Source of the DNA: an uncultured Bordetella sp.
GTDB lineage: Bacteria > Pseudomonadota > Gammaproteobacteria > Burkholderiales > SG8-41
Assembly (NCBI GenBank): GCA_964533495.1
Contig: CAZHJU010000014.1
Location: 2,421-66,420 of the forward strand
Length of the DNA: 64,000 nucleotides
Direction of reading: 5' to 3'
The notes under the pieces were generated by a model. The model was not told the DNA's origin. It saw nothing but the letters and a program-made list of their open reading frames with translations, and did no database searches. The translations under genes were made by a program, and so were the position numbers. Numbering within the stretch: position 1 is the first letter of the stretch; the number at the start of each line of letters is the position of its first letter. Positions 1-64,000 of the stretch are shown one piece after another.

Positions 1-1075
1 CCGCCCTGCCCAGCAGCGCCTCGAATGCCGCCTTGCCGTGTTTGCGGACATAGGTATCGGGATCCTCGCCATCGGGCAGAAACAGGAAACGCAGCTGCTT
101 GCCGTCCGCCAGTTGCGCCAGGCTGTTTTCCAGCGCCCGCCAGGCCGCACGCCGGCCCGCGGCATCGCCATCGAAACAAAATACCACTTCGTCGGACTGG
201 CGCAGCAGTTTCTGCACATGCACCGGCGTCGTCGCCGTGCCCAGCGCCGCCACCGCGTATTCGACGCCGGCCTGGGCCAGCGCCACCACATCCATGTAAC
301 CCTCGACCACGATCACGCAGCCGGCGTCACGGATCGCGCGCCGCGCCTGGAACAGCCCGTACAGCTCCCGCCCCTTCTCGAACACCGGGGTTTCCGGGGA
401 ATTCAGGTACTTGGGTTCGCCCTCGCCAAGCACCCGCCCGCCAAAGCCGATGATGTTGCCTTTGACATCGACGATCGGGAACATGATGCGGTCGCGGAAC
501 ATGTCGTAACGCCGCCCCTCCTCGTTCTGCTTGACCAGTCCGGCGGTATTCAATGCCTTGTCGGCGTAATCGGGAAACACCTGCTCAAGGTTCTGCCAGC
601 CGTCGGGCGCGTATCCGATGCCGAAGCGTTTCGCGATCTCACCCGAAAGCCCGCGCTTTTTCAGGTAATCGATGGCGCGCGGCGCGTCCTTCAGCTGGCC
701 CCGATAGTACTGCGCGGCCTGCAGCAGCACGCCGTACAGATCCTGCCCCTCCCCGGCACGGTGCTGCGCCTGTCCGGAACGCGCCTCCTCCGGCACCTGC
801 ATGCCGACACTCTGCGCGAGATCCTTCACCGCGTCGACAAAGCCCAGTCCCCCGTACTCCATCATGAATCCGATGGCGGTGCCGTGGGCGCCACAGCCGA
901 AGCAGTGATAGAACTGCTTCGTCGGGCTGACCGTGAACGACGGGGATTTTTCGGTATGGAAAGGGCAGCAGGCCGCGTAATTCGAGCCGGTGCGCTTGAG
1001 TTTCACGTACCGGTCGATGACCTCGACGATATCGACGCGGCCGAGCAGATCCTGGATGAACGACTGCGGAATCAT
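1..1075 (-). CDS. dnaG: DNA primase (5' part; runs off the left edge of the window)
   Basis: Translated by hand from the ATG at 1075: MIPQSFIQDLLGRVDIVEVIDRYVKLKRTGSNYAACCPFHTEKSPSFTVSPTKQFYHCFGCGAHG, the CHC2 zinc finger of DnaG. Lies downstream of rpsU-yqeY. Missing from the ORF track because no stop falls inside the window. Confidence 0.97.
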   Translation of the reverse strand, partial: MIPQSFIQDLLGRVDIVEVIDRYVKLKRTGSNYAACCPFHTEKSPSFTVSPTKQFYHCFGCGAHGTAIGFMMEYGGLGFVDAVKDLAQSVGMQVPEEARSGQAQHRAGEGQDLYGVLLQAAQYYRGQLKDAPRAIDYLKKRGLSGEIAKRFGIGYAPDGWQNLEQVFPDYADKALNTAGLVKQNEEGRRYDMFRDRIMFPIVDVKGNIIGFGGRVLGEGEPKYLNSPETPVFEKGRELYGLFQARRAIRDAGCVIVVEGYMDVVALAQAGVEYAVAALGTATTPVHVQKLLRQSDEVVFCFDGDAAGRRAAWRALENSLAQLADGKQLRFLFLPDGEDPDTYVRKHGKAAFEALLGRA

Positions 1076-1185
1076 GCGCGCTACAGAGGGCTCCGTTCCG
1101 GAATCCGCAGCCTGCCACAGACCGCGGTGATCACGGCATTATAGGGTAGCGTGGAAAACCCGCCTTGCCGTAAAAATCATCAATA

Positions 1186-1198
1186 AAACAATAACTTA
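1186..1198 (+). promoter_or_regulatory. IHF-consensus-like site AAACAATAACTTA with upstream A-tract, overlapping the yqeY stop
   Basis: One mismatch to WATCAANNNNTTR, inside an AT-rich islet (1171-1205). Confidence 0.6.
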
Positions 1199-1645
1199 TG
1201 ATTTTACGAGATGCGCCTTGACTGCGGCGGACACCTTACCCATGTCGGCGCGCCCGGCCAGCTTCGGCTTCAGCAGGGCCATCACCTTGCCCATGCCGGC
1301 CGGCCCCGTGGCGCCGGACTCGGCAACCGCCGCCGCAACCGCGGCGGCAATCTCGTCATCCCCCAAGGCCTGCGGCATGTAGGCCTGCAACAGCTCGAGT
1401 TCCTGCTTTTCCCTGTCGGCGAGATCCTGGCGCCCGCCCTGCTCGAACTGGGTGATCGAGTCGCGGCGCTGCTTGATCATTTTTTCGATCACGCCCAGCA
1501 CGTCGGCGTCGGTCAGCGTCTTGCGTTCATCGACCTCGCACTGCTTCAGCGCCGCCGTCAGCAGGCGGATGGTGTCGCGGCGCGCGGCATCGCCGCTGCG
1601 CATCGCGGCCTTGAGGTCATCATTGATCTGATCGCGCAATCCCAT
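1196..1645 (-). CDS. yqeY: GatB/YqeY domain protein
   Basis: LRDQINDDLKAAMRSGD...IEKMIKQRRDSITQF...GRADMG pattern; canonical position between rpsU and dnaG. Confidence 0.92.
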   Translation of the reverse strand: MGLRDQINDDLKAAMRSGDAARRDTIRLLTAALKQCEVDERKTLTDADVLGVIEKMIKQRRDSITQFEQGGRQDLADREKQELELLQAYMPQALGDDEIAAAVAAAVAESGATGPAGMGKVMALLKPKLAGRADMGKVSAAVKAHLVKS

Positions 1646-1666
1646 GGTGTGCTCTCCAGAAACGAC

Positions 1667-1699
1667 AAAAGGGTGCGAGGACTGGCCTCTGCACCCTTT
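1667..1699 (-). terminator. Intrinsic terminator-like hairpin after rpsU
   Basis: Minus strand reads AAAGGGTGCAGAGG-CCAGT-CCTCGCACCCTTTT; parallels the known internal terminator of the rpsU-dnaG operon. Confidence 0.65.
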
Positions 1700-1718
1700 G
1701 GCGGAACGGACCGGAAAC

Positions 1719-1931
1719 TCAGTACAGTTTCGGCGGTAACAGCTGCGAACGCAGGCGCTTGTGCGTGCGCTTCACGGCGGCGGCCAGCTTGCGCTTGCGC
1801 TCGGCGGTGGGCTTCTCGTAGAACTCGCGGGCGCGCAGCTCTGTCAGCAGGCCCGTCTTTTCGACGGTGCGCTTGAAACGGCGCAGGGCCACTTCAAACG
1901 GCTCGTTTTCCTTGACGCGTACGGTGGTCAT
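1719..1931 (-). CDS. rpsU: 30S ribosomal protein S21
   Basis: [18 protein letters not shown]...[14 protein letters not shown], 70 aa. Confidence 0.99.
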
Positions 1932-2061
1932 GAAACCTCGGGGCTGAATTCGGAAAAACGCGTATTATAACCACATCCCCGCAATAATCACAGGGGCGGG
2001 CTCAGAAACGGATTTTACGGAAACCTTCCGGACCGTTCCGGCATTGCCTGCCCGGATCCCC

Positions 2062-3078
2062 GTGCTCGTACTCGGCATCGAAACCTCCTGCGACGAAACC
2101 GGCATCGCGCTGTATGACACTAGCCGCGGCCTGCTTGCCCACGCCCTGCATTCCCAGGTTGCGCTGCATGCCGACTATGGCGGGGTGGTTCCGGAACTGG
2201 CCTCCCGCGACCATATCCGGCGGGTGCTGCCGCTGACCCGGACGGTGCTGCGCGACGCGGGCGCCAGGCTGGCCGACCTGGACGCCGTCGCCTACACCGC
2301 AGGCCCGGGGCTGGCCGGCGCGCTGCTGGTCGGCGCCGGCATCGGCGCGAGTCTCGCCCACGCCCTGGGTATTCCGGCCCTGCCCATACACCACCTCGAA
2401 GGCCATCTGCTGTCTCCCCTGCTCGCCGAACCGGCGCCGCAGTTCCCGTTCATCGCCCTGCTGGTCTCCGGCGGCCATACCCAGCTGATGCAGGTCAAAG
2501 GAGTGGGTGACTACTCACTTTTGGGCGAAACGCTGGATGACGCGGCCGGGGAAGCCTTCGACAAATCCGCGAAGCTGCTCGGACTGGGTTATCCCGGCGG
2601 GCCGGCCGTGGCAGCGCTCGCGGCTTCCGGCCGGGCCGGGCGGTTCACGCTGCCGCGGCCGATGCTGCGCGGCGACAACCTCGATTTCAGCTTCAGCGGC
2701 CTGAAGACCGCGGTGCTGACCGCCGTCCGCGACCTGCCGCCCGACGGCCAGGCCCGGGCGGATCTTGCCGCCGAGCTGCAGGCGGCCATCGTCGATGTGC
2801 TGGTCGGAAAATCGATGGCGGCGGTCGAGCAGACCGGCGTCCCGCGGCTGGTGGTGGCCGGCGGCGTCGGCGCCAACCGCCGGCTGCGCGAACGGCTGAC
2901 CGCGGCGGCCCGGCGCCTGGGTTGCGCGGTGTTTTACCCGCCGTTCGAATTCTGCACCGACAACGGCGCCATGATCGCCTTTGCCGGCGCCCTGCGCCTG
3001 CAGCAAGACCAGCGCCCGGCGGCAGCCGGTTTCACCGTGCGCCCGCGCTGGGACCTCGCCAGCCTGTCAAAAGCCTAG
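2062..3078 (+). CDS. tsaD: tRNA t6A37 threonylcarbamoyltransferase
   Basis: [29 protein letters not shown] and TDNGAMIA motifs; GTG at 2062 chosen as start; divergent from rpsU. Confidence 0.98.
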
Positions 3079-3680
3079 TTTTCCGCCTTCGCGCCCAGCC
3101 GGCTTTCCCTGCCGGCGATCAGGTTGCGGATGTTCGAACGGTGGCGCCAGACCAGCAGCGCCGCAATCACCGTGACTGCCGCAAAAAACGGATGCGCCGC
3201 ATTGAACAGGATCAGCGCGAAAAACACCGCGAACAGCGCCGACACCAGCGCCGCCAGCGACGAGTAACGGAAGAACACCACGATGGTGATCCAGGTCGCC
3301 AGCGTACCCAGCGCCAGTATCCAGTTCAGTGCCAGCAGCACCCCGAGCGCGGTGGCCACGCCCTTGCCGCCGCGGAAGGCATGAAACACCGGAAACATGT
3401 GGCCGCCAATCACCGCCACCGCCGCCACGGCCATCGCCATCGGCGCGGCATCGGGCATGCACGATCCTGCGACGTAAACCGCGAGCCAGCCCTTGGCGCT
3501 GTCCCCCAGCAGCGTCAGCGCGGCGGCCGACTTGCGCCCGCTGCGCAGCACGTTGGTCGCGCCGGGATTGCCGGACCCGTATTCGCGCGGATCCGGCAGG
3601 CGGAAGGCCTTGCTGACGATCACCGCAAAAGAGACCGAGCCGGTCAGATAGGCCGCAACGGCGACGATTAGTAGTGCCAA
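3075..3680 (-). CDS. plsY: Glycerol-3-phosphate acyltransferase
   Basis: [33 protein letters not shown] and HRSNIRNL motifs. Confidence 0.97.
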
Positions 3681-3739
3681 GTGATTTCCCCTAGAATGGC
3701 GCCGGACATTTTAGCCCAACGCGGTCCGCCGCCCGGCAC

Positions 3740-4096
3740 ATGGACACCATATTCATCAGCGAACTGCGCATCGACACCCGCATCGGCATCTACGCGCAGG
3801 AAAGGCAGGTGCCGCAGACCATCCAGCTCGACCTCGAGATCGGACTGCGGGGCGAGCATGCCGCGCACAGCGACCGCATCGAGGACACCATCGACTATGC
3901 CGAGGTCGTCGCCCGCATCCGGCGGCTGTTCGCAAACAGGCACTTTGACCTGCTCGAGCATGCCGCGGAATCGATCGCACAGCTGGTGACCGGGGACTTC
4001 AAGGCGCCGTGGCTGCGCGTCACCATCGCCAAGCTGTCGCCGCTGGCCGGCGTGAAGAGGCTCGGCGTCACCATCGAGCGCGGCAAAAAAGCCTGA
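3740..4096 (+). CDS. folB: Dihydroneopterin aldolase
   Basis: IGIYAQER..Q...DLE, TIDYAEV and LLEHAAE motifs; divergent from plsY as in other proteobacteria. Confidence 0.95.
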   Translation: MDTIFISELRIDTRIGIYAQERQVPQTIQLDLEIGLRGEHAAHSDRIEDTIDYAEVVARIRRLFANRHFDLLEHAAESIAQLVTGDFKAPWLRVTIAKLSPLAGVKRLGVTIERGKKA

Positions 4097-4109
4097 GCGC
4101 CGCGCGGCC

Positions 4110-5006
4110 TCAGCCCCGCGGATGATGTTTCGCATGCAGCTGCTTCATGCGCTCCCGCGCGACATGGGTGTAGATCTGCGTGGTCGAAATGTCGGAATGC
4201 CCGAGCAACAGCTGCACCACGCGCAGGTCGGCGCCGTGGTTCAGCAGATGGGTGGCGAAGGCATGGCGCAGCGTGTGCGGTGAAACCGGCTTGCCGATTC
4301 CCGCCTGCGCGGCGTAGCGCCGCAGCAGGTGCCAGAAAGCCTGGCGCGTCATCGCGTCCGCCCGGCCGGTGACGAACAGGGCATCGCTGGTCCGTCCGCC
4401 CAGCAGCAGCGGCCGCGCTTCGCGCAGGTAGCGCTCCAGCCAGGACAGCGCCTCCTCGCCCAGCGGCACCAGCCGCTCCTTGGAACCCTTGCCCAGCACC
4501 CGCACCACGCCCATGTCGCGGCTGACCTGCGGCACCTTCAGCGTCACCAGTTCGGACACACGCAGGCCGCTGGCGTAGAGCACTTCCAGCATCGCCCGAT
4601 CGCGCAGGCCCAGCGGCCGGTCCAGGTCAGGCGCCGACAGCAGGCTCTCGACGTCCGCCTCGGTCAGCGTTTTCGGCAGCGGCCGCGGCAGTTTCGGGGT
4701 GTCGATGCGCAGCGTCGGATCGGCCTTGACCGTGTTCTGGCGGACTGCGTTGCGGTAGAACCGCTTCAGCGCCGACAGCAGCCGCGCGGCGGTGGAAGCC
4801 CGCGCCCTGGTGCGGAAACGGTGCGCGAGATAGCCCTGTATTGCCGCCTGGTCCGCCGCCAGCAGATCCAGGCCCTGCGGCTCCAGCCAGCCGGCGAACT
4901 GCTTCAGGTCGCGGCGATAGCTGTCCAGCGTGTTGCGGGCGAGGCCGTCCTCCAGCCACAGCGCATCGCAGAACTCGTCAATCAGCCGCAGCGAGGAAGC
5001 CTTCAT
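4110..5006 (-). CDS. xerD: Site-specific tyrosine recombinase XerD
   Basis: LEDGLARNTLDSYRRDL, RDRAMLEVLYASGLRVSEL, GKGSKERLVP, SPHTLRHAFATHLLNHGADLR..LGHSDISTTQIYTHV, HHPRG C-terminus. Confidence 0.97.
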   Translation of the reverse strand: MKASSLRLIDEFCDALWLEDGLARNTLDSYRRDLKQFAGWLEPQGLDLLAADQAAIQGYLAHRFRTRARASTAARLLSALKRFYRNAVRQNTVKADPTLRIDTPKLPRPLPKTLTEADVESLLSAPDLDRPLGLRDRAMLEVLYASGLRVSELVTLKVPQVSRDMGVVRVLGKGSKERLVPLGEEALSWLERYLREARPLLLGGRTSDALFVTGRADAMTRQAFWHLLRRYAAQAGIGKPVSPHTLRHAFATHLLNHGADLRVVQLLLGHSDISTTQIYTHVARERMKQLHAKHHPRG

Positions 5007-5472
5007 GCCGCAGCAGCCAGCGTTTGACCGTCAGCGGGAAATCCTTCCGCCCGCCCATGAAACCGCCCAGCCCGCCTCCCGCGGCAAGCACGCGATGGCA
5101 GGGCACGACCAGCGGCACCGGGTTCGTGCCGCAGGCGCCGCCCACGGCCCGCGCGCTGCTTTGCAGGCACGCTGCGATTTTTCCATAAGTTATTGTTTTT
5201 AAAGGAAAAAGTTTTTCTATTTCGCGCCATACCCGTTGCTGGAACGCAGTGCCATGCAGGCGGTAGGGTAACGCGAAATGATGCTGCGGATCGGCCAGAT
5301 AACGTTCGATCTCGCGGCAGGCGCGCTCGGCCACGCGGTCGTGCGGAGCGCGCTGCGCGGTATGCCGCGGCAGGTAACGGATTTCCGTGACATGCCCGTC
5401 GTCGGTGGCGATCGCCAGCACGGCAAACGGTGTCAAGTAACGCGTCTCGACGCGCGCCCGACCCGCGGTCAT
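4978..5472 (-). CDS. ogt: Methylated-DNA-[protein]-cysteine S-methyltransferase
   Basis: C-terminal 164 aa of track ORF 4978..6033: GTAFQQRVW, TYGKIA, ARAVGGACGTNP, PCHRV active site. ATG at 5472 overlaps the TRAP permease stop. Confidence 0.9.
   Translation of the reverse strand: MTAGRARVETRYLTPFAVLAIATDDGHVTEIRYLPRHTAQRAPHDRVAERACREIERYLADPQHHFALPYRLHGTAFQQRVWREIEKLFPLKTITYGKIAACLQSSARAVGGACGTNPVPLVVPCHRVLAAGGGLGGFMGGRKDFPLTVKRWLLRHEGFLAAAD
5186..5198 (-). promoter_or_regulatory. IHF-consensus-like site embedded in the ogt coding sequence
   Basis: Minus strand AAAACAATAACTTATG (5184-5199) is identical over 16 nt to the site at 1185-1200. Confidence 0.6.
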
Positions 5473-7574
5473 GCCGGTGCGGCCGCCGTTCCCCGGCGCA
5501 GTTTCTGCATCACCACCACCAGCGCGACCAGCGAGGCGCCGATCAGGTCCGAAGTCGTGGTCGGATAGACCAGCGCAAGGCCGGCGACGATCAGCATCCA
5601 GCGTTCGACGACATTGGTCCTGCGCAGCAGCCAGCCCTGCAGTCCGCCGGCCAGCGCGAGTACGCCGATGACCGCGGTGACCGAGACGACCGCGATGGAC
5701 CCCCAGTCCGCCTGCGCCAGGTTCTTGAAGGAACCGCCGAGGAGCAGGCCCGCGCCGGACGGATCGAGCACGAACATGAACGGCACCAGGAAGGCCGGCG
5801 CGCAGTATTTCCAGGACAGCAGCGTCGTGCGGTACGGCCCGCCACCGGTGATCGCCGCCGCGGCGAATGGCGACAGCGCGGTGGGCGGCGACACTTCCGA
5901 CAGCACCGCATAGTAGAAAATGAACATGTGCGCGGCGAAGTCCGGCACGCCGAGCTTGATCATCGCCGGCGCCGCAACCACCGCGCAGATGATGTACGAA
6001 GCCGTCACCGGCACCGCCAGGCCGACGATCCACACGATCAATGCCGTGTAGAAGGCGGTCAGCAGCAGTTTCATGTCATGCAGCAGCTCCGGCGTATTCG
6101 CCGCGCCGAACACGGTCAACAGGGTCACCAGCCCCTGCGCGCCGGAATCGGCGTAATCCAGCACGATCGCGCTGAACTTCAGGCCGAGGCCGGTCAGCGT
6201 CACCACGCCGACGATGATGCCGGCGGATGCGCAGGTCATCGCGACGTTGAGCACGCCCACCGAACCCGCCTCCAGCGCCTTCACGAAGCCCGATTCCCAG
6301 AACCCCCTGATCCAGGCCATGCGGCCGCGGAACCAGTCATAGGGAATCAGGGCCGAATCGCTGCGGAAGAACGAAAACAGCGCGGTGACGACCGTGGCGT
6401 AGAACACCGACAGCACCGGCGAATAGCCCATCAGCAGGAACACGACGATCGACACCAGCGAAACGAAGTGGTACCAGTATTTTTTCGCCAGTTCGAGCGG
6501 GCGGTGATGCTTCTCGAGGGCCACCGCGCGCATGTTGAACTTGCGCGCGTCGATTTCGACCATGATGAAAATCCCGAGATAGAACAGCAGGGTCGGGATC
6601 GTCGCCATCAGGATCACGTCGAGGTACGAAATCTTCAGGAACTCCGCGATCAGGAATGCCGCGGCGCCGAGGACCGGCGGCGAGATGATCGCGCCCAGCC
6701 CGCCGGCCGCCAGCAATCCGCCGGCCGCCTCCTTGCCGTAACCTGCCTTGGCCAGCAACGGATAGGCCACCGCGCCGATGGTCACCGTGGTGGCGACGCC
6801 GGAACCCGAGGGACCGCCGAGCAGGAACGAGGACATCACCACCGCGCGTCCCGCGCTGGAGGGCTTGCCGCCCATCGCCGCGAACGAGAAATCGAGGAAA
6901 AACTTGCCGGCGCCCGAAAACTGCAGGAAGGCGCCGAAAATGGTGAACAGGATGATCAGCGTCGAGGACACGTCGACCGCGACGCCGAATATGCCCTCCA
7001 GCGTCATGTACAGCGCGCCGGTAAGCCGCGCGATGTCATAGCCCTTGTGCGTCCAGGGCTGGGGCAGATAGGGGCCGAACAGCGCGTAGGCCAGGAACAG
7101 CAGCACGATGAACGGCAGTATCCAGGTCGAGCTGCGGCGGTTGGCCTCGAGAATCAGCACGATCAGCGCCACGCCCAAGATCTGGTCCATCAGCAGCGGC
7201 GTCACCGCGCGATCGCCGAACTCGTCGCCCCAGTACAGCATGTAGGCCACCACGGCGATCGAGGCGATCGCAAAAATGACATCCCACCACATCAGCCGGT
7301 GGCGGAAACGTCTGGCGATCGGGAACAGCAGGAACGTCAGCGCCAGCGCGAAAGCGACGTGGACCGGACGCAGTATGTAGGCCGGCACGATCTCCACAGC
7401 AGCATAGAGATGGAACAGCGACATGATCACGGCCGCCGCGGTGAGCATCACCGCCAGCGCGCCGCGATAGCGGTTGTGCGCCCCCTCTTCCTCTTCGATC
7501 AGTTCCTCGACGCGTTTGAGCGCCTCTTCACTGATCCCGCCGGCATCCGCCGCCCCGGTGCTGTGATCGGCCAT
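5469..7574 (-). CDS. TRAP transporter fused permease (4TM/12TM, DctQM)
   Basis: About 700 aa polytopic protein with GSGVATTVTIG, GAIISPPVLGAAAFLIAE and LSEVSPPTALSPFAAAAI motifs; follows a TAXI receptor. Confidence 0.93.
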   Translation of the reverse strand: MADHSTGAADAGGISEEALKRVEELIEEEEGAHNRYRGALAVMLTAAAVIMSLFHLYAAVEIVPAYILRPVHVAFALALTFLLFPIARRFRHRLMWWDVIFAIASIAVVAYMLYWGDEFGDRAVTPLLMDQILGVALIVLILEANRRSSTWILPFIVLLFLAYALFGPYLPQPWTHKGYDIARLTGALYMTLEGIFGVAVDVSSTLIILFTIFGAFLQFSGAGKFFLDFSFAAMGGKPSSAGRAVVMSSFLLGGPSGSGVATTVTIGAVAYPLLAKAGYGKEAAGGLLAAGGLGAIISPPVLGAAAFLIAEFLKISYLDVILMATIPTLLFYLGIFIMVEIDARKFNMRAVALEKHHRPLELAKKYWYHFVSLVSIVVFLLMGYSPVLSVFYATVVTALFSFFRSDSALIPYDWFRGRMAWIRGFWESGFVKALEAGSVGVLNVAMTCASAGIIVGVVTLTGLGLKFSAIVLDYADSGAQGLVTLLTVFGAANTPELLHDMKLLLTAFYTALIVWIVGLAVPVTASYIICAVVAAPAMIKLGVPDFAAHMFIFYYAVLSEVSPPTALSPFAAAAITGGGPYRTTLLSWKYCAPAFLVPFMFVLDPSGAGLLLGGSFKNLAQADWGSIAVVSVTAVIGVLALAGGLQGWLLRRTNVVERWMLIVAGLALVYPTTTSDLIGASLVALVVVMQKLRRGTAAAPA

Positions 7575-7650
7575 CGTGAAGCCCCCTCCGGTGTTTTTTG
7601 TGCCGAAATCATAACATGTGAACTCCGGCTCGCCGCCCGCCGCAGGCCGC

Positions 7651-7685
7651 AAAAAACAAAACCCCGCCGGCAAGCGGCGGGGTTT
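7651..7685 (-). terminator. Intrinsic terminator/attenuator between the TAXI receptor and the permease
   Basis: Minus strand AAACCCCGCCG-CTTGC-CGGCGGGGTTTTGTTTTTT. Confidence 0.75.
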
Positions 7686-7709
7686 CGGGGTGATCCGGCT
7701 TCCCTGCCC

Positions 7710-8675
7710 TTACTGCAGCTTGACGCCTTTTTCCTTGAAGTATTTCAGCGCGCCGGGATGGAAAGGCACGGGGGTCGCGGCGGTCTTCTGGTTTTCGAAC
7801 TTGAGGTTGGCCGCCTCCTTGTGCACGGCGACGAGTTCGGGCTGCTTCTCGAACAGCGTCTTGACGATGTTGTAGGCGGTTTCGTCGCTCATGTTGGCAT
7901 GCGTCACCAGGATGTTCATCACCGTCGCCTGCTTGTTGTCGGCGGCCATACCGCTGTAAGTGGCGCGCGGAATGACGTCCTCGACATACAGGTTGCCGTA
8001 CTTCTTGTTCATCGGGCCCACGGTTTCCGCATGGTCGATCATCTTGATCTTCACGCCGGGAGTCGCCGCCAGATCGGTCACCGCCGCGGTCGGCAGGCCG
8101 CCGACCCAGAAGAAGGCATCGATCTTCTTGTCCTTCAGCGCATTCACCGATTCGGCGACGCCGAGGCGCTCGCGCCGCATGTCCTTGTCGCGGTCGAGGC
8201 CGGCCGCCTGGATCACGCGGAAGGCCATCACCTCCGTCGCGCTGCCCGGCGAGCCGGTGGACACGCGCTTGCCCTTGAGATCCTTCATCGCATTGACGCC
8301 GGTGCCCTCGATGCTGACCACGTGCATGCGGTTCGGATAGAGGATCGCCAGCGTGCGCAGCTCGACCTTCTTGTCCTTGAACTTGTCGACGCCCTTGTAG
8401 GCATCCAGCGCCGCGTCGGTCATCGACAGCCCGATATAGGGCTTGCCGGTGCCGATCAGTTGCAGGTTGGCCACCGAACCGCCGGTGACTTCGGCGGTCG
8501 CCGCCATGCCGGGCACGTATTTCGACAGCACATTGGCCATGCCGCCGCCGAGCGGGTAATACACGCCGCCGGTGCCGCCGGTGCCGATCGAGAGATTCAC
8601 CTTCTCCTGGGCCGCTGCCGGCATGGCGACGAGCGCGCACGCGGCGAGCGTCAGGGCTTTCAGCAATTGACGCAT
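7710..8675 (-). CDS. TAXI-family TRAP solute-binding protein
   Basis: Signal peptide, then IGTGGTGGVYYPLGG, TGGSVANL and PFHPGALKYF. Confidence 0.95.
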   Translation of the reverse strand: MRQLLKALTLAACALVAMPAAAQEKVNLSIGTGGTGGVYYPLGGGMANVLSKYVPGMAATAEVTGGSVANLQLIGTGKPYIGLSMTDAALDAYKGVDKFKDKKVELRTLAILYPNRMHVVSIEGTGVNAMKDLKGKRVSTGSPGSATEVMAFRVIQAAGLDRDKDMRRERLGVAESVNALKDKKIDAFFWVGGLPTAAVTDLAATPGVKIKMIDHAETVGPMNKKYGNLYVEDVIPRATYSGMAADNKQATVMNILVTHANMSDETAYNIVKTLFEKQPELVAVHKEAANLKFENQKTAATPVPFHPGALKYFKEKGVKLQ

Positions 8676-8768
8676 GATGTCCTCCTAAGGGTTGTTATCA
8701 AGACTGTGGGCTGAAGAGTGTAGGAACATTCACCGGGGTTGGTCAACCGGGGTCCGCCCCCGGTCCCC

Positions 8769-9188
8769 TTACTTCGCGAACAGCTGCGACATGTCCCGGA
8801 AAGCCTTGAATTCCAGCGCATTGCCGCAGGGGTCGAGGAAAAACATCGTCGCCTGCTCGCCCACCTGCCCCTTGAACCGGATATGCGGCTCGATGACGAA
8901 TTTCGTGCCCGCCCGGGCCAGCCTGTCGGCCAGGGCCTGCCATTCCGTCATGGGCAGGACCGCCCCGAAATGACGCACCGGCACATTGTCGCCGTCGACG
9001 GCGCTGGTGCTGCGGTGCCCGACTTCGCCGGGTGCGAGATGGGCGACAATCTGGTGCCCGTAAAAATCGAAATCGACCCAGTCCCCGGACGACCGTCCCT
9101 CCGGGCAGCCGAGCAGGCCGCCGTAGAACGCGCGGGCCTTGGCAAGATCATCGACGGGGAAGGCAAGATGGAAAGGCGGCTGGTGCAT
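8769..9188 (-). CDS. VOC/glyoxalase family protein
   Basis: [38 protein letters not shown]; [18 protein letters not shown]. Confidence 0.88.
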
Positions 9189-9259
9189 GATCGGAAAATC
9201 CGTAAACGTGAAAGCGCGTATTCTACGTTCTTCCCGAAAAAAACAGTCCTCCCGAACAC

Positions 9260-10096
9260 ATGGCTCCGAACCACTGCCCGACACTCGCCGCCCACGGCTG
9301 CAGCATGCCGCAGATGGGCTTTGGCACTTCGCAGCTCGGCGACTGCGGCGACCTTGTCGCCACCGCCCTCCGGCTGGGCTACCGCCACATCGACACCGCC
9401 TGGAAATACGGCTCGGAAAAAGGCGTGGGCGCCGGCATCCGCGCCTCCGGCGTGCCGCGCAGCGAAATCTTCCTCGTCACCAAGGTCTCCCATGAATACC
9501 TGCGGGCCGCCGACTTCGCGCGTTCCGTCGACGACAGCCTGAAAAACCTGCAGGTCGACCATGTCGATCTGCTGCACGTGCACTGGCCCAGCACCGACGG
9601 CGTGCCACTGGCGGAAACCATGACCGCGCTGGCCCGCGCGAAACGCGAAGGACTGACCCGCCACATCGGCGTCGCCAACTTCAACATCGCGCTGCTGGAG
9701 GAAGCCCGCAGAGCCTGCCCGGAACCGCTGGCCGTCCTGCAGGCCGAGTACCACCCCTATCTCGACCAGCGCAGGATCCTCGACTACTGCCTGCAACACG
9801 GCATGATCTTCACCGCCTACTGCCCGCTGGCCCGCGGCCGACTGTTCGGGGATCCCGTCCTGGTGGACATTGCAAAGGAGAAAAGCAGAACCATCGCCCA
9901 GGTCGTGTTGCGCTGGCTCGTCCAACAGGGCAACATTGCACCCATCCCGCGCTCTTCGAATCCGGAACGCATCGCGCAAAACCTCGACGTGTTCGATTTC
10001 ACGCTCACCGCCGACGAGATGAAACGCATCCATGCGCTGGCACGGCCCGACGGCCGCATTGCCAATCCGGCGGGCCGTGCGCCGGCGTGGGATTGA
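9260..10096 (+). CDS. Aldo/keto reductase (DkgB-like)
   Basis: [51 protein letters not shown]. Confidence 0.93.
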
Positions 10097-10146
10097 ACCC
10101 GGCAGCACCGCAGCACACTCAAGCAGTCAAAATACGGAGGAAGTTC

Positions 10147-11130
10147 ATGAAAATCAGCACGTTCGCAAGCTCGGCCGCGATTGCCGTCCTGTCGCTGGCC
10201 GCCGCGCAGGGCGCTCATGCGCAAGGCGCGTTTCCGTCAAAAAGCATGGTGATGATCGTCCCCTACACCCCGGGCGGCTCCGCCGACGCCATGAGCCGGG
10301 CCATCGCCACCAGGCTCGGCACGGCTCTGGGACGCAACATCGTCGTCGACAACCGCCCCGGCGCCAGCGGCATGATCGGCACCGAGATGGTCACCAAGGC
10401 CGAACCCGACGGCCACACGCTGCTCGGCCACACGTCGTCGTACCCGGCCACGGCCGCGGTGCGCGCCAAGCTGCCCTTCGATCCCGCCAAGGCCATCATC
10501 CCCATCGGCATGACGGCCCGCGCGCCGATGCTGTTCGCCATCCACCCGTCGATTCCCGCGAAAAGCGCCAGGGAACTGATCGCGCTGGTGAAAAAGGATC
10601 CGAAAAAATACTTCCTGAACTACGGCTCCTCCGGCGCCGGCGGCAACAACCATTTCGCCGGCTCGCTGTTCGCCGCCGCGGCGGGCATCAAGATGCAGCA
10701 CGTGCCGTACAAGGGCATCTCGATGGCCGTCACCGCCATCGCTTCCGGCGAAGTCGAAGTCGTGATTGCCAGTTCCTCGGCCCTGCTGCCGCAGCGGGAT
10801 TCGGGCCGCATCCGCATCCTCGGCGTGACCAGCGCGGAAAAATCACCGCTGTTCCCGGACCTGCCGACCATCGCTTCGCAGGGCGCGCCGGGTTACGAAT
10901 ACGAACTGTGGTGGGGCACCTTCGCGCCGGCCGGCATGGCGCCCGACCGGCTCAAGTTCCTGTACTCGGAAATCCAGAAGATCGTCGTCGGCGCCGACAT
11001 GAAAAAATTCCTCGATCTCCAGGGCGCCGGCGTCTGGCAACTGCCGATGGCGCAGCTGCCGGAGCTGCTGCCGAAGGAAATCGCGCGCTACAGGAAAGCC
11101 GCGCAACTCGCGGGCATCGAGCCGCAATAA
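10147..11130 (+). CDS. Bug/TctC tripartite tricarboxylate transporter substrate-binding protein
   Basis: Signal peptide; IVPYTPGGSAD, VDNRPGASGMIG, HVPYKG; C-terminal AGIEPQ. Confidence 0.93.
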   Translation: MKISTFASSAAIAVLSLAAAQGAHAQGAFPSKSMVMIVPYTPGGSADAMSRAIATRLGTALGRNIVVDNRPGASGMIGTEMVTKAEPDGHTLLGHTSSYPATAAVRAKLPFDPAKAIIPIGMTARAPMLFAIHPSIPAKSARELIALVKKDPKKYFLNYGSSGAGGNNHFAGSLFAAAAGIKMQHVPYKGISMAVTAIASGEVEVVIASSSALLPQRDSGRIRILGVTSAEKSPLFPDLPTIASQGAPGYEYELWWGTFAPAGMAPDRLKFLYSEIQKIVVGADMKKFLDLQGAGVWQLPMAQLPELLPKEIARYRKAAQLAGIEPQ

Positions 11131-11156
11131 ACGGCGGATCAGGTCCCGCAGCATCC

Positions 11157-11184
11157 AGCGCCGGCCCGTGCCGGCGCTTTTTTT
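11157..11184 (+). terminator. Intrinsic terminator
   Basis: AGCGCCGGC-CCGT-GCCGGCGCT followed by a T-run, between convergent genes. Confidence 0.8.
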
Positions 11185-11200
11185 GCGCTCATTTTTTCAC

Positions 11201-12058
11201 TCAGCCCGTCAGGCGCCCTGCCTGGTAATCGCGGATCGCCTGCTCGATTTCCTCGCGTGTGTTCATCACGAAAGGCCCGTACTGCGCGACCGGTTCGCGC
11301 AGCGGCTTTGCCGCCAGCAGGATGAAACGGGCGCCCTCGCCCCCCGCCGTGACACGAACAGAATCCCCCGCCGAGAGGATGCCCGCCGCGCGCCGCGGCA
11401 ACGCGCGGGCGCCGGCCGCCCCGTCGACCAGGACGTCGCCCTCGCAGGCATACAAAAAAGCGTTGTGGCCCGGCGGCAGCGGCTGTTCGAACGTCCCGCC
11501 GGCCGGCAGCCCGACATCGAAATACAGCGGCTCGGTGCTGAGCCCCTGCATCGGCCCCGGTATTTCGCGCCCGTCGAGCCGCAGCGTGCCCGCGATCACC
11601 TTCACGCCGCCGCCGGGCAATGTCGCTGCGGGGATCGACGCCGCCGGAATGTCGCGGTAACCTGCTGGCTTCATCTTCTCCGCCGCGGGCAGGTTGATCC
11701 ACAACTGGAAGCCGCGCATCCGCCCCTCCAGTTGCTGCGGCATCTCGGAGTGGATGATGCCGCGGCCCGCGGTCATCCACTGCACGTCGCCGCTTTTCAG
11801 GTCGCCGTGGTTGCCGAGATGGTCCTCGTGCAGCATGTGCCCGTCGAGCATGTAGGTCACGGTTTCGAAACCGCGGTGCGGGTGCGACGGAAAACCGGCG
11901 ATGTAGTCCTGCGGGTCGTCGGTGCCGAACTCGTCGAGCATCAGGAAGGGATCGAGCCGCGTCTGCGGCGACTGCCCGATGCTCCGACGCAGTTTCACGC
12001 CGGCGCCGTCGGAAGTCTCCAGGGCCGGAATCACCTGCTGCAGCGTGCGCAGTGTCAT
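11201..12058 (-). CDS. Pirin family protein
   Basis: DPFLMLDEF, GFPSHPHRGFETVTY, QWMTAGRGIIHSEMP, YGPFVMNT. Confidence 0.96.
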   Translation of the reverse strand: MTLRTLQQVIPALETSDGAGVKLRRSIGQSPQTRLDPFLMLDEFGTDDPQDYIAGFPSHPHRGFETVTYMLDGHMLHEDHLGNHGDLKSGDVQWMTAGRGIIHSEMPQQLEGRMRGFQLWINLPAAEKMKPAGYRDIPAASIPAATLPGGGVKVIAGTLRLDGREIPGPMQGLSTEPLYFDVGLPAGGTFEQPLPPGHNAFLYACEGDVLVDGAAGARALPRRAAGILSAGDSVRVTAGGEGARFILLAAKPLREPVAQYGPFVMNTREEIEQAIRDYQAGRLTG

Positions 12059-12115
12059 GGCTTCGGGTCTCGGGATGGCGGAAATCGGAAGCCTAACCCG
12101 GCGGCGCCCGCCGTG

Positions 12116-12904
12116 TCACCGCCCCTTGAACACCGGTTTGCGTTTTTCCATGAACGCACGGCGGCCTTCGATGAAATCCTCGCTCGCGCCGCAGCGCTTC
12201 ACGAGATCCTCGCACAGCGCGACGTCGCGCTCCGCGGGATCCTTCATCAGCTCGTCGACCACGCGCTTGGCGGTCAGGATCGACAACGGCGCGTTGGCGG
12301 CGATGCCGCCAGCGATCTCGCGGACCGCGGCATCCAGCGACTGCGCCGGCAGCACCTGGTTGACGATGCCCAGGCGCAGCGCCTCCGCCGCGGTGTAGCG
12401 GCGCGCAGTGTAGATGAACTCCTTCGCCGCCGACGGACCGGCCAGTTCCACCAGCCGGCGCAGGCCTTCCATGCCGTAGCCGATGCCCAGCCGCGCCGCC
12501 GGGATGCCGAACTGCGCGTCGTCGGAACAGATGCGCAGGTCGCAGCTCAGCGCCAGCGACATGCCGCCGCCGATGCAATAGCCGCGGATCATCGCGATCG
12601 TCGGCTTGCCGGTCCCGCGCAGCAGCGCGCGCATGCCCGAGGAGGTTTTCGAATACTTCTCCTGCGCCTCCGCGTTGGCGCGCTCGTCCTCGAATTTCGA
12701 GATGTCGGCGCCGGAGACGAAGGATTTGCCGCCGGTGCCGGCGAGCACGATCACGCGCACGCCGTCGTCCTGCGCGAATTCGGCGACCACTTCGGCGGCC
12801 CGCTGCCACATGTCCAGCGACACCGCGTTGCGGCGCTCCGGATTGTTGAACACGAGGAAACCGACCGGACCTTCCCGGCTGGCCAGTATTTTGTCTGTCG
12901 TCAT
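12116..12904 (-). CDS. Enoyl-CoA hydratase/isomerase family protein
   Basis: NNPERRNA, SFVSGADISKF, GYCIGGGMSLALSCDLR, EGRRAFMEKRKPVFKGR. Confidence 0.93.
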   Translation of the reverse strand: MTTDKILASREGPVGFLVFNNPERRNAVSLDMWQRAAEVVAEFAQDDGVRVIVLAGTGGKSFVSGADISKFEDERANAEAQEKYSKTSSGMRALLRGTGKPTIAMIRGYCIGGGMSLALSCDLRICSDDAQFGIPAARLGIGYGMEGLRRLVELAGPSAAKEFIYTARRYTAAEALRLGIVNQVLPAQSLDAAVREIAGGIAANAPLSILTAKRVVDELMKDPAERDVALCEDLVKRCGASEDFIEGRRAFMEKRKPVFKGR

Positions 12905-13003
12905 GGATTCATCCTGGAGTGAAGGCGCGTGCAGCCCGCGGCCGCACCGGAACAGGCGGCAGTTGAACACAGCCGGCGGGAAGTCCGCCAGCGGCCGACC
13001 ACA

Positions 13004-13990
13004 CTATGCGCCGGAGCACGCGGCAACTTCCGGATTCAGCAGGTTGCGCCGGTCGTACGCCTCGCCGCGCAGCCAGCCGATGATGTTGTTCGCGGCAATC
13101 GTGCCCATGCGCACCATCGCCTGCGTGGTCGCCGCGGCGATGTGCGGCGTGACGATCACGTTGGGCAGCGCAAACAGCGGATTCGCCGGATCCGGTGGCT
13201 CCACTGCGAAGGTATCGAGGCCGGCCGCCGCCAGCCGGCCACTGGCCAGCGCCGCCACCAGCGCCGTCTCGTCGACCACCGGGCCGCGCGCGGTGTTGAT
13301 CAGGATTGCGCCCGGTTTCATCCGCGCGAACTGCGCAGCGCCGATCAGGCCCCGCGTTTTTTCGGTCAGCGGGCAGTGCAGGCTGACGATGTCGGCACGC
13401 TCCAGCAGCCGGTCGAACGCCGCTTCCCGCGCCATGCCCTCCGGCAACACGGCCTCCGAACGGGTGTGCACCAGCACCTGCGCGCCGCAGGCCTGCGCCA
13501 GCCGCGCCGTGCGCTCGCCGATCTGGCCGAAGCCGACGATGCCGACCGTGCGTTCGCGGAAATCCCGCGTTAAATGATTGAGGTCGCGCCAGCGGCCCTG
13601 CCGCGTCGCGCGGTCGAAACCCGGCAGCTCGCGGCACAGCGCCAGCATCATCATCAGCGCGTGCTCGGCCACCGCGTCCGCGTTCGCGCCGCCCGCGACC
13701 ATCACCGCCACGCCGCGACGCGTCGCCGCGGCGACGTCCACCGAATCCACGCCGGCGCCGTGCTTGGCCACGATCTTCAGCCCGCGCGCCGCCTCGAACA
13801 CCCGCGCCGTCAGCGGCGGCGAACCGCGCAGCAGCACCGCGGCGACCCTGCCCGTCGACAGCGCCCGCAGCAGCGCATCCTCGTCGATGGTTCCCGGCAT
13901 GAACTCGATCTCCGCGCCGCCTTCGCGCAGCAGGCCCTGCGCGAGGTCGGACACGGTGGCGGCGGTGACGAGGACGACCGGTTTGCTCAC
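13004..13990 (-). CDS. D-isomer-specific 2-hydroxyacid dehydrogenase (SerA/hydroxypyruvate reductase-like)
   Basis: HGAGVDSVD, VAEHA, GIVGFGQIG, LINTARG, LDTFAVEP, TPHIAA; GTG start. Confidence 0.93.
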   Translation of the reverse strand: MSKPVVLVTAATVSDLAQGLLREGGAEIEFMPGTIDEDALLRALSTGRVAAVLLRGSPPLTARVFEAARGLKIVAKHGAGVDSVDVAAATRRGVAVMVAGGANADAVAEHALMMMLALCRELPGFDRATRQGRWRDLNHLTRDFRERTVGIVGFGQIGERTARLAQACGAQVLVHTRSEAVLPEGMAREAAFDRLLERADIVSLHCPLTEKTRGLIGAAQFARMKPGAILINTARGPVVDETALVAALASGRLAAAGLDTFAVEPPDPANPLFALPNVIVTPHIAAATTQAMVRMGTIAANNIIGWLRGEAYDRRNLLNPEVAACSGA

Positions 13991-14176
13991 GTCTTTTTCC
14001 TTTTCGGGGAAGCGGTTTCACGAATGAAGCGCGCAGATTACCCGATTGTCGCCGCCGCGCAGAAACTTGTTCACATCGGAGCCGCGGTTGCCACTAGAAT
14101 GTGGACGTCGGTGACGCGCACCCACTACACAAACCGCGCGCCCGGCATCCATGTCACCACACATTGGAGGAGAACA

Positions 14177-15139
14177 ATGAAACGCTGCGCATCCCTTGTA
14201 CTCGGCGCCCTTGCGCTCGCGCTGGCCGGCCAGGTCGTCGCCCAGCAGTACCCCAGTCGCCCGATCCGGCTGATCATCCCCTTCCCGGCCGGCGGCAACG
14301 TCGACGTGTTCTCGCGCGTGCTGTTCCGGCAGGTCGAAGCGGAACTCGGCACGCACTTCGTCATCGACAACCGGGGCGGCGCCAACGCCATCGTCGGCTC
14401 CGACATGGTCAGGAACGCCACGCCCGACGGTTACACCGTCATGAACACCTCCTTCGGCTTCGCGGTGAACCCGGCGATCCTGAAGAAAATGCCCTTCGAC
14501 GTGATCCGCGACTTCACGCCGGTCACCAACGTCGCCACCGGGCTCGGCTACCTCGTCGTGGTCAATCCCAAGCTGCCGGTCAAAAACACCGCCGAACTGA
14601 TCGATGCCGCGAAGAAGCAGCAACTGCGCTACAGCACGGCCGGCATCGGCAACGGCCAGCACCTGGCCGGCGCGCTGCTGGCGAGCATGGCCAAGGTCGA
14701 CATGCTGCACGTCCCGTACAAGGGCGGCGGCCCCGCCGCCGCAGCCGCGATCAGCGGCGAAGTGCAGGTGCATTTCCCGGCCGGTTCGGTCGGCGTGCCC
14801 CACCACAAGGCCGGACGCCTGCGCGCCATCGCCTTCACCGGCGCCAAGCGCCTGGAGTCCCTGCCGGACATCCCGACCGTCGGCGAAACCGTCAAGGGCT
14901 ACGTCTCGGACGCCGGCTGGCACGGCGTGTTCGGACCGGCGAAAATGCCGATGCCGATCGCGCGCAAGCTGCAGCAGGCCATCCACAAATCGCTGCAGGA
15001 GCCGAAGATCAGGGCGCACTTCGTCGACAACGGCTACCAGCCCAACGGCGACCCGCCGGACGTCTGGGCGAAGCAGTTCCGCGAAGACGTCAAGAAGTTC
15101 GCGGCCATCGCCAAGGCCGCCGGCATCGAGCCGCAGTAA
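14177..15139 (+). CDS. Bug/TctC substrate-binding protein
   Basis: GGAGG RBS, signal peptide, YPSRPIRLIIPFPAGG, DNRGGANAIVG, HVPYKGGGPA. Confidence 0.94.
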   Translation: MKRCASLVLGALALALAGQVVAQQYPSRPIRLIIPFPAGGNVDVFSRVLFRQVEAELGTHFVIDNRGGANAIVGSDMVRNATPDGYTVMNTSFGFAVNPAILKKMPFDVIRDFTPVTNVATGLGYLVVVNPKLPVKNTAELIDAAKKQQLRYSTAGIGNGQHLAGALLASMAKVDMLHVPYKGGGPAAAAAISGEVQVHFPAGSVGVPHHKAGRLRAIAFTGAKRLESLPDIPTVGETVKGYVSDAGWHGVFGPAKMPMPIARKLQQAIHKSLQEPKIRAHFVDNGYQPNGDPPDVWAKQFREDVKKFAAIAKAAGIEPQ

Positions 15140-15330
15140 GCCCAAACATCACGCCGGCAGTCCTGCATCCGCAACTGCCGGCGGCATGTCCGCGACAAGA
15201 CGGTCGCACCCAGCCACCGCCCGGCGGAATAGAAGGATGCTGCCGCCTGTTCCACACGCAGGCGACGGCCTCCGGCTAGAATGGCCATGCAGTCCGTCCG
15301 CAGTCTGCCATCAGACCATTCGGAGACACC

Positions 15331-15855
15331 ATGCACCCGCTACGATCCCTCCTCACCGCCGGCGCGTTTGTCCTGGGTTTCGCGCTGGCAGGCCCCGTGG
15401 CAGCCGGCACCCTCGCGCCGCTGCCGCAGCCGACGCCGATGCCCTCGTTCAAGATCCCGGGCATCAACGGCAGCGGCGGCAGCGATGCCGACCTGCGCAA
15501 CAAGGTCACCATCATCCGCTTCTGGGCGTCGTGGTGAAGCTCCTGCGTACGCGAGCTGCCCTCCGTGCAGAGGGCGCATGACGAACTGAAAAAAGACGGC
15601 ATCCAGGTCATCACCATCTCGATCGACGGTACCGGAGGAACCGCCGTCAAGCCGATCTTCGCCAAGGGCGGCTACACCATGCCCGCGCTGCTCGACCAGG
15701 ACATGAGCGTCGCCCGCGGTTTCGGCGTGCGCGGCGTGCCATCCACGGTCATCGTCGACAAAAAAGGGCTGATCAACGCACGCGGCCTCGGCCACGTCGA
15801 TTTCGACGGCCGGGTGCTGCGCAACTACGCGCGCGACCTCGCCCGCATCAAGTGA
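15331..15855 (+). CDS. TlpA/ResA-like thiol-disulfide oxidoreductase, probable selenoprotein (UxxC; TGA at 15535-15537 read as Sec, codon 69)
   Basis: Track ORFs 15331..15537 and 15565..15855 are in the same frame. Reading through TGA gives RFWASW-U-SSC-VRELPS...GVPSTVIVD, the TlpA FWAxWCxxC motif plus the cis-Pro loop. N-terminal signal peptide. Confidence 0.88.
15557..15576 (+). promoter_or_regulatory. Candidate bacterial SECIS hairpin for the TlpA-like gene
   Basis: TGCCCTC-CGTGCA-GAGGGCG stem-loop; loop starts 26 nt after the TGA and has G at position 2. Confidence 0.55.
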
Positions 15856-15875
15856 ATCGTCAACGGAGGACCACG

Positions 15876-16451
15876 ATGTCGAAGCTGCCACTGCTGCACC
15901 GCTGGATCGCCGCCGCCCTGCTCGGCGCCGCCATGCTGCTCGCCGCGCCCGCGCAGGCCCAGGTGCCGAAACCCGGCGACAGGGCGCCCGCGTTTTCCGT
16001 GATGTCCACCACCGGCAAGCCGGCGGCGCTCGCGGATTACCTCGGAAAGAAGAACGTCGTCCTGTTCTTCTACATCGCCGCCTTCACCGATACGTGAACG
16101 ACCGAAGTCGTGGCCTTCCAACTCGATCTCCCCGAGTTCGAGGCCACCAATGCCCAGGTCCTGGGCATCAGTGTCGATTTCAACGCCGCCAACACCGAGT
16201 TCGCCGCCAAGCTCGGGCTGAAGTTTCCGCTGCTCAGCGACACCCGCCGCGAGATGACCCGCGCCTACGGCGTGCTCAACGACGATCCGGCGCTGGCGAA
16301 GGACGGCAAACGCATCGCCGCCTACCTGCGCGCCAAGCGCTCGTGGTTCATCATCGACCGCGAAGGCATCGTCCGCTACGCCAACGTCAACGATCCGCGC
16401 GGCATCATGCCCAACGACGAACTGCTGGACGTACTGCGCAAGCTGAAATAA
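15876..16451 (+). CDS. Peroxiredoxin (AhpC/TSA, BCP-like), probable selenoprotein (TGA at 16095-16097 read as Sec, codon 74)
   Basis: Track ORFs 15852..16097 and 16110..16451 are in the same frame. Readthrough gives VVLFFYIAAFTDT-U-TTE, matching the Prx FYPxxxTxxCTxE motif; also LGISVD, FPLLSD and RSWFIID. GGAGG RBS and signal peptide. Confidence 0.88.
16098..16147 (+). promoter_or_regulatory. Candidate SECIS hairpin(s) for the peroxiredoxin
   Basis: GTGGCCTT..AACTCG-ATCTCCC-CGAGTT..GAGGCCAC (16110-16147) starts 12 nt after the TGA. An alternative ACGAC-CGAA-GTCGT hairpin (16098-16111) starts immediately after it. Confidence 0.5.
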
Positions 16452-16462
16452 AATTTCTTAAA

Positions 16463-16475
16463 AATCAAATACTTA
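16463..16475 (+). promoter_or_regulatory. IHF consensus site AATCAAATACTTA
   Basis: Perfect WATCAANNNNTTR with an upstream AT tract, between the convergent Prx and yciI-like genes. Confidence 0.65.
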
Positions 16476-16489
16476 TGTAGATTCCCCGG

Positions 16490-16792
16490 TCAGGCGCCCT
16501 CGGCCGCGCCCGGATTCCACTGCCCCTTGCGCATGCGGGTGATGGTGATGCTCTGAAATACGCCCTTCTGCGTAAAGGGATCGCCGTCGGAAAATTTTTT
16601 CGCTTCCGCGCGGCTGTTGACGTTGACGATGAACAAGCTGCCGACGGCCGCTGTGCCTTCGTCGTTCTGCGTCGCGCCGGCAAGCACGAGAATGTGCTTC
16701 TGGCTGCCGAGATACTCGCGGTGGGGAATCAGCACCGATTCGCGGATCGCCGCGGTATTCGGTTTGTCGACGCAGGAAATGGCCCAAAGCAT
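16490..16792 (-). CDS. YciI family protein
   Basis: CVDKPNT..IRE....HREYL, AG...ND....GSLFIV, DPF...GVF. Confidence 0.88.
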   Translation of the reverse strand: MLWAISCVDKPNTAAIRESVLIPHREYLGSQKHILVLAGATQNDEGTAAVGSLFIVNVNSRAEAKKFSDGDPFTQKGVFQSITITRMRKGQWNPGAAEGA

Positions 16793-16910
16793 GTCGAAGC
16801 TCCTCAATATGGACTGTTTCACGGATGGAATCGCGGGCGGCTGACCGGCCGCGTCAAAGAGGCCGTATCATAAGCGCCTTTCCGCAAACCGCACCATTCG
16901 GAGGATCACG

Positions 16911-17777
16911 ATGACCGTCCCCTACAATCCCGACAGCCTCTACGCCGTCAAATGCTGGGAAGTCGAATACCGCAGGACCGGAAAACGCACGCTGATCGCG
17001 CGCATCTACCAGCCGCAGGGCGCGGGGCCGTTCCCGGTGCTGCTCGACCTGCACGGCGGCGCGTGGAGCCGCAAGGACCGCTACGCCAACGAACCGATGG
17101 CACGCTCGGTCGCCGCCGCCGGCATGCTGGTGGTCTCGCCCGACCTGCGCATCTCCAGTGAGGCGCCGTACCCGGCCGCGGTGCAGGACGCGCATTACGC
17201 GATCCGCTGGCTCAAGCACAAGGCGAAGGAACTCAACGGCGATCCGGCCCATTTCGGCGTGCTCGGCAGCTCCAGCGGCGGCCACATCGCGCAGCTGCTG
17301 GCGATGAAACCGCACGAGCCGGAATACGCCGCGATCCCGCTGCCGGAGGCGCCCCAGCTCGACGCCACCTTCTCCTACGTCGCCACCCGCTCGCCGATCA
17401 GCAACCCAGTCGCGCGCCGTGCGCAGGCGGAGAAAAAGGGCAACAAGGAAATGATGAAGAAGTCGGACACCTTCTTCAGCGCGCCCGACAGCATCCACAA
17501 AGGCAACCCGCAGGAAATCCTCGACCGCAAGGAGAAAGTCAACCTGCTGCCGATGCTGATCATGCAGGGCGGGCTCGACGACAATGTGATCCCGCCGATC
17601 CAGGAAAAATTCGCCGCGACCTACCGCGCCGCCGGCGGCGAATGCCAGCTCGAGATTTTCGAGAACAGCGAGCACGAATGGACCGCAGTGCCGAGCCCCG
17701 AGGCCGACCGCTCGCACCGGATGGTGATGGACTTCATCGCCAGACAACTGCAGGCGCTGCAGAAAAAGGCGGCCTGA
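16911..17777 (+). CDS. Alpha/beta hydrolase (HSL-like esterase)
   Basis: HGGAW oxyanion motif, YPAAVQD, GSSSGG nucleophile elbow, C-terminal D and H. Confidence 0.88.
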   Translation: MTVPYNPDSLYAVKCWEVEYRRTGKRTLIARIYQPQGAGPFPVLLDLHGGAWSRKDRYANEPMARSVAAAGMLVVSPDLRISSEAPYPAAVQDAHYAIRWLKHKAKELNGDPAHFGVLGSSSGGHIAQLLAMKPHEPEYAAIPLPEAPQLDATFSYVATRSPISNPVARRAQAEKKGNKEMMKKSDTFFSAPDSIHKGNPQEILDRKEKVNLLPMLIMQGGLDDNVIPPIQEKFAATYRAAGGECQLEIFENSEHEWTAVPSPEADRSHRMVMDFIARQLQALQKKAA

Positions 17778-17794
17778 AGCCGGACGCGTCCGAC

Positions 17795-17822
17795 AAAAAA
17801 CCCCGCCGAGGCGGGGTTTTTT
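17795..17822. terminator. Bidirectional intrinsic terminator
   Basis: AAAAAACCCCGC-CGAG-GCGGGGTTTTTT between convergent genes. Confidence 0.88.
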
Positions 17823-17860
17823 GTTTGCTCTTTTTGACTGGCATCCGTGCCCGAACTGGC

Positions 17861-18838
17861 TCAATCCATGCTGATGTTCAGCGGCCGCGCGACCTTGATC
17901 CACTTCGCGATGTCGTCGTCGATCAGCTTGCCGAAGGCCGCCGGCGACATCTCCGTCGCCTCGACGCCGACGCCGAGCAGGCGCTCCCGGACTTCCGGCA
18001 GGCGCAGCGCGATCTGCACCGCGCCGTGCAGCCTGTCGATCACCGCCTTCGGCGTGCCTTTCGGCGCCACCGCGCCGTACCAGCCGCTGACCGCATAACC
18101 GGGCAGGCCCGACTCGGCGATCGTCGGCACGTTCGGCAGCGCCGGCGTGCGTTTCGGCGTGGTCACCCCGAGCCCGCGGATCTTGCCCGACTGCAGGTGC
18201 GGCCGCGCCACCGCGACCGTCGAGAAAAACACCTGCACGCGGCCGCCGAGCAGGTCGGTCATCGCCGGGCCGCCACCCTTGTACGGCACGTGCAGCATCT
18301 TCACGCCGGCGAGCGAATTGAACAGCTCTGCCGCAAGGTGGGTCAGGTTGCCGGTGCTCGACGAGGCGTAGGTCACCTTCCCCGGATTCGCCTTCGCCCG
18401 CGCGATCAGTTCGGCGCTGTTCGACACGCCGGCCGAAGGATGCGCGACCAGCACATAGGCGCCGTCGCCGAACAGCGCAACCGGCACGAAGTCGCGCGCG
18501 GTGTCGTACGGCAGCTTCTTGTACAGCGCCGGGTTCACCGCGTGGCCGGCGGCGACCACCAGCAGCGTGTAGCCGTTGGGCGCGGACGTGGCGACGATCT
18601 CGGAACCGATCAGCGTGTTGCCGCCGCCGCGGTTGTCGACGATCACGTTCTGGCCCAGTTCCTGGGTCATCACCGGCGCCAGCAGGCGCCCGATGATGTC
18701 GTTGGCGCCGCCCGGCGGATAGGGCACCACCATGCGCACCGGGCGCGCCGGAAAGGACTGGGCCTGCGCGGGAATTGCGGTTGCGGCGGCGGCAGTGGCC
18801 AGCACGGCGCCCGCCAGCATGCGGATCGTTCTGTTCAT
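17861..18838 (-). CDS. Bug/TctC substrate-binding protein
   Basis: FPARPVRMVVPYPPGGAND, VDNRGGGNTLIG, HVPYKGGGPA. Confidence 0.94.
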   Translation of the reverse strand: MNRTIRMLAGAVLATAAAATAIPAQAQSFPARPVRMVVPYPPGGANDIIGRLLAPVMTQELGQNVIVDNRGGGNTLIGSEIVATSAPNGYTLLVVAAGHAVNPALYKKLPYDTARDFVPVALFGDGAYVLVAHPSAGVSNSAELIARAKANPGKVTYASSSTGNLTHLAAELFNSLAGVKMLHVPYKGGGPAMTDLLGGRVQVFFSTVAVARPHLQSGKIRGLGVTTPKRTPALPNVPTIAESGLPGYAVSGWYGAVAPKGTPKAVIDRLHGAVQIALRLPEVRERLLGVGVEATEMSPAAFGKLIDDDIAKWIKVARPLNISMD

Positions 18839-18937
18839 GAATCTCTCCTCTCGTTTGCGGCTGCGGATCTATCTGTTTGCCGTCAGCGGGATTTGAGCAC
18901 CACGGACCGCCAAATACAATCGAAAATCGCCCTGCCG

Positions 18938-18982
18938 TTGCCCATTGTGGAATGCCGCGACGGAAAATTGCCCAATGTGGAC
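18938..18982. promoter_or_regulatory. Two near-identical pseudo-palindromic operator-like boxes 30 bp apart
   Basis: TTGCCCATTGTGGAA (18938-18952) and TTGCCCAATGTGGAC (18968-18982) in the divergent promoter region. Confidence 0.5.
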
Positions 18983-19082
18983 CGCTGCAACCGTTGCATC
19001 CGGCATCGGCAGTCCGCCGGCCGTTTGCGCTTTTGGGCTAACATCCGGCCTTCGCACCAACAACGTCCCGCAAAGGAATCCC

Positions 19083-20756
19083 ATGGACAGCACCGAACGC
19101 AAGGCGGTCAAGACCGTCACCGGCGCCCGCGCCCTCGTCGACGCCCTGCAGCGCGAAGGCATCGACCACGTCTTCGGCATCCCCGGCACGCAGAACCTCG
19201 CCATCCTCGACGAACTGCGCGCGACGCCGCAGATCCGCTTCATCCTGACCCGCCACGAACAGGGCGCCGCATTCATGTCGTACGGCTTCGCGCGCGCCGC
19301 GAACAAACCCTCGGTGGTCACCGTCACCGAAGGCCCCGGCGTCACCAACATGGTCACCGGCATCGGCGCCGCGTTCAAGGGCAACGTGCCGGTGATCAGC
19401 ATCACCGGCGTGCAGGAAAGCCTCATGCGCGAGCGCGACGCCACGCAGGACATGGACCAGATCCCGTTCATGCGCCCGATCACCAAGTGGGCCTACAGCA
19501 TCCCCTACGTCGACAAGGTGCAGGAAGCCGTGCGCAAGGCCTTCCGCGTCGCGCTGACCGAACCGCAGGGACCGACCCACATCGAGGCCGCCAGCGAAGT
19601 GCTGCTGCAGCCAATCGCGCCGGAAACCGCCGCGCCCGCGGCCTACCGCCACACCGTGCCCGCGGTCTGCGATCCGGCGCAGATCGACGCCGCCTGGGAC
19701 CTGATCGCCAGGGCGCAGCGCCCGCTGTTCGTGATCGGCCGCGGCGTGATGAAGGAACGCGCCGTCGCCGCGATGCAGAAACTGACCGAAGCCACCGGCA
19801 TCCCGGCGGCCGCGCTGCAGTACTCGCCCGACGCCTTTCCGTCGTCACACCCGCTGGCGCTCGGCCCGCTGGGCCGCAACGGCTTCGCCAGCGCCAACCG
19901 CGCGGCGCCGCAGGCCGACGTCATCATCGCCGTCGGCGCGCATTTCGACGTGTTCTCGACGCTCTACAAGTACGGCATCTTCAGCGAGAGCGCGAAGATC
20001 ATCCACCAGACTGCCGCCGCCGGCCAGATCGGCATCGTGTTCCCGGTGGCGCTGGGCATCGCCGGCTCGGCAACCAGTTTCATCGACGGCCTCGCCGCCC
20101 GCGCCGCGAAGGCCGGCGCGCGCAAACCCTGGGTCGACGTCGCGAAGCTGCGCGCCGAGGGCGAGGCCGAGCTGCAGAAAGTACTGAAGCCCGAGGCCGA
20201 ACCGATCCAGCCGCAGTTCGTCGCCCACGCGATCCGCAAGGCGCTGCCGGAGAACGGCATCCTCGTGGTCGACGCCGGCAACGGCGGAAAACACGTACGC
20301 AGCTACTTCAAGAGCTACGAGCCCGACACCTTCCTCTGCATGGACGACTGGGCCGCCGTCGGCGGCGCGCTGCCGATCGCGATGGGCGTCAAGCTCGCGC
20401 GGCCCGACCGCCCGGTGCTGTGCACCGGCGGCGATATGGGCGCGATGTGCAACATCGGCGAGCTCGAAACCGCGGTCCGCGAAAACATCCCCGTGGTCTA
20501 CGTCGTGTTCAACGACGAGGGCCTCGGCAACGAGCGCGCCTTCCAGAACGAGCACTTCGGCGGCCGTTACTTCGCGGTCGACTACAAAAACCCGGATTTC
20601 GGCGCGCTGGCGAAAGTCTTCGGCGCCCACGGCGAGCGGGTCATCAAACCGCAGGAACTCGAAGGCGCGATCCAACGCGCCTTCGCCAGCGGCAAGCCGG
20701 CGGTAATCGACGTCATGATCGACCAGAACAGCCTCGCGCCGGTGATCCACCGCTGA
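19083..20756 (+). CDS. Thiamine-pyrophosphate-binding enzyme (acetolactate synthase large subunit-like)
   Basis: VFGIPG, RHEQGAAFM (catalytic Glu), GPGVTN; variant GDMG...FND TPP motif. Confidence 0.9.
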   Translation: MDSTERKAVKTVTGARALVDALQREGIDHVFGIPGTQNLAILDELRATPQIRFILTRHEQGAAFMSYGFARAANKPSVVTVTEGPGVTNMVTGIGAAFKGNVPVISITGVQESLMRERDATQDMDQIPFMRPITKWAYSIPYVDKVQEAVRKAFRVALTEPQGPTHIEAASEVLLQPIAPETAAPAAYRHTVPAVCDPAQIDAAWDLIARAQRPLFVIGRGVMKERAVAAMQKLTEATGIPAAALQYSPDAFPSSHPLALGPLGRNGFASANRAAPQADVIIAVGAHFDVFSTLYKYGIFSESAKIIHQTAAAGQIGIVFPVALGIAGSATSFIDGLAARAAKAGARKPWVDVAKLRAEGEAELQKVLKPEAEPIQPQFVAHAIRKALPENGILVVDAGNGGKHVRSYFKSYEPDTFLCMDDWAAVGGALPIAMGVKLARPDRPVLCTGGDMGAMCNIGELETAVRENIPVVYVVFNDEGLGNERAFQNEHFGGRYFAVDYKNPDFGALAKVFGAHGERVIKPQELEGAIQRAFASGKPAVIDVMIDQNSLAPVIHR

Positions 20757-20793
20757 CGCTGTTCAACAGGCGGTCGCCACCGCCCGTTCCGAC

Positions 20794-20825
20794 AAGCCGG
20801 CGATCTTTTTCGCCGGCTTTTTTTT
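20794..20825 (+). terminator. Intrinsic terminator
   Basis: AAGCCGGCGA-TCTTTT-TCGCCGGCTT followed by a T-run. Confidence 0.85.
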
Positions 20826-21025
20826 ATTGTTTGCCCGTCGGCAGGGCCGTCTGGCTTCGGCAGCCCTTTTCCGGGACCGTCACATTGCGGACTTATTGCT
20901 GCGGGTTGCTTGTATTCCTGAAAATATGCCAGTAATAGTCAAAATACAAAGCGGACCTGGCGGCGCCCGCAACCCGCGTCCACCACGCATCGCGGCACAA
21001 TAACCGGAACGCCCAACGACATTTC

Positions 21026-22171
21026 ATGGCCAACGAGGACCCCAGCAGCGCGCAGCCACGGGCCGGAAACGGCACGGGCCGGGCCGGCATGCTTGCCCGC
21101 CCCAAATCGTGGCTGCTGGCCGCGGCCGCCCTCGGCCTGCTGGTCTGGGTCGTGCACTGGTCCTATTTCCGCTGGACCCATGTCTACATCGACGATGCCA
21201 GGATCGACGGCGAAATCATCACGCTGTCGAGCCGCGTATCGGGCTGGGTCACCGAACTGCCCGTCATCGAGGGCGAAATCGTCAAAAAGGGTGATCTCCT
21301 GTTCCACATCGACGACCGCGACTCGCGGCTGCAGCGCGACGCGCTGGTCGCGCGCCTCCAATCCGTCGAGGGCCAGATGGCGGGAGTGCGCGCCCGCAGC
21401 GGCCAGGTCGATCTCGAAACGCAGGGCAAATACCAGAGCGAAAACCATCGCCTGAAGGCCGCCGAAGCCGAGGCCGCCGCGCTCGATGCGCAGGTCAGGC
21501 AGGCCCGGTACGACTACGAGCGCGCCCGCGAACTCGCCGCCGCGAAATGGCTCTCGCCGCAGGCCATGGAACGGGCGCGCACCGCATACCAAGCGGCGCA
21601 GGAAAACCACCGCAAGGCGCTTGCCGACATCGATTCGGTGCGCGGCACCGTGACCGCCGCGCACGGCAGCCGGCGCGAACTGCAGGTCATGCAGCACCAG
21701 TACACGACGCTCGCGCGCCAAGCCGACGAGATCCGCGCCGAAATCAGCCGCCGCGACATCGACATCGCCGATCGCGTCATCACCAGCCCGGACGACGGCC
21801 GCGTGGTCAGAACTTTCGTGCGCAAGGGCGAGCACGTCTCGACCGGGCAGCGCATCCTGATGTTCCACAATCCGGAGACGATCTGGGTCGAAGCCAACGT
21901 CAAGGAAACCGACATCGCCCGGCTGAAGCCCGGCATGGCGGCGGACATCAGGGTCGACGCCTATCCCGGCCGCACTTTCAAGGGCGAGATCTTCCGCATC
22001 GGGCGCGCGGCGACCAGCAAATTCGCGCTGCTCCCCGACCCCAATCCCAGCGGCAATTTCACCAAGATCACGCAACGCCTGCCCGTGCGCATCCGGCTCG
22101 TGCAGAAGGACCCGGTGCTGCGTCCGGGCATGATGGTCGAGGTGGTCATTGCGGCCCGCCGCAACGACTGA
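21026..22171 (+). CDS. HlyD/EmrA-family membrane fusion protein
   Basis: Single N-terminal TM, VYIDDARIDG, coiled coil, FALLPDPNPSGNFTKITQRLPVRI. Confidence 0.93.
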   Translation: MANEDPSSAQPRAGNGTGRAGMLARPKSWLLAAAALGLLVWVVHWSYFRWTHVYIDDARIDGEIITLSSRVSGWVTELPVIEGEIVKKGDLLFHIDDRDSRLQRDALVARLQSVEGQMAGVRARSGQVDLETQGKYQSENHRLKAAEAEAAALDAQVRQARYDYERARELAAAKWLSPQAMERARTAYQAAQENHRKALADIDSVRGTVTAAHGSRRELQVMQHQYTTLARQADEIRAEISRRDIDIADRVITSPDDGRVVRTFVRKGEHVSTGQRILMFHNPETIWVEANVKETDIARLKPGMAADIRVDAYPGRTFKGEIFRIGRAATSKFALLPDPNPSGNFTKITQRLPVRIRLVQKDPVLRPGMMVEVVIAARRND

Positions 22172-23726
22172 GGAACTGTTCGCGCGCTACGGGCCGGGAT
22201 ACCGCTGGCTCGCGACGGCCACGGTGATGCTGGGCACGATTTCGGCCGTACTCACCACCACCAGCGTCAACGTCGCCATCCCCGACATCATGGGCGCATT
22301 CGGCATCGGCCAGGACCGCGCGCAATGGCTGTCCACCGGCACCCTGGCGGCCATGACGGTCGGCATGCTGCTCAACGCCTGGCTGATGGACAATTTCGGC
22401 CAGCGCAACGTGTTCATCGGCTCGCTCGCCGTGTTCATCGCCGCGCTGCTGCTCGCCGGACTCGCCCCCAACGAAAACGTGCTGATCTTCTCGCGCATCG
22501 TGCAGGGCGCCGTCGCCGGCGTACTGCAGCCGCTGGCGATGTACACCCTGTTCAGGGTGTTTCCCCCGAACCGGCGGGGGGCCGCGATGGGGCTCTTCGG
22601 CATGAGCGTCATCCTCGGCCCCGCCATCGGCCCGACGCTCGGCGGCGTGCTGATCGACCTGTTCAACTGGCGATTCATCTTTTTCGCGCCGATGGCCGTC
22701 AGCATGCTCGCCATCATCATCGGCAGCCTGTTCCTGCCCGGGCGCGAGGGGGACGGCGCGCGGGTGCGCTTCGACTGGCCGGGCTTCGTGCTGCTGTCCG
22801 TCGCCATCGCGACCGTGCTGACCGCGCTGTCCAACGGGCAGCGCGAAGGCTGGCATTCGGATTATGTGCTGTCCCTGCTCACGATCGCCGCCACCGCCGG
22901 TTGCGCATTCATCGCTTGGTCCCTGCGGATCGATGCACCGCTGGTCGATCTGCGCGTGTTCGCCAATCCCCGCTTCGCGGCCGCTTCGGCGGTGGGCGCC
23001 ATCTACGGCGCGGGAATATTCGGCTCCACCTACCTTGTCCCGCTCTTCGTGCAGACCATACAGCATGCAACGCCGCTCGCGGCCGGGCTGCTGCTGATGC
23101 CGGCCGGGCTGGTCATGGGCGCGTTGATGCCCGTCGGAGGCTACATGAGCGACCGCATCTCGCCGACGGTGCTGGTCGTCACCGGCCTGCTGTTTTTCGC
23201 GGTTTCGGCTTTCTGGCTCGCCCGCGTCGACACCAACATGCCCTTCTGGACCATCGCCTTCGCCGTGGTGCTCTCGCGCATCGGCATCTCGCTGATCAAG
23301 CCCGCCCTGAACCTCACCGCCATGCGGGCATTGACGCCGGCGCAACTCAGCCAGGGCGCGGGGATGATCAACTTCGTGCGCCAGCTGGGCGGCGCATTCG
23401 GGGTCAACCTGCTGTCGGTACTGCTCGACCGCCGGACGCTTTTCCACAGCGACGCGCTGACCGCGATGCAAACCGCCGCAAACTCCACCACCATGGAACT
23501 GCTGCGCACGATGGAGGCCCTGCTCGCGCGCGCCGGCGTGCCCGAAGACCTGCAGGGGCCGGGCGCGCTGCACTTTCTGGGCAAGGTGATCCACGCCCAG
23601 GCCTACACGATGGGTTTCCGCGACAGCTTCCTCGCGGTAGCCATCGTCTACGTGCTCGCCATCATTCCCGCTTGGATCATGGCCCGGACGGGGACACGCA
23701 CGGGAACGGCATCCGCACGCGGGTAG
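22149..23726 (+). CDS. DHA2/EmrB-QacA family MFS efflux permease
   Basis: TTTSVNVAIPDI, RIVQGAVAG, GPAIGPTLGG, NWRFIF, RQLGGAFG; TTG start overlapping the HlyD gene end (start uncertain). Confidence 0.92.
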   Translation: MRPAATTEELFARYGPGYRWLATATVMLGTISAVLTTTSVNVAIPDIMGAFGIGQDRAQWLSTGTLAAMTVGMLLNAWLMDNFGQRNVFIGSLAVFIAALLLAGLAPNENVLIFSRIVQGAVAGVLQPLAMYTLFRVFPPNRRGAAMGLFGMSVILGPAIGPTLGGVLIDLFNWRFIFFAPMAVSMLAIIIGSLFLPGREGDGARVRFDWPGFVLLSVAIATVLTALSNGQREGWHSDYVLSLLTIAATAGCAFIAWSLRIDAPLVDLRVFANPRFAAASAVGAIYGAGIFGSTYLVPLFVQTIQHATPLAAGLLLMPAGLVMGALMPVGGYMSDRISPTVLVVTGLLFFAVSAFWLARVDTNMPFWTIAFAVVLSRIGISLIKPALNLTAMRALTPAQLSQGAGMINFVRQLGGAFGVNLLSVLLDRRTLFHSDALTAMQTAANSTTMELLRTMEALLARAGVPEDLQGPGALHFLGKVIHAQAYTMGFRDSFLAVAIVYVLAIIPAWIMARTGTRTGTASARG

Positions 23727-23765
23727 GACACGGCCCGCGCGACGGGCTCCTTCCACCCCGGATCT

Positions 23766-24749
23766 TTATTCGGGCCGGATGCCGCTGCCGCGGATCATCT
23801 CCTCGAAGCGCAGGTACTCCTCCCGCATGTGGCGCATGAAACCGTCGGGCGTGCTGTCCGGCGTCGACTCCGCGCCCTGGTGCAGGAAGCGCTTGCGCAG
23901 TAGCGCGTGGCGTAGCACGCCGACGATGTCGCCGTGCAGCTGCTCGACGATGCGCCGCGGCGTGCCGGCCGGCGCGACGACGCCCGACCAGCTGTCGAAC
24001 TGCGCATCCGGCAGGCCGAGTTCGCGGATCGCCGGCACCGCCGGCAGCACACCGCTGCGCTGCGGCGTCATCACCGCCAGCGGGCGCAGCCGGCCCTTCT
24101 GCACCGCGGGCAGCACAGCCGGCAGCGTCAGCACCGCATAGTGCACGCGGCCCAGCCCCATCTCGGCGAAGGTGTTGATCACCGCGCGGTACGGCACGTG
24201 CACCGCGTCGATGCCCAGCGCCCGCGAAAACACCTCGCCGGCCAGATGCGAGGCCGACCCGATGCCGAGCGAGGCATAGTTGAGGTCGCCGGGGCTGGCG
24301 CGCGCATGCCGCACGAAATCCCGCGCGGTGCGCGCGTGCAGGTCCGGCGCGACGACCAGCACATTGGTGATCGAGGCGACGTGCGCCACGCCGGTGACAT
24401 CGGCCAGCGCGCGGTAGGGCGGCGGCTCGCGCAGCAGGGCAGTGATCAGGCGCGTGACGCTGACCATGCCCAGCGTGTAGCCGTCGGCGCCGGCGCGCGA
24501 CACCAGGGTGTTGCCGATCAGCCCGCCGGCGCCGGGCCGGGTATCGATCATCACCCGCTGGCGGTACAGATCCTCCAGCCCCGTGCCGACGGAGCGCGCG
24601 AAAAAGTCGTCGGCCGAACCCGGCGAATCGGCGACGATCAGGCGGATCGGGCGCTGCGGATAATCCGGATGAATTCCGTCTACTGCCTTGGTGCCCGCCG
24701 TCGCCATGAAAACCCATGCCAGCAGGCAGGCAACGGCGGCGCGGATCAT
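23766..24749 (-). CDS. Bug/TctC substrate-binding protein (divergent)
   Basis: YPQRPIRLIV, IDTRPGAGGLIG, YASLGIGSASHLAGE, HVPYR; start chosen at MIRAAVACLL. Confidence 0.88.
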   Translation of the reverse strand: MIRAAVACLLAWVFMATAGTKAVDGIHPDYPQRPIRLIVADSPGSADDFFARSVGTGLEDLYRQRVMIDTRPGAGGLIGNTLVSRAGADGYTLGMVSVTRLITALLREPPPYRALADVTGVAHVASITNVLVVAPDLHARTARDFVRHARASPGDLNYASLGIGSASHLAGEVFSRALGIDAVHVPYRAVINTFAEMGLGRVHYAVLTLPAVLPAVQKGRLRPLAVMTPQRSGVLPAVPAIRELGLPDAQFDSWSGVVAPAGTPRRIVEQLHGDIVGVLRHALLRKRFLHQGAESTPDSTPDGFMRHMREEYLRFEEMIRGSGIRPE

Positions 24750-24765
24750 GCACGACGGCATCGAA

Positions 24766-25878
24766 TCACGCAGATTTCGCGTCCCTGTACTGTTCCGCAA
24801 TGATCCTGAACTGATCGGCACAGCCCTCGAATATGCCCACCAGAACCGGATCAAAATGGGAGCCTGAACCCTTCACGATGAAATCCACCGCATCTTCGTG
24901 ACTGAAAGGTTTCTTGTAAGGCCGTTCGCTTATCAGCGCGTCATAGACATCCGCGATCGCCATCAGCCTTGCCGAGAACGGGATTTGTTCGCCGGCGATC
25001 CCCTGGGGATACCCCGAGCCATCCCATTTCTCCTGATGTCCATACGCGATCTCGCGCGCAACCTCAAGAAAGGAACTCGGGGTGTCGAGAAGCGCTTCCG
25101 CAGAGAGAATGGCATCCCTGCCCAGGGTGGTGTGGGTCTTCATGATCTCGAATTCTTCCGGCGTCAGTTTGCCCTGTTTGAGCAATATGTGATCGGGAAT
25201 GCCGACCTTGCCGATATCATGCAGGGGCGCCGACTTGTACAGCAACTCGATGTATTCGTCCGTCAGCGTGCCTGTCATACGCCCGGACTCCTTCAGGCTC
25301 ACAGCCAGCAAGCGGACGTAATTTTGGGTGCGCCGGATGTGGTTTCCGGTCTCGTTGTCCCTGGTTTCCGCCAGCGACGCCATTGCCATGATCGTCACAT
25401 CCTGGATGACCTGCACCTCGCGTGTCCGCTTGCTCACCTCGGTCTCGAGAAAAGCATTCTGGTCTTTCAGGAAATCCTTGGCGCGCTTGAGGAACAGATG
25501 TGTCCTCACCCGCGCCATGACAATTGGCGGACTCACCGGTTTGACAATGTAATCGACACAGCCGACGTCAAACCCGGCCTGTTCGTCCTCGACCTGGGTT
25601 TTGGCCGTCAGGAATATCACCGGGATATCCGCAGTCAGCGGATCCGCCTTCAGGCGCCTGCACACCTCGTAGCCATCGAGGCCCGGCATCATGATGTCGA
25701 GCAGGATGATATCGGGCAGCGGATGCGTGGCCGCCAGTTTCAGCGCGCGCTCCCCGTTGTTCGCCACCCGGGTCCTGTAATCGTCCTTGAGCAATCCGTT
25801 CATCAGGGCGAGGTTCTCCGGCGCATCATCCACGATCAGCACGGATGGTTTTTCGGCGAAATCCAGCGCATCGGTCAT
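24766..25878 (-). CDS. Response regulator with HD-GYP phosphodiesterase domain (RpfG-like)
   Basis: REC domain (LIVDD, LLDIMMP, FLTA..KP) plus ETGNHIRR, LHDIGKVGIPD, HQEKWDGSGYP, ADVYDAL. Confidence 0.95.
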   Translation of the reverse strand: MTDALDFAEKPSVLIVDDAPENLALMNGLLKDDYRTRVANNGERALKLAATHPLPDIILLDIMMPGLDGYEVCRRLKADPLTADIPVIFLTAKTQVEDEQAGFDVGCVDYIVKPVSPPIVMARVRTHLFLKRAKDFLKDQNAFLETEVSKRTREVQVIQDVTIMAMASLAETRDNETGNHIRRTQNYVRLLAVSLKESGRMTGTLTDEYIELLYKSAPLHDIGKVGIPDHILLKQGKLTPEEFEIMKTHTTLGRDAILSAEALLDTPSSFLEVAREIAYGHQEKWDGSGYPQGIAGEQIPFSARLMAIADVYDALISERPYKKPFSHEDAVDFIVKGSGSHFDPVLVGIFEGCADQFRIIAEQYRDAKSA

Positions 25879-28800
25879 GGCCCAGCCCCCTCGATGGTTA
25901 TTCCGTTCGCCGCGGCACCCGCCCGCAATGCATCCAGTGCCATATCAAAATCGAAATCGTTGACCGCACGCTCCACGGCGACAGCACCGTCGCCCAGCGC
26001 AGCCCGCAGCAGTGCTCTGTTGTCGCCGTAATAATCGCCGGCGGCGCCGTCCGCGGCAACCAGCAGTCCGGCCAGCCGTTTCAGGACCGGCAGCGCATCG
26101 GAAACGTCGATCGTTGCGATATTCGGTGCACCCATCGTCCCGTCCGGTCCGCGCGACTCCTGTATCGCCTTGATTGCTGCCGCCAGTGCTTCGTCCAACG
26201 CCGCGATCTGTGCCTCTGTTTCATCCCCGGCGCGAACCGCCGCTTCGAGCCGGGCGGCCGCCTCCTGCGCCGCGACAGCCCCGATATTGCCGGATACTCC
26301 CTTCACGGTATGTGCGACGCGTTCCGCAGTTTCGCGGTCGCCGGCGGAGAAAGCCTTGCGGATTTCCTGCACGGCGCCTGCCTGGGCATTTGCGTATTTT
26401 TCGAGCAGCTTGCGGTAAAGGCCGGCGTTGCCTGCCACCCGCCTCAGGCCGGCAATCGTATCGATCCCCTGGATGCAAAAGCCACCGGCGCGCGCCTGTC
26501 CGGCCACCGGATGCGCCCCTTGTTGCGAGAGACGGGGCAGCCAGCGCAGCAGCGTGCGGAACATCGTTCCGGGATCGATCGGCTTGGCAATATGATCGTT
26601 CATCCCCGCTGCGAGGCAACGTTCGCGCTCTTCGGCCATTGCATGCGCGGTCATCGCGATCACCGGGAGTGCGGCAAAACCGGTTTCGGCCCGGATGCAT
26701 CTTACGGCTTCGTAACCGTCCATGTCCGGCATTTGCAGATCCATCAGCACAAGGTCGTAGGACTGCGGACCGGCTGACAGCACCTTGGACACGGCCTCGC
26801 GGCCATTGCCCGCGACGTCCACCCGTGCGCCCGAACCTTCCAGCAGTTCCACGGCAATCTGCTGGTTGATCTCGTTGTCTTCCGCAAGCAGCAGCCTCGC
26901 CCCGGAAAGATCGTGCGTGGCTGCGGCAATCCCGGTGTTTTCCCCCGAAGACTGCGGCGCGAATATCCTCACGATCGCATCCACCATCGAAGAGGCACTC
27001 ACCGGTTTTACGAGAAACCCGTCCATGCGGGCCTGCTCCGCCTCGGACCGCAGATCCTCGCGGCCGAAGGCGGTGACCATGATGATCGGCGGCGGGTCGG
27101 GCATGGCCTTGATCGCGCGCGAAGCCTCGATGCCGTCCATGCCGGGCATCTTCCAGTCCATGAACACCAGGCTGTGACGCCCTCCGGGGCCGGGGTCGCG
27201 CACCGCCGCGATCGCCTCCTCCCCCGAAGCCACCTGGTCCACGCGGAACGGCAATGCCGCCAGCAGTTCGGCCAGAATTTCCCGGGCGCCCGCATTGTCG
27301 TCGACCACCAGCACCCGGGCATCGTTCAAGCCTTCCGGAATGACGCGGCGGCCATGCTCCTCCCTCCCGATGCCGAGCCAGATCGTGAACGAAAAAGTGC
27401 TGCCTTTCCCGGCCACGCTGTCGACCCAGATCGTCCCGCCCATCATTTCGGCAAAACGCTTTGAAATCGTCAAACCCAAACCCGTGCCGCCGTACTTGCG
27501 CGTGGTCGATCCGTCTCCCTGGGTGAATTCCCGGAAAAGATTGACGGTTTGCTCCGGCGTCATGCCGATGCCCGTATCCCGCACCGAAAACCTCAACAGG
27601 GTCTTGCCGCCGTTCCGCCCATCGACCCGCACCTGCACAAGAACCTCACCGCGCTCGGTGAACTTGACCGCATTGCTCACGAGATTCAGCAGTATCTGCC
27701 CGACCCGCAGCGGATCCCCCACCAGGTAACGGGGCACATCCGGTGCAACGTCGAACAGCAGCTCCAGTCCCTTGTCGAATACCTTGTCGCCGATCATTGC
27801 CGATACACCGGACATCACCTGCTCAAGATCGAAATCCACCGACTCCATGCTGATCTTGCCCGCTTCGATCTTCGAGAAATCGAGAATGTCGTTGATGATC
27901 CCGAGCAATGCCGTACCGGCATTGTGGATTTTCTGGACATAGTCGCGCTGGCGCGGGTCAAGGTCGGTCTTCAGCGCAAGATGGGACATGCCGATGACGG
28001 CATTCATCGGCGTGCGGATTTCATGGCTCATGTTTGCGAGAAACATTGACTTCGATCTGGTCGCCTCCTCGGCAATCTCCTTGGCCTCGCGTATGGCCTG
28101 CTCCGCCTCCTTCAGGCGGCTGATGTCGGACAGGGTGCCGCTCGTGCGCAGGACATTGCCCGCTGCATCCCGCAGGGAGCGCGCCTTGCAGTGCACCCAC
28201 AGGTAACTCCCGTCATTGCGCCGGATGCGGTATTCGATGTCGTAAGGACTGTCACTTGCCAGATGGCCCTCGAAAGCACCAATCGCGCGGGCCGCATCTT
28301 CCGGGTGAAGACCGGCTTTCCAGGTATCGAAATCGGATTTGAGCTCTCCCTCCTCGTAACCCAGCAGTTCCAGCAGGCGCGATGCGAACCAAAAAGTCTG
28401 TCCCGCGGGATCATATTCCCAGATGACATCTCCGCCGCCCTCCACTGCAAGCTTGAACCGCTCCTCGCTGGCCTTGAGCCGCCCCTCGATGCGCTGGCGC
28501 TCCTCGATTTCGCGGCGCAGGCGGCGGTTCCAGAACACCATGGAAATGATCACCACGGCGATTCCGCTTCCGATCGGCAGGGCCCAGTAAAGAATCTTCT
28601 CCAGATCGATGCCGTCAGAGGCGAAAGACGATTCGTACAGGCCGTACTCGACCAGCGAGGTGCCGTAATACTTGCGCCATGAACGGTCCAGTTCCGAACC
28701 AACGCGCTTGCTTTCCTGAAAAAAACGCGCCAACTCGTTCTGCAGATGCGTGCTGGAGACGGCGGTACCCCAGCCCACCCTTACCGGCTCATCGACCGGG

Positions 28801-29501
28801 AAGAAAATGTCCAGATTGAGCAGGTCGGTGCGAACCCATTCAAATGCGCTTTCGCTGCCCACGATCGTGAAATCCGCGTTCCCGTCCGCGACCGTGTTGA
28901 CCGCCTCTATCGTTGGAGCGTTGCTCACGACCACCGGGTTGGATGCGTAAACCTCGCCGTTCTGATTGAGCAACCAGGTTTCGTAAGCAGTACCCTGCTG
29001 TACGACAGCCCGGCGGCCGGCCAGATCCGCGGGGCCTTTGAGAAGGCCGTGCAGGCGGCGGTTCGCGATGACGATCTTGCGCGCCGTGTAATACGGAACC
29101 AGCGCCATTTTCGTGGCGCGCCAATCGAGAATATGCAGATCATTGGGATAAAGATCACAGGTGCCGTCGACAAGATACCGGGGCTCGTAGCGCTTTTCCC
29201 TGACCGTTTTACCCTCGGCGTTATGGAACTGATGATCGAAACTCGGCAGCCTCATGATCTCGGATTTGACCCCGATGAATTCGGCGAATATCCGGGCATT
29301 GATCTCGTAAAAGGAAGCGCTGGAACCGGCCACACAGGCGCGCAGCACACCGGAACTGCGGATCTCCTTCAGATCCCGGGCCTCGGTCATCAAACTAGCG
29401 CCGAGCATGATCGGAAGCAACACCAGTTGCAGCCACTGGCCGGTCCGGAACGGCATGGCGGCACCAGACGTCAAGACAGCCCGCCTTGCCCGCCCAGTCA
29501 T
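25875..29501 (-). CDS. Hybrid sensor histidine kinase: periplasmic binding-protein domain, TM, PAS, HisKA/HATPase, two REC, HPt
   Basis: FLANMSHEIRTPMN, NLVSNAVKFT, DTGIG, GGTGLGL; two LxxDD..DxxMP receiver motifs; AHTVKGVSGNIGA HPt; ATGA overlap with the regulator. Confidence 0.92.
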   Translation of the reverse strand: MTGRARRAVLTSGAAMPFRTGQWLQLVLLPIMLGASLMTEARDLKEIRSSGVLRACVAGSSASFYEINARIFAEFIGVKSEIMRLPSFDHQFHNAEGKTVREKRYEPRYLVDGTCDLYPNDLHILDWRATKMALVPYYTARKIVIANRRLHGLLKGPADLAGRRAVVQQGTAYETWLLNQNGEVYASNPVVVSNAPTIEAVNTVADGNADFTIVGSESAFEWVRTDLLNLDIFFPVDEPVRVGWGTAVSSTHLQNELARFFQESKRVGSELDRSWRKYYGTSLVEYGLYESSFASDGIDLEKILYWALPIGSGIAVVIISMVFWNRRLRREIEERQRIEGRLKASEERFKLAVEGGGDVIWEYDPAGQTFWFASRLLELLGYEEGELKSDFDTWKAGLHPEDAARAIGAFEGHLASDSPYDIEYRIRRNDGSYLWVHCKARSLRDAAGNVLRTSGTLSDISRLKEAEQAIREAKEIAEEATRSKSMFLANMSHEIRTPMNAVIGMSHLALKTDLDPRQRDYVQKIHNAGTALLGIINDILDFSKIEAGKISMESVDFDLEQVMSGVSAMIGDKVFDKGLELLFDVAPDVPRYLVGDPLRVGQILLNLVSNAVKFTERGEVLVQVRVDGRNGGKTLLRFSVRDTGIGMTPEQTVNLFREFTQGDGSTTRKYGGTGLGLTISKRFAEMMGGTIWVDSVAGKGSTFSFTIWLGIGREEHGRRVIPEGLNDARVLVVDDNAGAREILAELLAALPFRVDQVASGEEAIAAVRDPGPGGRHSLVFMDWKMPGMDGIEASRAIKAMPDPPPIIMVTAFGREDLRSEAEQARMDGFLVKPVSASSMVDAIVRIFAPQSSGENTGIAAATHDLSGARLLLAEDNEINQQIAVELLEGSGARVDVAGNGREAVSKVLSAGPQSYDLVLMDLQMPDMDGYEAVRCIRAETGFAALPVIAMTAHAMAEERERCLAAGMNDHIAKPIDPGTMFRTLLRWLPRLSQQGAHPVAGQARAGGFCIQGIDTIAGLRRVAGNAGLYRKLLEKYANAQAGAVQEIRKAFSAGDRETAERVAHTVKGVSGNIGAVAAQEAAARLEAAVRAGDETEAQIAALDEALAAAIKAIQESRGPDGTMGAPNIATIDVSDALPVLKRLAGLLVAADGAAGDYYGDNRALLRAALGDGAVAVERAVNDFDFDMALDALRAGAAANGITIEGAGP

Positions 29502-29579
29502 CGCTTCTTCCTCGCCATCCCGAACCGCATTCCCGGGCTCGTGCAGCGTCCAATCATTCCAAAACATCGTCAGGGATAC

Positions 29580-30470
29580 TCAGCCACGCAGCTCGCGGTT
29601 GAAGAACTCCAGCGTGCGCTGCCACGACAGCTTCGCCGCCGCCTCGTCGTAGCGCGGCGTGGTGTCGTTGTGGAAACCGTGCAGCGTGTTCGGGTAGACA
29701 TGCGCCGTGTAGCGCACCTTGTTCGCCTTCAGCGCCTCCTCGTAAGCCGGCCAGCCCTTGTTGACGTTTTCGTCGTCGCTGGCGAACTGCAGCAGCAGCG
29801 GCGCCCTGATCTTTGCCGCCTCCGCCGCCGGCACCTGGCGGCCGTAGTACGGCACCGCCGCCGCGAGATCCGGCATCCGCGTCGCCAGCAGGTTGCTGAT
29901 GTAACCGCCGAAACAGAAACCGACCACGCCGATCTTTCCGGCCTCCGGCCGCTGCTTCAGGAACTGCGCGCCCTGATACAGATCCTCCTCGCGCTTCTTC
30001 GGATCCTGGGCCGCGAACAGCGCGCGCCCCTTGTCCTCGTCGCCGGGATAACCGCCGACCGGGCTCAGCGCATCCGGCCCGAAGGCGACGAAATTCGCCG
30101 CCGCCAGCCGCCGCACCACGTCCTCGACATAGGGATTGAGGCCGCGGTTCTCGTGGATCACCAGCACCGCCGGCAGCCTGCCCTTCACGTTCGCCGGCGC
30201 GGCGTAATAACCGCGGATGCGGCCGTGCCCCTGCGGCGAATCGTATTCGAGATATTGCGTGCGGATGCGTGGATCGTCCTTCGTCACCTGCTGCGCCCAG
30301 GCGAAGTTCGGCTTCAGGCTCTCCAGCATCGCCGTCGCGGTGAAGGCGCCCACCGCGTACTTCGCCGCGCGGTCGAGGAATTCGCGGCGGTCGATGCGTC
30401 CATGCACATAACCGTCGAACAGCTTCATCACTTCCGGCGGAAAATCACTCGCTTTCCTGCGTTCCATCAT
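29580..30470 (-). CDS. Dienelactone hydrolase family protein (YghX-like)
   Basis: FDGYVHGRIDRREFL, VIHENRGLNP, GFCFGG, HGFHNDTT. Confidence 0.93.
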   Translation of the reverse strand: MMERRKASDFPPEVMKLFDGYVHGRIDRREFLDRAAKYAVGAFTATAMLESLKPNFAWAQQVTKDDPRIRTQYLEYDSPQGHGRIRGYYAAPANVKGRLPAVLVIHENRGLNPYVEDVVRRLAAANFVAFGPDALSPVGGYPGDEDKGRALFAAQDPKKREEDLYQGAQFLKQRPEAGKIGVVGFCFGGYISNLLATRMPDLAAAVPYYGRQVPAAEAAKIRAPLLLQFASDDENVNKGWPAYEEALKANKVRYTAHVYPNTLHGFHNDTTPRYDEAAAKLSWQRTLEFFNRELRG

Positions 30471-30634
30471 CGCGCCTCCCATGCAAAGTCGTTGGACTGC
30501 GGAGCCGGGCGGCCGGCCTGAACCGGGCCGCCCGGCCCCGCAGAATATCAGCGCTTCCGCGTCCACACCATGACCCCGTGACGGTTTGCCGGCCGTGCTG
30601 ACATACAATCGGCCCGGAGGAGGAAAACATCATC

Positions 30635-31312
30635 ATGGACCGCGGCATCTGGGCGATCTGGTACGACATCGCACCCGAAAACAGGGATGCCTACCTGGAC
30701 TGGTTCCATCGCGTCCACATCCCGGAGAAGCTGTCGCGCCCCGGTTACCGCTGGGCCGCGCACTATGCGCTGAGCCACGGCGGCCGCGGCACCGGCTACG
30801 TCGCGCTGTTCGGCGGCGAAACCACGCAGACCTTCCTCAACCCGAGTCCGGGACAGCTCGCGAAAAAGCAGGGAGCGGAAACGAAACGCTTCATCGGCAT
30901 GCGCGTGAATCCGGCTGCGGCCATCCTCGCCGAGGAAGCGCGCGTCGAAGGTCCCGAAGCCCGCAGCCGCGATGCGCGGGGCACGACCGCTCCGGTGATC
31001 CAGATCGGCCACTACGACGCGCCGTCACCGGCGGTCGAGGACGACCTCGGCGGCTGGTACGCGCAGGAACGGTTTCCGCTGCTGAAAACGCTGCCCGGCT
31101 GCGTCTGCGCGCGCAAACTGCTCGCCACGGTCGGCGCGCACAAACACGCGATCCTCCACGAGTTCACGTCGCTCGAAGAACGCGAACACCATTTCGGCCC
31201 GCATGAAGCGCAGCGCGACGACCCGCAGACCTGGATGGGCCGCGTCGTGCCGCAGCTGCGGCACGCGCCTTATTCGCCGGCCATCGGATTGCGCCTGTGG
31301 CCTGCCGCCTGA
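30635..31312 (+). CDS. Hypothetical protein with two EthD/DUF4286-like dimeric alpha-beta barrel repeats
   Basis: WY..VHIPE....PG..WA..Y pattern appears twice; GGAGG RBS. Confidence 0.6.
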   Translation: MDRGIWAIWYDIAPENRDAYLDWFHRVHIPEKLSRPGYRWAAHYALSHGGRGTGYVALFGGETTQTFLNPSPGQLAKKQGAETKRFIGMRVNPAAAILAEEARVEGPEARSRDARGTTAPVIQIGHYDAPSPAVEDDLGGWYAQERFPLLKTLPGCVCARKLLATVGAHKHAILHEFTSLEEREHHFGPHEAQRDDPQTWMGRVVPQLRHAPYSPAIGLRLWPAA

Positions 31313-31329
31313 CTGCCGGCAAAACCAGA

Positions 31330-31371
31330 TAATCTATAAATATTTGTTTTTATTGATATTTTTATAGATTA
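31330..31371. repeat. AT-rich 11-bp inverted repeat overlapping an IHF-like site
   Basis: TAATCTATAAA-N20-TTTATAGATTA; minus-strand AAACAAATATTTA at 31337-31349. Confidence 0.65.
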
Positions 31372-31393
31372 CAGGCGTCTGACTACATTACAA

Positions 31394-32656
31394 TCAGATT
31401 GATGAAGCCGTCCTCAGACGCTTTTTGGTTTCTTGGAATTCAACCGCAACCGACTCTGGCCACGACAGCCACTCCTTCAATACCTCGGCCGTGTGCTGCC
31501 CAAGCACCGGCGGAGACATCAATGGGTTGCTGAAACCCGAAACCTTCCAGGGAGCACCGATCACGCGAATATCGCCGGAAACAGGATGCCGGATGCTCTG
31601 GACAAGCCCCCGGTGCCCGACCTGCGGATCATCGATCGCCTCCAGATAACTGTTCACGAATCCGTAAGGAATGCGATGCTGCTCGAGCACCGGCCCCCAT
31701 TCGGATGCGTCCTTTTTCCGGAACTCCTCGGACACCAGGCGGTTCAGTTCCACCTTGCGCGCGACCCTGCCGGACCCGGTACGATAATCCGGATTGGCAA
31801 ACCATTCCGGTTTGTTCATGGCCCTGCAGAACGGCTCCCACATCGTGTCATTCAGCACCATGATCACCAGATGCCGGCCGTCCCGCGTAAGGTAGGTATC
31901 CGCGGGCACCCGGGCCGCGGTGGCATTGCCGTGTCTTCCCGGATCGATTCCCGCCTGCAGCGCCTCCCCCATGCGGGGCCCCAGAACCGCCATCATCGCG
32001 TCCTGCATGCTCACGTCGATGTACTGCCCTTGCCCGCTCTGCCTGACCGACGCCCACACGCTGGACACAGCGAAGGCGGCAAACATCCCGCTGACGACGT
32101 CGGCCAGCGGCGCGCCGATTTTCAGAGGCCCCTGCCCTTCGTAACCGGTGACGCTCATGACTCCGGAAAGCGCCTGGATGATCGGATCGAGCGCCGGGCG
32201 CGCGCGATAGGGACCGGTCTGCCCGAATCCCGAGATTGAGCAGTAAATGAGCCGGGGATTCAACACGCTCAGGTCACCCCAGCCCACGCCGAGCCGGTCG
32301 GCGACCCCGGGAGCATAGTTCTCGATGACCACGTCCGCGCGCGCTGCCAGATCGCGCGCGACCTGCCGGTCACCGGAATCCTTCATGTTCAGCGCGATGC
32401 TGCGTTTCGAACGGTTGATCGTGTTGAAGTAATCCTCGTCATGGGCGGCGCGCCCCCTGTACTTGATCCACCGCATCTCATCCCCGCGGAGGGGTTCCTC
32501 GATCTTGACGATGTCGGCCCCCATGTCGGCCAGCATCATCGTCGCATAAGGTCCGGATATCACGCGCGTCAGATCCAGCACCCGCATGCCGCTCAGCGGT
32601 TTGGTTGCACGGGCAGAACTGTTGGTTTCAGGTTTTTCCATTCTTGCAATCCGCAT
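31394..32656 (-). CDS. CaiB/BaiF (family III) CoA-transferase
   Basis: PLSGMRVLDLTRVISGPYATMMLADMGADIVKIE, DVVIENY, SISGFGQTGPY, catalytic Asp in APLADVVSG. Start 32656 or 32641. Confidence 0.93.
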   Translation of the reverse strand: MRIARMEKPETNSSARATKPLSGMRVLDLTRVISGPYATMMLADMGADIVKIEEPLRGDEMRWIKYRGRAAHDEDYFNTINRSKRSIALNMKDSGDRQVARDLAARADVVIENYAPGVADRLGVGWGDLSVLNPRLIYCSISGFGQTGPYRARPALDPIIQALSGVMSVTGYEGQGPLKIGAPLADVVSGMFAAFAVSSVWASVRQSGQGQYIDVSMQDAMMAVLGPRMGEALQAGIDPGRHGNATAARVPADTYLTRDGRHLVIMVLNDTMWEPFCRAMNKPEWFANPDYRTGSGRVARKVELNRLVSEEFRKKDASEWGPVLEQHRIPYGFVNSYLEAIDDPQVGHRGLVQSIRHPVSGDIRVIGAPWKVSGFSNPLMSPPVLGQHTAEVLKEWLSWPESVAVEFQETKKRLRTASSI

Positions 32657-35043
32657 TAATCGATGATGCCCCGCGCACGAAGACCGGCAATGTCTTCCGG
32701 CGTTTTCCGCAACCAGGTTCCCAGCACCTCGTCCGTGTGTTCGCCGATATAAGGCGCCCGGCATGTGACCGGAACAGGCTGCCCGTTCAAATGCCAGGGC
32801 AGCCGGTACACCGGCACCTTTTTCAAGGCCGGATGCTCGACGATTTCGAACAGGGCCCGGCCGGTGTAATAGGGATGCGCCGCGATGTCCGGAAGATCGA
32901 GCAGCCTCTCCGCGGGAATTCCCTTTTCCCGGAGCAAGGCCGCCAGCGCGTCGCCGTCAAAGCGCAGGGTTTCCCGCGCCAGCAATCCATCCAGGGTGGC
33001 ATGATTCGCCAGGCGCGCCGCGGATGTCGCATAGTCTTCGCCGGACATCCAGGCCGGTGCCCCCAGGATTTCCGCCAGGGCCCGCCACTGCCGGTCGTCT
33101 GCCGCGGAGATCGCGATCCACCGGTCCTCGCCCTGCACCGGATAGTGGTTGTGGGGCGCATGCGACCGCTGCTGGTTTCCGCAGGTCTGCCGTATCTGCC
33201 GGTTGACGACGCAATCCATGATCTGCTCGCCCATCAGGTTGACCGCCGCCTCCCACTGCGACAGGTCGATATGCACGCCCTTGCCGGTCAGGTTGCGGCG
33301 CCACAGTCCGGCCAGTATCCCGAAGGTCGCGTGGATCCCGGCATTGGGATCGGCATAGGGCGGGGACTGCACCGCAATCACCCGTTCCCCCGGATAACCC
33401 ACCATGCTGTTCAGGCCCGACAGCGCGCCGATCATGACGGCATAGGTGCGGATGCCCCGCAACGGCCCCCGGTGGCCGGCCGCGGACATCGAGCACATGA
33501 CCAGATCCGGATTGACGGTCGACAGCACGTCCCAGCCCAGGCCCAGCTTGTCCATGACGCCCGGGGAAAAATTCTCGATGACCACGTCGCATCCGGCGAT
33601 CAGTTCCTTCATCACGTCGGCCGCCCCGGGCTGCTGAAGGTTGATGCACAGGCTTTTCTTGCCACGGTTGACGTTCTGGAAGACCGGGTTCTGCTCGGGA
33701 TCCTTGGCCGTGCCGAACAGCGGCCGGCCCTGGCGCATGTAGTCCAGCGGTTTCCTGCTTTCGACGCGGATCACTTCCGCGCCCATGTCGGCAAGAATGT
33801 GCCCGGGAATGGCGCCGGCCCATACCCAGCCGAAATCGACCACCCGCAGACCCGTCAGGGGACGCCGGGGATCCACCTTCTCCGAGAAGGGTTTCGCCCG
33901 GACGCCACGGCCGGGAACCGAAGGCGGATGCCCGTCGGGGGCAGGCACCGTCCGGACATGGCCGGCGTCATGCCCGAGCCCCGCAAAAGGATGCGTGGGA
34001 ACCCTCAATACGCCGCCGCCCGCATCCACTTCGGCAAAGTAGCCGCGTTCGCGCAGATGCGGATGCCCGGCCACCTCACGCATGTCGTACACCGGCGCGC
34101 CCGGAATGCGGTGATCGAGGCACAGCCTGGAGATCTCCTCCTTGGTCCGCGCACGGAACCACGGTTCGAGCAGGGTGTTGCATTCGTCGGCCTGCTCCTC
34201 CGTTGCCCTGGCCCGGTTGACGAACAGCGGATGGGTCAGGAAATCCTCGCGCCCGATCATGTTCAGAAACTCGGACCACTGCCGGGTTTCCAGGCACTGC
34301 ACCGCGAAGAAACCGTCCTTGCAGGGGAATATGGCCTTGACGTACGGCTGGCGCGAAACGCGATAACCCGCGCGCGGCTTCTTCTTGCGCCCGAAAAAAT
34401 CGTTGGCGACCTCGCCGCCGTTATAAAAGGACGCCCATACGTCCGCGGCGGAAACGTCCAGCAACGCGCCGCCGCCCGAAAACAGCTGGCCGGCCGCCGC
34501 CACCGCCGCCGACAGGCCCGCCTGGTAAGCGCTCTGGTCTCCCGGCAGCTTGAGCGGCGCCCGTCCGGGCTCGCCGATGCCCAAGGAAATGCCGCCGATC
34601 GCCTGCAGGGAAAGGTCGTCGGCGGGAAGTTCGCGCCATGGATCGGCAAGACCGTACGGCGTCACCGCCGTCACCACCAGCCCGGGATGGTCGGCGGCAA
34701 TCCGTTCGGGACTGAGCCCGTGCCCGGCCCAGCGCTTCTCGCGCGCCGAATGCAGAAGCACGGCGCCCGCCCCGAACAGATCCCGCAGCACCGCGCGCCC
34801 GTCCGCCGTTTCCGGATCGACCGTCCGGGCCTGCTTCCCCGCGTTGAGGCACGCGAACCAGCCGTTCGGGCGCGCCTCTCCGCCGCCGGCGCAGAACGAC
34901 ACATGCCGGCGCAGCGGATCCCCTCCCGGAAATTCGACCTTGATGACCTGCGCCCCCATCTCGGCAAACAGTTTGCCGGCGTAAGCCACGGCCACACCCT
35001 CGCCGAACTCGATGACCGTCACGCCGGAAAACCCGACGCTCAT
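32656..35043 (-). CDS. Fused two-domain CaiB/BaiF CoA-transferase
   Basis: Two family III repeats (FSGVTVIEFG...; LTGLRVVDFGWVWAG...); only the second carries the catalytic Asp (PYADPNAG). Confidence 0.9.
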   Translation of the reverse strand: MSVGFSGVTVIEFGEGVAVAYAGKLFAEMGAQVIKVEFPGGDPLRRHVSFCAGGGEARPNGWFACLNAGKQARTVDPETADGRAVLRDLFGAGAVLLHSAREKRWAGHGLSPERIAADHPGLVVTAVTPYGLADPWRELPADDLSLQAIGGISLGIGEPGRAPLKLPGDQSAYQAGLSAAVAAAGQLFSGGGALLDVSAADVWASFYNGGEVANDFFGRKKKPRAGYRVSRQPYVKAIFPCKDGFFAVQCLETRQWSEFLNMIGREDFLTHPLFVNRARATEEQADECNTLLEPWFRARTKEEISRLCLDHRIPGAPVYDMREVAGHPHLRERGYFAEVDAGGGVLRVPTHPFAGLGHDAGHVRTVPAPDGHPPSVPGRGVRAKPFSEKVDPRRPLTGLRVVDFGWVWAGAIPGHILADMGAEVIRVESRKPLDYMRQGRPLFGTAKDPEQNPVFQNVNRGKKSLCINLQQPGAADVMKELIAGCDVVIENFSPGVMDKLGLGWDVLSTVNPDLVMCSMSAAGHRGPLRGIRTYAVMIGALSGLNSMVGYPGERVIAVQSPPYADPNAGIHATFGILAGLWRRNLTGKGVHIDLSQWEAAVNLMGEQIMDCVVNRQIRQTCGNQQRSHAPHNHYPVQGEDRWIAISAADDRQWRALAEILGAPAWMSGEDYATSAARLANHATLDGLLARETLRFDGDALAALLREKGIPAERLLDLPDIAAHPYYTGRALFEIVEHPALKKVPVYRLPWHLNGQPVPVTCRAPYIGEHTDEVLGTWLRKTPEDIAGLRARGIID

Positions 35044-36263
35044 TTCTGTTCTTTCCGGTACACGCCGAACCCGAGATCGATGCCGGAGCCGTTCTGGCAG
35101 TTCCTGGTTTCGACGTCTTTCGAGGGAAGAATGACCGTGGCGCTGCCATTCGGGGCGGTTACATCGCCCCGCTGATTTTCCGCCCAGATGTCGATGTCCA
35201 CGCAGGCATGCCCCTCTCGCACGTACTTCGCCGACACCCTGCCTTTGCACCACGTGGTGTCGCCCATCGCATTGGGCAGGCGCAGTTCCGTGCGAATCCG
35301 CTTGAGCACCCCGGCATCACCCATCCAGTTCGTCACCGGCACCGAGAGCCAGGTGCAGCGCTGGGCGCCATAGTCGAGCACGCCGGGAATTCCCGCTTTT
35401 TTCGCCATCGACGCGTTGTGATGAATGTTGATCGTGTGCTCCATGCGCCCGCCGGAATCCTGGCTCCGGATGAAATGTCCCGGATGGCGGATGGCGGTCC
35501 TGAGCAGCTGTCCTCCGGAATTTCCGCGGCCGCAGCCGACCAGAAAACCCGTGGTATCCATGTTCGAGAGCGGCCCCCGCGCCACCGGCGGCAACTCGTC
35601 CCCGACGCTGACGTCTTCCCAATAACGGATTTCACTACCGCGAACCGTGTTTTCCTCGTTGAGAATCGTCTCCTCGATCCGCCGGATTTCCTCCTCGCTG
35701 TATTCATGCTGCTCGACAGCGCGGTACTTGCCCTTTTCGCGGGCCGCCTTGCGCTCGTGCCGGGTGCACCAGCCCAGCACCCTGGCAACCAGTTCGTCCT
35801 TCTGATTGAAGAACTCGCCCTGCGAGAACTGGATGACCAGCCTCCCCGAAAAACGGCTTTCCTTGTCTTCGACCGCGACCACGCGCTCGATCGCCGTGAC
35901 CCGGTCCCCGGGGCGCAGGTTCCGGAAAAATTCCCAGTCATTGCCGCCGAAGAATCCGTGAACCCCGGGCAATCCCCAGCGGGTGCGTCCGATCCAGCCA
36001 TAGGCCATCGGGAACATCGGCGGCGCCAGAGCCGACCCGTACTGGCTGTTGCGCCCGTACTCCAGGTCGCGGTACAGGGGATTCACGTCGCCGATACCAT
36101 TGCAGAAATTCCTGATGGTATCGGGCGTCACGTCCTGCAGGTAAGGGCCTTCGGGGCGCAGCCTGACACCGACCATCTTCCGGGTCGCCTCGATCGTTTC
36201 GTCGGTGATCCGCCCGTCACCGGACCCGTCCGGCATACCCGCCTGTTTTTCCTGAGATTCCAT
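35040..36263 (-). CDS. Double hot-dog (MaoC/FAS1-like) dehydratase family protein
   Basis: IRNFCNGIGD.NPLY, APPMF, GVHGFFGG..WEF, then HHNASMA...G.P..YGAQR. Confidence 0.8.
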   Translation of the reverse strand: MESQEKQAGMPDGSGDGRITDETIEATRKMVGVRLRPEGPYLQDVTPDTIRNFCNGIGDVNPLYRDLEYGRNSQYGSALAPPMFPMAYGWIGRTRWGLPGVHGFFGGNDWEFFRNLRPGDRVTAIERVVAVEDKESRFSGRLVIQFSQGEFFNQKDELVARVLGWCTRHERKAAREKGKYRAVEQHEYSEEEIRRIEETILNEENTVRGSEIRYWEDVSVGDELPPVARGPLSNMDTTGFLVGCGRGNSGGQLLRTAIRHPGHFIRSQDSGGRMEHTINIHHNASMAKKAGIPGVLDYGAQRCTWLSVPVTNWMGDAGVLKRIRTELRLPNAMGDTTWCKGRVSAKYVREGHACVDIDIWAENQRGDVTAPNGSATVILPSKDVETRNCQNGSGIDLGFGVYRKEQK

Positions 36264-36376
36264 TTGAGAATCCAACCTCTCCGTCGTTTGTTAGTCGGTA
36301 AAGCAGAACCTGCTCCGGGAATTTCGCGATTCCCGCCCTTGAGCTACCATGTGTCGCCGCCACCAGCATCCCCGTC

Positions 36377-37303
36377 ATGAACCTCCGCCAACTGCGCTAC
36401 ATCTGCGAAATCGCGAAACGATCGCTGAACATGTCGGCGGCGGCCGCCGCCCTGCACACCAACCAGTCCGGACTCAGCAAGCAGATCAAGCTCCTCGAAG
36501 ACGAGCTCAAGACCCAGATCTTCACCCGCTCGCGCAACCGCCTGACGGGCATCACCCCCAGCGGCCAGGCCATCATCGCCCGGGCGCAAATCATCTTGAA
36601 CGAGGTGACGAGCATCAAGGCCGGATGCAGCGACGTCGCCGAAACCGGATCCGGCACAATCATCGTCGCCGTCACGCACACCACGGCGCGCTACATACTT
36701 CCCGCGATCATCAAGGAGTTCTCCACGAACCATCCCGGCATCCAGATATCGATGCGTCACGCAAACCCCGCGCAGATCGTCGACATGGTCCTGTCCGGCG
36801 ACGCCGACCTCGGCATGACCACCAACGTGCCGCCGAAGATGCGCGAGCTGCTTGCGCTGCCCTGTCGCCAATCCGCCAAGATCCTGATCGTTCCGCCAGG
36901 ACACAAACTGCTCAAAAGCCGCAGGATCACGCTCCCGGAAATCGCGAAATACCCGCTGATCGCCTACGAACCCGGCTTTTCGACGCGGCAGGATTCCCTG
37001 TCGGCATTCGAGAAAGCCGGCCTCAATCCGAAAATCGCGCTGAGCGCCATCGACGCGGATGTCATCAAAAGCTGCGTCGAACTCGGCCTCGGCATTGCCG
37101 TCGTGTCGGACGTCACCTTCGATCCGGAAAAAGACGCCGGATTGCGCGCCATCCCGGTCGGCCATCTGTTCGAACCCTCGACCATCAAGATATTCCTGTC
37201 CCGTCAACGCTACCTGCGGCGCTCCATATTCAATTTCATAGAAACCTGCGACGAGCGCTGGACCCGGGATCGGGTCCAGCAAAAAATGGGCGTGCCACTC
37301 TGA
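36377..37303 (+). CDS. LysR-family regulator, CysB/Cbl-like
   Basis: MNLRQLRYICE...LNMSAAAAALHTNQSGLSKQIKLLEDEL, VTHTTARY.LP, IDADVIKSCVELGLGI. Confidence 0.85.
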   Translation: MNLRQLRYICEIAKRSLNMSAAAAALHTNQSGLSKQIKLLEDELKTQIFTRSRNRLTGITPSGQAIIARAQIILNEVTSIKAGCSDVAETGSGTIIVAVTHTTARYILPAIIKEFSTNHPGIQISMRHANPAQIVDMVLSGDADLGMTTNVPPKMRELLALPCRQSAKILIVPPGHKLLKSRRITLPEIAKYPLIAYEPGFSTRQDSLSAFEKAGLNPKIALSAIDADVIKSCVELGLGIAVVSDVTFDPEKDAGLRAIPVGHLFEPSTIKIFLSRQRYLRRSIFNFIETCDERWTRDRVQQKMGVPL

Positions 37304-37310
37304 CCCTCGA

Positions 37311-38054
37311 TCAGCCGCGCCTGGAAAACCCGAGCACCAGGACTTCCGCGCCCTGGATGCCCGCGCGCAATTCCAGCGGCGCCTCGCCGGGAGCGGCATG
37401 CATCACGGACCATCTCGGCAAAGCGCCCTCCGGCTGTTCCAGACTGCCATTGACGACCAGGCAGTACTGCCCGCCCGTTCCAGCAGGGTCCGCGACCTTT
37501 GCCGCCATTTCCGGCCCCATGCGGATCAGCGACGCGCCGACGCCGTCGCCAGCGGCCCCAAGTCCCTCCAGCAATGAATCAACCGCGAGGCTTTCGCGCG
37601 AAGCCAGCACCGGCCCCGTGCTGAGCACGATGTCCGCGTCCGTCGCATGCCGTTTTGCCGAGGGCCGCATCGCATCCCGGTAACCCGGCTTGTTCAGGTA
37701 CACCGCGCCGGGATCCGTGACAGGACGAAACGTGAAATACGAAAAACCGGAGGCGCTGGCGACGATCGGCCCGTAGGCCGTGTGATGATCCGCGTAATGC
37801 ACGGTCAGCGGCCCCACGGTCTGGCGCCCAAGCATGCCGCCTCCTTCGACAAACACCTGGAACTGGTCGACGGCATGAAAATGCGGCAGCAGCGTTTCAC
37901 CGGCGGTCATCTCGATCAGGAAGGCTTCCGGCTGCGCGCTCGCTTCCGCGCGCCGCCCCATGTAATCGCTGCGCCAGTGTTTCTCGCCGTTTCCCGCCGA
38001 AGACACCATGCGCCTCCGGCCGACGGCTTCCCCATAAGATACGGCGGTCACCAT
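37311..38054 (-). CDS. Hypothetical cupin-like protein
   Basis: PHFHAVDQFQVF...G and HY.D.HT.YGP metal-site pattern; RBS before the ATG at 38054. Confidence 0.6.
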   Translation of the reverse strand: MVTAVSYGEAVGRRRMVSSAGNGEKHWRSDYMGRRAEASAQPEAFLIEMTAGETLLPHFHAVDQFQVFVEGGGMLGRQTVGPLTVHYADHHTAYGPIVASASGFSYFTFRPVTDPGAVYLNKPGYRDAMRPSAKRHATDADIVLSTGPVLASRESLAVDSLLEGLGAAGDGVGASLIRMGPEMAAKVADPAGTGGQYCLVVNGSLEQPEGALPRWSVMHAAPGEAPLELRAGIQGAEVLVLGFSRRG

Positions 38055-38076
38055 GAACGACTCTCCCGCATGCGGA

Positions 38077-39084
38077 TCATTGCGGCTGGATGTTGGCCTG
38101 GCGCGCGATCTTGGTCCATTTCGCGATATCGCCGGCGAGAATCTTCTGGAACGCCTCGGGAGTGCCGCCCGCCGGCTCCAGCCCCTCTTTCGTCATGCGG
38201 GCCTTCATCTCGGGCGCCTTCAACAGGGAATCCACCTCCCTGTTCCAGCGGGACACCACCTGCGCCGGCAGGCCCTTCGGCCCCCAGATGCCGTACCAGA
38301 GCACCGCCTCGTAACCCGGAACCGTTTCCGCGATTGCAGGCACGTCCTGGAGCTGGCCTGAACGTTTCGCCGTCGTCACGGCGATGCCCCGCAACCGGTT
38401 GGCCTTCACATGGGGCGTCGTTGCAATGATGCTGCCGAATATCATCTGGATATGCCCGCCGAGCAAATCCGACAGGGCGGGGCCGGTTCCCTTGTACGGC
38501 ACATGCGTCATCCTGACTTTCGCCATGTCGGCAAACAGCTCCGTCGCCAGATGCGCCAGGCCGCCCACGCCGCTGGATCCGTAGTTCAGGACACCGGGTT
38601 TCTGCTTCGCATGGGCAATGAGTTCCCCGACGTTCGATGCCGGAACCCCGGGATGCAGGGCGACAAGGTAGCCGGACAGGCACGTCAGGCTTATTGCCGT
38701 AATGTCCCGCACGGGGTCATAGGGCAGCTTGTACAAGGCTGCATTGGTGGCATAGCTTGCCGCGCCGAAAATCAGCGTGTAACCGTCGGGGGCCGCGCGC
38801 ACTACCGTTTCGATGCCTGTCGAGCCACCTGCGCCGCCACGGTTGTCGACCACGACGGTTGTGCCCAGAGAATCCCCCAGTTGCTGCGAAAACAGGCGCG
38901 CCACGAGATCCGTGCCGCCGCCCGGCGCAAAAGGCACCACCATGCGAACGGGCTTCCTGCCCGGATATTCCTGGGCATGAAGGCCGGCGGAAAAAGAAAA
39001 AGCCGCGACCGCAAAAAATGCAATGCCGGCTCCCGAAACCATCGGGGCAAAGCGGGAAAACCGCCCCTGCATACCAGTCGTCAT
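38077..39084 (-). CDS. Bug/TctC substrate-binding protein
   Basis: VVPFAPGGGTD, VDNRGGAGG, YGSSGVGGLAHL, HVPYKGTGPA. Confidence 0.93.
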   Translation of the reverse strand: MTTGMQGRFSRFAPMVSGAGIAFFAVAAFSFSAGLHAQEYPGRKPVRMVVPFAPGGGTDLVARLFSQQLGDSLGTTVVVDNRGGAGGSTGIETVVRAAPDGYTLIFGAASYATNAALYKLPYDPVRDITAISLTCLSGYLVALHPGVPASNVGELIAHAKQKPGVLNYGSSGVGGLAHLATELFADMAKVRMTHVPYKGTGPALSDLLGGHIQMIFGSIIATTPHVKANRLRGIAVTTAKRSGQLQDVPAIAETVPGYEAVLWYGIWGPKGLPAQVVSRWNREVDSLLKAPEMKARMTKEGLEPAGGTPEAFQKILAGDIAKWTKIARQANIQPQ

Positions 39085-39330
39085 CTAGGGTCACCTCCAT
39101 GGTCAGACTGTTTTTGTTGATGTATGGCTGCCGGTGCGCAGCCAGTGCCCGGATGAATGTAACATCTGAAAGTTTTTACTAGATTGCGTTTATGGAATAG
39201 CCTCGTCCAAACAGGACTAGCCGTTTAAAGAGAAAAAAGTCGCCGCAGGAAAAACCAGAGGAACGCGGAACGAATCCCGGTCCGAAACGCGCGAACATCC
39301 GAAAAACCCCTCCTTCAATCTGAAAATCCC

Positions 39331-40299
39331 ATGGAATACACCACCCTCGGCCGCACCGGCCTCAAAGTCAGCGTCGCCGGCATCGGCTGCGGCGGCAGCA
39401 GCAAACTCGGACTGGCCGCGGGCCACGGCGAAGCGCACGCCGCCGGCATCGTGCGCCGCGCGCTCGATCTCGGCGTCAACCTGATCGACACCGCGTCGTA
39501 CTACGGCACCGAGGCCGCCGTCGGTGCCGCGATCCGCGGCCGGCCGCGCGACTCGCTGGTAATTTCCACCAAGCACAAGGTGTCGTCCCGCGACGGCGCG
39601 ATCATTCCCGTCGCCGACATCCTCGCCGGGCTCGACCGCTCGCTGCGCACGCTCGGCACCGACCACGTCGACGTCTTCTGCATGCACACCGTGCAGCCGC
39701 ACGAATACGACCGCGTGATGTCGGAAATCGTCCCGCCGCTGCTGCGCGAAAAAGAGAAGGGCAAGTTCCGCTTCCTCGGCATCACCGAATTCGCCGGGCG
39801 CGACCCGCGCCACGAATCGCTCGCCCGCGCGCTCGGCGACGACTGCTGGGACGTGATGATGATCGCCTTCCACATGCTCAACCAGAACGCGCGGCAGCGC
39901 GTGTTCCCGGGCACGCTGGAGCGCAACATCGGCACGCTGATCATGTTCGCCGTGCGCGCGATCTTCAGCACGCCGGGCCGGCTGCGGCAGGACATTGCCG
40001 CGCTGGTCGCCGCAGGCCGCCTGCCCGCGGCGCTGGCGCAAAAGGACAATCCGCTGGATTTCCTGCTCGGCGAAGACGGCGCGGACAGCCTGATCGAGGC
40101 CGCCTACCGCTACGCGCGGCACGAGCCCGGCGCCAACGTCGTGCTGTTCGGCACCGGCAACCCGGATCACGTCGAGCCCAACGTCCGCGCGATCCTCAAG
40201 CCGCCGCTGCGCGAATCCGACCGCGCGACCCTCGCCGAACTGTTCGGCGCGCTCGAGGGCGTGGGACTCGACGAGGTCAACCCGCTGCCGCAGCGCTGA
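39331..40299 (+). CDS. Aldo/keto reductase
   Basis: TTLGRTGLKVS..GIG, GVNLIDTASYYGTE, ISTK, SLRTLGTDHVD. Confidence 0.9.
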   Translation: MEYTTLGRTGLKVSVAGIGCGGSSKLGLAAGHGEAHAAGIVRRALDLGVNLIDTASYYGTEAAVGAAIRGRPRDSLVISTKHKVSSRDGAIIPVADILAGLDRSLRTLGTDHVDVFCMHTVQPHEYDRVMSEIVPPLLREKEKGKFRFLGITEFAGRDPRHESLARALGDDCWDVMMIAFHMLNQNARQRVFPGTLERNIGTLIMFAVRAIFSTPGRLRQDIAALVAAGRLPAALAQKDNPLDFLLGEDGADSLIEAAYRYARHEPGANVVLFGTGNPDHVEPNVRAILKPPLRESDRATLAELFGALEGVGLDEVNPLPQR

Positions 40300-40347
40300 G
40301 CCGCTAAGCCACGGACGCTGCCGGAAAAAGCCGGTAACGGACCGGCG

Positions 40348-41376
40348 TCAGGCTTTCGGAAAACGCGGCGTGGCGCGCAAATCGAAACCCGCGGTCAGCC
40401 GCAGATGCCCTGCGGCGTCGACCGCAAGCGCCTCGGGCGCCCCCGCCCCGGCGGCCAGCGCCGGCATCGCGTCCGCCCCCATCACCATCATCGCGGCGCC
40501 CAGGCCGTTGAGATCGGCGCCGCCGCGCGACACCAGGGTCACGCCGCGCAGGCCGCTGCTCGGATAGCCGGTGCGCGGATCGAGGATATGGTGGTAACGG
40601 CGGCCATCGCGCTCGAAAAACCGCTCATAATCGCCGGACGACGTCACCACGCCGTCGTTCATCTCCAGCACGCCGAGCAGCGACTCCGGATGCAGCGGAT
40701 CGCGGATGCCGACCCGCCACGGCCGCCCCTGCAACCGGCCGAGAGTCAGCACGTCGCCGCCGCCGTCGATCATCGCGTTGGCAATGCCGTGATACCGCAG
40801 GATCTGCAGTCCGGCCTGCAGGATGGGCAGCTTGGCGATGCCGCCGAGATCCAGGCGCATGCCGGGCCGCCTCAGGTAGGCCGTGCCCTGCCGCTCGTCC
40901 AGCACGACATCGCGGTAATCCACCAGCGCGCGCTGGCGCCGCAGCGCCTCCGCCGCGGGTGCGGCACCGCCGCCGCCCTCGAAACGCCAGCCGTCATAGG
41001 CCCCGACCGTGATGTCGAAGGCGCCGCCGCTGAGCTCCGACACCGAGCGGGCGCGCAGCAGCACGGCCATGACTTCGGGCGCGACCGCGACCGCATGGCG
41101 CCCGGCCGCGTGCTGCAAGGCGGCGACCGTGCTGTCCCCGCGGTAGCGGCTCATCAGCCTTTCGAGCCGCGCCATGCCCTCGAAAGCCGCCGCGAGAGCA
41201 TGGTCGGTTTCGCCGGGATGCATGCCTTCGGCGACGATGCCGATCCGCGTGCCCATCAGCGCGCGCGAACCGCGCCGCACCGCCGGGTCGGCGAACCGCG
41301 CAGGCACCAGCAATCCCGCGGCGACGAGGCTGAACCCGCCGATAAAGCGGCGGCGGCTGATGGCGCTGAAGGACAT
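40348..41376 (-). CDS. nosX: FAD:protein FMN transferase (ApbE/NosX)
   Basis: Tat motif SRRRFIG, LMGTRI, GAFDITVG, DLGGIAK, TSSGDYERF, YHHILDPRTG. True start at 41376 inside track ORF 40348..41865. Confidence 0.9.
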   Translation of the reverse strand: MSFSAISRRRFIGGFSLVAAGLLVPARFADPAVRRGSRALMGTRIGIVAEGMHPGETDHALAAAFEGMARLERLMSRYRGDSTVAALQHAAGRHAVAVAPEVMAVLLRARSVSELSGGAFDITVGAYDGWRFEGGGGAAPAAEALRRQRALVDYRDVVLDERQGTAYLRRPGMRLDLGGIAKLPILQAGLQILRYHGIANAMIDGGGDVLTLGRLQGRPWRVGIRDPLHPESLLGVLEMNDGVVTSSGDYERFFERDGRRYHHILDPRTGYPSSGLRGVTLVSRGGADLNGLGAAMMVMGADAMPALAAGAGAPEALAVDAAGHLRLTAGFDLRATPRFPKA

Positions 41377-41384
41377 GGCCGGGC

Positions 41385-41777
41385 TCAGCGCGACTGGGCC
41401 ACCATGAAATCGACGGCCGTCTTGACCTCGTCGTCGCTGAGCGAGGCGCTGCCGCCGCGCGGCGGCATCAGGCCTTTCGCGCCGGTATAGCCTTCGATCG
41501 CGTGCTTGTAGAGCACGTCGTTGCCCTGCGCGATGCGCGGGGCCCAATCCCCCTTGTCGCCGGGCTTGGGCGCGCCCGCCACCCCCGCCGCATGACACAG
41601 CGCGCAGGTCTTGCCGTACACGGACTTGCCGGCGGAATTGTCGGCGGCCACGGGCGCGGGCGGCGCGGCGGGAGCGGCAGCGGGCTTCGGCGCGGACGCC
41701 GGCGCCTGCTCCTGTCCTCCGCAGGCGGCCAGCGCGATGCCACAGGCGACCAGCAGGATTCCGTTTCTGAAGTTCAT
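41385..41777 (-). CDS. c5-type monoheme cytochrome c, predicted lipoprotein (NosC-like)
   Basis: AAGGAG RBS; MNFRNGILLVACGIALAAC lipobox; Ala/Pro linker; CALCH, GAP..GD...W.PR, MPPRGG. Confidence 0.88.
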   Translation of the reverse strand: MNFRNGILLVACGIALAACGGQEQAPASAPKPAAAPAAPPAPVAADNSAGKSVYGKTCALCHAAGVAGAPKPGDKGDWAPRIAQGNDVLYKHAIEGYTGAKGLMPPRGGSASLSDDEVKTAVDFMVAQSR

Positions 41778-41892
41778 GTCGTGCTCCTTGAAATATCGGG
41801 GTTGGCTTGGATTGATTCGGCTTGACTCGAATTGAATTGCGATTGACGACACCGGGCTTGCGCACTCCGGATGGAACGCATCCTATCCTTTA

Positions 41893-41915
41893 AAGATGCA
41901 TCACTTATGCATCTT
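41893..41915. promoter_or_regulatory. NsrR-type operator
   Basis: AAGATGCAT-CACTT-ATGCATCTT, a perfect 9-5-9 palindrome matching the GATGYAT-N5-ATRCATC NsrR consensus; nsrR lies at 50343-50783. Confidence 0.75.
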
Positions 41916-41926
41916 ATGAAGCTTGT

Positions 41927-41940
41927 TTGAGCCAGATCAA
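41927..41940. promoter_or_regulatory. FNR/DNR-type box upstream of nosZ
   Basis: TTGAG-CCAG-ATCAA (one mismatch to TTGAT-N4-ATCAA). A -10-like AACAAT at 41963-41968 would place the box centre near -41.5. Confidence 0.72.
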
Positions 41941-42015
41941 TATCCGCGGCGGCCGGCGCACGAACAATGGGTGCGTCAAACAGGAAATCCCAACCCACCC
42001 CGCAAAGGAACAGCC

Positions 42016-43950
42016 ATGGCTGAAAAATCCGGAAAAATCGAAAAACCCGAACCCCCGGCACCCGCAGGCATGGGACGCCGCCGCTTTCTCGGCACCGCCG
42101 CGGTTGCCGGCGCAGGGCTGGCCGCGCTGGCCGGCTGCAACGAAAAACCCGCCGCCGATGCCGGCAAGGGCGCCGCCTCCGCCGGCGGCACGCACGCCGC
42201 AGCGGGCGGCGTGCACCTCAAACCCGGCGAACTCGACAGCTACTACGGCCTGTGGAGCGGCGGCCACACCGGCGACGCCCGCATCATAGGCATTCCCTCC
42301 GGCCGTGAAATCCACCGCATCCCCTGCTTCAATCCCGACCCGCTGATCGGCTGGGGCATCACCAACGAGTCGAAAAAAATCATGGGCACGAAGCCCGACG
42401 GCAGCCTGAAATACACCGTCGCCGACACCCACCACGTGCACGCCTCCTACAAGGACGGCAACTACGACGGCCGCTACGCCTGGATCAACGACAAGATCAA
42501 CAGCCGCATCGCGCGCCTCCGCCTCGACTACTTCGTCTGCGACAAGATCACCGAACTGCCCAACGTGCAGGGCTTCCACGGCATCTTCCCGGACAAGCGC
42601 GATCCGGTGGACGAAAAAATCAACTACACGACGCGCGTGTTCTGCGGCGGCGAGTTCTCGATCCCGCTGCCCAACGCGCCGATCGAGGACCCGTCGAAGT
42701 ACCGCTCGCTGTTCAGCTGCGTCGATGCCGAATCGATGGAAGTGCGCTGGCAGGTGATGATCGACGGCAACTGCGACCTCACCGCGACCTCCTTCGACGG
42801 CAAGCTCGCGGCCACCAACCAGTACAACACCGAGATGGGCGCCAAGTACGAGGACATGATGTCGGCCGAGCGTGACGCCTGCCTCTTCTTCAACATCGCC
42901 CGCATCGAAGCCGCGGTGAAGGCCGGCAAATTCAGGACCATCGGGACGTCCAGGGTGCCGGTCGTCGACGGCACCGCCGAAGCCAACAAGGATGCCAGGA
43001 CCGCGCTCGTCGCCTATGTCTCGGTGCCGAAGAACCCGCACGGGGTCAACGCCAGCCCCGACGGCAAGTACTTCATCTGCGCCGGCAAGCTGTCGCCGAC
43101 CGCCACGGTCATCGAACTGTCCAGGGTGCTGGAATGGTTCGACGGCAAGCTGGAGAAAATCGACGATTCCATCGTCGCCGAGGTGGAACTGGGCCTTGGC
43201 CCGCTGCACACCGCCTTCGACGGCCGCGGCAACGCCTACACCACGCTGTTTCTCGACAGCCAGGTGGTCAAGTGGAACGTCGAGGCCGCCATCAAGTTCA
43301 CCAAGGGCGACAAGACGGCCAAATACGTGGTCGACCGCATCGACGTGCATTACCAGCCGGGACACATCAACGCCACCCAATCCGAAACCATGGCCGCCGA
43401 CGGCAAGTACCTCGCCGTGGGCTGCAAGTTCTCGAAGGATCGCTACCTGCCGGTCGGGCCGATGCACCCGGAGAACGAGCAGCTGATCGACATCTCCGGC
43501 GACAAGATGATCCTGCTCGCCGACCACCCGGTCCGCCCGGAGCCGCACGACTTCATCATCTTCAAGCGCGACCTGGTCAAACCGAAGCAGGTGTATGACA
43601 TCGATCACTCGCCGCTGGCGATCAAGGACGCCAAGGAGTCCGGGGTGTTCCGCCAGGGCAGGAAGGTCACGGTCAAGATGACCTCGCTCGCGCCGTCCTT
43701 CAGCCTGCGCGAATTCAAGCTCAAAAAAGGCGACGAGGTCACCCTGATCCTCACCAACCTCGACAAGATCGAGGATCTGTCCCACGGCTTCGCCATCCCG
43801 AACTACAACATCAACTTCGTGGTGAACCCGCAGGAAACCGCCTCGGTGACCTTCACCGCGGACAAGACCGGCGTGTTCTGGTGCTACTGCACGCATTTCT
43901 GCCACGCACTCCACCTGGAAATGCGCTCGCGGATGATCGTGGAAGCCTGA
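42016..43950 (+). CDS. nosZ: Nitrous-oxide reductase, clade I (Tat), with lipobox
   Basis: GRRRFLG Tat motif and LAGC; CuZ His motifs DTHH, GFHG, KNPHG, GPLHT, QPGH, EPHD; CuA HGF...CTHFCHALHLEM. Confidence 0.98.
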   Translation: MAEKSGKIEKPEPPAPAGMGRRRFLGTAAVAGAGLAALAGCNEKPAADAGKGAASAGGTHAAAGGVHLKPGELDSYYGLWSGGHTGDARIIGIPSGREIHRIPCFNPDPLIGWGITNESKKIMGTKPDGSLKYTVADTHHVHASYKDGNYDGRYAWINDKINSRIARLRLDYFVCDKITELPNVQGFHGIFPDKRDPVDEKINYTTRVFCGGEFSIPLPNAPIEDPSKYRSLFSCVDAESMEVRWQVMIDGNCDLTATSFDGKLAATNQYNTEMGAKYEDMMSAERDACLFFNIARIEAAVKAGKFRTIGTSRVPVVDGTAEANKDARTALVAYVSVPKNPHGVNASPDGKYFICAGKLSPTATVIELSRVLEWFDGKLEKIDDSIVAEVELGLGPLHTAFDGRGNAYTTLFLDSQVVKWNVEAAIKFTKGDKTAKYVVDRIDVHYQPGHINATQSETMAADGKYLAVGCKFSKDRYLPVGPMHPENEQLIDISGDKMILLADHPVRPEPHDFIIFKRDLVKPKQVYDIDHSPLAIKDAKESGVFRQGRKVTVKMTSLAPSFSLREFKLKKGDEVTLILTNLDKIEDLSHGFAIPNYNINFVVNPQETASVTFTADKTGVFWCYCTHFCHALHLEMRSRMIVEA

Positions 43951-43970
43951 GGGGGCACTTCCACATCGCA

Positions 43971-44008
43971 CGGCCGTGCGCGCCATACCGGCGCACGGCC
44001 GCTTTTTT
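43971..44008 (+). terminator. Terminator-like hairpin between nosZ and nosR
   Basis: CGGCCGTGCGC-N9-GCGCACGGCCG-C-TTTTTT ending 4 nt before the first nosR ATG. Confidence 0.7.
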
Positions 44009-44012
44009 GGCC

Positions 44013-46631
44013 ATGACCATGCACAGAATCCTCCCACGACTGCTCCTCGCCGCCGTGCTGCTGATGGCGGCCGGCGCGCGGGCGGCCGGCGGCGCCTACG
44101 AAGCCGAACTGCCCGCGGAAATCAACAGCGCGAAGAACCTCTGCGCAATGGTTCCCTGCGGCAGCGTGTTTCCGGGCGCCGCCTCCTTTTCCGAGCGCAA
44201 GGGCCGGCCGCCCTACGTCGAGGCCTACGGCGAGGCCGATGCCGCCGGCGCCAGGAAGCTGCTCGGCTACGTCATGCTGTCGACCGACATCACCGACACG
44301 CCGGCCTACTCCGGCAAGCCGGTGATCACCCTGATCGGCATGGACACCGAGGGGCGCTACACCGGCGTCAAGGTGCTCAAGCATTCCGAACCCATCCTGC
44401 TGCTCGGCATCCCCGAGTCGGCGCTCGATCAATTCAACGCCCAGTACATCGGCAAGTCGGTCAGGGACCGCATCGAAGTCGGCCCGGACCGCCCGTCCGA
44501 GGACGTGATCGGCGTCGACGCCATCTCCGGCGCCACCGTCACCGTCATCGCCCAGAACCAGGTGATGCATCTTTCCGGTTCGGCGGTGGCGCGGCAGACC
44601 GGCATCATCGCGCCGACGGTGCGGGAGCCCGCGCGATACCAGCTGCGCGGCGCGCGCCTCGGCTGGAACGAGCTGGTGAAGCTCGGCGCGGTGCAGCGGC
44701 TCCGGGTCATGCCCCAACAGGTCGGCCTCGAACGCGGCGCCGACCCTTTCATCGAGCTGTGGTTCGGCGATCTCAATCATCCGGACGTCGCCACGAGCCT
44801 GCTCGGCGCGCGCGGCTACGCCAACCTGCGCGCGAGCCTCGCCGAAGGCGATCACGCCCTGTTCGTGATCCGCACCGCCGGCAGGGAATCCTTCAAGGGA
44901 TCAGGCTTCGTGCGCGGCGGCCTCTACGACCGGGTGCAGGTCAAGCAGGGGGCCGACGCCTTCACCTTCCGCGATCTCGACGCCCTCAACCTCTACGGGC
45001 TCGAGGCCGAAGACGCGCCGCGCTACGACGAATCCGCGATCTTCATCATCCGCGGCGCCGGATTCTCCGCGGCCTACCCCTGGAAGCTCGCCTTCCTCGG
45101 CAACCGCGTCGACCGCGCCACCGGCCACCGCAGCTTCGCCGTGTTCGAATCCGGGCTCTGGCTCGACGCCGGCCTGCTCGCCGGCGGCCGCCCGAAGATC
45201 GAGAAGCCGGTCCCGCCGTGGCTGCGCATCTGGCGGGACCGTGCGCCGGAGATCGCCCTGTTCGTCACGCTGCTCGCCGGCGTCGCCGTGGTCTACGCCT
45301 TCCGCGAACGCCTCACCCGCATGTCCACCCACAAGAACAAGTGGCCGGTGAACGCGTTCAAATATTCGGCCTGGACCGTGAGCATCATCTGGATCGGTTT
45401 CGGCGTCATGGCGCAGCCGTCGATCACCCAGGTGCTCACCTGGTTCCACTCGCTGCTGTTCAAGTGGACCTGGTCGCTGTTCCTGTCCGATCCGTTCATC
45501 TTCGTGTTCTGGATCTTCATCATCGTCACCGTGTTCCTGTTCGGCCGCGGCCTGTTCTGCGGCTGGCTGTGCCCGTTCGGCTCGCTCTCGGAGATGATCT
45601 ACAAGGTCGGTGAAAAAATCGGCCTCAAGCGCTGGCAGCGCAAGCTGCCGCAGCGCGTGCACGACCGCCTGAAATGGGTCAAGTACGGCATCTTCTTCGG
45701 CCTGCTCGCGGTGTCGATGTTCTCGATGGCGCTGGCCGAGGTGCTGGCGGAAGTCGAGCCCTTCAAGACGACCTTCCTCGTCGGCATCGCCAACCGCGCC
45801 TGGCCGTACGGCCTGTTCGTGGCGGTCCTGCTGGGCCTTTCGCTGTTCATCGAGCGCCCGTACTGCAAGTACCTCTGCCCGCTGGGCGCCGCGCTGGCAA
45901 TGCCAAGCACCTTCCGCTGGTTCGGACTGCGCCGCAAGCAGGACTGCAACAGCTGCAAGGCCTGCGCCACCGGCTGCGGCTCGCTCGCCATCGATGCCGC
46001 CGGCCGCATCGACCACCGCGAATGCCTGCACTGCCTCGACTGCATGGTGCTCTACACCGACGTCACCGCCTGCCCGCCGCTGTCGCGCGAGCGCAAGCGC
46101 CGGGAGCGCGCCGGCCTCGCGCTGACGCCGATCGGCCGGGACGGCTACTACATCCCGATCCAGCCGGCGCCGGACGACGCCGCTGCGCGCAAGGCCGCCG
46201 CCGGACCGGATCCGCGCATGCCCACCGACCCGGTGCAGCTGCCCTACATGGAAAAAGCCGGCCTGGCGCGCTGGATCGCGCTCGAGGTGTACGAACACCT
46301 CTGGCCGTGGAGCGCCAAGGGCTGGCACGACCAGCGCGCGCTGCAGATCGCCGGCATTTCGCTCGCCGTCGCCGCCACCGTCGCCTGGCTGCTGGCGATC
46401 AGCGGCAACCTCTCCTCGGGCGCGATCATCGGCTGGTGGTTCGGCTGGAGCGTCTATGAAGTGCTGATCCGCCTGTCGGGACGGCGCTACGTCAAGGACG
46501 GCCCGTGGTGGAAGCGCAACTACCGCCATGCCGGCGTGATGGACATGCTCAGCTACGTCGCCTTCAAGAACCTGCTGATCGGCGCCACGCTGTTCCTGGC
46601 GCTGAAGGCGCTCGACATCCTACCCGGCTAA
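44013..46631 (+). CDS. nosR: NosR/NirI membrane Fe-S flavoprotein
   Basis: Signal/TM, FMN-binding DAISGATVT, CGWLCPFG, YCKYLCPLGA, CNSCKACATGC, ECLHCLDC. Start 44013 or 44019. Confidence 0.95.
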   Translation: MTMHRILPRLLLAAVLLMAAGARAAGGAYEAELPAEINSAKNLCAMVPCGSVFPGAASFSERKGRPPYVEAYGEADAAGARKLLGYVMLSTDITDTPAYSGKPVITLIGMDTEGRYTGVKVLKHSEPILLLGIPESALDQFNAQYIGKSVRDRIEVGPDRPSEDVIGVDAISGATVTVIAQNQVMHLSGSAVARQTGIIAPTVREPARYQLRGARLGWNELVKLGAVQRLRVMPQQVGLERGADPFIELWFGDLNHPDVATSLLGARGYANLRASLAEGDHALFVIRTAGRESFKGSGFVRGGLYDRVQVKQGADAFTFRDLDALNLYGLEAEDAPRYDESAIFIIRGAGFSAAYPWKLAFLGNRVDRATGHRSFAVFESGLWLDAGLLAGGRPKIEKPVPPWLRIWRDRAPEIALFVTLLAGVAVVYAFRERLTRMSTHKNKWPVNAFKYSAWTVSIIWIGFGVMAQPSITQVLTWFHSLLFKWTWSLFLSDPFIFVFWIFIIVTVFLFGRGLFCGWLCPFGSLSEMIYKVGEKIGLKRWQRKLPQRVHDRLKWVKYGIFFGLLAVSMFSMALAEVLAEVEPFKTTFLVGIANRAWPYGLFVAVLLGLSLFIERPYCKYLCPLGAALAMPSTFRWFGLRRKQDCNSCKACATGCGSLAIDAAGRIDHRECLHCLDCMVLYTDVTACPPLSRERKRRERAGLALTPIGRDGYYIPIQPAPDDAAARKAAAGPDPRMPTDPVQLPYMEKAGLARWIALEVYEHLWPWSAKGWHDQRALQIAGISLAVAATVAWLLAISGNLSSGAIIGWWFGWSVYEVLIRLSGRRYVKDGPWWKRNYRHAGVMDMLSYVAFKNLLIGATLFLALKALDILPG

Positions 46632-46632
46632 A

Positions 46633-47910
46633 ATGCAAAAAATAATTAATAATCAAATACTTATAGTATCGTTCGCAGCGGCACTGCTCGCCGCCACGGG
46701 CGCCGCCGCCGCCACCCTCAACATCGCCCCCGGCAGCGACCTGCAGCAGGCGATCGCGCAGGCCCGGGCCGGCGACGTGCTCGAAATCGGGCGCGGCCTC
46801 TACACCGGCAATTTCCGCATCGACAAGCCGCTCACGCTGCGCGGCGTCGGGCGGCCGACGATCAGCGGCGGCCTGACCGGCAGCACGCTCACCGTCGAGG
46901 CGCCCGACGTCACCGTCGAGAACGTCATCGTGCGCGACTCCGGCGACAGCCTGAAGAACCAGAACGCCGGCATCTACGTGCGCCCCGGCGCGCACCGCTT
47001 CGCGCTGCGCAACTCCGACCTCACCTACAACCTGTTCGGGCTGTGGATCGAAAAGGCCGACGACGTCGTCATCGAGCGCAACATCATCACCGGCAAGCGC
47101 GACTACAATTCGCCGCTGCGCGGCAACGGCATCCAGCTCTACAACACCACCGGTGCGCGCATCATCGGCAACAACATCGGCTTCGTGCGCGATGCGCTCT
47201 ACGTCGACGTCTCCCACCGGGCGGTGTTCCGCGGCAACAGGCTCCACCACAGCCGCTATGGCACCCACTACATGAACTCCTACCACAACCTGTGGGAGGA
47301 CAACGACAGCTACGCCAACCGCGGCGGCCTCGCGCTGATGGAGGTGCGCGACCAGGTCATCCGCAACAACCGCGCCTGGAACAACAGCGACCACGGCATC
47401 ATGCTGCGCACGCTGCAGGACTCGCTGGTCGAGGGCAACGTCATCGCGGGCAACAACCGCGGTTTCTTCATCTACGACGTCGAATACGCCACGCTGCGCG
47501 GCAACCTCGTCATCAACAACCGGGTCGGCGTGCACCTCTCCGCCGGCTCCACCCGCAACAGCGTCGAGCGCAACGACTTCATCGCCAACCGCGAGCAGGT
47601 GCGCTACGTCGGCGCGAAGGACGAGGCGTGGGGCGTGAAGGAGGGCAACTACTGGGGCAACTATCTCGGCTGGGACAGCGACGGCGACGGCCGCGGCGAC
47701 CAGCCCTACGAAGCCAACGACATCGTCGACCGCCTTCTGTGGCGCCACCCGGGCGCGCGGCTGCTGATGGCAAGCCCGGCGATCCAGGCCCTGCGCCTGG
47801 CCGCGCAGCAGTTCCCGCTGCTGCGCGTGCCCACGGTCGTCGACAGACATCCGCGCATGCGCCCGCACAATCCCGACTGGAGCCGCTGGCATGGCCGCAT
47901 CACCGACTGA
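46633..47910 (+). CDS. nosD: NosD periplasmic copper-insertion protein (beta-helix)
   Basis: GNGIQLYN, HSRYGTHYM, GNYW..Y.GWD.DGDG.GD.PY, LLMASPA. Confidence 0.96.
   Translation: MQKIINNQILIVSFAAALLAATGAAAATLNIAPGSDLQQAIAQARAGDVLEIGRGLYTGNFRIDKPLTLRGVGRPTISGGLTGSTLTVEAPDVTVENVIVRDSGDSLKNQNAGIYVRPGAHRFALRNSDLTYNLFGLWIEKADDVVIERNIITGKRDYNSPLRGNGIQLYNTTGARIIGNNIGFVRDALYVDVSHRAVFRGNRLHHSRYGTHYMNSYHNLWEDNDSYANRGGLALMEVRDQVIRNNRAWNNSDHGIMLRTLQDSLVEGNVIAGNNRGFFIYDVEYATLRGNLVINNRVGVHLSAGSTRNSVERNDFIANREQVRYVGAKDEAWGVKEGNYWGNYLGWDSDGDGRGDQPYEANDIVDRLLWRHPGARLLMASPAIQALRLAAQQFPLLRVPTVVDRHPRMRPHNPDWSRWHGRITD
46651..46663 (+). promoter_or_regulatory. IHF consensus site AATCAAATACTTA within nosD codons 7-11
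   Basis: Perfect consensus, identical to 16463-16475, preceded by AAAAAATAATT. Confidence 0.65.
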
Positions 47911-48823
47911 AGCCGCCGCCCCGGCGATCGAACTGCGCGGCGTGCGCAAGCACTTCGGCGCGCTGTGCGCCGTCGACGGCATCGACCTGCGCGTCCGCGC
48001 CGGCGAGATCCTCGGCCTGATCGGCCGCAACGGCGCCGGCAAGAGCACCCTGTTCAAGCTGATGCTCGGCCTGGAGCAGCCCACCGCAGGCGAAGTCAGC
48101 GTCGCCGGCGTGCCGGTGGCGGGCCCGCGCTTCCGCGACACCCGCCGCCGCATCGGCTACCTGCCCGAGAACATCGCGCTCTACGACAACCTGAGCGGCC
48201 TCGAGACGCTGCGCTTCTTCGCGCGGCTGAAGGGCGCGCCTCTGCACCAGTGCGACACCCGGCTGGCCGAGGCCGGGCTTTCGGAGGCCGCCGGCCGGCC
48301 CGTGCGCGAATACTCCAAGGGCATGCGCCAGCGCCTCGGCATCGCGCAGGCGCTGCTCGGCTCGCCCCGGCTGCTGTTCTTCGACGAGCCCACCAACGGC
48401 CTCGATCCGCAGGCGATCCGCGACTTCTACCGCCGGATCCACGCGCTACGCGACGGCGGCGCCACCATCGTCATCAGCTCGCACATCCTCGCCGAGCTGC
48501 AGCAGCGCGTCGACCGGCTGGCCATCATCGCCGACGGCCGGCTGCGCGCCAGCGGCAGCGTCGCCGAGCTGCGCAGCCGCACCGCCATGCCCGTCGTCTT
48601 CGCGCTGGAACTCGCGCCCGGGGACATCGCCGCGACGGCGGCCAGCCTCGCCGACGTCGAAAGCCTCGGCGTCACTGCCACCGACCGCGGCCTCGACCTC
48701 GCCTGCCCGGCGGCGCAGCGCGCCACGGTGCTGGAAGCGGTGCTCCGGCTCGGCCCGCGCGTGCGCAACCTGCAGATCAACGAACCCTCGCTCGAAGACA
48801 TGTTCTTCGGCCTCGAGCGCTGA
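47891..48823 (+). CDS. nosF: ABC ATPase NosF
   Basis: GRNGAGKST Walker A, YSKGMRQRLG, FFDEPTNGLDP; follows nosD. Confidence 0.95.
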   Translation: MAASPTEAAAPAIELRGVRKHFGALCAVDGIDLRVRAGEILGLIGRNGAGKSTLFKLMLGLEQPTAGEVSVAGVPVAGPRFRDTRRRIGYLPENIALYDNLSGLETLRFFARLKGAPLHQCDTRLAEAGLSEAAGRPVREYSKGMRQRLGIAQALLGSPRLLFFDEPTNGLDPQAIRDFYRRIHALRDGGATIVISSHILAELQQRVDRLAIIADGRLRASGSVAELRSRTAMPVVFALELAPGDIAATAASLADVESLGVTATDRGLDLACPAAQRATVLEAVLRLGPRVRNLQINEPSLEDMFFGLER

Positions 48824-48827
48824 CGCC

Positions 48828-49643
48828 ATGAGCCCCATCAACCTGCGGACCATCGCCGGCAAGGAACTGCGCGACCGCATGCGCAACCACTGGGTGCTGG
48901 CCATCGCGCTGGTGTTCACCGCCTTCTCGCTGATCATCGCCTACTTCGGCGGCGCGCAGCAGGGCACCATCGGCTTCCGCTCGCTCGAATTCACCATCAC
49001 CAGCCTGGTGAGCCTGGTGATCTACCTGATCCCGCTGATCGGGCTGCTGCTCGGCTTCGACGCCATCGTCGCCGAGCGCGAGCGCGGCTCGCTCGACCTG
49101 CTGCTGACCCTGCCGCTGACGCCGCTCGACCTGCTGCTCGGCAAATATCTCGGCCTCGCCGCCGCGCTGGCGCTGTCCACGCTGCTCGGCTTCGCGCTGG
49201 TCGCGGGCCTGCTCTACATCCAGTTCGGCAACGCGGCGCTGTTCCACTTCGGCGGCTTCATGCTGAGCGCGCTGCTGCTGGGCATGGCGTTCCTCAGCAT
49301 CGCCGTGCTGATCTCGGTGATCGCGCGCGACCGCACCCGCGCCTCGGGCATGGCCGTCGCGGCATGGTTCGCCTTCGTGCTGGTGTTCGACCTGCTGCTG
49401 CTCGGCGTGATGGTCGCCAGCGATGGCCGATGGGGCGGCGGCGCGCTGGCCTACCTGCTGCTGCTCAACCCCGCCGACGTCTTCCGCATCCTCAACCTGT
49501 TCTCCGTCGAACAGGCCGCGGCCGCCTACGGCCTCACCCAACTGCTGCCCCCGGCGCTCGCCCGCGCCCCGGTGATGGGCGCGGCGATGGCGGCCTGGAT
49601 AATCCTTCCCCTGATGATCGCCAGCTGGAGATTCAAACGATGA
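48828..49643 (+). CDS. nosY: ABC permease NosY
   Basis: IAGKELRD..RNHW, YLIPLIGLLLGFDAIV.ERERGSLDLLL, LLLNPADVFRI. Confidence 0.95.
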   Translation: MSPINLRTIAGKELRDRMRNHWVLAIALVFTAFSLIIAYFGGAQQGTIGFRSLEFTITSLVSLVIYLIPLIGLLLGFDAIVAERERGSLDLLLTLPLTPLDLLLGKYLGLAAALALSTLLGFALVAGLLYIQFGNAALFHFGGFMLSALLLGMAFLSIAVLISVIARDRTRASGMAVAAWFAFVLVFDLLLLGVMVASDGRWGGGALAYLLLLNPADVFRILNLFSVEQAAAAYGLTQLLPPALARAPVMGAAMAAWIILPLMIASWRFKR

Positions 49644-50236
49644 CCGACACGACCCGCGTCAAGACTGCATGCTCCTGCGGCACCTCCCACACCCGTCCCG
49701 ACAGCACCGGGCGCCGCGCGCTGCTCCGGTTCGCCGGGCTCGCCGCGCTCGGCTTCGCCGGCGGCCTCGCTGGCTGCGACTCCGGCGGCAGCGGCCAGGC
49801 CCGCGGCCCGGCCGAGATCGGTCCGGGCTCCGCCTGCCATCTCGACGGCATGCTGCTCGCCGAGTACCCCGGCCCCAAGGGCCAGATCCTCGTCGCCGGC
49901 CTCGTCGAGCCGATGTTCTTTTGCGACACGACGGAACTCTTCAACACCGTGCTCGCCGGCGAGCAGGCGCTGCGGATCGAAGGCATCTACGTGCAGGACA
50001 TGGGGCAGGCCAAGTGGGAAGAGCCCCGCGGCCACTGGTTCGACGCGCGCCAGGGCTGGTACGTGATCGGCAGCAAGCGCCACGGCTCGATGGGCCCCAC
50101 CATCGCCAGCTTCGCGCAGGAAGCCGACGCCCGGCGCCACGCCGCCGACTACGGCGGCAAGGTGCTGAAGTACGAGCAGATCACCCGCGAGATGGTCGAC
50201 CTCAGCGGCGGCGCGCTGCACGACCAGCGGATGTAG
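49640..50236 (+). CDS. nosL: Copper chaperone NosL (Tat lipoprotein)
   Basis: GRRALL, LAGC lipobox, CHLDGMLLAEYPGPKGQI, YVQDM, GSMGP. Confidence 0.95.
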   Translation: MTDTTRVKTACSCGTSHTRPDSTGRRALLRFAGLAALGFAGGLAGCDSGGSGQARGPAEIGPGSACHLDGMLLAEYPGPKGQILVAGLVEPMFFCDTTELFNTVLAGEQALRIEGIYVQDMGQAKWEEPRGHWFDARQGWYVIGSKRHGSMGPTIASFAQEADARRHAADYGGKVLKYEQITREMVDLSGGALHDQRM

Positions 50237-50342
50237 CGCCGTCGAAGACGCGGCGCGACTGAACTAACCGCGTAATCCACCGCACCACGGCGGCGCAGGC
50301 CGGGCCATGCGGGAATCGGGACTACCGCAGTACGCCAGGCCT

Positions 50343-50783
50343 CTAAGCCTTGCGCCGCGCGGCGGCGCCCGGCCCGACACCGCCCGCCACCTCGGCCAGC
50401 GTGACGCCGTCGAGTTCGGCCATGAATTTCGCCAGCCCGCGCCTGAGCACCGCCTTCAGGCGGCAGACGTCGCCGATGCGGCAGGTGTTGCGCGCGGCAT
50501 CGAAGCATTCCACCAAGGTCATGTCTTTCTCGGTCCTGCGAACCACGTCGCCGATGGTGATCCCGGCGGCCGGCTTCATCAGCCTGAGCCCACCGCCGCG
50601 GCCACGCGTGGTCTTGAGCAGCCCGAGTTCGGCGAGCGTCATCACGATCTTGGTGAGGTGCGTGCGTGAAATGCCGTGGACCCTGGCGATTTCGCTGATG
50701 GTGGCCGGTGCGCTCCGCTCCGCCGTGGCGGCGCAGTACATCAGCACCCGCAGGCTGTAGTCCGTCCATTGCGTCAGATGCAC
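50343..50783 (-). CDS. nsrR: Rrf2-family NO-sensing repressor
   Basis: MHLTQWTDYSLRVLMY, ISEIA..HGIS..HL.K, RGRGGG; three Cys in VECF...CRIG.VCRL; GTG start. Confidence 0.85.
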   Translation of the reverse strand: MHLTQWTDYSLRVLMYCAATAERSAPATISEIARVHGISRTHLTKIVMTLAELGLLKTTRGRGGGLRLMKPAAGITIGDVVRRTEKDMTLVECFDAARNTCRIGDVCRLKAVLRRGLAKFMAELDGVTLAEVAGGVGPGAAARRKA

Positions 50784-50857
50784 GCGCCGCCTCCGTTCCT
50801 TTCACGTGCCCCGACGCCGTCCGCCCCGTCACCGGCCGGCAAGGCCGCGGAAAAAAT

Positions 50858-51070
50858 TCAGCGGGAAGTCCTGCGCAGCGGAATCACTTCCGCCTCCGGC
50901 TGCAGCGAGAACTTCACCGCGCCGGGCCAGTCGATGCGTTCGATGACACGGTTGTTGTTGGCCGCCCAGAACCGCGCGGTGTCTTCGGTCATCGGCGTGC
51001 GCACCAGGCGCCAGCGCGTCTTGCCCGAACGGTCCTTCTCCTGCACGCGCCACTTGTAGAGGGTTTCCAT
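50858..51070 (-). CDS. Small hypothetical protein (70 aa)
   Basis: METLYKWRVQEKDRSGKTRWRLVRTPMTEDTARFW...; fills the gap between nsrR and the GST gene with normal codon usage. Confidence 0.55.
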   Translation of the reverse strand: METLYKWRVQEKDRSGKTRWRLVRTPMTEDTARFWAANNNRVIERIDWPGAVKFSLQPEAEVIPLRRTSR

Positions 51071-51182
51071 GTCGATTCCCCTGTCAGGCCGGGCGGATCG
51101 CGCCCGGGACGGCCATCTTAGCCGTACCTGCCGCGCACGGCCAGCCGGGGGGATTAGAATCTCCCGCAACCACGGAGGCCCC

Positions 51183-51800
51183 ATGAAACTCTACGGCAGT
51201 CCCGGCAGCCCCTACGCGCGCAAGGTGCGCATCGTGCTCGCGGAAAAAAACATTCCGCACGACTACATCGTCGCCCGCGGCTCAGCGCCGGATTCGCCAG
51301 TGCCGGCCTTCAATCCGCTGGGCAAGATTCCGACCCTGGTCCGCGACGACGGGCGCGCGCTCTACGACTCGCCGGTGATCGTCGAATGGCTCGATGCCCT
51401 CGGCAGCGGACCGAAACTGATCCCGGAGGATTTCGAATCGCGCATCGAGGTCAGGCGCTGGGAAGCGCTGGGGGACGGCATCGCCGAGGCCACCGTCAAC
51501 ATCAACCACGAATACCGCGAGCCGGCGGAGAAGCAGCGCACCGCGGCCTGGTTCGAAAAGCAGCGTCAGAAAATCGACCGCGGCCTCGCGCTGATGGAAC
51601 GCGACCTCGGCAGCCGGGAGTTCTGCTTCGACGGCCGCTTCACGCTGGCCGACATCGCCACCGGCTACGCGCTGGGCTACCTCGATTTCGCGCTGCCGGA
51701 AGTGGAATGGCGCAAGGCGCACCCGGCGCTGGCACAACTCGCCGCGCGGCTGGCGGCGCGGCCCTCCTTCAGCAGCACCGTGCAGACGCCGAGGACCTGA
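51183..51800 (+). CDS. Glutathione S-transferase family protein
   Basis: SPYARKVRI, NPLGKIP.L, LYDSPVI.EWLD, FTLADIA. Confidence 0.93.
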   Translation: MKLYGSPGSPYARKVRIVLAEKNIPHDYIVARGSAPDSPVPAFNPLGKIPTLVRDDGRALYDSPVIVEWLDALGSGPKLIPEDFESRIEVRRWEALGDGIAEATVNINHEYREPAEKQRTAAWFEKQRQKIDRGLALMERDLGSREFCFDGRFTLADIATGYALGYLDFALPEVEWRKAHPALAQLAARLAARPSFSSTVQTPRT

Positions 51801-51806
51801 ACGGCC

Positions 51807-52448
51807 TCAGAACACCGCCGGCAGCAGCAACCCGAAGGCGCCGATCAGCAGCAGCGCCATCAGCGTGATGATGACCCCGGCGGCGCGCGGATGCGCCGCC
51901 ACCTGCGCATCGAGCCCGGTGTTCATCGCGTCGGCGCCCTTGGCCATGCGCCGCTCCGAATACCAGTCGCTGCCGCGCGCCTCCATCCGCGACAGCAGGC
52001 CCGGAAAAAACGCGAGCAGGATGCCGACGGCGATGCCCAGCGCATTGCCGGCAATCAACAGCCAGCGCGCGCTGTCGGCGAGCCACAGCGCGAGATCCGG
52101 CCGCAGCGATTCCAGGCCCAGCAGGCGGGCCGCCGCGCGGGCGTCATACTGCGTCAGCAGGCCGGAAATCGCGAACACGCCGGCGGCGATCACGAAGACT
52201 GCGATCAGGTGCCGACGGCGGCGCACCAGCGGCTGCGTGTCGCGGGGAATCTCCAGCGGCCGCGTCGCGCGCCGCATCGACACCCAACGGTTCAGCGTCC
52301 CGAAAAAACGCAGCGCCGCGGCGCTGCGGAGGATCAGGGCCGCACCCGCCGCAAGCAGCACGAGGCCGCTGATGAAAAAAAACAGCACCGCCGATTGCGC
52401 AAACCACAGGCGAAACACCGGCGTATCGAGCAGGTTCAGCACGTCCAT
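51807..52448 (-). CDS. Hypothetical membrane protein (about 4 TM, internal repeat)
   Basis: AAGGAG RBS; hydrophobic segments; RWVSMRR..RP and WYSERR..K repeated halves. Confidence 0.65.
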   Translation of the reverse strand: MDVLNLLDTPVFRLWFAQSAVLFFFISGLVLLAAGAALILRSAAALRFFGTLNRWVSMRRATRPLEIPRDTQPLVRRRRHLIAVFVIAAGVFAISGLLTQYDARAAARLLGLESLRPDLALWLADSARWLLIAGNALGIAVGILLAFFPGLLSRMEARGSDWYSERRMAKGADAMNTGLDAQVAAHPRAAGVIITLMALLLIGAFGLLLPAVF

Positions 52449-52658
52449 GGACCGCTCCTTCACAAGACCGCCGGCCAGGCCGGCAGACGGTTCCGCATCT
52501 TACCCGGCAAGCCCGCGCTGGAATTCCGCCGCGGCCGCGTTTATTCTCTGGGCATTCCACAACAACAGGCGCTGCGCGCTCCCGCGACACGTGCCACGAC
52601 GGGAACAACACCTTCAACCCCGGGCCAATCTTCGCGGCCATGACGGGGCGGTATTTCA

Positions 52659-52671
52659 TAAGTTATTGATT
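52659..52671 (-). promoter_or_regulatory. IHF consensus site AATCAATAACTTA
   Basis: Perfect consensus on the minus strand with an A-tract; shares TATTGATATTTTTAT (52673-52687) with 31351-31365. Confidence 0.7.
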
Positions 52672-52736
52672 ATATTGATATTTTTATGAATCTCGCTCTC
52701 AACCCGACGCAGGCTGCCAGCCACCGCTGACCACCG

Positions 52737-53318
52737 ATGTTCCGCCTCCGCGACAGTGAATTCCTGATGCGCCACCGTCCGGCGATCTTCGGATTGATGT
52801 GGGGCGTGATGGGCATCGCACTGCTGATGGCGGCGCTGCAGGGCCGGACCGTTCCCGGCCGCGAGGATCTGCGTCAGGCCTCGGGCATCATTGACGGGCT
52901 GCGCACCGACAGCCGCTACGTCCGCTACGGCCCCAACGTCGACATCCTCCACCTGCGGCTGCGTGGCGCGGACACTGAATACGTGATCGACAGCGGGCGC
53001 ATGAACGGCCCCGGCCCCTACTATCGCGCCAGCCGCGCGCTGCGCCGCGGCAGCCCGGTCACGCTGTGGTACGAGCCGCACCCCGATTTCGGCAACCGCC
53101 TGTGGCAGATCGACCAGCAGGGCCGCCGCCTGCTCGACTACCGCGAAACCTTCGACCACGAAACCGGCGAGCAGATGAACAGCTGGCTGTGGCTGCTCGG
53201 CTACCTCGGCGCCACCCTGGCCGTGGTGCCGTTGCTGCTGGCCTGGCACAAGCGCCTGCGGGCAGGCGAGGCGAAGAACAAGAAACCCGGCAGGGACAGA
53301 CACAACATGACTATCTGA
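52737..53318 (+). CDS. Hypothetical membrane protein (DUF3592-like: TM, beta domain, TM)
   Basis: Two hydrophobic segments flank a soluble domain with a GSPVTLWYEP pattern. Confidence 0.6.
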   Translation: MFRLRDSEFLMRHRPAIFGLMWGVMGIALLMAALQGRTVPGREDLRQASGIIDGLRTDSRYVRYGPNVDILHLRLRGADTEYVIDSGRMNGPGPYYRASRALRRGSPVTLWYEPHPDFGNRLWQIDQQGRRLLDYRETFDHETGEQMNSWLWLLGYLGATLAVVPLLLAWHKRLRAGEAKNKKPGRDRHNMTI

Positions 53319-53342
53319 TTTCTCATGGATACCTACCGCCAC

Positions 53343-53427
53343 CGTCATTCCGGGCGCGCGAAGCGCGACCCGGAATCCAGCGCCGGATGCAACAAACCAC
53401 TGGATCCCGGCATACGCCGGAATGACG
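53343..53427. repeat. REP/MITE-like palindromic element
   Basis: 11-bp terminal inverted repeat CGTCATTCCGG...CCGGAATGACG with internal CCGGAATCCAG / CTGGATCCCGG arms. Confidence 0.7.
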
Positions 53428-53456
53428 AACAAACCAACTGACAAAAAGCAACCCGC

Positions 53457-54911
53457 ATGAGCGACACCACCAACACCCTCGACATCAACGCCACCTTCCG
53501 CAGCGGCGGCCGTTCCATCGAATGGCTCGACGAAATCAACAAGGCTTCTATCGTCATGCTGGCCGAAACCGGCATCGTGCCGAAGGACGTCGCCGCGCGT
53601 ATCGCCAAAGGCATCGCGCAACTGATCGAGAACGAACGCACGGGCGCCAACAACACCACGCCGCGCACGTCGGCGGATTACCTCGACTACGAACCGCGGC
53701 TGATCGCGCTGGCCGGACCGGAAGCCTCGCGGCTGCACACCGGCCGCAGCCGGCAGGACCTGGCCTCGACCATCGCGCGGATGAACCTGCGCGACCAGTT
53801 GCTGCAGGTCACGCAGGCGGTGATCGCCGCGCGCGAAAGCCTGCTCAAACGCGCCGGGGAACATATCGAGACCATCATCCCCGCCTACACCCACGGCGTG
53901 CAGGCCCAACCGACGACGTTTGCCCACTACCTGCTCGCCTTCGAGTCTGCGCTCGCGCGCGCGACCGAGCGCCTGCAGCAAGTCTATGCACGGGTAAACA
54001 AATGTCCGCTCGGCGCGGCGGCACTGGCCACCTCCAGCTTCCCGCTCGACCGCCACCGCCTGGCGGAACTGCTGGGTTTCGACGGCCTAGTCGAAAACGC
54101 CTACGACGCCAACCACCTCGCGCCCATCGACAGCGCGCTGGAAGTCGCCGGCGCCTACAGCATCCTCATGGTCGAGACCGGCATGTTCGCGCAGGACATC
54201 CACGCCCAGTACGCCGAACCCCGGCCCTGGTTCATGCTGGCCGAAGGCAAGCTCACCGGCACCAGCAGCATCATGCCGCAGAAGCGCAACCCCGCGGCCC
54301 TCGAACAACTGCGCGCGCAATCGAGCATCACGCTGAGTGAAATGCAGACCATGACCTGGGTATCGCACAACAACCGCACGGGCATGTTCGACTACCGCAT
54401 GTACGACCCGGTGCCGGCGACGCGGCTGCTGAAGGTGCTGGAAATCCTGAAACAGGTCGCCGATGCCATCGTCGTCAACAAGGAACGCGCGCTGGAAGAG
54501 GTCAACGCCGACTACTCCACCACCACCGAGATCGCCGATGCGCTGCTGCAGAAGGCCGAAGTGCCGTTTCGCATTGGGCATCACTTCGCCAGCAAGCTGA
54601 CGGATTACGGGCGGGGCAAGGGCTTAAGGCTGCAGGAGATTCCGTTTGCGGAGGCGCAGCGGATTTATGAGGAACCGGCCAAGAGCAAGATGCCGCTGAC
54701 GGAGAAGGAATTCCGCGAGGTGATCAGTGCGGAATATATGGTATCTGAGAGGAAGGGATTGGGGGGACCACAGAGTGAAGAAACCAAACGGAAGCTTTCC
54801 GAAACCGTGACCCAAACCAAAACGAGCATTGGTTGGTTAAACGATCAGCTCAAAAAAACTAACCAAACAAAAGGAGTCATTGGCACAACGTTTAGCAAAC
54901 TGATTAAATAA
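53457..54911 (+). CDS. Argininosuccinate lyase-like protein (fumarase/aspartase superfamily; probably a paralog)
   Basis: LHTGRSRQD, PAYTHGVQAQP, PLGAAAL, SSIMPQKRNP, VPFR..HH; lacks the usual ArgH LWGGRF N-terminus. Confidence 0.85.
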   Translation: MSDTTNTLDINATFRSGGRSIEWLDEINKASIVMLAETGIVPKDVAARIAKGIAQLIENERTGANNTTPRTSADYLDYEPRLIALAGPEASRLHTGRSRQDLASTIARMNLRDQLLQVTQAVIAARESLLKRAGEHIETIIPAYTHGVQAQPTTFAHYLLAFESALARATERLQQVYARVNKCPLGAAALATSSFPLDRHRLAELLGFDGLVENAYDANHLAPIDSALEVAGAYSILMVETGMFAQDIHAQYAEPRPWFMLAEGKLTGTSSIMPQKRNPAALEQLRAQSSITLSEMQTMTWVSHNNRTGMFDYRMYDPVPATRLLKVLEILKQVADAIVVNKERALEEVNADYSTTTEIADALLQKAEVPFRIGHHFASKLTDYGRGKGLRLQEIPFAEAQRIYEEPAKSKMPLTEKEFREVISAEYMVSERKGLGGPQSEETKRKLSETVTQTKTSIGWLNDQLKKTNQTKGVIGTTFSKLIK

Positions 54912-54987
54912 ATCAACTCCGCCACCCACAGATTGCTGCGTGATCATGCAGCATTAATTGAGAGAACCGATTATCCAGTCGCTTTGA

Positions 54988-55668
54988 TTACCCCACCTTG
55001 TATTGGGCCTTACGCTGAAACATTGCCAATTGCTCAACATGGCCTTTACGTTTTGCCTTCCCAAGCCGGGAGTTTTGCTCAACATCTTCATTACCCCATT
55101 GAGACCAACCTGATCGACAAAATCTTGCAAAAAGTTCGAGATAGGGGCCAGGCGAGCACGATTCAACTATTCCGTAAATACCGTCTGGTTTACGCGAATG
55201 CTCTCTTTTTTGGGAAACCATAATGTTTGTCTGACGCCTCCCGGGCGGAAGAGTACGCATGTGCCCCCGCACACCGAACAAAACCAACTCCGTGACATTC
55301 CTAAAGTAAAAACCAACCCCGCGACCGTCGGGCCCTCCGTCTTTTCTAACCTTGTACCAAACCAAATTTGATTTGTACTTGAAGCCCCATGCACGCATAA
55401 CCTGAAGCCCTTCAGCCAATAGCGCATTAGGCACCCATAGGTACAAATGTGAATTTTCCGCAGAAACCTGCGCCACCGGAATCTCACAGATTTCTTCTAA
55501 ATCCATGGTCGGATAACGAAGCAATCTCTGATGCTCAGGCGCCATCTTTCCCGTCCGATTCTCGAACCGCCAAGGTGGATCGGCAACGATGGTTGAATAA
55601 AGTCCGGTTACCTTCGCCGCAAAATCCTGCGCGGCGGTCGGCCTGGCAATGCTAACTATTTTTGTCAT
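54988..55668 (-). CDS. MT-A70 family adenine DNA methyltransferase
   Basis: YSTIVADPPW, YPTM, LYLWVPN, WGFKYK..LVWYK, GVGFYFRNVTE..LFG.RG, HSRKPD, YLELFAR. Confidence 0.93.
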   Translation of the reverse strand: MTKIVSIARPTAAQDFAAKVTGLYSTIVADPPWRFENRTGKMAPEHQRLLRYPTMDLEEICEIPVAQVSAENSHLYLWVPNALLAEGLQVMRAWGFKYKSNLVWYKVRKDGGPDGRGVGFYFRNVTELVLFGVRGHMRTLPPGRRQTNIMVSQKREHSRKPDGIYGIVESCSPGPYLELFARFCRSGWSQWGNEDVEQNSRLGKAKRKGHVEQLAMFQRKAQYKVG

Positions 55669-56242
55669 AGAGGGAAGATTTGATTCCAAAAACCAGCAAT
55701 GGGCAACCAGCGCCACCACCGCCTTGAATTCGGGGAAGCAACTTTGACATATGAGTAGTCGAGTTGCCGTAAGACGAGCCTCGACCCAGGGAATTGAAAA
55801 TTTTCTGGAGTTCGTCCGACCGGGTGATGATCACACCAACCGACACCACACGTAAATCAAACAACAAACGAAAATTGTTTAAATCTCGATCAAAAAAAGG
55901 ATCTTTGTTATTCCACTCGATCTCCAAAGCTATCCTATTTTTAAAGCAATCAACCTCGTGCGTAGGAGAGTCAATCTGCGTCTGATCAACCACAATTCTG
56001 GTATCAAAGTTTTTTGCTACCCAACCGTACCTTGATAATTCGCCGTCGATCCATTTTGAAATCGGCGATTTATTACCACCGCCCTTGGCTATCCAGCTTT
56101 TTCTAACCCTGAAACGGGTAAGAACATCTACGATCTCGTTCAGCTCATGGGGAAAATCACGCGCCAAAATTGCACAAGCGTGTCGCCATTGATGCACCTC
56201 ATAATTTTCCCTGATGAATTGGGGGAAGACGTCAATTGCCAT
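55652..56242 (-). CDS. BglII/BstYI-family type II restriction endonuclease
   Basis: THEVDCFKNRIALEIEWNNKDPFFDRDL PD-(D/E)xK-type core; overlaps the MTase; low GC. Confidence 0.82.
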   Translation of the reverse strand: MAIDVFPQFIRENYEVHQWRHACAILARDFPHELNEIVDVLTRFRVRKSWIAKGGGNKSPISKWIDGELSRYGWVAKNFDTRIVVDQTQIDSPTHEVDCFKNRIALEIEWNNKDPFFDRDLNNFRLLFDLRVVSVGVIITRSDELQKIFNSLGRGSSYGNSTTHMSKLLPRIQGGGGAGCPLLVFGIKSSLYDKNS

Positions 56243-56322
56243 GAACTGATTCCCAAAAAGTATCCCTAAGCCAATTGCGCTCGCAGAATATACTGACAGT
56301 CATTGCAACGGCAAGAATTCTT

Positions 56323-56335
56323 TAAGTAATTGTTT
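56323..56335 (-). promoter_or_regulatory. IHF-consensus-like site AAACAATTACTTA at the right edge of the R-M cassette
   Basis: One mismatch to the consensus, in an AT-rich intergenic region. Confidence 0.55.
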
Positions 56336-56390
56336 TATAAATATTTAGCTGTCACCACCTCAATAAAAACAATCCCGCAAAAGGATATCC

Positions 56391-57596
56391 ATGCCCCCAG
56401 CCCCCTTCGACTTCACCTCACTCTTACCCCCTAACCTCCCACCCGCCGCCGCCCGCTGGACCGGCCGCCCCAAATACGATTTCACCGGCGGCAACAACGA
56501 TCCGGACGCGCTGCCGCTCGACGGCCTGATTGCGGCGGCCGATGCGGTGCTGCGGCGAGAGGGGCGTACGCTGTCGACCTACGGGCTCAACAGCGGCCCG
56601 CAGGGTTACCGCGCGCTGCGCGATTTCCTCGCAAGCAAGCTCAAACGCGATGCCGGCATCGCCTGTTCCGCCGATGACATCCTGATCACCTCGGGTTCGC
56701 TGCAGGCGCTGGATCTCGTCAACCACGCGCTGCTTGCGCGCGGCGATACCGTGATCATCGAGGAGGATTGCTACCAGGGTTCGATCAATCGCCTGCTGCG
56801 GCTGGGCGTGACGCCGGTCGGCATTCCGCTCGACCGCGACGGCCTGCGCATCGACGCGCTCGAAGCCGCGCTGGCTGATTTGAAGCGCAAGGGCGTCCGT
56901 CCCAAGTACATTTACACCATCCCGACGGTACAGAACCCGACCGCCACCGTGCTGCCGCCGGAGCGGCGTGCGGCGCTGCTGCAACTGGCCTCGGACCACG
57001 GTGTGCCGGTGTTCGAGGACGACTGCTATGCCGATCTCACGTGGTCGGGCCAGCGCCCGCCGGCGCTGCACGCCCTGAGCGATCACGGCAACGTCATCTA
57101 CATCGGCTCCTTCTCGAAGACCATCGCGCCCGCCCTGCGTGTGGGCTACATCGTGGCACCGTGGTCGATCCTGTCGCGCATGCTGGCAATCAAGACCGAT
57201 GCCGGCTCCGGCGCGCTGGAGCAGATGGTGCTGGCGGAATACTGCACGGCGCATTTCTCGAAACATATGCCGGTGCTGCGCAAGAGCCTGCGCGCGAAGC
57301 TGGTGACGCTGATGGAGGCGCTCCGGGCGCAGTTCGGGACGGCAGCGGCATTCGACGACCCGCAGGGCGGCATCTTCCTGTGGGTGAAACTGCCGGACGG
57401 CGTGGATGCACTGCAGCTCTGCAAGCTGGCGCAGGCCGCGGGTGTGGCCATCAATCCCGGGCCCGAATGGTCGGTGAACAAGGCCCATGCCCGAAGCCGC
57501 CTGCGGCTGTGCTTCGCCAACCTGAGCCATGAGGAAATCAATCAGGGGGTGGCGGCACTGGCGGAGGTTTGCCGGCGGGAGTTCGGGGTGCCGTGA
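56391..57596 (+). CDS. PLP-dependent aminotransferase (class I/II, MocR/LysN-like, no HTH)
   Basis: ITSGSLQALDL, YTIPTVQNPT, EDDCY, GSFSKTIAPALRVG (PLP Lys), GGIFLW, RLCF. Confidence 0.93.
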   Translation: MPPAPFDFTSLLPPNLPPAAARWTGRPKYDFTGGNNDPDALPLDGLIAAADAVLRREGRTLSTYGLNSGPQGYRALRDFLASKLKRDAGIACSADDILITSGSLQALDLVNHALLARGDTVIIEEDCYQGSINRLLRLGVTPVGIPLDRDGLRIDALEAALADLKRKGVRPKYIYTIPTVQNPTATVLPPERRAALLQLASDHGVPVFEDDCYADLTWSGQRPPALHALSDHGNVIYIGSFSKTIAPALRVGYIVAPWSILSRMLAIKTDAGSGALEQMVLAEYCTAHFSKHMPVLRKSLRAKLVTLMEALRAQFGTAAAFDDPQGGIFLWVKLPDGVDALQLCKLAQAAGVAINPGPEWSVNKAHARSRLRLCFANLSHEEINQGVAALAEVCRREFGVP

Positions 57597-57629
57597 TGTC
57601 CGCGGCAATCGGCCGGACAATCTTCGCAG

Positions 57630-57692
57630 CCTCTCACCCCAACCCTCTGCCTCCCTTCAAGGGCCCCCTTGTCCCCGCAAGCGGGGGAGAGG
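57630..57692. repeat. Degenerate CCCTCACCCCAACCCTCTCCC...GGGAGAGG-type intergenic palindromic repeat
   Basis: CCTCTCACCCCAACCCTCT...CCCCGCAAGCGGGGGAGAGG between convergent genes. Confidence 0.5.
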
Positions 57693-57837
57693 AAGATTGT
57701 CATTTGACCAAGTAATCCCAGTATCGGGTTTTCATGTCATTTGACCGCATGGAATGAAAAAGACCGGTGCAACTACGCTGAATAGCGGCACCGGCCCCGT
57801 TTCCTTCCAATCTTTCAACGGTCTTTTACGTCACACC

Positions 57838-58815
57838 TTACTGCGGCTTCAGCCCCGCCGCGGCCGCCACCTTCTTCCACTTGGCGATCTCGGATTTGAT
57901 CATCGCCGCGTGTTCCGCCGGCGTGTTGCCGATGGGCAGCGCGCCGCGCTCGATCAGCATCTTGCTGTTTTTCGGATCGGTGAGCGACGCGCGCAGCGCG
58001 TCGCTGAGCTTCGTCGCGACCGGCTGCGGCAAGCCCGCAGGGCCGAGGTAGCTGAAGGGGCTGGTGACGACGAAGTCCTTCACGCCCGATTCGACCATGG
58101 TCGGCACATTGGGAAAGGACACGAAGCGGCTGTCGCCGCACTGCGCGATCATGCGCAGCCGGCCGCTCTGCAGATGACCGGTGATCGCCGGGATGCTGAC
58201 GAAGGAGAACTGCACCTGGCCGGCAACGAGATCGACGATCGACGGACCCGCGCCCTTGTAAGGGATGTGCACGGTCTTGATGCCGGCCGTGGCGTCGAAC
58301 AGCGCGCCCGACAGGTGGCCCAGCGCGCCCTGGCCGGAGCTGGAGTAGTTGAGATCACCCGGCCGCTTCTTGGCGAGGGCGACAAGGTCCTGCACGGTTT
58401 TCACCGGCAGCGAGGGGTGCACGGCGAGCCCGGCCGGGATGTCGACGATGATGCCGAGCGGCGTGAAATCCTTCTCCGCGTCGAAGGGAATGTTCTTCAG
58501 CAGCGCGGGATTGAACAGAAAACTCGCCGCCGCGATCAGCGTGGTGTAGCCGTCGGGCGCGGCGCGCGCGACCATCTCCGCGCCGATGTTGCCGCCGGCG
58601 CCGGGACGATAGTCGATGACGAGTTGCTGTCCCAGCACCTCGCCCATCTTCGGCGCGAGCAGCCGGAACAGCACGTCGCTGTTGCCGCCGGGCGCGTTGG
58701 GATTGACGACGCGCAGGATCTTGCTGGGGAACTGCTGCGCCGCGACCTGGGCGGCGGGTACTGCGGTCAGCGCGGCGACGCAAACGAGCGCCGCGCGCAA
58801 AAGGGTCCTCGACAT
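57838..58815 (-). CDS. Bug/TctC substrate-binding protein
   Basis: AGGAGG RBS, signal peptide, PNAPGGNSD, DYRPGAGGNIG, HIPYKGAGP. Confidence 0.93.
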   Translation of the reverse strand: MSRTLLRAALVCVAALTAVPAAQVAAQQFPSKILRVVNPNAPGGNSDVLFRLLAPKMGEVLGQQLVIDYRPGAGGNIGAEMVARAAPDGYTTLIAAASFLFNPALLKNIPFDAEKDFTPLGIIVDIPAGLAVHPSLPVKTVQDLVALAKKRPGDLNYSSSGQGALGHLSGALFDATAGIKTVHIPYKGAGPSIVDLVAGQVQFSFVSIPAITGHLQSGRLRMIAQCGDSRFVSFPNVPTMVESGVKDFVVTSPFSYLGPAGLPQPVATKLSDALRASLTDPKNSKMLIERGALPIGNTPAEHAAMIKSEIAKWKKVAAAAGLKPQ

Positions 58816-59347
58816 GTTGCTCCTCCTATTGCCATTGATGGTTTTCATTGATGGTTTTTTATGGATGCTGCCGGAACATCATAGCCCACATGCGCGGGCC
58901 TGTGACCGCGGCGGAAAAACCTGCCCCGGATGTCGGCACGACGATGGCAGCCGGGCCGCCTGCGGGTATCTGATCCCGTTTCTCCCGGAATCCGGGGCGC
59001 CAGGGCCAACCGGTTTCAGGAAACGCGCCCTGCCGCCCGCGCCCCGATCCCCGATCTGTGGGTCGTCCGCCCCCATTCGGTGCATTCGATGCCCGGGAGT
59101 TCCGCAAGAGCTTCCAAACCCGGAACGATGATCGCCGGATGCTGTTGCGACAGGATCTGTGCATGCAAGTGCCTGATGGCTTCTGCGCGCCGCGTGCCAC
59201 ACTACCACTCCCGATATTTCATTTGACGGACTTTGCGTTGTAACCCGCGGCACCGCGGGCGTATGCTGTCGGCCTTGCTCTTCAGAGTAAAAAAGAATCT
59301 CCAGCCGCGCGGGCCGGAACATGCGCTCTACCGGAAGAGATACCACG

Positions 59348-60703
59348 ATGGAATACGACATCTACGCCAGCAACCGCGTCTTCCTCGAACTCTTCGAAGC
59401 CGCTCCGCACCCGATGTGGGTCTTCGACGCCAAAACGCTGAAATTCCTCGCCGCGAACGACGTCGCAATCGCCGGCTACGGATACAAACGGGAAGAATTC
59501 CTGAAAATGTCGGTGGACAGCCTCCACCTTCCGGAAGATGCCGAACGCTACCGCACGCACCTACGCACCCGGACCGGCACCGTCGACCGCGCCGGCCGCT
59601 GGCGCCACCGCACCCGCGACGGCTCGGTGCTGCACGTGGACATCATCTCGAACAGGATTCTCTTCGACGGCCACGCTGCCGAGCTCATGATGGCCATCGA
59701 TGTCTCGGAACAGGTGCGCGAACTGGAAAAACTGCGGACGGCCGAGGCGATGTACCGCAGCCTGATCGAGCACACGATGGTCGGGCTTTACATCGTCAGG
59801 GGCATGAAAATCGCCTATGTCAACCCGCGCATCGCTGCGATGTTCGGCTATCCAGAGGAAAATCTCGTCGGCATGGATCTGCTGGAGCTGATCGTGCCGT
59901 CCGAGCGCGACGCCGCGCAGGCGACGATCCGCGAACTTGTCGACAGCCCGGCCGCCAGCAGCCACCGCACCTTCACCGGCCTGCGCCGGGACGGCAGCCG
60001 GATCATCATCGACGTGCAGAACACGCGCGCCGGCGCGCCGGGCGAACCGATCATGATGGGCGTTGCGATCGACGTCACCGAGAAACATCTCGCCGGGCAA
60101 CGCGCGCAGGAGCACCTCGCCCACATCCGGCGCATGCTGGACGACACGCTGCACGCGATCTCGAACATCGGCGAGGTCCGCGACGCCTACACCGCCTGGC
60201 ATGAATCGCGCGTCGGCAACCTGGCCGCGGCCATCGGCGCCGAACTGGGTCTGGACACGCAGACGCAGGAAATGCTGCGCACCGTCGGCATCGTGCACGA
60301 CACCGGCAAGATCGGCGTGCCGCTGGACATCCTCACCAAACCGGTCAGGCTCAAGCCTTCCGAATACGATCTGATCAAAACGCATGCGCAGACCGGCTAC
60401 GACATCCTGAAGGCGATCGATTTCCAGCAGCCCGTCGCCCAGGCCGTGCTGCAGCACCACGAGCGTCTCGACGGCAGCGGCTATCCCAATGGACTCAAGG
60501 GCGACGAGATCCTGCCGGCCGCCCGGATAGTCGCGGTGGCGGACGTCTTCGAATCGATGTGCGCCCACCGCCCCTACCGGGCGGCGCTGGGTGCCGACGC
60601 CGCGCTGGACGAAATCATCCGCAACGCCGGCCGGCTCTATGACGCCGACGCCAGCGCAGCCTGTGCGCGGCTGATCCGCGAGAAGGACTACGTGATTCGC
60701 TGA
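59348..60703 (+). CDS. PAS-PAS-HD-GYP phosphodiesterase
   Basis: Two PAS domains (FEAAPHPMWVFD; LIEHTMVGLYIV), DAYTAWHESRV, HDTGKIG, HHERLDGSGYP, ADVFESM..HRPYR. Confidence 0.92.
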   Translation: MEYDIYASNRVFLELFEAAPHPMWVFDAKTLKFLAANDVAIAGYGYKREEFLKMSVDSLHLPEDAERYRTHLRTRTGTVDRAGRWRHRTRDGSVLHVDIISNRILFDGHAAELMMAIDVSEQVRELEKLRTAEAMYRSLIEHTMVGLYIVRGMKIAYVNPRIAAMFGYPEENLVGMDLLELIVPSERDAAQATIRELVDSPAASSHRTFTGLRRDGSRIIIDVQNTRAGAPGEPIMMGVAIDVTEKHLAGQRAQEHLAHIRRMLDDTLHAISNIGEVRDAYTAWHESRVGNLAAAIGAELGLDTQTQEMLRTVGIVHDTGKIGVPLDILTKPVRLKPSEYDLIKTHAQTGYDILKAIDFQQPVAQAVLQHHERLDGSGYPNGLKGDEILPAARIVAVADVFESMCAHRPYRAALGADAALDEIIRNAGRLYDADASAACARLIREKDYVIR

Positions 60704-60929
60704 ACCGGAACGGATTCGTTCAGACCGGCATCTGGCCTCCCCGGAGCGCACCCGTCATGCTCGGGAAGACACGACATCGCGGGGGCGCGGCCGCTGAAAG
60801 CCGGGCGCTGTCCCGTTCCCGCCGAAGCACGGCGGATTCACGGAAAAGCAGGCCGCCGCCGGAAGCGGAACAGCCGGATTTCGGACAACCGGCTATAGAA
60901 TAGGACTCTTCATTTTTTCCAAAGCGCCC

Positions 60930-61940
60930 ATGAAACGAATCGTCATCTGCTCCGACGGCACTTGGCAATCGCCGGAGTCCGAAAATCCCACCCACCTGAT
61001 GCGCCTCGCGCGCGGCATCGCGCCGGCCGGGGCCGGCGGCGCCCGCCAGGTCGTGTACTACGACTGGGGCGTGGGCACCGAGGGCGATTCGATCAGCGGC
61101 GGCGCCACCGGCGCGGGGCTCGACAAGAACATCATGGATTGTTACCGCTTCATCGTGCACAACTACGCGCCCGGCGATGCCCTGTTCTTTTTCGGATTCA
61201 GCCGCGGCGCCTACACGGTGCGCTCGCTGGCCGGGTTCATCCGCAACTGCGGCATCCTGAAACGCGCGCACGCGGAAAAAATTCCCGGGGCCTACGAGCT
61301 GTACCGCGAGCGCAGCGCGAACTCGGTGCCGGATGCGCCGAAATCGAAGCAGTTCCGCAGGGATCATGCGGTCGCCGACATCTCGCCGATCGAGTTCATC
61401 GGCGTGTGGGACACCGTGGGCGCGCTGGGCATTCCCGCGCCCTTCCTCGGCACGCTGAACACCGGCCGCTATCTTTTTCACGACACGCAGCCCAGCAAGA
61501 TCATCCGGCACGCCCGCCACGCGGTCGCGATCGACGAGCGCCGAGAGGATTTCCTGCCGTCCCTGTGGGAGGCCAAGGAGGGCATCGACCTGCGGCAGGT
61601 CTGGTTCGCCGGCGTGCACACCGACATCGGCGGCGGCTACGAGGACCATGCGCTGGGCGATTTCGCCGGACAGTGGATGACGCGCGAGGCCTCCGGCTTC
61701 GGGCTCGCCTTCGAGCGCCATTTCCTGGCCAGCCTCAAGCCCGACCACCGGGCGGCGATGCACAACGAATACAAGGGTATGTACAAGATCCTCGGCCGCT
61801 CGAAGTACCGCACGGTCGAGCCGCTACTCCACCGCAGCGTGAAAAAGCGTTTCGACGACGCAGCGGTCGCCTACAACAGCCCCGCGCTGAAGCAGTTGCT
61901 GCAGGGCAGAAGCTGGGACGACATCGAACTCGTCGACTGA
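60930..61940 (+). CDS. DUF2235 (Tle1-like alpha/beta hydrolase) protein
   Basis: RIVICSDGTW, YYDWGVG, FGFSRGAYTVRSLAG, GVWDTVGALG, HAVAIDERR, WFAGVHTDIGGG. Confidence 0.9.
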   Translation: MKRIVICSDGTWQSPESENPTHLMRLARGIAPAGAGGARQVVYYDWGVGTEGDSISGGATGAGLDKNIMDCYRFIVHNYAPGDALFFFGFSRGAYTVRSLAGFIRNCGILKRAHAEKIPGAYELYRERSANSVPDAPKSKQFRRDHAVADISPIEFIGVWDTVGALGIPAPFLGTLNTGRYLFHDTQPSKIIRHARHAVAIDERREDFLPSLWEAKEGIDLRQVWFAGVHTDIGGGYEDHALGDFAGQWMTREASGFGLAFERHFLASLKPDHRAAMHNEYKGMYKILGRSKYRTVEPLLHRSVKKRFDDAAVAYNSPALKQLLQGRSWDDIELVD

Positions 61941-61964
61941 CCATTCAACCGGAGGAGCAAAATC

Positions 61965-62954
61965 GTGACCGCCACAAGCCCGTTTACCGCCCCCGTCGTC
62001 GACGCCCTCACCGTCCGTGTGCTCGTCGATTCCCGCTACGAGCGCTTCCTGCCGCGCATGACGCATCCGCACGTGCAGGTCGAGCACGTCGGGCGCATCT
62101 ACGGCCGGCCCGAGAGCACCTTCGCCTGCGAGTGGGGCCTGTCGCTGCACCTCGTTTCGGAGAAGGACGGCGCGAAGGCGCAGTACGTGCTCGATTTCGG
62201 CTACACGCCGGAGATCATCAACCGCAATTTCGAACTGCTGGGCATCGAACCCGGCAAGATCAACGGCCTGATCCTGTCCCACGGCCACCTCGACCATTTC
62301 GGCGGGCTGCAGGGCTTCGTGAAGCAGCACCGCGGGCAGATGCGCGACGACATCGCGCTCTACGTCGGCGGCGAGACGGTGTTCCGCACCAAGTGGATCA
62401 AGGAAGGCGGCGACCCGATGGCCTGGTGCACGCTCGATCGCGCGGCGCTGGAAGCGCAGAAGGTGATGCCGGTGTGCTGCCCGAAACCGCAGGCGCTGGA
62501 CGGCGCCTTCACGTCGGGCTACATCGAGCGCGATTCCTTCGAGACCGTCACCGGCGGCTCGCTGGTGGTCGACGACCATTTCACCGAGGCCGAGCGCGCC
62601 GGCAATCTGGTCAAGGACACCCATCCCGACGAGCACGCCACCTGCTACATCGTCAAAGGCAAGGGCCTGGTGGTGATTTCCTCCTGCGGCCACACCGGCA
62701 TCATCAACACGGTGAGGAGCGCGATGAAGGCCGCCAACGTCGACAAGGTGCACGCGGTGATGGGCGGCTTCCACCTCGGCCCGTCGCACACGGACTACCT
62801 GCAGCACACGCTGAAGGAACTGCAGGCCATCAACCCCGACGTGATCGTGCCGATGCACTGCACCGGCGAACGCTTCATCGACATGCTGCGCCAGCAGATG
62901 CCCGATCGGGTGGTCTACTCCAACGTCGGCAGCCGCTATACCTTCGGCGGCTGA
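61965..62954 (+). CDS. MBL-fold metallo-hydrolase
   Basis: EWGLSL, LDFG, LSHGHLDHFGG, SCGHTG, GGFHL, HCTG. Confidence 0.9.
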   Translation: MTATSPFTAPVVDALTVRVLVDSRYERFLPRMTHPHVQVEHVGRIYGRPESTFACEWGLSLHLVSEKDGAKAQYVLDFGYTPEIINRNFELLGIEPGKINGLILSHGHLDHFGGLQGFVKQHRGQMRDDIALYVGGETVFRTKWIKEGGDPMAWCTLDRAALEAQKVMPVCCPKPQALDGAFTSGYIERDSFETVTGGSLVVDDHFTEAERAGNLVKDTHPDEHATCYIVKGKGLVVISSCGHTGIINTVRSAMKAANVDKVHAVMGGFHLGPSHTDYLQHTLKELQAINPDVIVPMHCTGERFIDMLRQQMPDRVVYSNVGSRYTFGG

Positions 62955-63091
62955 ACGGGCCGCGGGGTCGCCTGCCGCGGCGAATTAAAGCGAATCCGGG
63001 CGGTCAGACGCAGTATATTGCGCGGTCCGCGCGCGCCCGGCTCCGCCCTGCAAACGGCCATCCGGGAAATCCGCCGCGGCAACCATGATCG

Positions 63092-63916
63092 ATGAACGAC
63101 CGGGACGACTTCTTCCGCAGCAAAAACGACGGCGCGGTGCCGCGGCTGTCGGCGGCGCTCGCGCTGTCGGTGCTGGTTCACGCCGCCGCGCTGTGGGTCG
63201 CGCCGCAGAAACCGGTGCTGACCGCCGAACCACTCGATGATTCCAGCCGCGCGCCGCTGAGCCTGCGGCTGCTTCCCCCCGCGCCGCTGCCGGGCCCCGC
63301 CGTGATTCCGTCGCCACCACCGGCGCCACGGCCGAAGGCTGCGTTGCCGCCGCGGCCGACACCCCCGGCCGCCGTCAAACCGGCGCCCGTCCCGCAGGCG
63401 CCCGCGCCGGTCGCGCCGCCGGCCTCCCCGCCTCCCGCGATGACGGGCGACCTGGCCTCATACATCGAGGCACGGCGGCGCAGCCAGGCCAGCGTCCCGC
63501 CCGCGCCGCCGGCGGAAAACACGGACGACCGCGCCCGGCGCGTCATCGAGGGCAACCTCGGCTCGACGCGGAGCCAGGCCTTCGGTTACGACCCGGAAAA
63601 AAGCGGCGGCATGTTCAACATCGAGCAACTGGGCAGCGACTACGCCGAGTTCACGTACCACGGCTGGCGCAGCGACATCGGCCGCAACACCAAGCAGCTG
63701 ATCGCCGTGCACAGGGGCAACAATCCCGACATCCGGATCGTCGTGGTGCGCCGGATGATCGCCATCATCCGCGACAACACGCAGGAGGATTTTCTGTGGG
63801 TGTCGAAGCGGCTGGGCCGCAGCGTGATGCTGTCGGCACGCCCCCGGGACAACGCGGGGCTGGAGGAATTCCTGATGAACGATTTTTTCCACCAGACCGC
63901 GCCGGCGCAGCGCTGA
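63092..63916 (+). CDS. Hypothetical protein with a TonB-like N-terminal anchor and Pro-rich linker
   Basis: LALSVLVHAAAL TM (SxxxH), about 70 aa Pro/Ala-rich segment, globular C-terminus. Confidence 0.6.
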   Translation: MNDRDDFFRSKNDGAVPRLSAALALSVLVHAAALWVAPQKPVLTAEPLDDSSRAPLSLRLLPPAPLPGPAVIPSPPPAPRPKAALPPRPTPPAAVKPAPVPQAPAPVAPPASPPPAMTGDLASYIEARRRSQASVPPAPPAENTDDRARRVIEGNLGSTRSQAFGYDPEKSGGMFNIEQLGSDYAEFTYHGWRSDIGRNTKQLIAVHRGNNPDIRIVVVRRMIAIIRDNTQEDFLWVSKRLGRSVMLSARPRDNAGLEEFLMNDFFHQTAPAQR

Positions 63917-63961
63917 TCGGACGGCGCCCGCGGGCGCCTTTTCCGCGCGGAAAACGCCACC

Positions 63962-64000
63962 TCAGGACACGAGGAAGTCCTTGAACATCACGTCCACCCA
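63962..64000 (-). CDS. 3' end of an unidentified gene entering from the right edge
   Basis: Minus strand ...WVDVMFKDFLVS-TGA; too short to assign. Confidence 0.4.
   Translation of the reverse strand, partial: WVDVMFKDFLVS

Follow-up and report, generated by a model that had tools for sequence, protein, structure and literature searches.

Peroxiredoxins with a selenocysteine (Sec) in a T-x-x-U motif (PF00578/COG1225) are known from the Sargasso Sea and GOS surveys of Zhang and Gladyshev (PMC1088965, PMC13188914). On the Cys side, a periplasmic peroxide pathway leading from ScsB/DsbD via TlpA to the peroxiredoxin PprX is established in Caulobacter crescentus (Cho et al. 2012, PMC3322552), and homologues of PprX, together with the use of DsbD, are described in Bordetella and Burkholderia (PMC3322552). 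Bacterial SECIS elements are commonly recognised by a bSECISearch-type consensus, in which the apical loop lies 16-37 nt from the UGA and the minimum free energy does not exceed -7.5 kcal/mol (PMC13188914). The SelB determinants of the E. coli element are G23 and U24 (PMC8659212). According to reviews, the SECIS elements of about 13% of the known genes are 'atypical' (PMC13188914, PMC12013277).

We analysed a stretch of 64,000 nucleotides from an uncultured Bordetella sp. (contig CAZHJU010000014.1), below called the window. It contains a peroxiredoxin gene with the following features.

15865 to 15869, forward strand: Shine-Dalgarno box GGAGG, 6 nt 5' of the ATG, read directly from the sequence.
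15876 to 16451, forward strand: ORF of the Sec-peroxiredoxin, 191 aa with TGA read as U, BCP/PrxQ-like and Cys-free.
15876 to 15959, forward strand: predicted Sec-type signal peptide MSKLPLLHRWIAAALLGAAMLLAAPAQA, read from the sequence, with likely cleavage after AQA.
16095 to 16097, forward strand: peroxidatic UGA (U74), assigned by alignment to Cys in relatives and by the Sec machinery of the genome.

The ORF at 15876-16451 probably encodes a 1-Sec peroxiredoxin of the BCP/PrxQ type, predicted to be exported. Translation with TGA as U yields the active-site string FYIAAFTDT-U-TTE, where U74 takes the position of Cys. Ile67 (16074-16076) stands where the PxxxTxxC motif has Pro, Thr71 is retained, Arg155 (16338-16340) lies within KRSWFIID, and the ORF is devoid of Cys codons. 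All these features had been located correctly in the first-pass annotation. The AhpC-TSA profile PF00578 matches the protein at 1.4e-33 (115.9 bits, cut-off 26). The AlphaFold model has a pLDDT of 88.1, residues 7-21 forming an N-terminal helix of low confidence, and all top matches of this model in Foldseek are peroxiredoxins (E 2e-18). The prediction of export comes from a hydrophobic N-terminal segment ending in AQA, read by eye. The locus is identical (0 differences) in per-run assemblies from four metagenome runs of one study.

The nearest folds are Bcp4 of S. solfataricus and AhpE of M. tuberculosis (TM-score 0.89-0.92, target-normalised; 31-39% identity), which likewise have one catalytic chalcogen and require an external reductant. 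However, AhpE and Bcp4 are cytoplasmic, Cys-based and retain the Pro, whereas the present protein has a 7-residue insertion (the DDPALAKDGKRIAAYL region) and the predicted signal peptide. The nearest PDB and NCBIfam relatives are BCP/PrxQ. No NCBIfam model names this protein, and it is not an equivalog of PrxU from Eubacterium acidaminophilum (NF040737; 47.7 bits, cut-off 270). The class of Sec-peroxiredoxins is already known, and the enzyme is a new member of it. It shares with the described family the AhpC/TSA fold, the peroxidatic Sec in T-x-x-U, the existence of Cys homologues and a SECIS in the coding region past the UGA. In contrast to that family, this branch is predicted to be exported, is Cys-free and has lost the 'invariant' Pro; its partner is a TlpA-like selenoprotein with UxxC, and its proposed signal comprises two hairpins.

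The in-frame TGA almost certainly codes for selenocysteine, as judged from comparison of related loci and from the gene content of the genome. Of 80 related loci from about eight phyla, 55 have TGA precisely at the peroxidatic codon and the others have Cys (the TGA loci being assigned to Pseudomonadota, Entotheonella, Myxococcota, Rokubacteria, Nitrospinota, Methylomirabilota, Chloroflexota, Bacillota and Acidobacteriota). The column of U74 contains TGC or TGT in 29 related loci, as against TGA in 55, and never TAA or TAG. The gene was found in 31 of the 37 species genomes of the genus, with one TGA apiece, and each of 32 orthologues from the genus and the order has exactly one TGA. Two Cys forms, at loci L097 and L098, nest within the Sec clade. 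The genome contains tRNA-Sec (75.9 bits), SelB (436.8), SelA (580.7) and SelD (424.8), each exceeding its curated cut-off, and this system would decode UGA74 as selenocysteine. Thus the earlier description of the protein as a 1-Sec peroxiredoxin agrees both with the full Sec machinery and with the Sec/Cys pairs among orthologues. A scan of the whole genome for in-frame TGA codons flanked on both sides by coding-like GC3 produced convincing candidates only in the peroxiredoxin gene and in two UGSC-motif genes; it missed the TlpA-like gene described below and therefore is not exhaustive.

The state of the nucleophile is linked to the residue at position 67, which is V or I in 50 of 54 Sec forms and Pro in all 29 Cys forms. 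It may be that the active-site Pro, elsewhere invariant, becomes less necessary when the peroxidatic residue is Sec.

The gene immediately upstream contains an in-frame TGA of its own, which is absent from the first-pass annotation.

15331 to 15855, forward strand: TlpA/ResA-like thioredoxin-fold gene, product predicted to be exported, motif WASW-U-SSC with the TGA at 15535-15537, from translation and profiles.
15558 to 15575, forward strand: candidate SECIS of the TlpA-like gene, canonical in form, GCCCUC-CGUGCA-GAGGGC, from folding, with the loop 26 nt past its UGA.

The encoded protein matches AhpC-TSA, Redoxin and Thioredoxin_8 of Pfam and the ResA/TlpA-like models of NCBIfam, all under equivalog cut-offs. 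The CGUGCA loop is present in 26 of 27 sequences (the window and 26 loci), and compensatory changes are seen in the stem (CCCUC/GAGGG, CCUUC/GAAGG, CCCGC/GCGGG). In 25 related loci, a TlpA-like gene with the UxxC TGA adjoins the peroxiredoxin gene. At locus L097, a Cys revertant, both genes have Cys. Since the stop codon of the TlpA-like gene and the start of the peroxiredoxin gene are 20 nt apart, the genes probably form one operon. ORF clustering around 56 loci, noisy in GC-rich DNA, linked the TlpA-like gene alone consistently to the peroxiredoxin; no consistent third gene (DsbD, CcdA, ScsB) was observed there. A DsbD homologue is encoded in the genome (DsbD_TM, 332 bits).

By analogy, the gene pair resembles a selenium-based form of the periplasmic peroxide pathway of TlpA and PprX. 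The peroxiredoxin would reduce peroxides in the periplasm. The TlpA-like UxxC protein, probably co-transcribed, would reduce the resulting selenenic acid and may in turn be recharged by DsbD. The TlpA-like protein is the probable reductant because the peroxiredoxin has no resolving Cys. As in Caulobacter, there is a PrxQ-type peroxiredoxin with predicted export, a likely TlpA-like reductant and a DsbD-family transporter in the genome. Unlike in Caulobacter, Sec replaces the nucleophilic Cys in both proteins, the peroxiredoxin lacks a resolving Cys whereas PprX has two Cys, and the two genes adjoin.

The region downstream of UGA74 may fold into the following hairpins.

16098 to 16111, forward strand: hairpin 1, ACGAC-CGAA-GUCGU, -4.1 kcal/mol, incidental and not conserved.
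16110 to 16147, forward strand: hairpin 2, a 38-nt helix with the loop AUCUCCC lacking G, -19.5 kcal/mol, z -5.3, proposed spacer.
16150 to 16168, forward strand: hairpin 3, AUGCCCAG-GUC-CUGGGCAU with the loop at 16158-16160, -11.5 kcal/mol, proposed SelB-binding SECIS hairpin.

Hairpin 3, which has a canonical G-U loop and the strongest Sec-linked conservation, is absent from the first-pass annotation. Scanning of the window with Rfam at gathering thresholds produced no matches; the bacterial SECIS models of Rfam do not capture the elements of the peroxiredoxin and TlpA-like genes.

The decoding signal is probably hairpin 3, drawn near by hairpin 2, rather than hairpin 1 or hairpin 2. In the alignment, 98.2% of the hairpin 3 cells are paired, compared to 23-42% in slid controls, and the pair 57-73 occurs as CG (12), UA (12) and UG (3). 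Among 36 Sec forms with a helix of the hairpin 2 type (two-hairpin forms), 33 have all eight pairs, compared with one of 29 Cys forms (the exception being L098) and none of 18 Acidobacteria Sec forms; the Fisher p values, 6e-14 for the Cys and 1e-11 for the Acidobacteria comparison, are upper bounds on significance, because the sequences are phylogenetically related and the counts overstate the number of independent events. Among genes encoding the same AQVLG peptide, the six inner pairs are kept in 33 of 33 Sec forms versus 2 of 22 Cys forms. The synonymous stem sites C60, G63 and G69 are invariant, and the third base of the loop (66) may be C, G, U or A. Hairpin 3 is in part due to the conserved peptide NAQVLG and to GC-rich codon use, and the G-U of its loop is dictated by a Val codon in all forms. 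The Acidobacteria Sec forms, in which the constraint on hairpin 3 is lost, have a proximal hairpin whose loop, AGGCU, lies 23 nt past the UGA.

The loop bases G64 and U65 correspond to the determinants G23/U24 of E. coli SelB binding (PMC8659212), and the G-U is shared with the other SECIS loops of the same genome, GUC, GUG and CGUGCA. In agreement with the bacterial consensus and with fdhF, hairpin 3 has a stem of at least 4 bp (here 8 bp) and a small G-U (GGUC-like) loop, GUC, and lies in the coding region past the UGA; its energy of -11.5 kcal/mol is below the limit of -7.5. However, the distance of its loop from the UGA, 60 nt, is outside the range of 16-37 nt, with a conserved hairpin of 35-42 nt in between, whereas the base of the minimal fdhF hairpin is 11 nt from the UGA. 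Without the 38 nt taken up by hairpin 2, the distance is 22 nt.

A helix of 35-42 nt occupies the position of hairpin 2 in all 36 two-hairpin Sec forms, with compensatory changes in the pairs 21-48 (CG/UA) and 30-40 (UA/GC/CG). In five other lineages, helices of unrelated sequence occur at the same position. The RNAalifold consensus of the aligned relatives holds hairpins 2 and 3, and hairpin 1 is absent from it. Other folds of the region were considered as well. An alternative register of hairpin 2, CUCGA/UCGAG with an 11-nt loop containing GAGU, was ruled out by the covariation of position 30, whose partner is position 40 (C-G, U-A, G-C) rather than position 46. The outer helix of the 86-nt minimum-energy fold, pairing positions 5-9 with 77-82, was discounted, since the relatives are not complementary there (alignment by eye) and these bases are inside the ribosome during decoding.

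Hairpins 1 and 2 had been proposed in the first-pass annotation as mutually exclusive SECIS candidates, competition between which could tune Sec insertion. Indeed, each folds in isolation as described, positions 16110-16111 are common to both, and hairpin 1 has G at the second position of its CGAA loop, in agreement with the bacterial SECIS model (PMC13188914). However, the overlap amounts to these two nucleotides, that is, two basal pairs, and the two hairpins can coexist, as they do in the minimum-energy fold of locus L021. Of the two stems, hairpin 2 is conserved and far above chance, whereas hairpin 1 is paired in 45% of alignment cells, the level of the slid controls, and is kept in close relatives only. 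Hairpins of this size are frequent: perfect 5-bp hairpins with loops of 3-8 nt occur once per about 79 nt in the window. The energy of hairpin 1 is -4.1 against the limit of -7.5 kcal/mol, and its loop is 5 nt past the UGA against the minimum of 16 (PMC13188914), hence it would lie inside the mRNA channel when the UGA is in the A site. Hairpin 1 is a chance-level structure without a role, and competition between alternative SECIS hairpins is very improbable. Another possibility is that hairpin 2 by itself is the SECIS. Its base is 12 nt past the UGA, close to the value of 11 nt for the minimal fdhF element (PMC8659212), its loop at 28 nt falls within 16-37 nt, its energy of -19.5 kcal/mol is within the limit, the helix is conserved with compensatory changes, and the canonical SECIS of the Acidobacteria clade occupies the same position. 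It departs from the consensus at the loop, because AUCUCCC has no G; with the closing G-C pair open, it formally conforms to the model and has a 9-nt loop starting at G31 (PMC13188914). Thus hairpin 2 could itself be the SelB site, bound via the pyrimidine-rich loop or via the 9-nt loop, and hairpin 3 would be accessory, for example a second SelB site or a pausing or mRNA-stability element raising efficiency. However, the loops at this position vary by lineage (AUCUUCC, ACC, CACGGA, GCU, ACAA) with no common motif, G or GU, GU is found in the loops of all three other SECIS elements of the genome, and it would be unexplained why the synonymous sites of hairpin 3 are frozen only in Sec forms without a proximal G-loop hairpin. 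We consider this reading rather unlikely.

The codon itself might be a true stop, or be read by near-cognate suppression as Trp or Cys, making the locus a pseudogene or the source of two products, the C-terminal one starting at GTG 16110. Public annotation agrees with the latter: it contains just a 113-aa product from this GTG, in about 100 protein clusters. However, this fragment has neither the signal peptide nor the entire active-site motif, and residues 1-73 are kept in frame with the remainder of the protein in dozens of genomes, which contradicts translation solely from the GTG, the outcome named in the first-pass annotation as refuting its reading. The 'full-length' calls of JGI have W at the U74 site, an artefact of translating TGA as Trp. 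Given also the restriction of the catalytic codon to TGA or, in orthologues, Cys codons, and the existence of both the Sec machinery and a conserved RNA structure downstream, a stop or suppressed codon is highly implausible.

The reading that we prefer is that of a Sec-peroxiredoxin with hairpin 3 as the SelB site, hairpin 2 as a spacer and the TlpA-like protein as the redox partner; as a whole it is the best explanation, and we hold it to be reasonably probable. Hairpin 2 begins 12 nt past the UGA, which would place it immediately outside the ribosomal mRNA channel, and it would fold away 38 nt between the UGA and hairpin 3. With these nucleotides looped out, the spacing of 60 nt falls to about 22 nt, within 16-37 nt, and SelB could dock on hairpin 3 via the G-G-U-C-type apical loop. 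That this is a natural bipartite SECIS, with a SelB hairpin 60 nt out working through a looped-out spacer in Sec-peroxiredoxins of about eight phyla, is somewhat better than an even bet. The SECIS layout of this gene appears to be a new variant, and in a limited search of the bacterial SECIS literature we found no description of a spacer combined with a distal hairpin. To our knowledge, the sole precedent for the function of a non-contiguous bacterial SECIS is an engineered construct: in the work of Su, Li and Gladyshev (2005, Nucleic Acids Res), a SECIS placed in the 3'-UTR in E. coli reportedly works, with low efficiency, when base-pairing brings it near the UGA. Both cases would depend on spatial rather than sequence closeness to the UGA; in contrast to the construct, the present element is natural, forms part of the coding sequence and is conserved in about eight phyla.

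The peroxiredoxin signal appears to break the 16-37 nt rule underlying bacterial SECIS predictors, the excess distance being folded away. If so, the distance rule would be one of three-dimensional proximity and not of sequence distance, the stability of the spacer hairpin could be a tuning point for Sec insertion, and some of the genes with 'atypical' SECIS elements that predictors miss would be explained. Selenoprotein engineering would gain a design principle, a SECIS that does not overlap the codons adjacent to the UGA. The loss of the active-site Pro in Sec forms and its regain in Cys revertants is a clue to the effect of selenium on active-site requirements in peroxiredoxins. Finally, the TlpA-like UxxC protein and the TxxU peroxiredoxin would constitute a conserved and wholly mis-annotated two-selenoprotein module for periplasmic peroxide defence, present in most species of this genus of Burkholderiales and in many other lineages.

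The peroxiredoxin gene (15876-16451, plus strand) contains an in-frame TGA (16095-16097) at the peroxidatic codon 74, within the motif FFYIAAFTDT-U-TTE. With the TGA read as selenocysteine (U), its translation yields 191 aa, beginning with a hydrophobic, signal-like segment whose last residues are AQA. The ORF has zero cysteine codons, retains the catalytic arginine (Arg155 within KRSWFIID) and has Ile67 (16074-16076) in place of the proline of PxxxTxxC, all as proposed in the first-pass annotation. Pfam assigns the product to AhpC/TSA (1.4e-33) and Redoxin. It is not a PrxU equivalog (47.7 bits vs a cut-off of 270), and no NCBIfam model names the gene. The AlphaFold model (pLDDT 88.1) has a peroxiredoxin fold; the structure search placed it nearest to S. 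solfataricus Bcp4 and the 1-Cys enzyme AhpE, and by sequence the top-ranking structures are BCP/PrxQ. TxxU Sec-containing peroxiredoxins are a long-known family of bacterial selenoproteins (PMC1088965; PMC13188914), and the enzyme is a further member of this already known kind. Four metagenome runs of one study, each assembled separately, give the region 15300-16500 with 0 differences, and thus the TGA is no assembly artefact. The stop codon is followed by a short, conspicuously AT-rich intergenic stretch, AAATTTCTTAAAAATCAAATACTTATGTAG (16452-16500), between convergent genes, the genome being otherwise 66% GC.

Among 80 related loci drawn from species-representative genomes, 55 have TGA exactly at the peroxidatic codon and the other 25 have TGC or TGT. 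The TGA loci come from Pseudomonadota, Entotheonella, Myxococcota, Rokubacteria, Nitrospinota, Methylomirabilota, Chloroflexota, Bacillota and Acidobacteriota. Orthologues, each with exactly one in-frame TGA, were found in 31 of the 37 species genomes of the same genus. In the protein search, Burkholderiales MAGs contributed about 100 clusters of "redoxin" fragments of 113 aa, which represent the C-terminal portion with the GTG at 16110 taken as start. "Full-length" JGI proteins were retrieved as well; these show W in place of Sec, the TGA having been read as Trp. Two true Cys forms, with the motif FTNACTQE, were also among the matches. Translation of the downstream part only from this GTG, considered in the first-pass annotation, can be set aside: the 73 upstream codons are kept in frame with the remainder in the related loci, and the resulting product would have neither signal peptide nor active site.

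In the maximum-likelihood tree, the protein falls into a Sec-form clade with 34 members (support 100/99), in which the two Cys forms are nested. Across loci L017-L098, the position of the nominally invariant active-site proline holds V or I in 50 out of 54 Sec forms and Pro in all 29 Cys forms, nested revertants included. The nested Cys-plus-Pro pair, L097 and L098, lies inside a Sec, non-Pro clade, suggesting that the two changes are linked; from these sequences, Sec and loss of the active-site Pro appear coupled. In Acidobacteriota (L047-L066) the Sec-peroxiredoxin genes are often tandem paralogues, and in many products a C-terminal Cys (...ACSLLE) could serve as a resolving Cys.

The genome (3.03 Mb, 83 contigs, 97% complete) encodes the full Sec machinery, all scores being above curated cut-offs:
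C11:13612-13702, minus strand: tRNA-Sec, 75.9 bits
C11:17118-19001, minus strand: selB, SelB 436.8 bits
C11:19232-20569, minus strand: selA, SelA 580.7 bits
C46:8515-9444: selD, 424.8 bits, apart from the sel locus
The first three lie together within 7 kb (contig C11:13612-20569). This machinery, the recurrent TGA and the Cys orthologues support the selenoprotein reading. Elsewhere in the genome, the minus strands of contigs C1 (TGA at reverse-strand 184232) and C9 (31675) each carry another candidate selenoprotein gene, of the UGSC type (motif G-D-U-G-S-C).

A second Sec-containing gene ends 20 nt upstream of the peroxiredoxin:
15331-15855, plus strand: exported TlpA/ResA-like thioredoxin-fold protein, CxxC motif W-U-SSC (TGA 15535-15537)
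15558-15575: canonical SECIS hairpin of this gene, loop CGUGCA
The pair is syntenic, with both TGAs, in 25 loci; in three loci (Myxococcota, Rokubacteria) the partner has CxxC and the peroxiredoxin Sec, and in the revertant locus L097 both genes are Cys forms. The genome also encodes a DsbD homologue. The three genes mirror the Caulobacter ScsB/DsbD-TlpA-PprX route, the first described periplasmic peroxide-reduction pathway (PMC3322552). In the proposed mechanism, Sec74 would be oxidised by peroxide to selenenic acid. Since the peroxiredoxin has no resolving Cys, the TlpA-like partner would then reduce the selenenic acid with its Sec/Cys pair and be recharged by DsbD. Several genes of Bug/TctC-type periplasmic binding proteins, recognisable by the family's characteristic N-terminal motifs, are close by (13574-15139, 17861-18838 and others). 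Such ORFs occur near the pair in 19 related loci, probably owing to the abundance of the family in Burkholderiales. The frame 14179-15139 gave no Pfam match, and this frame or its start is probably wrong.

Three hairpins follow the UGA of the peroxiredoxin gene:
16098-16111: hairpin 1, ACGAC-CGAA-GUCGU, -4.1 kcal/mol
16110-16147: hairpin 2, loop AUCUCCC, -19.5 kcal/mol, z -5.3
16150-16168: hairpin 3, AUGCCCAG-GUC-CUGGGCAU, -11.5 kcal/mol, encoding NAQVLGI

The first-pass annotation regarded hairpins 1 and 2 as mutually exclusive SECIS candidates. Both fold as described and hairpin 2 is conserved, but hairpin 1 pairs in just 45% of cells in the gapless alignment of 31 orthologous sequences, at the chance level of slid controls (24-44%, but 4% when slid by -2). 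In the window, one perfect 5-bp hairpin with a 3-8-nt loop is found for every ~79 nt. Hairpin 1 is not predicted in the RNAalifold consensus. With the UGA in the A site, its bases lie inside the mRNA channel. Hairpin 1 does not fit the bacterial SECIS model (PMC13188914) in two respects: the UGA-to-loop distance is 5 nt where 16-37 nt is required, and the energy is -4.1 kcal/mol where -7.5 kcal/mol or less is. The two hairpins overlap by two nucleotides, and exclusion touches just the two basal pairs of hairpin 2. Hairpin 1 is not a functional element, and the reading of two alternative hairpins, which these data do not support, gives way to a predicted spacer plus a canonical hairpin.

Hairpin 2 pairs in 87% of cells, with compensatory changes at pairs 21-48 (C-G 15, U-A 10) and 30-40 (U-A 19, G-C 3, C-G 1). 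In the window, which supplies the C-G variant, Leu CUC faces Glu GAG, where relatives have Lys AAG opposite CUU. This covariation rules out the alternative register CUCGA/UCGAG. A helix of 35-42 nt whose start lies 13-19 nt, and whose end lies 50-55 nt, from the U of UGA is present in each of the 36 Sec forms of the type; among them are five lineages in which the sequence at this place is unrelated (Methylomirabilota, two Chloroflexota, Bacillota, one Acidobacteriota). On comparative grounds, hairpin 2 is a real structure.

Hairpin 3, overlooked in the first-pass annotation, begins two nucleotides past hairpin 2. Both are predicted by RNAalifold over 86 columns and are present in the single-sequence minimum-energy fold. 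Hairpin 3 is fully paired (8/8) in 33 of the 36 Sec forms with the hairpin 2-type helix, and 98.2% of its cells are paired vs 23-42% in slid controls. At pair 57-73, the distinct sequences show C-G (12), U-A (12) and U-G (3), coupling silent variation in an Asn codon with an Ile/Val replacement. No variation occurs in any of the 36 forms at the synonymous stem positions C60, G63 and G69, and the sole synonymous loop position (66) varies between C, G, U and A. Among genes encoding AQVLG, the six inner pairs are all kept in 33/33 Sec forms vs 2/22 Cys forms; 8/8 pairing occurs in 1/29 Cys forms and 0/18 Sec forms of the Acidobacteria clade. These contrast groups indicate that the conservation is not mere codon bias. 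The Acidobacteria clade has a proximal, textbook SECIS, GGCGUAUC-AGGCU-GAUAUCGCC, with the loop 23 nt after the UGA. Constraint on hairpin 3 thus coincides exactly with the lack of a proximal G-loop hairpin. Its apex is CCAG-GUC-CUGG, with the loop GGUCC if the closing pair opens, resembling the fdhF loop GGUC, where G23 and U24 are SelB determinants (PMC8659212). Similar SECIS loops occur in the same genome: GUC and GUG (19 nt after the UGA) in the two UGSC-motif genes and CGUGCA in the TlpA-like gene.

Hairpin 3 is the predicted SelB docking site. The distance from the UGA to its loop is 60 nt, which exceeds the 16-37 nt of the model. Hairpin 2 starts 12 nt downstream of the UGA, just beyond the ribosome, and would fold away 38 nt, leaving 14 unpaired nt between the UGA and the base of hairpin 3. 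The effective loop distance would then be ~22 nt, comparable to the distances of 19-26 nt at the remaining SECIS elements of the genome. We consider this division of roles, hairpin 3 binding SelB and hairpin 2 acting as a spacer, to be rather likely. The main rival is that hairpin 2 itself is the SECIS and binds SelB, hairpin 3 being accessory. Hairpin 2 does occupy the canonical place and, once its closing G-C pair is opened, formally agrees with the model; its apical loops have no conserved motif (AUCUUCC, ACC, CACGGA, GCU or ACAA by lineage), and in the window's clade the loop is without G. We regard this possibility as unlikely.

For hairpin 3 docking across a folded spacer, spatial proximity would have to count instead of sequence adjacency, as was reportedly the case in an engineered E. 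coli system of Su et al. in 2005; to our knowledge, this construct is the sole precedent. Reviews go no further than noting that the model misses the atypical SECIS elements of some bacterial selenoprotein genes (PMC13188914; PMC12013277). As far as the literature consulted shows, the predicted layout, with a canonical hairpin placed behind a spacer hairpin, seems to be a new variant.

Follow-up and report, generated by a model that had tools for sequence, protein, structure and literature searches.

No biological sink for N2O is known other than nitrous-oxide (N2O) reductase, and an organism with nos but no nir is regarded as a net consumer of N2O. To predict when such organisms act, one has to know the signals that switch nos on. 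In Pseudomonas, Paracoccus and Rhodobacter, NO-dependent activation of nos is of the DNR/NnrR type. We analysed a stretch of 64 kb of DNA (hereafter the window) in which an N2O-reductase cluster is preceded by a perfect palindrome and followed by a gene of the Rrf2 family. This locus raises the question of whether the palindrome is an operator of the NO-sensing repressor NsrR, whether the Rrf2 protein is that repressor, and which of the two divergent promoters at the palindrome it would control.

A clade I nos cluster with a divergent cytochrome c gene

A Tat-type NosZ, NosR, nosDFYL and ApbE/NosX, the components by which a clade I nos cluster is recognised, are all present in the window. The genes were assigned as follows.

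40348..41376, minus strand: nosX, ApbE-family FAD:protein FMN transferase (NCBIfam ApbE match under the equivalog cut-off; Tat-like signal)
41385..41777, minus strand: small c-type cytochrome with a lipoprotein-like signal (Pfam Cytochrome_CBB3 and Cytochrom_C, CxxCH; ATG at 41777, 130 aa)
42016..43950, plus strand: nosZ, Tat-dependent (clade I) nitrous-oxide reductase (TIGR04244, 977.9 bits for a cut-off of 625; ATG at 42016)
44013..46631, plus strand: nosR, with a C-terminal membrane extension of ~170 aa (NCBIfam NosR, 552 bits over residues 51-696; Pfam FMN_bind and Fer4_5)
46633..47910, plus strand: nosD (ORF; tblastn orthologs in all nos loci)
47891..48823, plus strand: nosF, ABC ATPase (ORF; orthologs in nos loci)
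48828..49643, plus strand: nosY, permease (ORF; orthologs in nos loci)
49640..50236, plus strand: nosL, copper chaperone lipoprotein (ORF; homologous to what stands in the place of nosL at every nos locus)

The NCBIfam search returned no match for nosL. The cytochrome encoded at 41385..41777 is the probable electron donor to NosZ. Its gene is divergent from nosZ not only in the window but also in two members of the same genus, the closest relative G035 (MAG TGS_PRO44) and G060, and in L003 (Burkholderiaceae MAG CTOTU2289). In the window nosX begins 8 nt past the stop codon of the cytochrome c gene, and this synteny is kept in the same three genomes.

NosR has 872 aa and the NCBIfam NosR model stops at residue 696, the membrane extension corresponding to positions 46100-46631. 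Similarly long NosR proteins (834-880 aa aligned) were seen at L003, L028, L033-L035 and L042; other Burkholderiales NosR align over ~685 aa.

A predicted NsrR operator next to an FNR-type box

The cytochrome c gene and nosZ are separated by a spacer of 238 bp, which holds two candidate regulatory sites.

41893..41915, no strand: predicted NsrR operator, AAGATGCAT-CACTT-ATGCATCTT (palindrome, uniqueness, consensus, matrix score, conservation)
41927..41940, no strand: FNR-type box TTGAGCCAGATCAA, common to both divergent promoters (TTGA-N6-TCAA unique in the window; 11-nt gap kept in four genomes)

Positions 41893-41915 read AAGATGCATCACTTATGCATCTT and form a perfect 9-5-9 inverted repeat. The original prediction had described a perfect palindrome 12 bp from an FNR-type box, and this repeat was found, with 11 nt in between and the box starting 12 bp past the palindrome end. 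It had also assigned the palindrome to the NsrR consensus, and the core GATGCAT-N5-ATGCATC indeed fits perfectly the published 23-bp motif gATGyAT-N5-ATrCATc (Rodionov 2005, PMC1274295). Counting against an NsrR operator, the inner TT/AA of the 11-1-11 consensus is unmatched, the spacer of the nos site being CACTT. The palindrome is the sole match in the window with up to three mismatches tolerated, where shuffled sequences lead one to expect 0.01, and the sole match with fewer than four mismatches across the 3.03-Mb genome (65.8% GC). The FNR-type box is likewise the sole TTGA-N6-TCAA within the 64 kb. Both the TTGAT-N4-ATCAA box and a cognate FNR are present, the genome encoding an FNR ortholog (259.9 bits, NCBIfam cut-off 228) with an N-terminal Cys cluster and an E--SR recognition helix. 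No DNR- or NnrR-like protein was evident in the genome, and no NarL/NarP, IHF or Fis site was recognisable at the nos promoter.

An NsrR matrix was derived from 16 boxes adjoining orthologous Rrf2 genes in other Burkholderiales, nos sites being excluded; its consensus is AAGATGCATTTAAAATGCATCTT. The nos site was the top match of this matrix in the genome, with 31.1 bits, followed by a runner-up at 23.4 bits. The genome-wide search for further NsrR sites gave these weaker matches (at most 23.4 bits) in AT-rich islets or inside two porin genes, and none in promoters. Across 1.04 Mb of fetched loci, matches of at least 26 bits were found almost only adjoining nsrR (upstream or divergent region) or at the conserved nos promoters; three further ones lie at L015:368, L022:593 and L023:6555.

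The two porin genes are paralogous and lie beyond the window, 1.6 kb apart (C1:133186 and C1:134805 of the same genome). Their common coding stretch AAGCCGTATTCnATnTACATGTT resembles an NsrR half-site (17.6-21.6 bits) and was dismissed as a regulatory site, being located inside ORFs.

The Rrf2 protein encoded after nosL

Two small genes follow nosL on the opposite strand.

50343..50783, minus strand: nsrR, Rrf2 family, 146 aa, with Asp8, Cys92, Cys100 and Cys106 (Pfam Rrf2; convergent on nosL)
50858..51070, minus strand: conserved 70-aa ORF, METLYKWRVQEKDRSGKTRW... (immediately 5' of nsrR, codirectional; adjoins nsrR in relatives)

The three-Cys Rrf2 gene convergent on nosL, as first read from the DNA, encodes a protein with three C-terminal cysteines, and nosL ends at 50236; the observation of the palindrome, the FNR box and the Rrf2 gene was confirmed. 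Membership of the family is indicated by Pfam PF02082 (114.7 bits over residues 3-133) and TIGR00738 (106.8 bits, cut-off 73.3). The best match among solved structures was Streptomyces coelicolor NsrR (ScNsrR, 5N07) with 76 bits, compared to 40 bits for IscR. Asp8, Cys92, Cys100 and Cys106 align with Asp8, Cys93, Cys99 and Cys105 of this structure, which are the [4Fe-4S] ligands of ScNsrR (PMC9338935). Orthologs of the gene, with 50-65% identity, adjoin dnrN/ytfE (L002, L009, L012), nnrS (L015, L016), qNor (L015, L025) or narK (L063, L064), with canonical boxes in the spacers. We treat the protein as NsrR because the ScNsrR match, the alignment of ligands and the context of the orthologs all favour it, and the original assignment to NsrR stands in the sense that the protein is NsrR-type by these features. 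The gene is the sole NsrR-like one in the genome, and no NsrR box of its own was found for it.

The neighbouring 70-aa ORF is 94% identical in G035 and 77% identical in G038, another species of the genus, where its order relative to nsrR is swapped. It gave no Pfam match, and no NsrR box was found upstream of it.

Conservation of the operator, the FNR-type box and nsrR

Four of the 159 genomes of the window's family contain nosZ, three of them belonging to the window's genus. In all three nos-bearing members of the genus, i.e. the window, G035 and G060, nsrR is convergent on nosL, and their spacers compare as follows.

Window: operator AAGATGCATCACTTATGCATCTT, 11-nt gap, FNR box TTGAGCCAGATCAA
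G035: operator AAGATGCACCCATTATGCATCTT, 11-nt gap, FNR box TTGAGCCAGATCAA
G060: operator AACATGCATCTATTATGCATCTT, 11-nt gap, FNR box TTGACCCACATCAA

The DNA of G060 is only ~73% identical to the window. A separate lineage, made up of L003 and the metagenome contig L065 (NosZ 85% identical), carries AAGATTCAG-ATGTT-ATGAATCTT in the spacer, followed after 11 nt by TTGACTCAGATCAA. Both half-sites of L003 show the same G-to-T change, and the remaining spacer is unalignable. In L003 nsrR lies directly after nosX on the cytochrome strand, and such a cytC-nosX-nsrR operon would be self-regulated.

Twenty-five upstream regions of nosZ were compared; 24 belong to Burkholderiales of other families, whose NosZ are 65-85% identical, and one is that of the same-genus G035. 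An FNR-type box was present in 23 of the 25. None of the 24 regions from other families had an NsrR-type site above 14 bits, and no Rrf2 gene adjoined nos at the fetched loci outside the window's family. A scan of a metagenome collection for the composite NsrR-N13-FNR element returned a single contig, L065 of the L003 lineage, so that such a pair of sites is a rarity among the metagenomes scanned. Absence from the 24 promoters together with the single metagenome contig thus describes the NsrR site as a lineage-specific extension of a promoter that is generally controlled by FNR/DNR. The co-conservation of box and regulator in related nos clusters, proposed as a check of the original prediction, was borne out by the joint presence of operator, FNR box and nsrR in four genomes. 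These four genomes represent only two lineages, with related nos clusters (NosZ ~85% identical), so part of the conservation comes from common ancestry of the spacer element.

Two further nos loci were looked at individually. The NosZ of L028 (G447, ~245-320), 85% identical over the part that aligns, is one of the closest found outside the genus; at this locus no NsrR box is present and a second FNR-like box, TTGAGCCAGAGCAA, one base off the FNR box of the window, lies 37 nt upstream of TTGACCTAGTTCAA; it looks as if two activator sites replaced the pair of repressor and activator. At L056 (G076, 9914-10300), an NsrR-like Rrf2 gene (…VRGKGGGLRLA…VPCFDPGGVSCAIFQSC…), partly masked by N, lies ~1.1 kb upstream of nosR. 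The nosRZDFYLX-type cluster of L056 is from the same family as the window, its NosZ is 50% identical, and no canonical NsrR or FNR box was seen there.

Origin of the regulator

In a tree of NsrR sequences the proteins of the genus form one supported clade (97/92), which includes those of G038 and G047, two species in which nsrR stands beside the same GST gene without nos; the NsrR of L003 falls outside. A simple story in which nsrR arrived together with nos was rejected, the genus NsrRs being monophyletic with these two nos-less species included.

A second NsrR-type box, AAGATGCATCACTGATGC..., was seen at L068 1501-1523 (G038), L069 1501-1523 (G047) and G060:C133:4967-4989. It precedes napD-napA by ~25 nt, and an FNR-like box, TTGATTTAAGTCAA, stands another 36 nt upstream. 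In the nap promoters of G038, G047 and G060 the order is FNR box, NsrR box, gene, as on the cytochrome side of the spacer here. The NsrR of the genus apparently also gates the periplasmic nitrate reductase; nap is absent from the window's genome. From the clade and the nap boxes, the regulator would therefore be an NO sensor resident in the genus and serving its modules of FNR-dependent N-oxide respiration. The picture shows an operator that appears to travel with the nos spacer and a regulator that would be whichever NsrR the host has. The original prediction of a nos cluster wired to its own NsrR is thus to be amended: nsrR does lie just after nosL, but by origin it is the resident NsrR of the genus, which in sister species also has a napDA operator.

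These data bear on two other explanations of the locus. The Rrf2 protein might sense iron/Fe-S status or redox in the manner of RirA or IscR, and so make expression of the Nos machinery, which needs Fe-S and Cu, follow the availability of metal. Its best NCBIfam score is in fact that of RirA (127.4 bits), marginally above that of NsrR (NF008240, 119.7 bits), and its cysteine spacing, C-x7-C-x5-C, is the same as in RirA. However, both scores remain under their cut-offs (193 and 182, respectively), so that NCBIfam does not decide between the two subfamilies, the shortfall counting against the NsrR assignment as well; ScNsrR is the best solved match with Asp8 kept, and the orthologs adjoin dnrN/ytfE, nnrS and qNor. 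The RirA box is TGA-N9-TCA, whereas the operator here is the NsrR motif, and a separate, IscR-like gene is the one other Rrf2 gene of the genome. RirA/IscR identity was rejected on operator motif, gene context and ligand alignment, and we regard a metal-sensing role as very improbable. Still more improbable, to the point that we give it hardly any weight, is that the palindrome arose by chance or is a relic, without present function, and that its proximity to nsrR is coincidental. AT-rich islets are scattered in the genome and nsrR was already resident beside GST in nos-less members of the genus, as such a coincidence would have it, but only 0.01 matches are expected per window, nsrR adjoins nos in two differing arrangements, and the half-sites and the FNR spacing are kept across spacers that are ~73% identical or unalignable, with a symmetric double substitution in L003. 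We consider it likely that the NsrR repressor whose gene follows nosL uses the palindrome as a working operator, its binding by NsrR and the response to NO being what we infer.

Genes for NO metabolism in the genome

The assembly is 97% complete and contains narK-narG (Nar) and Nos. No cd1 or copper nitrite reductase, NO reductase, globin/Hmp or YtfE was found in it, and an nnrS homolog in the genome is without an NsrR box. Clusters of dnrN(ytfE)-qNor are present in the closest relative G035 (C232, C8) and in the L003 genome (G550:C39:24246-26525; L071-L073 for these clusters), so that their absence from the window's assembly may be of recent date or due to a gap in the assembly. No NsrR box lies within reach of these clusters in G035 and L003, where NO detoxification is probably under another, NorR-like regulator.

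Since nir, nor, hmp and ytfE are lacking in the assembly, nos is the sole credible target of NsrR. One could go further and see in NsrR a regulator stripped down to one operator and devoted to N2O respiration alone. Most of its NO would be supplied by neighbouring denitrifiers or by side reactions of the cell's own nitrate reductase and would act as a community cue that N2O will soon be at hand, with a single FNR dimer driving both promoters and NsrR vetoing only cytochrome c and NosX. We put this full scheme forward tentatively, and as a whole we think it rather less probable than its negation.

Proposed promoter geometry and mechanism

A sigma-70 consensus scan of the spacer detected no promoter, and a search for RNA-seq or metatranscriptome runs matching the region returned DNA metagenomes only. 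Two hexamers were retained as candidates by comparison of the genomes.

41963..41968, plus strand: AACAAT, putative -10 hexamer for nosZ (matching nAnnAT in four genomes)
41880..41885, minus strand: TAGGAT, putative and weak -10 hexamer for cytC-nosX (hexamer beyond the operator)

The window and the genomes G035, G060 and L003 share an nAnnAT hexamer (AACAAT, AAGAAT, GACCAT) 23-28 nt past the FNR box. With this spacing FNR would have the class II (-41.5) geometry for nosZ, and the operator centre would lie near -71. On the other side, 5-13 nt past the operator, TAGGAT is present in the window, G035 and G060 and AAGTAT in L003; FNR would then sit near -61 of the cytC-nosX promoter and NsrR over its -35 element and spacer. 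The operator is on the cytochrome side of the FNR box in all four genomes. On the way from the operator to cytC, in what is presumed to be the 5' leader, there is a short hairpin, GGATGGAACGCATCC (window 41869-41883), which is kept in G035 and not in G060 or L003.

In the mechanism that we propose, a single FNR dimer at 41927-41940 would most likely activate both divergent promoters at low O2, working on nosZRDFYL in the class II manner (~-41.5) and on cytC-nosX from ~-61. Holo-[4Fe-4S] NsrR would bind 11 nt from the FNR site on the cytochrome side, thereby covering the cytC-nosX core promoter, and would also lie on the nosZ promoter at about -71. NO would nitrosylate the cluster and NsrR would leave, upon which the cytochrome that donates electrons and the enzyme that flavinylates NosR could be made and N2O respiration run. 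The resulting logic would be low O2 (FNR) AND NO (NsrR), and N2O consumption would probably be switched on only at low O2 with NO present.

The side of the FNR box on which the operator lies makes cytC-nosX, rather than nosZ, the likeliest direct target, and from this position and the order of sites in the nap promoters NsrR would chiefly repress cytC-nosX. The converse, that the operator acts mainly on nosZRDFYL and not on cytC-nosX, blocking from ~-71 the contacts of RNA polymerase alpha-CTD or upstream DNA on which a class II FNR promoter relies (anti-activation), seems unlikely to us. The conserved -10-like hexamer 23-28 nt past the FNR box would fit class II activation of nosZ, the centre of the operator then falling at about -71. 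In E. coli the FNR-dependent nrf promoter is reported to be down-regulated by NsrR bound upstream (Browning 2010, as cited in PMC8139620 and PMC12285233), and in Magnetospirillum it is nosZ itself that is de-repressed in the nsrR mutant (PMC11014258). A repressor at -71 would nevertheless be a weaker design than one over the core promoter, and in the nap promoters of the sister species the NsrR box is placed between FNR box and gene, as for cytC here. Repression of cytC-nosX and of nosZ are not exclusive effects, and alongside the preferred repression of cytC-nosX an added influence of NsrR on nosZ from its upstream position is possible.

Discussion

We know of no dedicated N2O sensor in these Proteobacteria, where NO stands in for N2O. 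As in DNR/NnrR systems, nos would here be expressed at low O2 in the presence of NO; unlike in those systems, the proposed NO input is through release of a repressor and not through a haem-based activator of the Crp/Fnr type.

NsrR control of nos is rare, with precedent. In Magnetospirillum gryphiswaldense, NsrR binds the nosZ promoter directly, as seen by EMSA and ChIP-qPCR, NO lowers this binding, and nosZ expression is higher in the nsrR mutant (PMC11014258). That organism is an alphaproteobacterium in which NsrR acts broadly, on nap, nir, nor, nos, nitrification and magnetosome genes, whereas here nos is the sole credible operator in the genome. Control of nos by NsrR was also predicted in Photobacterium profundum, and NsrR-regulated nirK/norB were described in Neisseria, Burkholderia and Chromobacterium, such control of denitrification genes being considered a taxon-specific extension of the regulon (Rodionov 2005, PMC1274295); for nirK/aniA and norB it is established in Neisseria. 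The operator consensus of that study is the same as the one found here, but it attributed beta-proteobacterial nos to DNR, whereas the present lineage has FNR and NsrR with no evident DNR/NnrR.

In E. coli, NsrR represses the FNR-dependent nrf and nap operons (Filenko 2007 and Browning 2010, as cited in PMC8139620 and PMC12285233). The arrangement is alike in that an NO-sensing Rrf2 repressor is overlaid on an FNR-dependent promoter for anaerobic respiration, and the sister species of the genus, with their pair of NsrR and FNR boxes before napDA, resemble it further. It differs in that the predicted target here is an N2O-reductase cluster and that one FNR box is common to two divergent promoters. 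What sets this locus apart is the presence, as judged from sequence, of a textbook NsrR operator at a Burkholderiales clade I nos cluster, at a fixed 11 nt from an FNR box, its recurrence in two gene arrangements, and a genome in which nos appears as the regulator's sole credible target.

The locus provides a compact and testable rule for one lineage, FNR AND not-NsrR. It suggests that the NO input to nos, which usually comes via DNR/NnrR activators, can also come from a canonical NsrR operator beside an FNR box.
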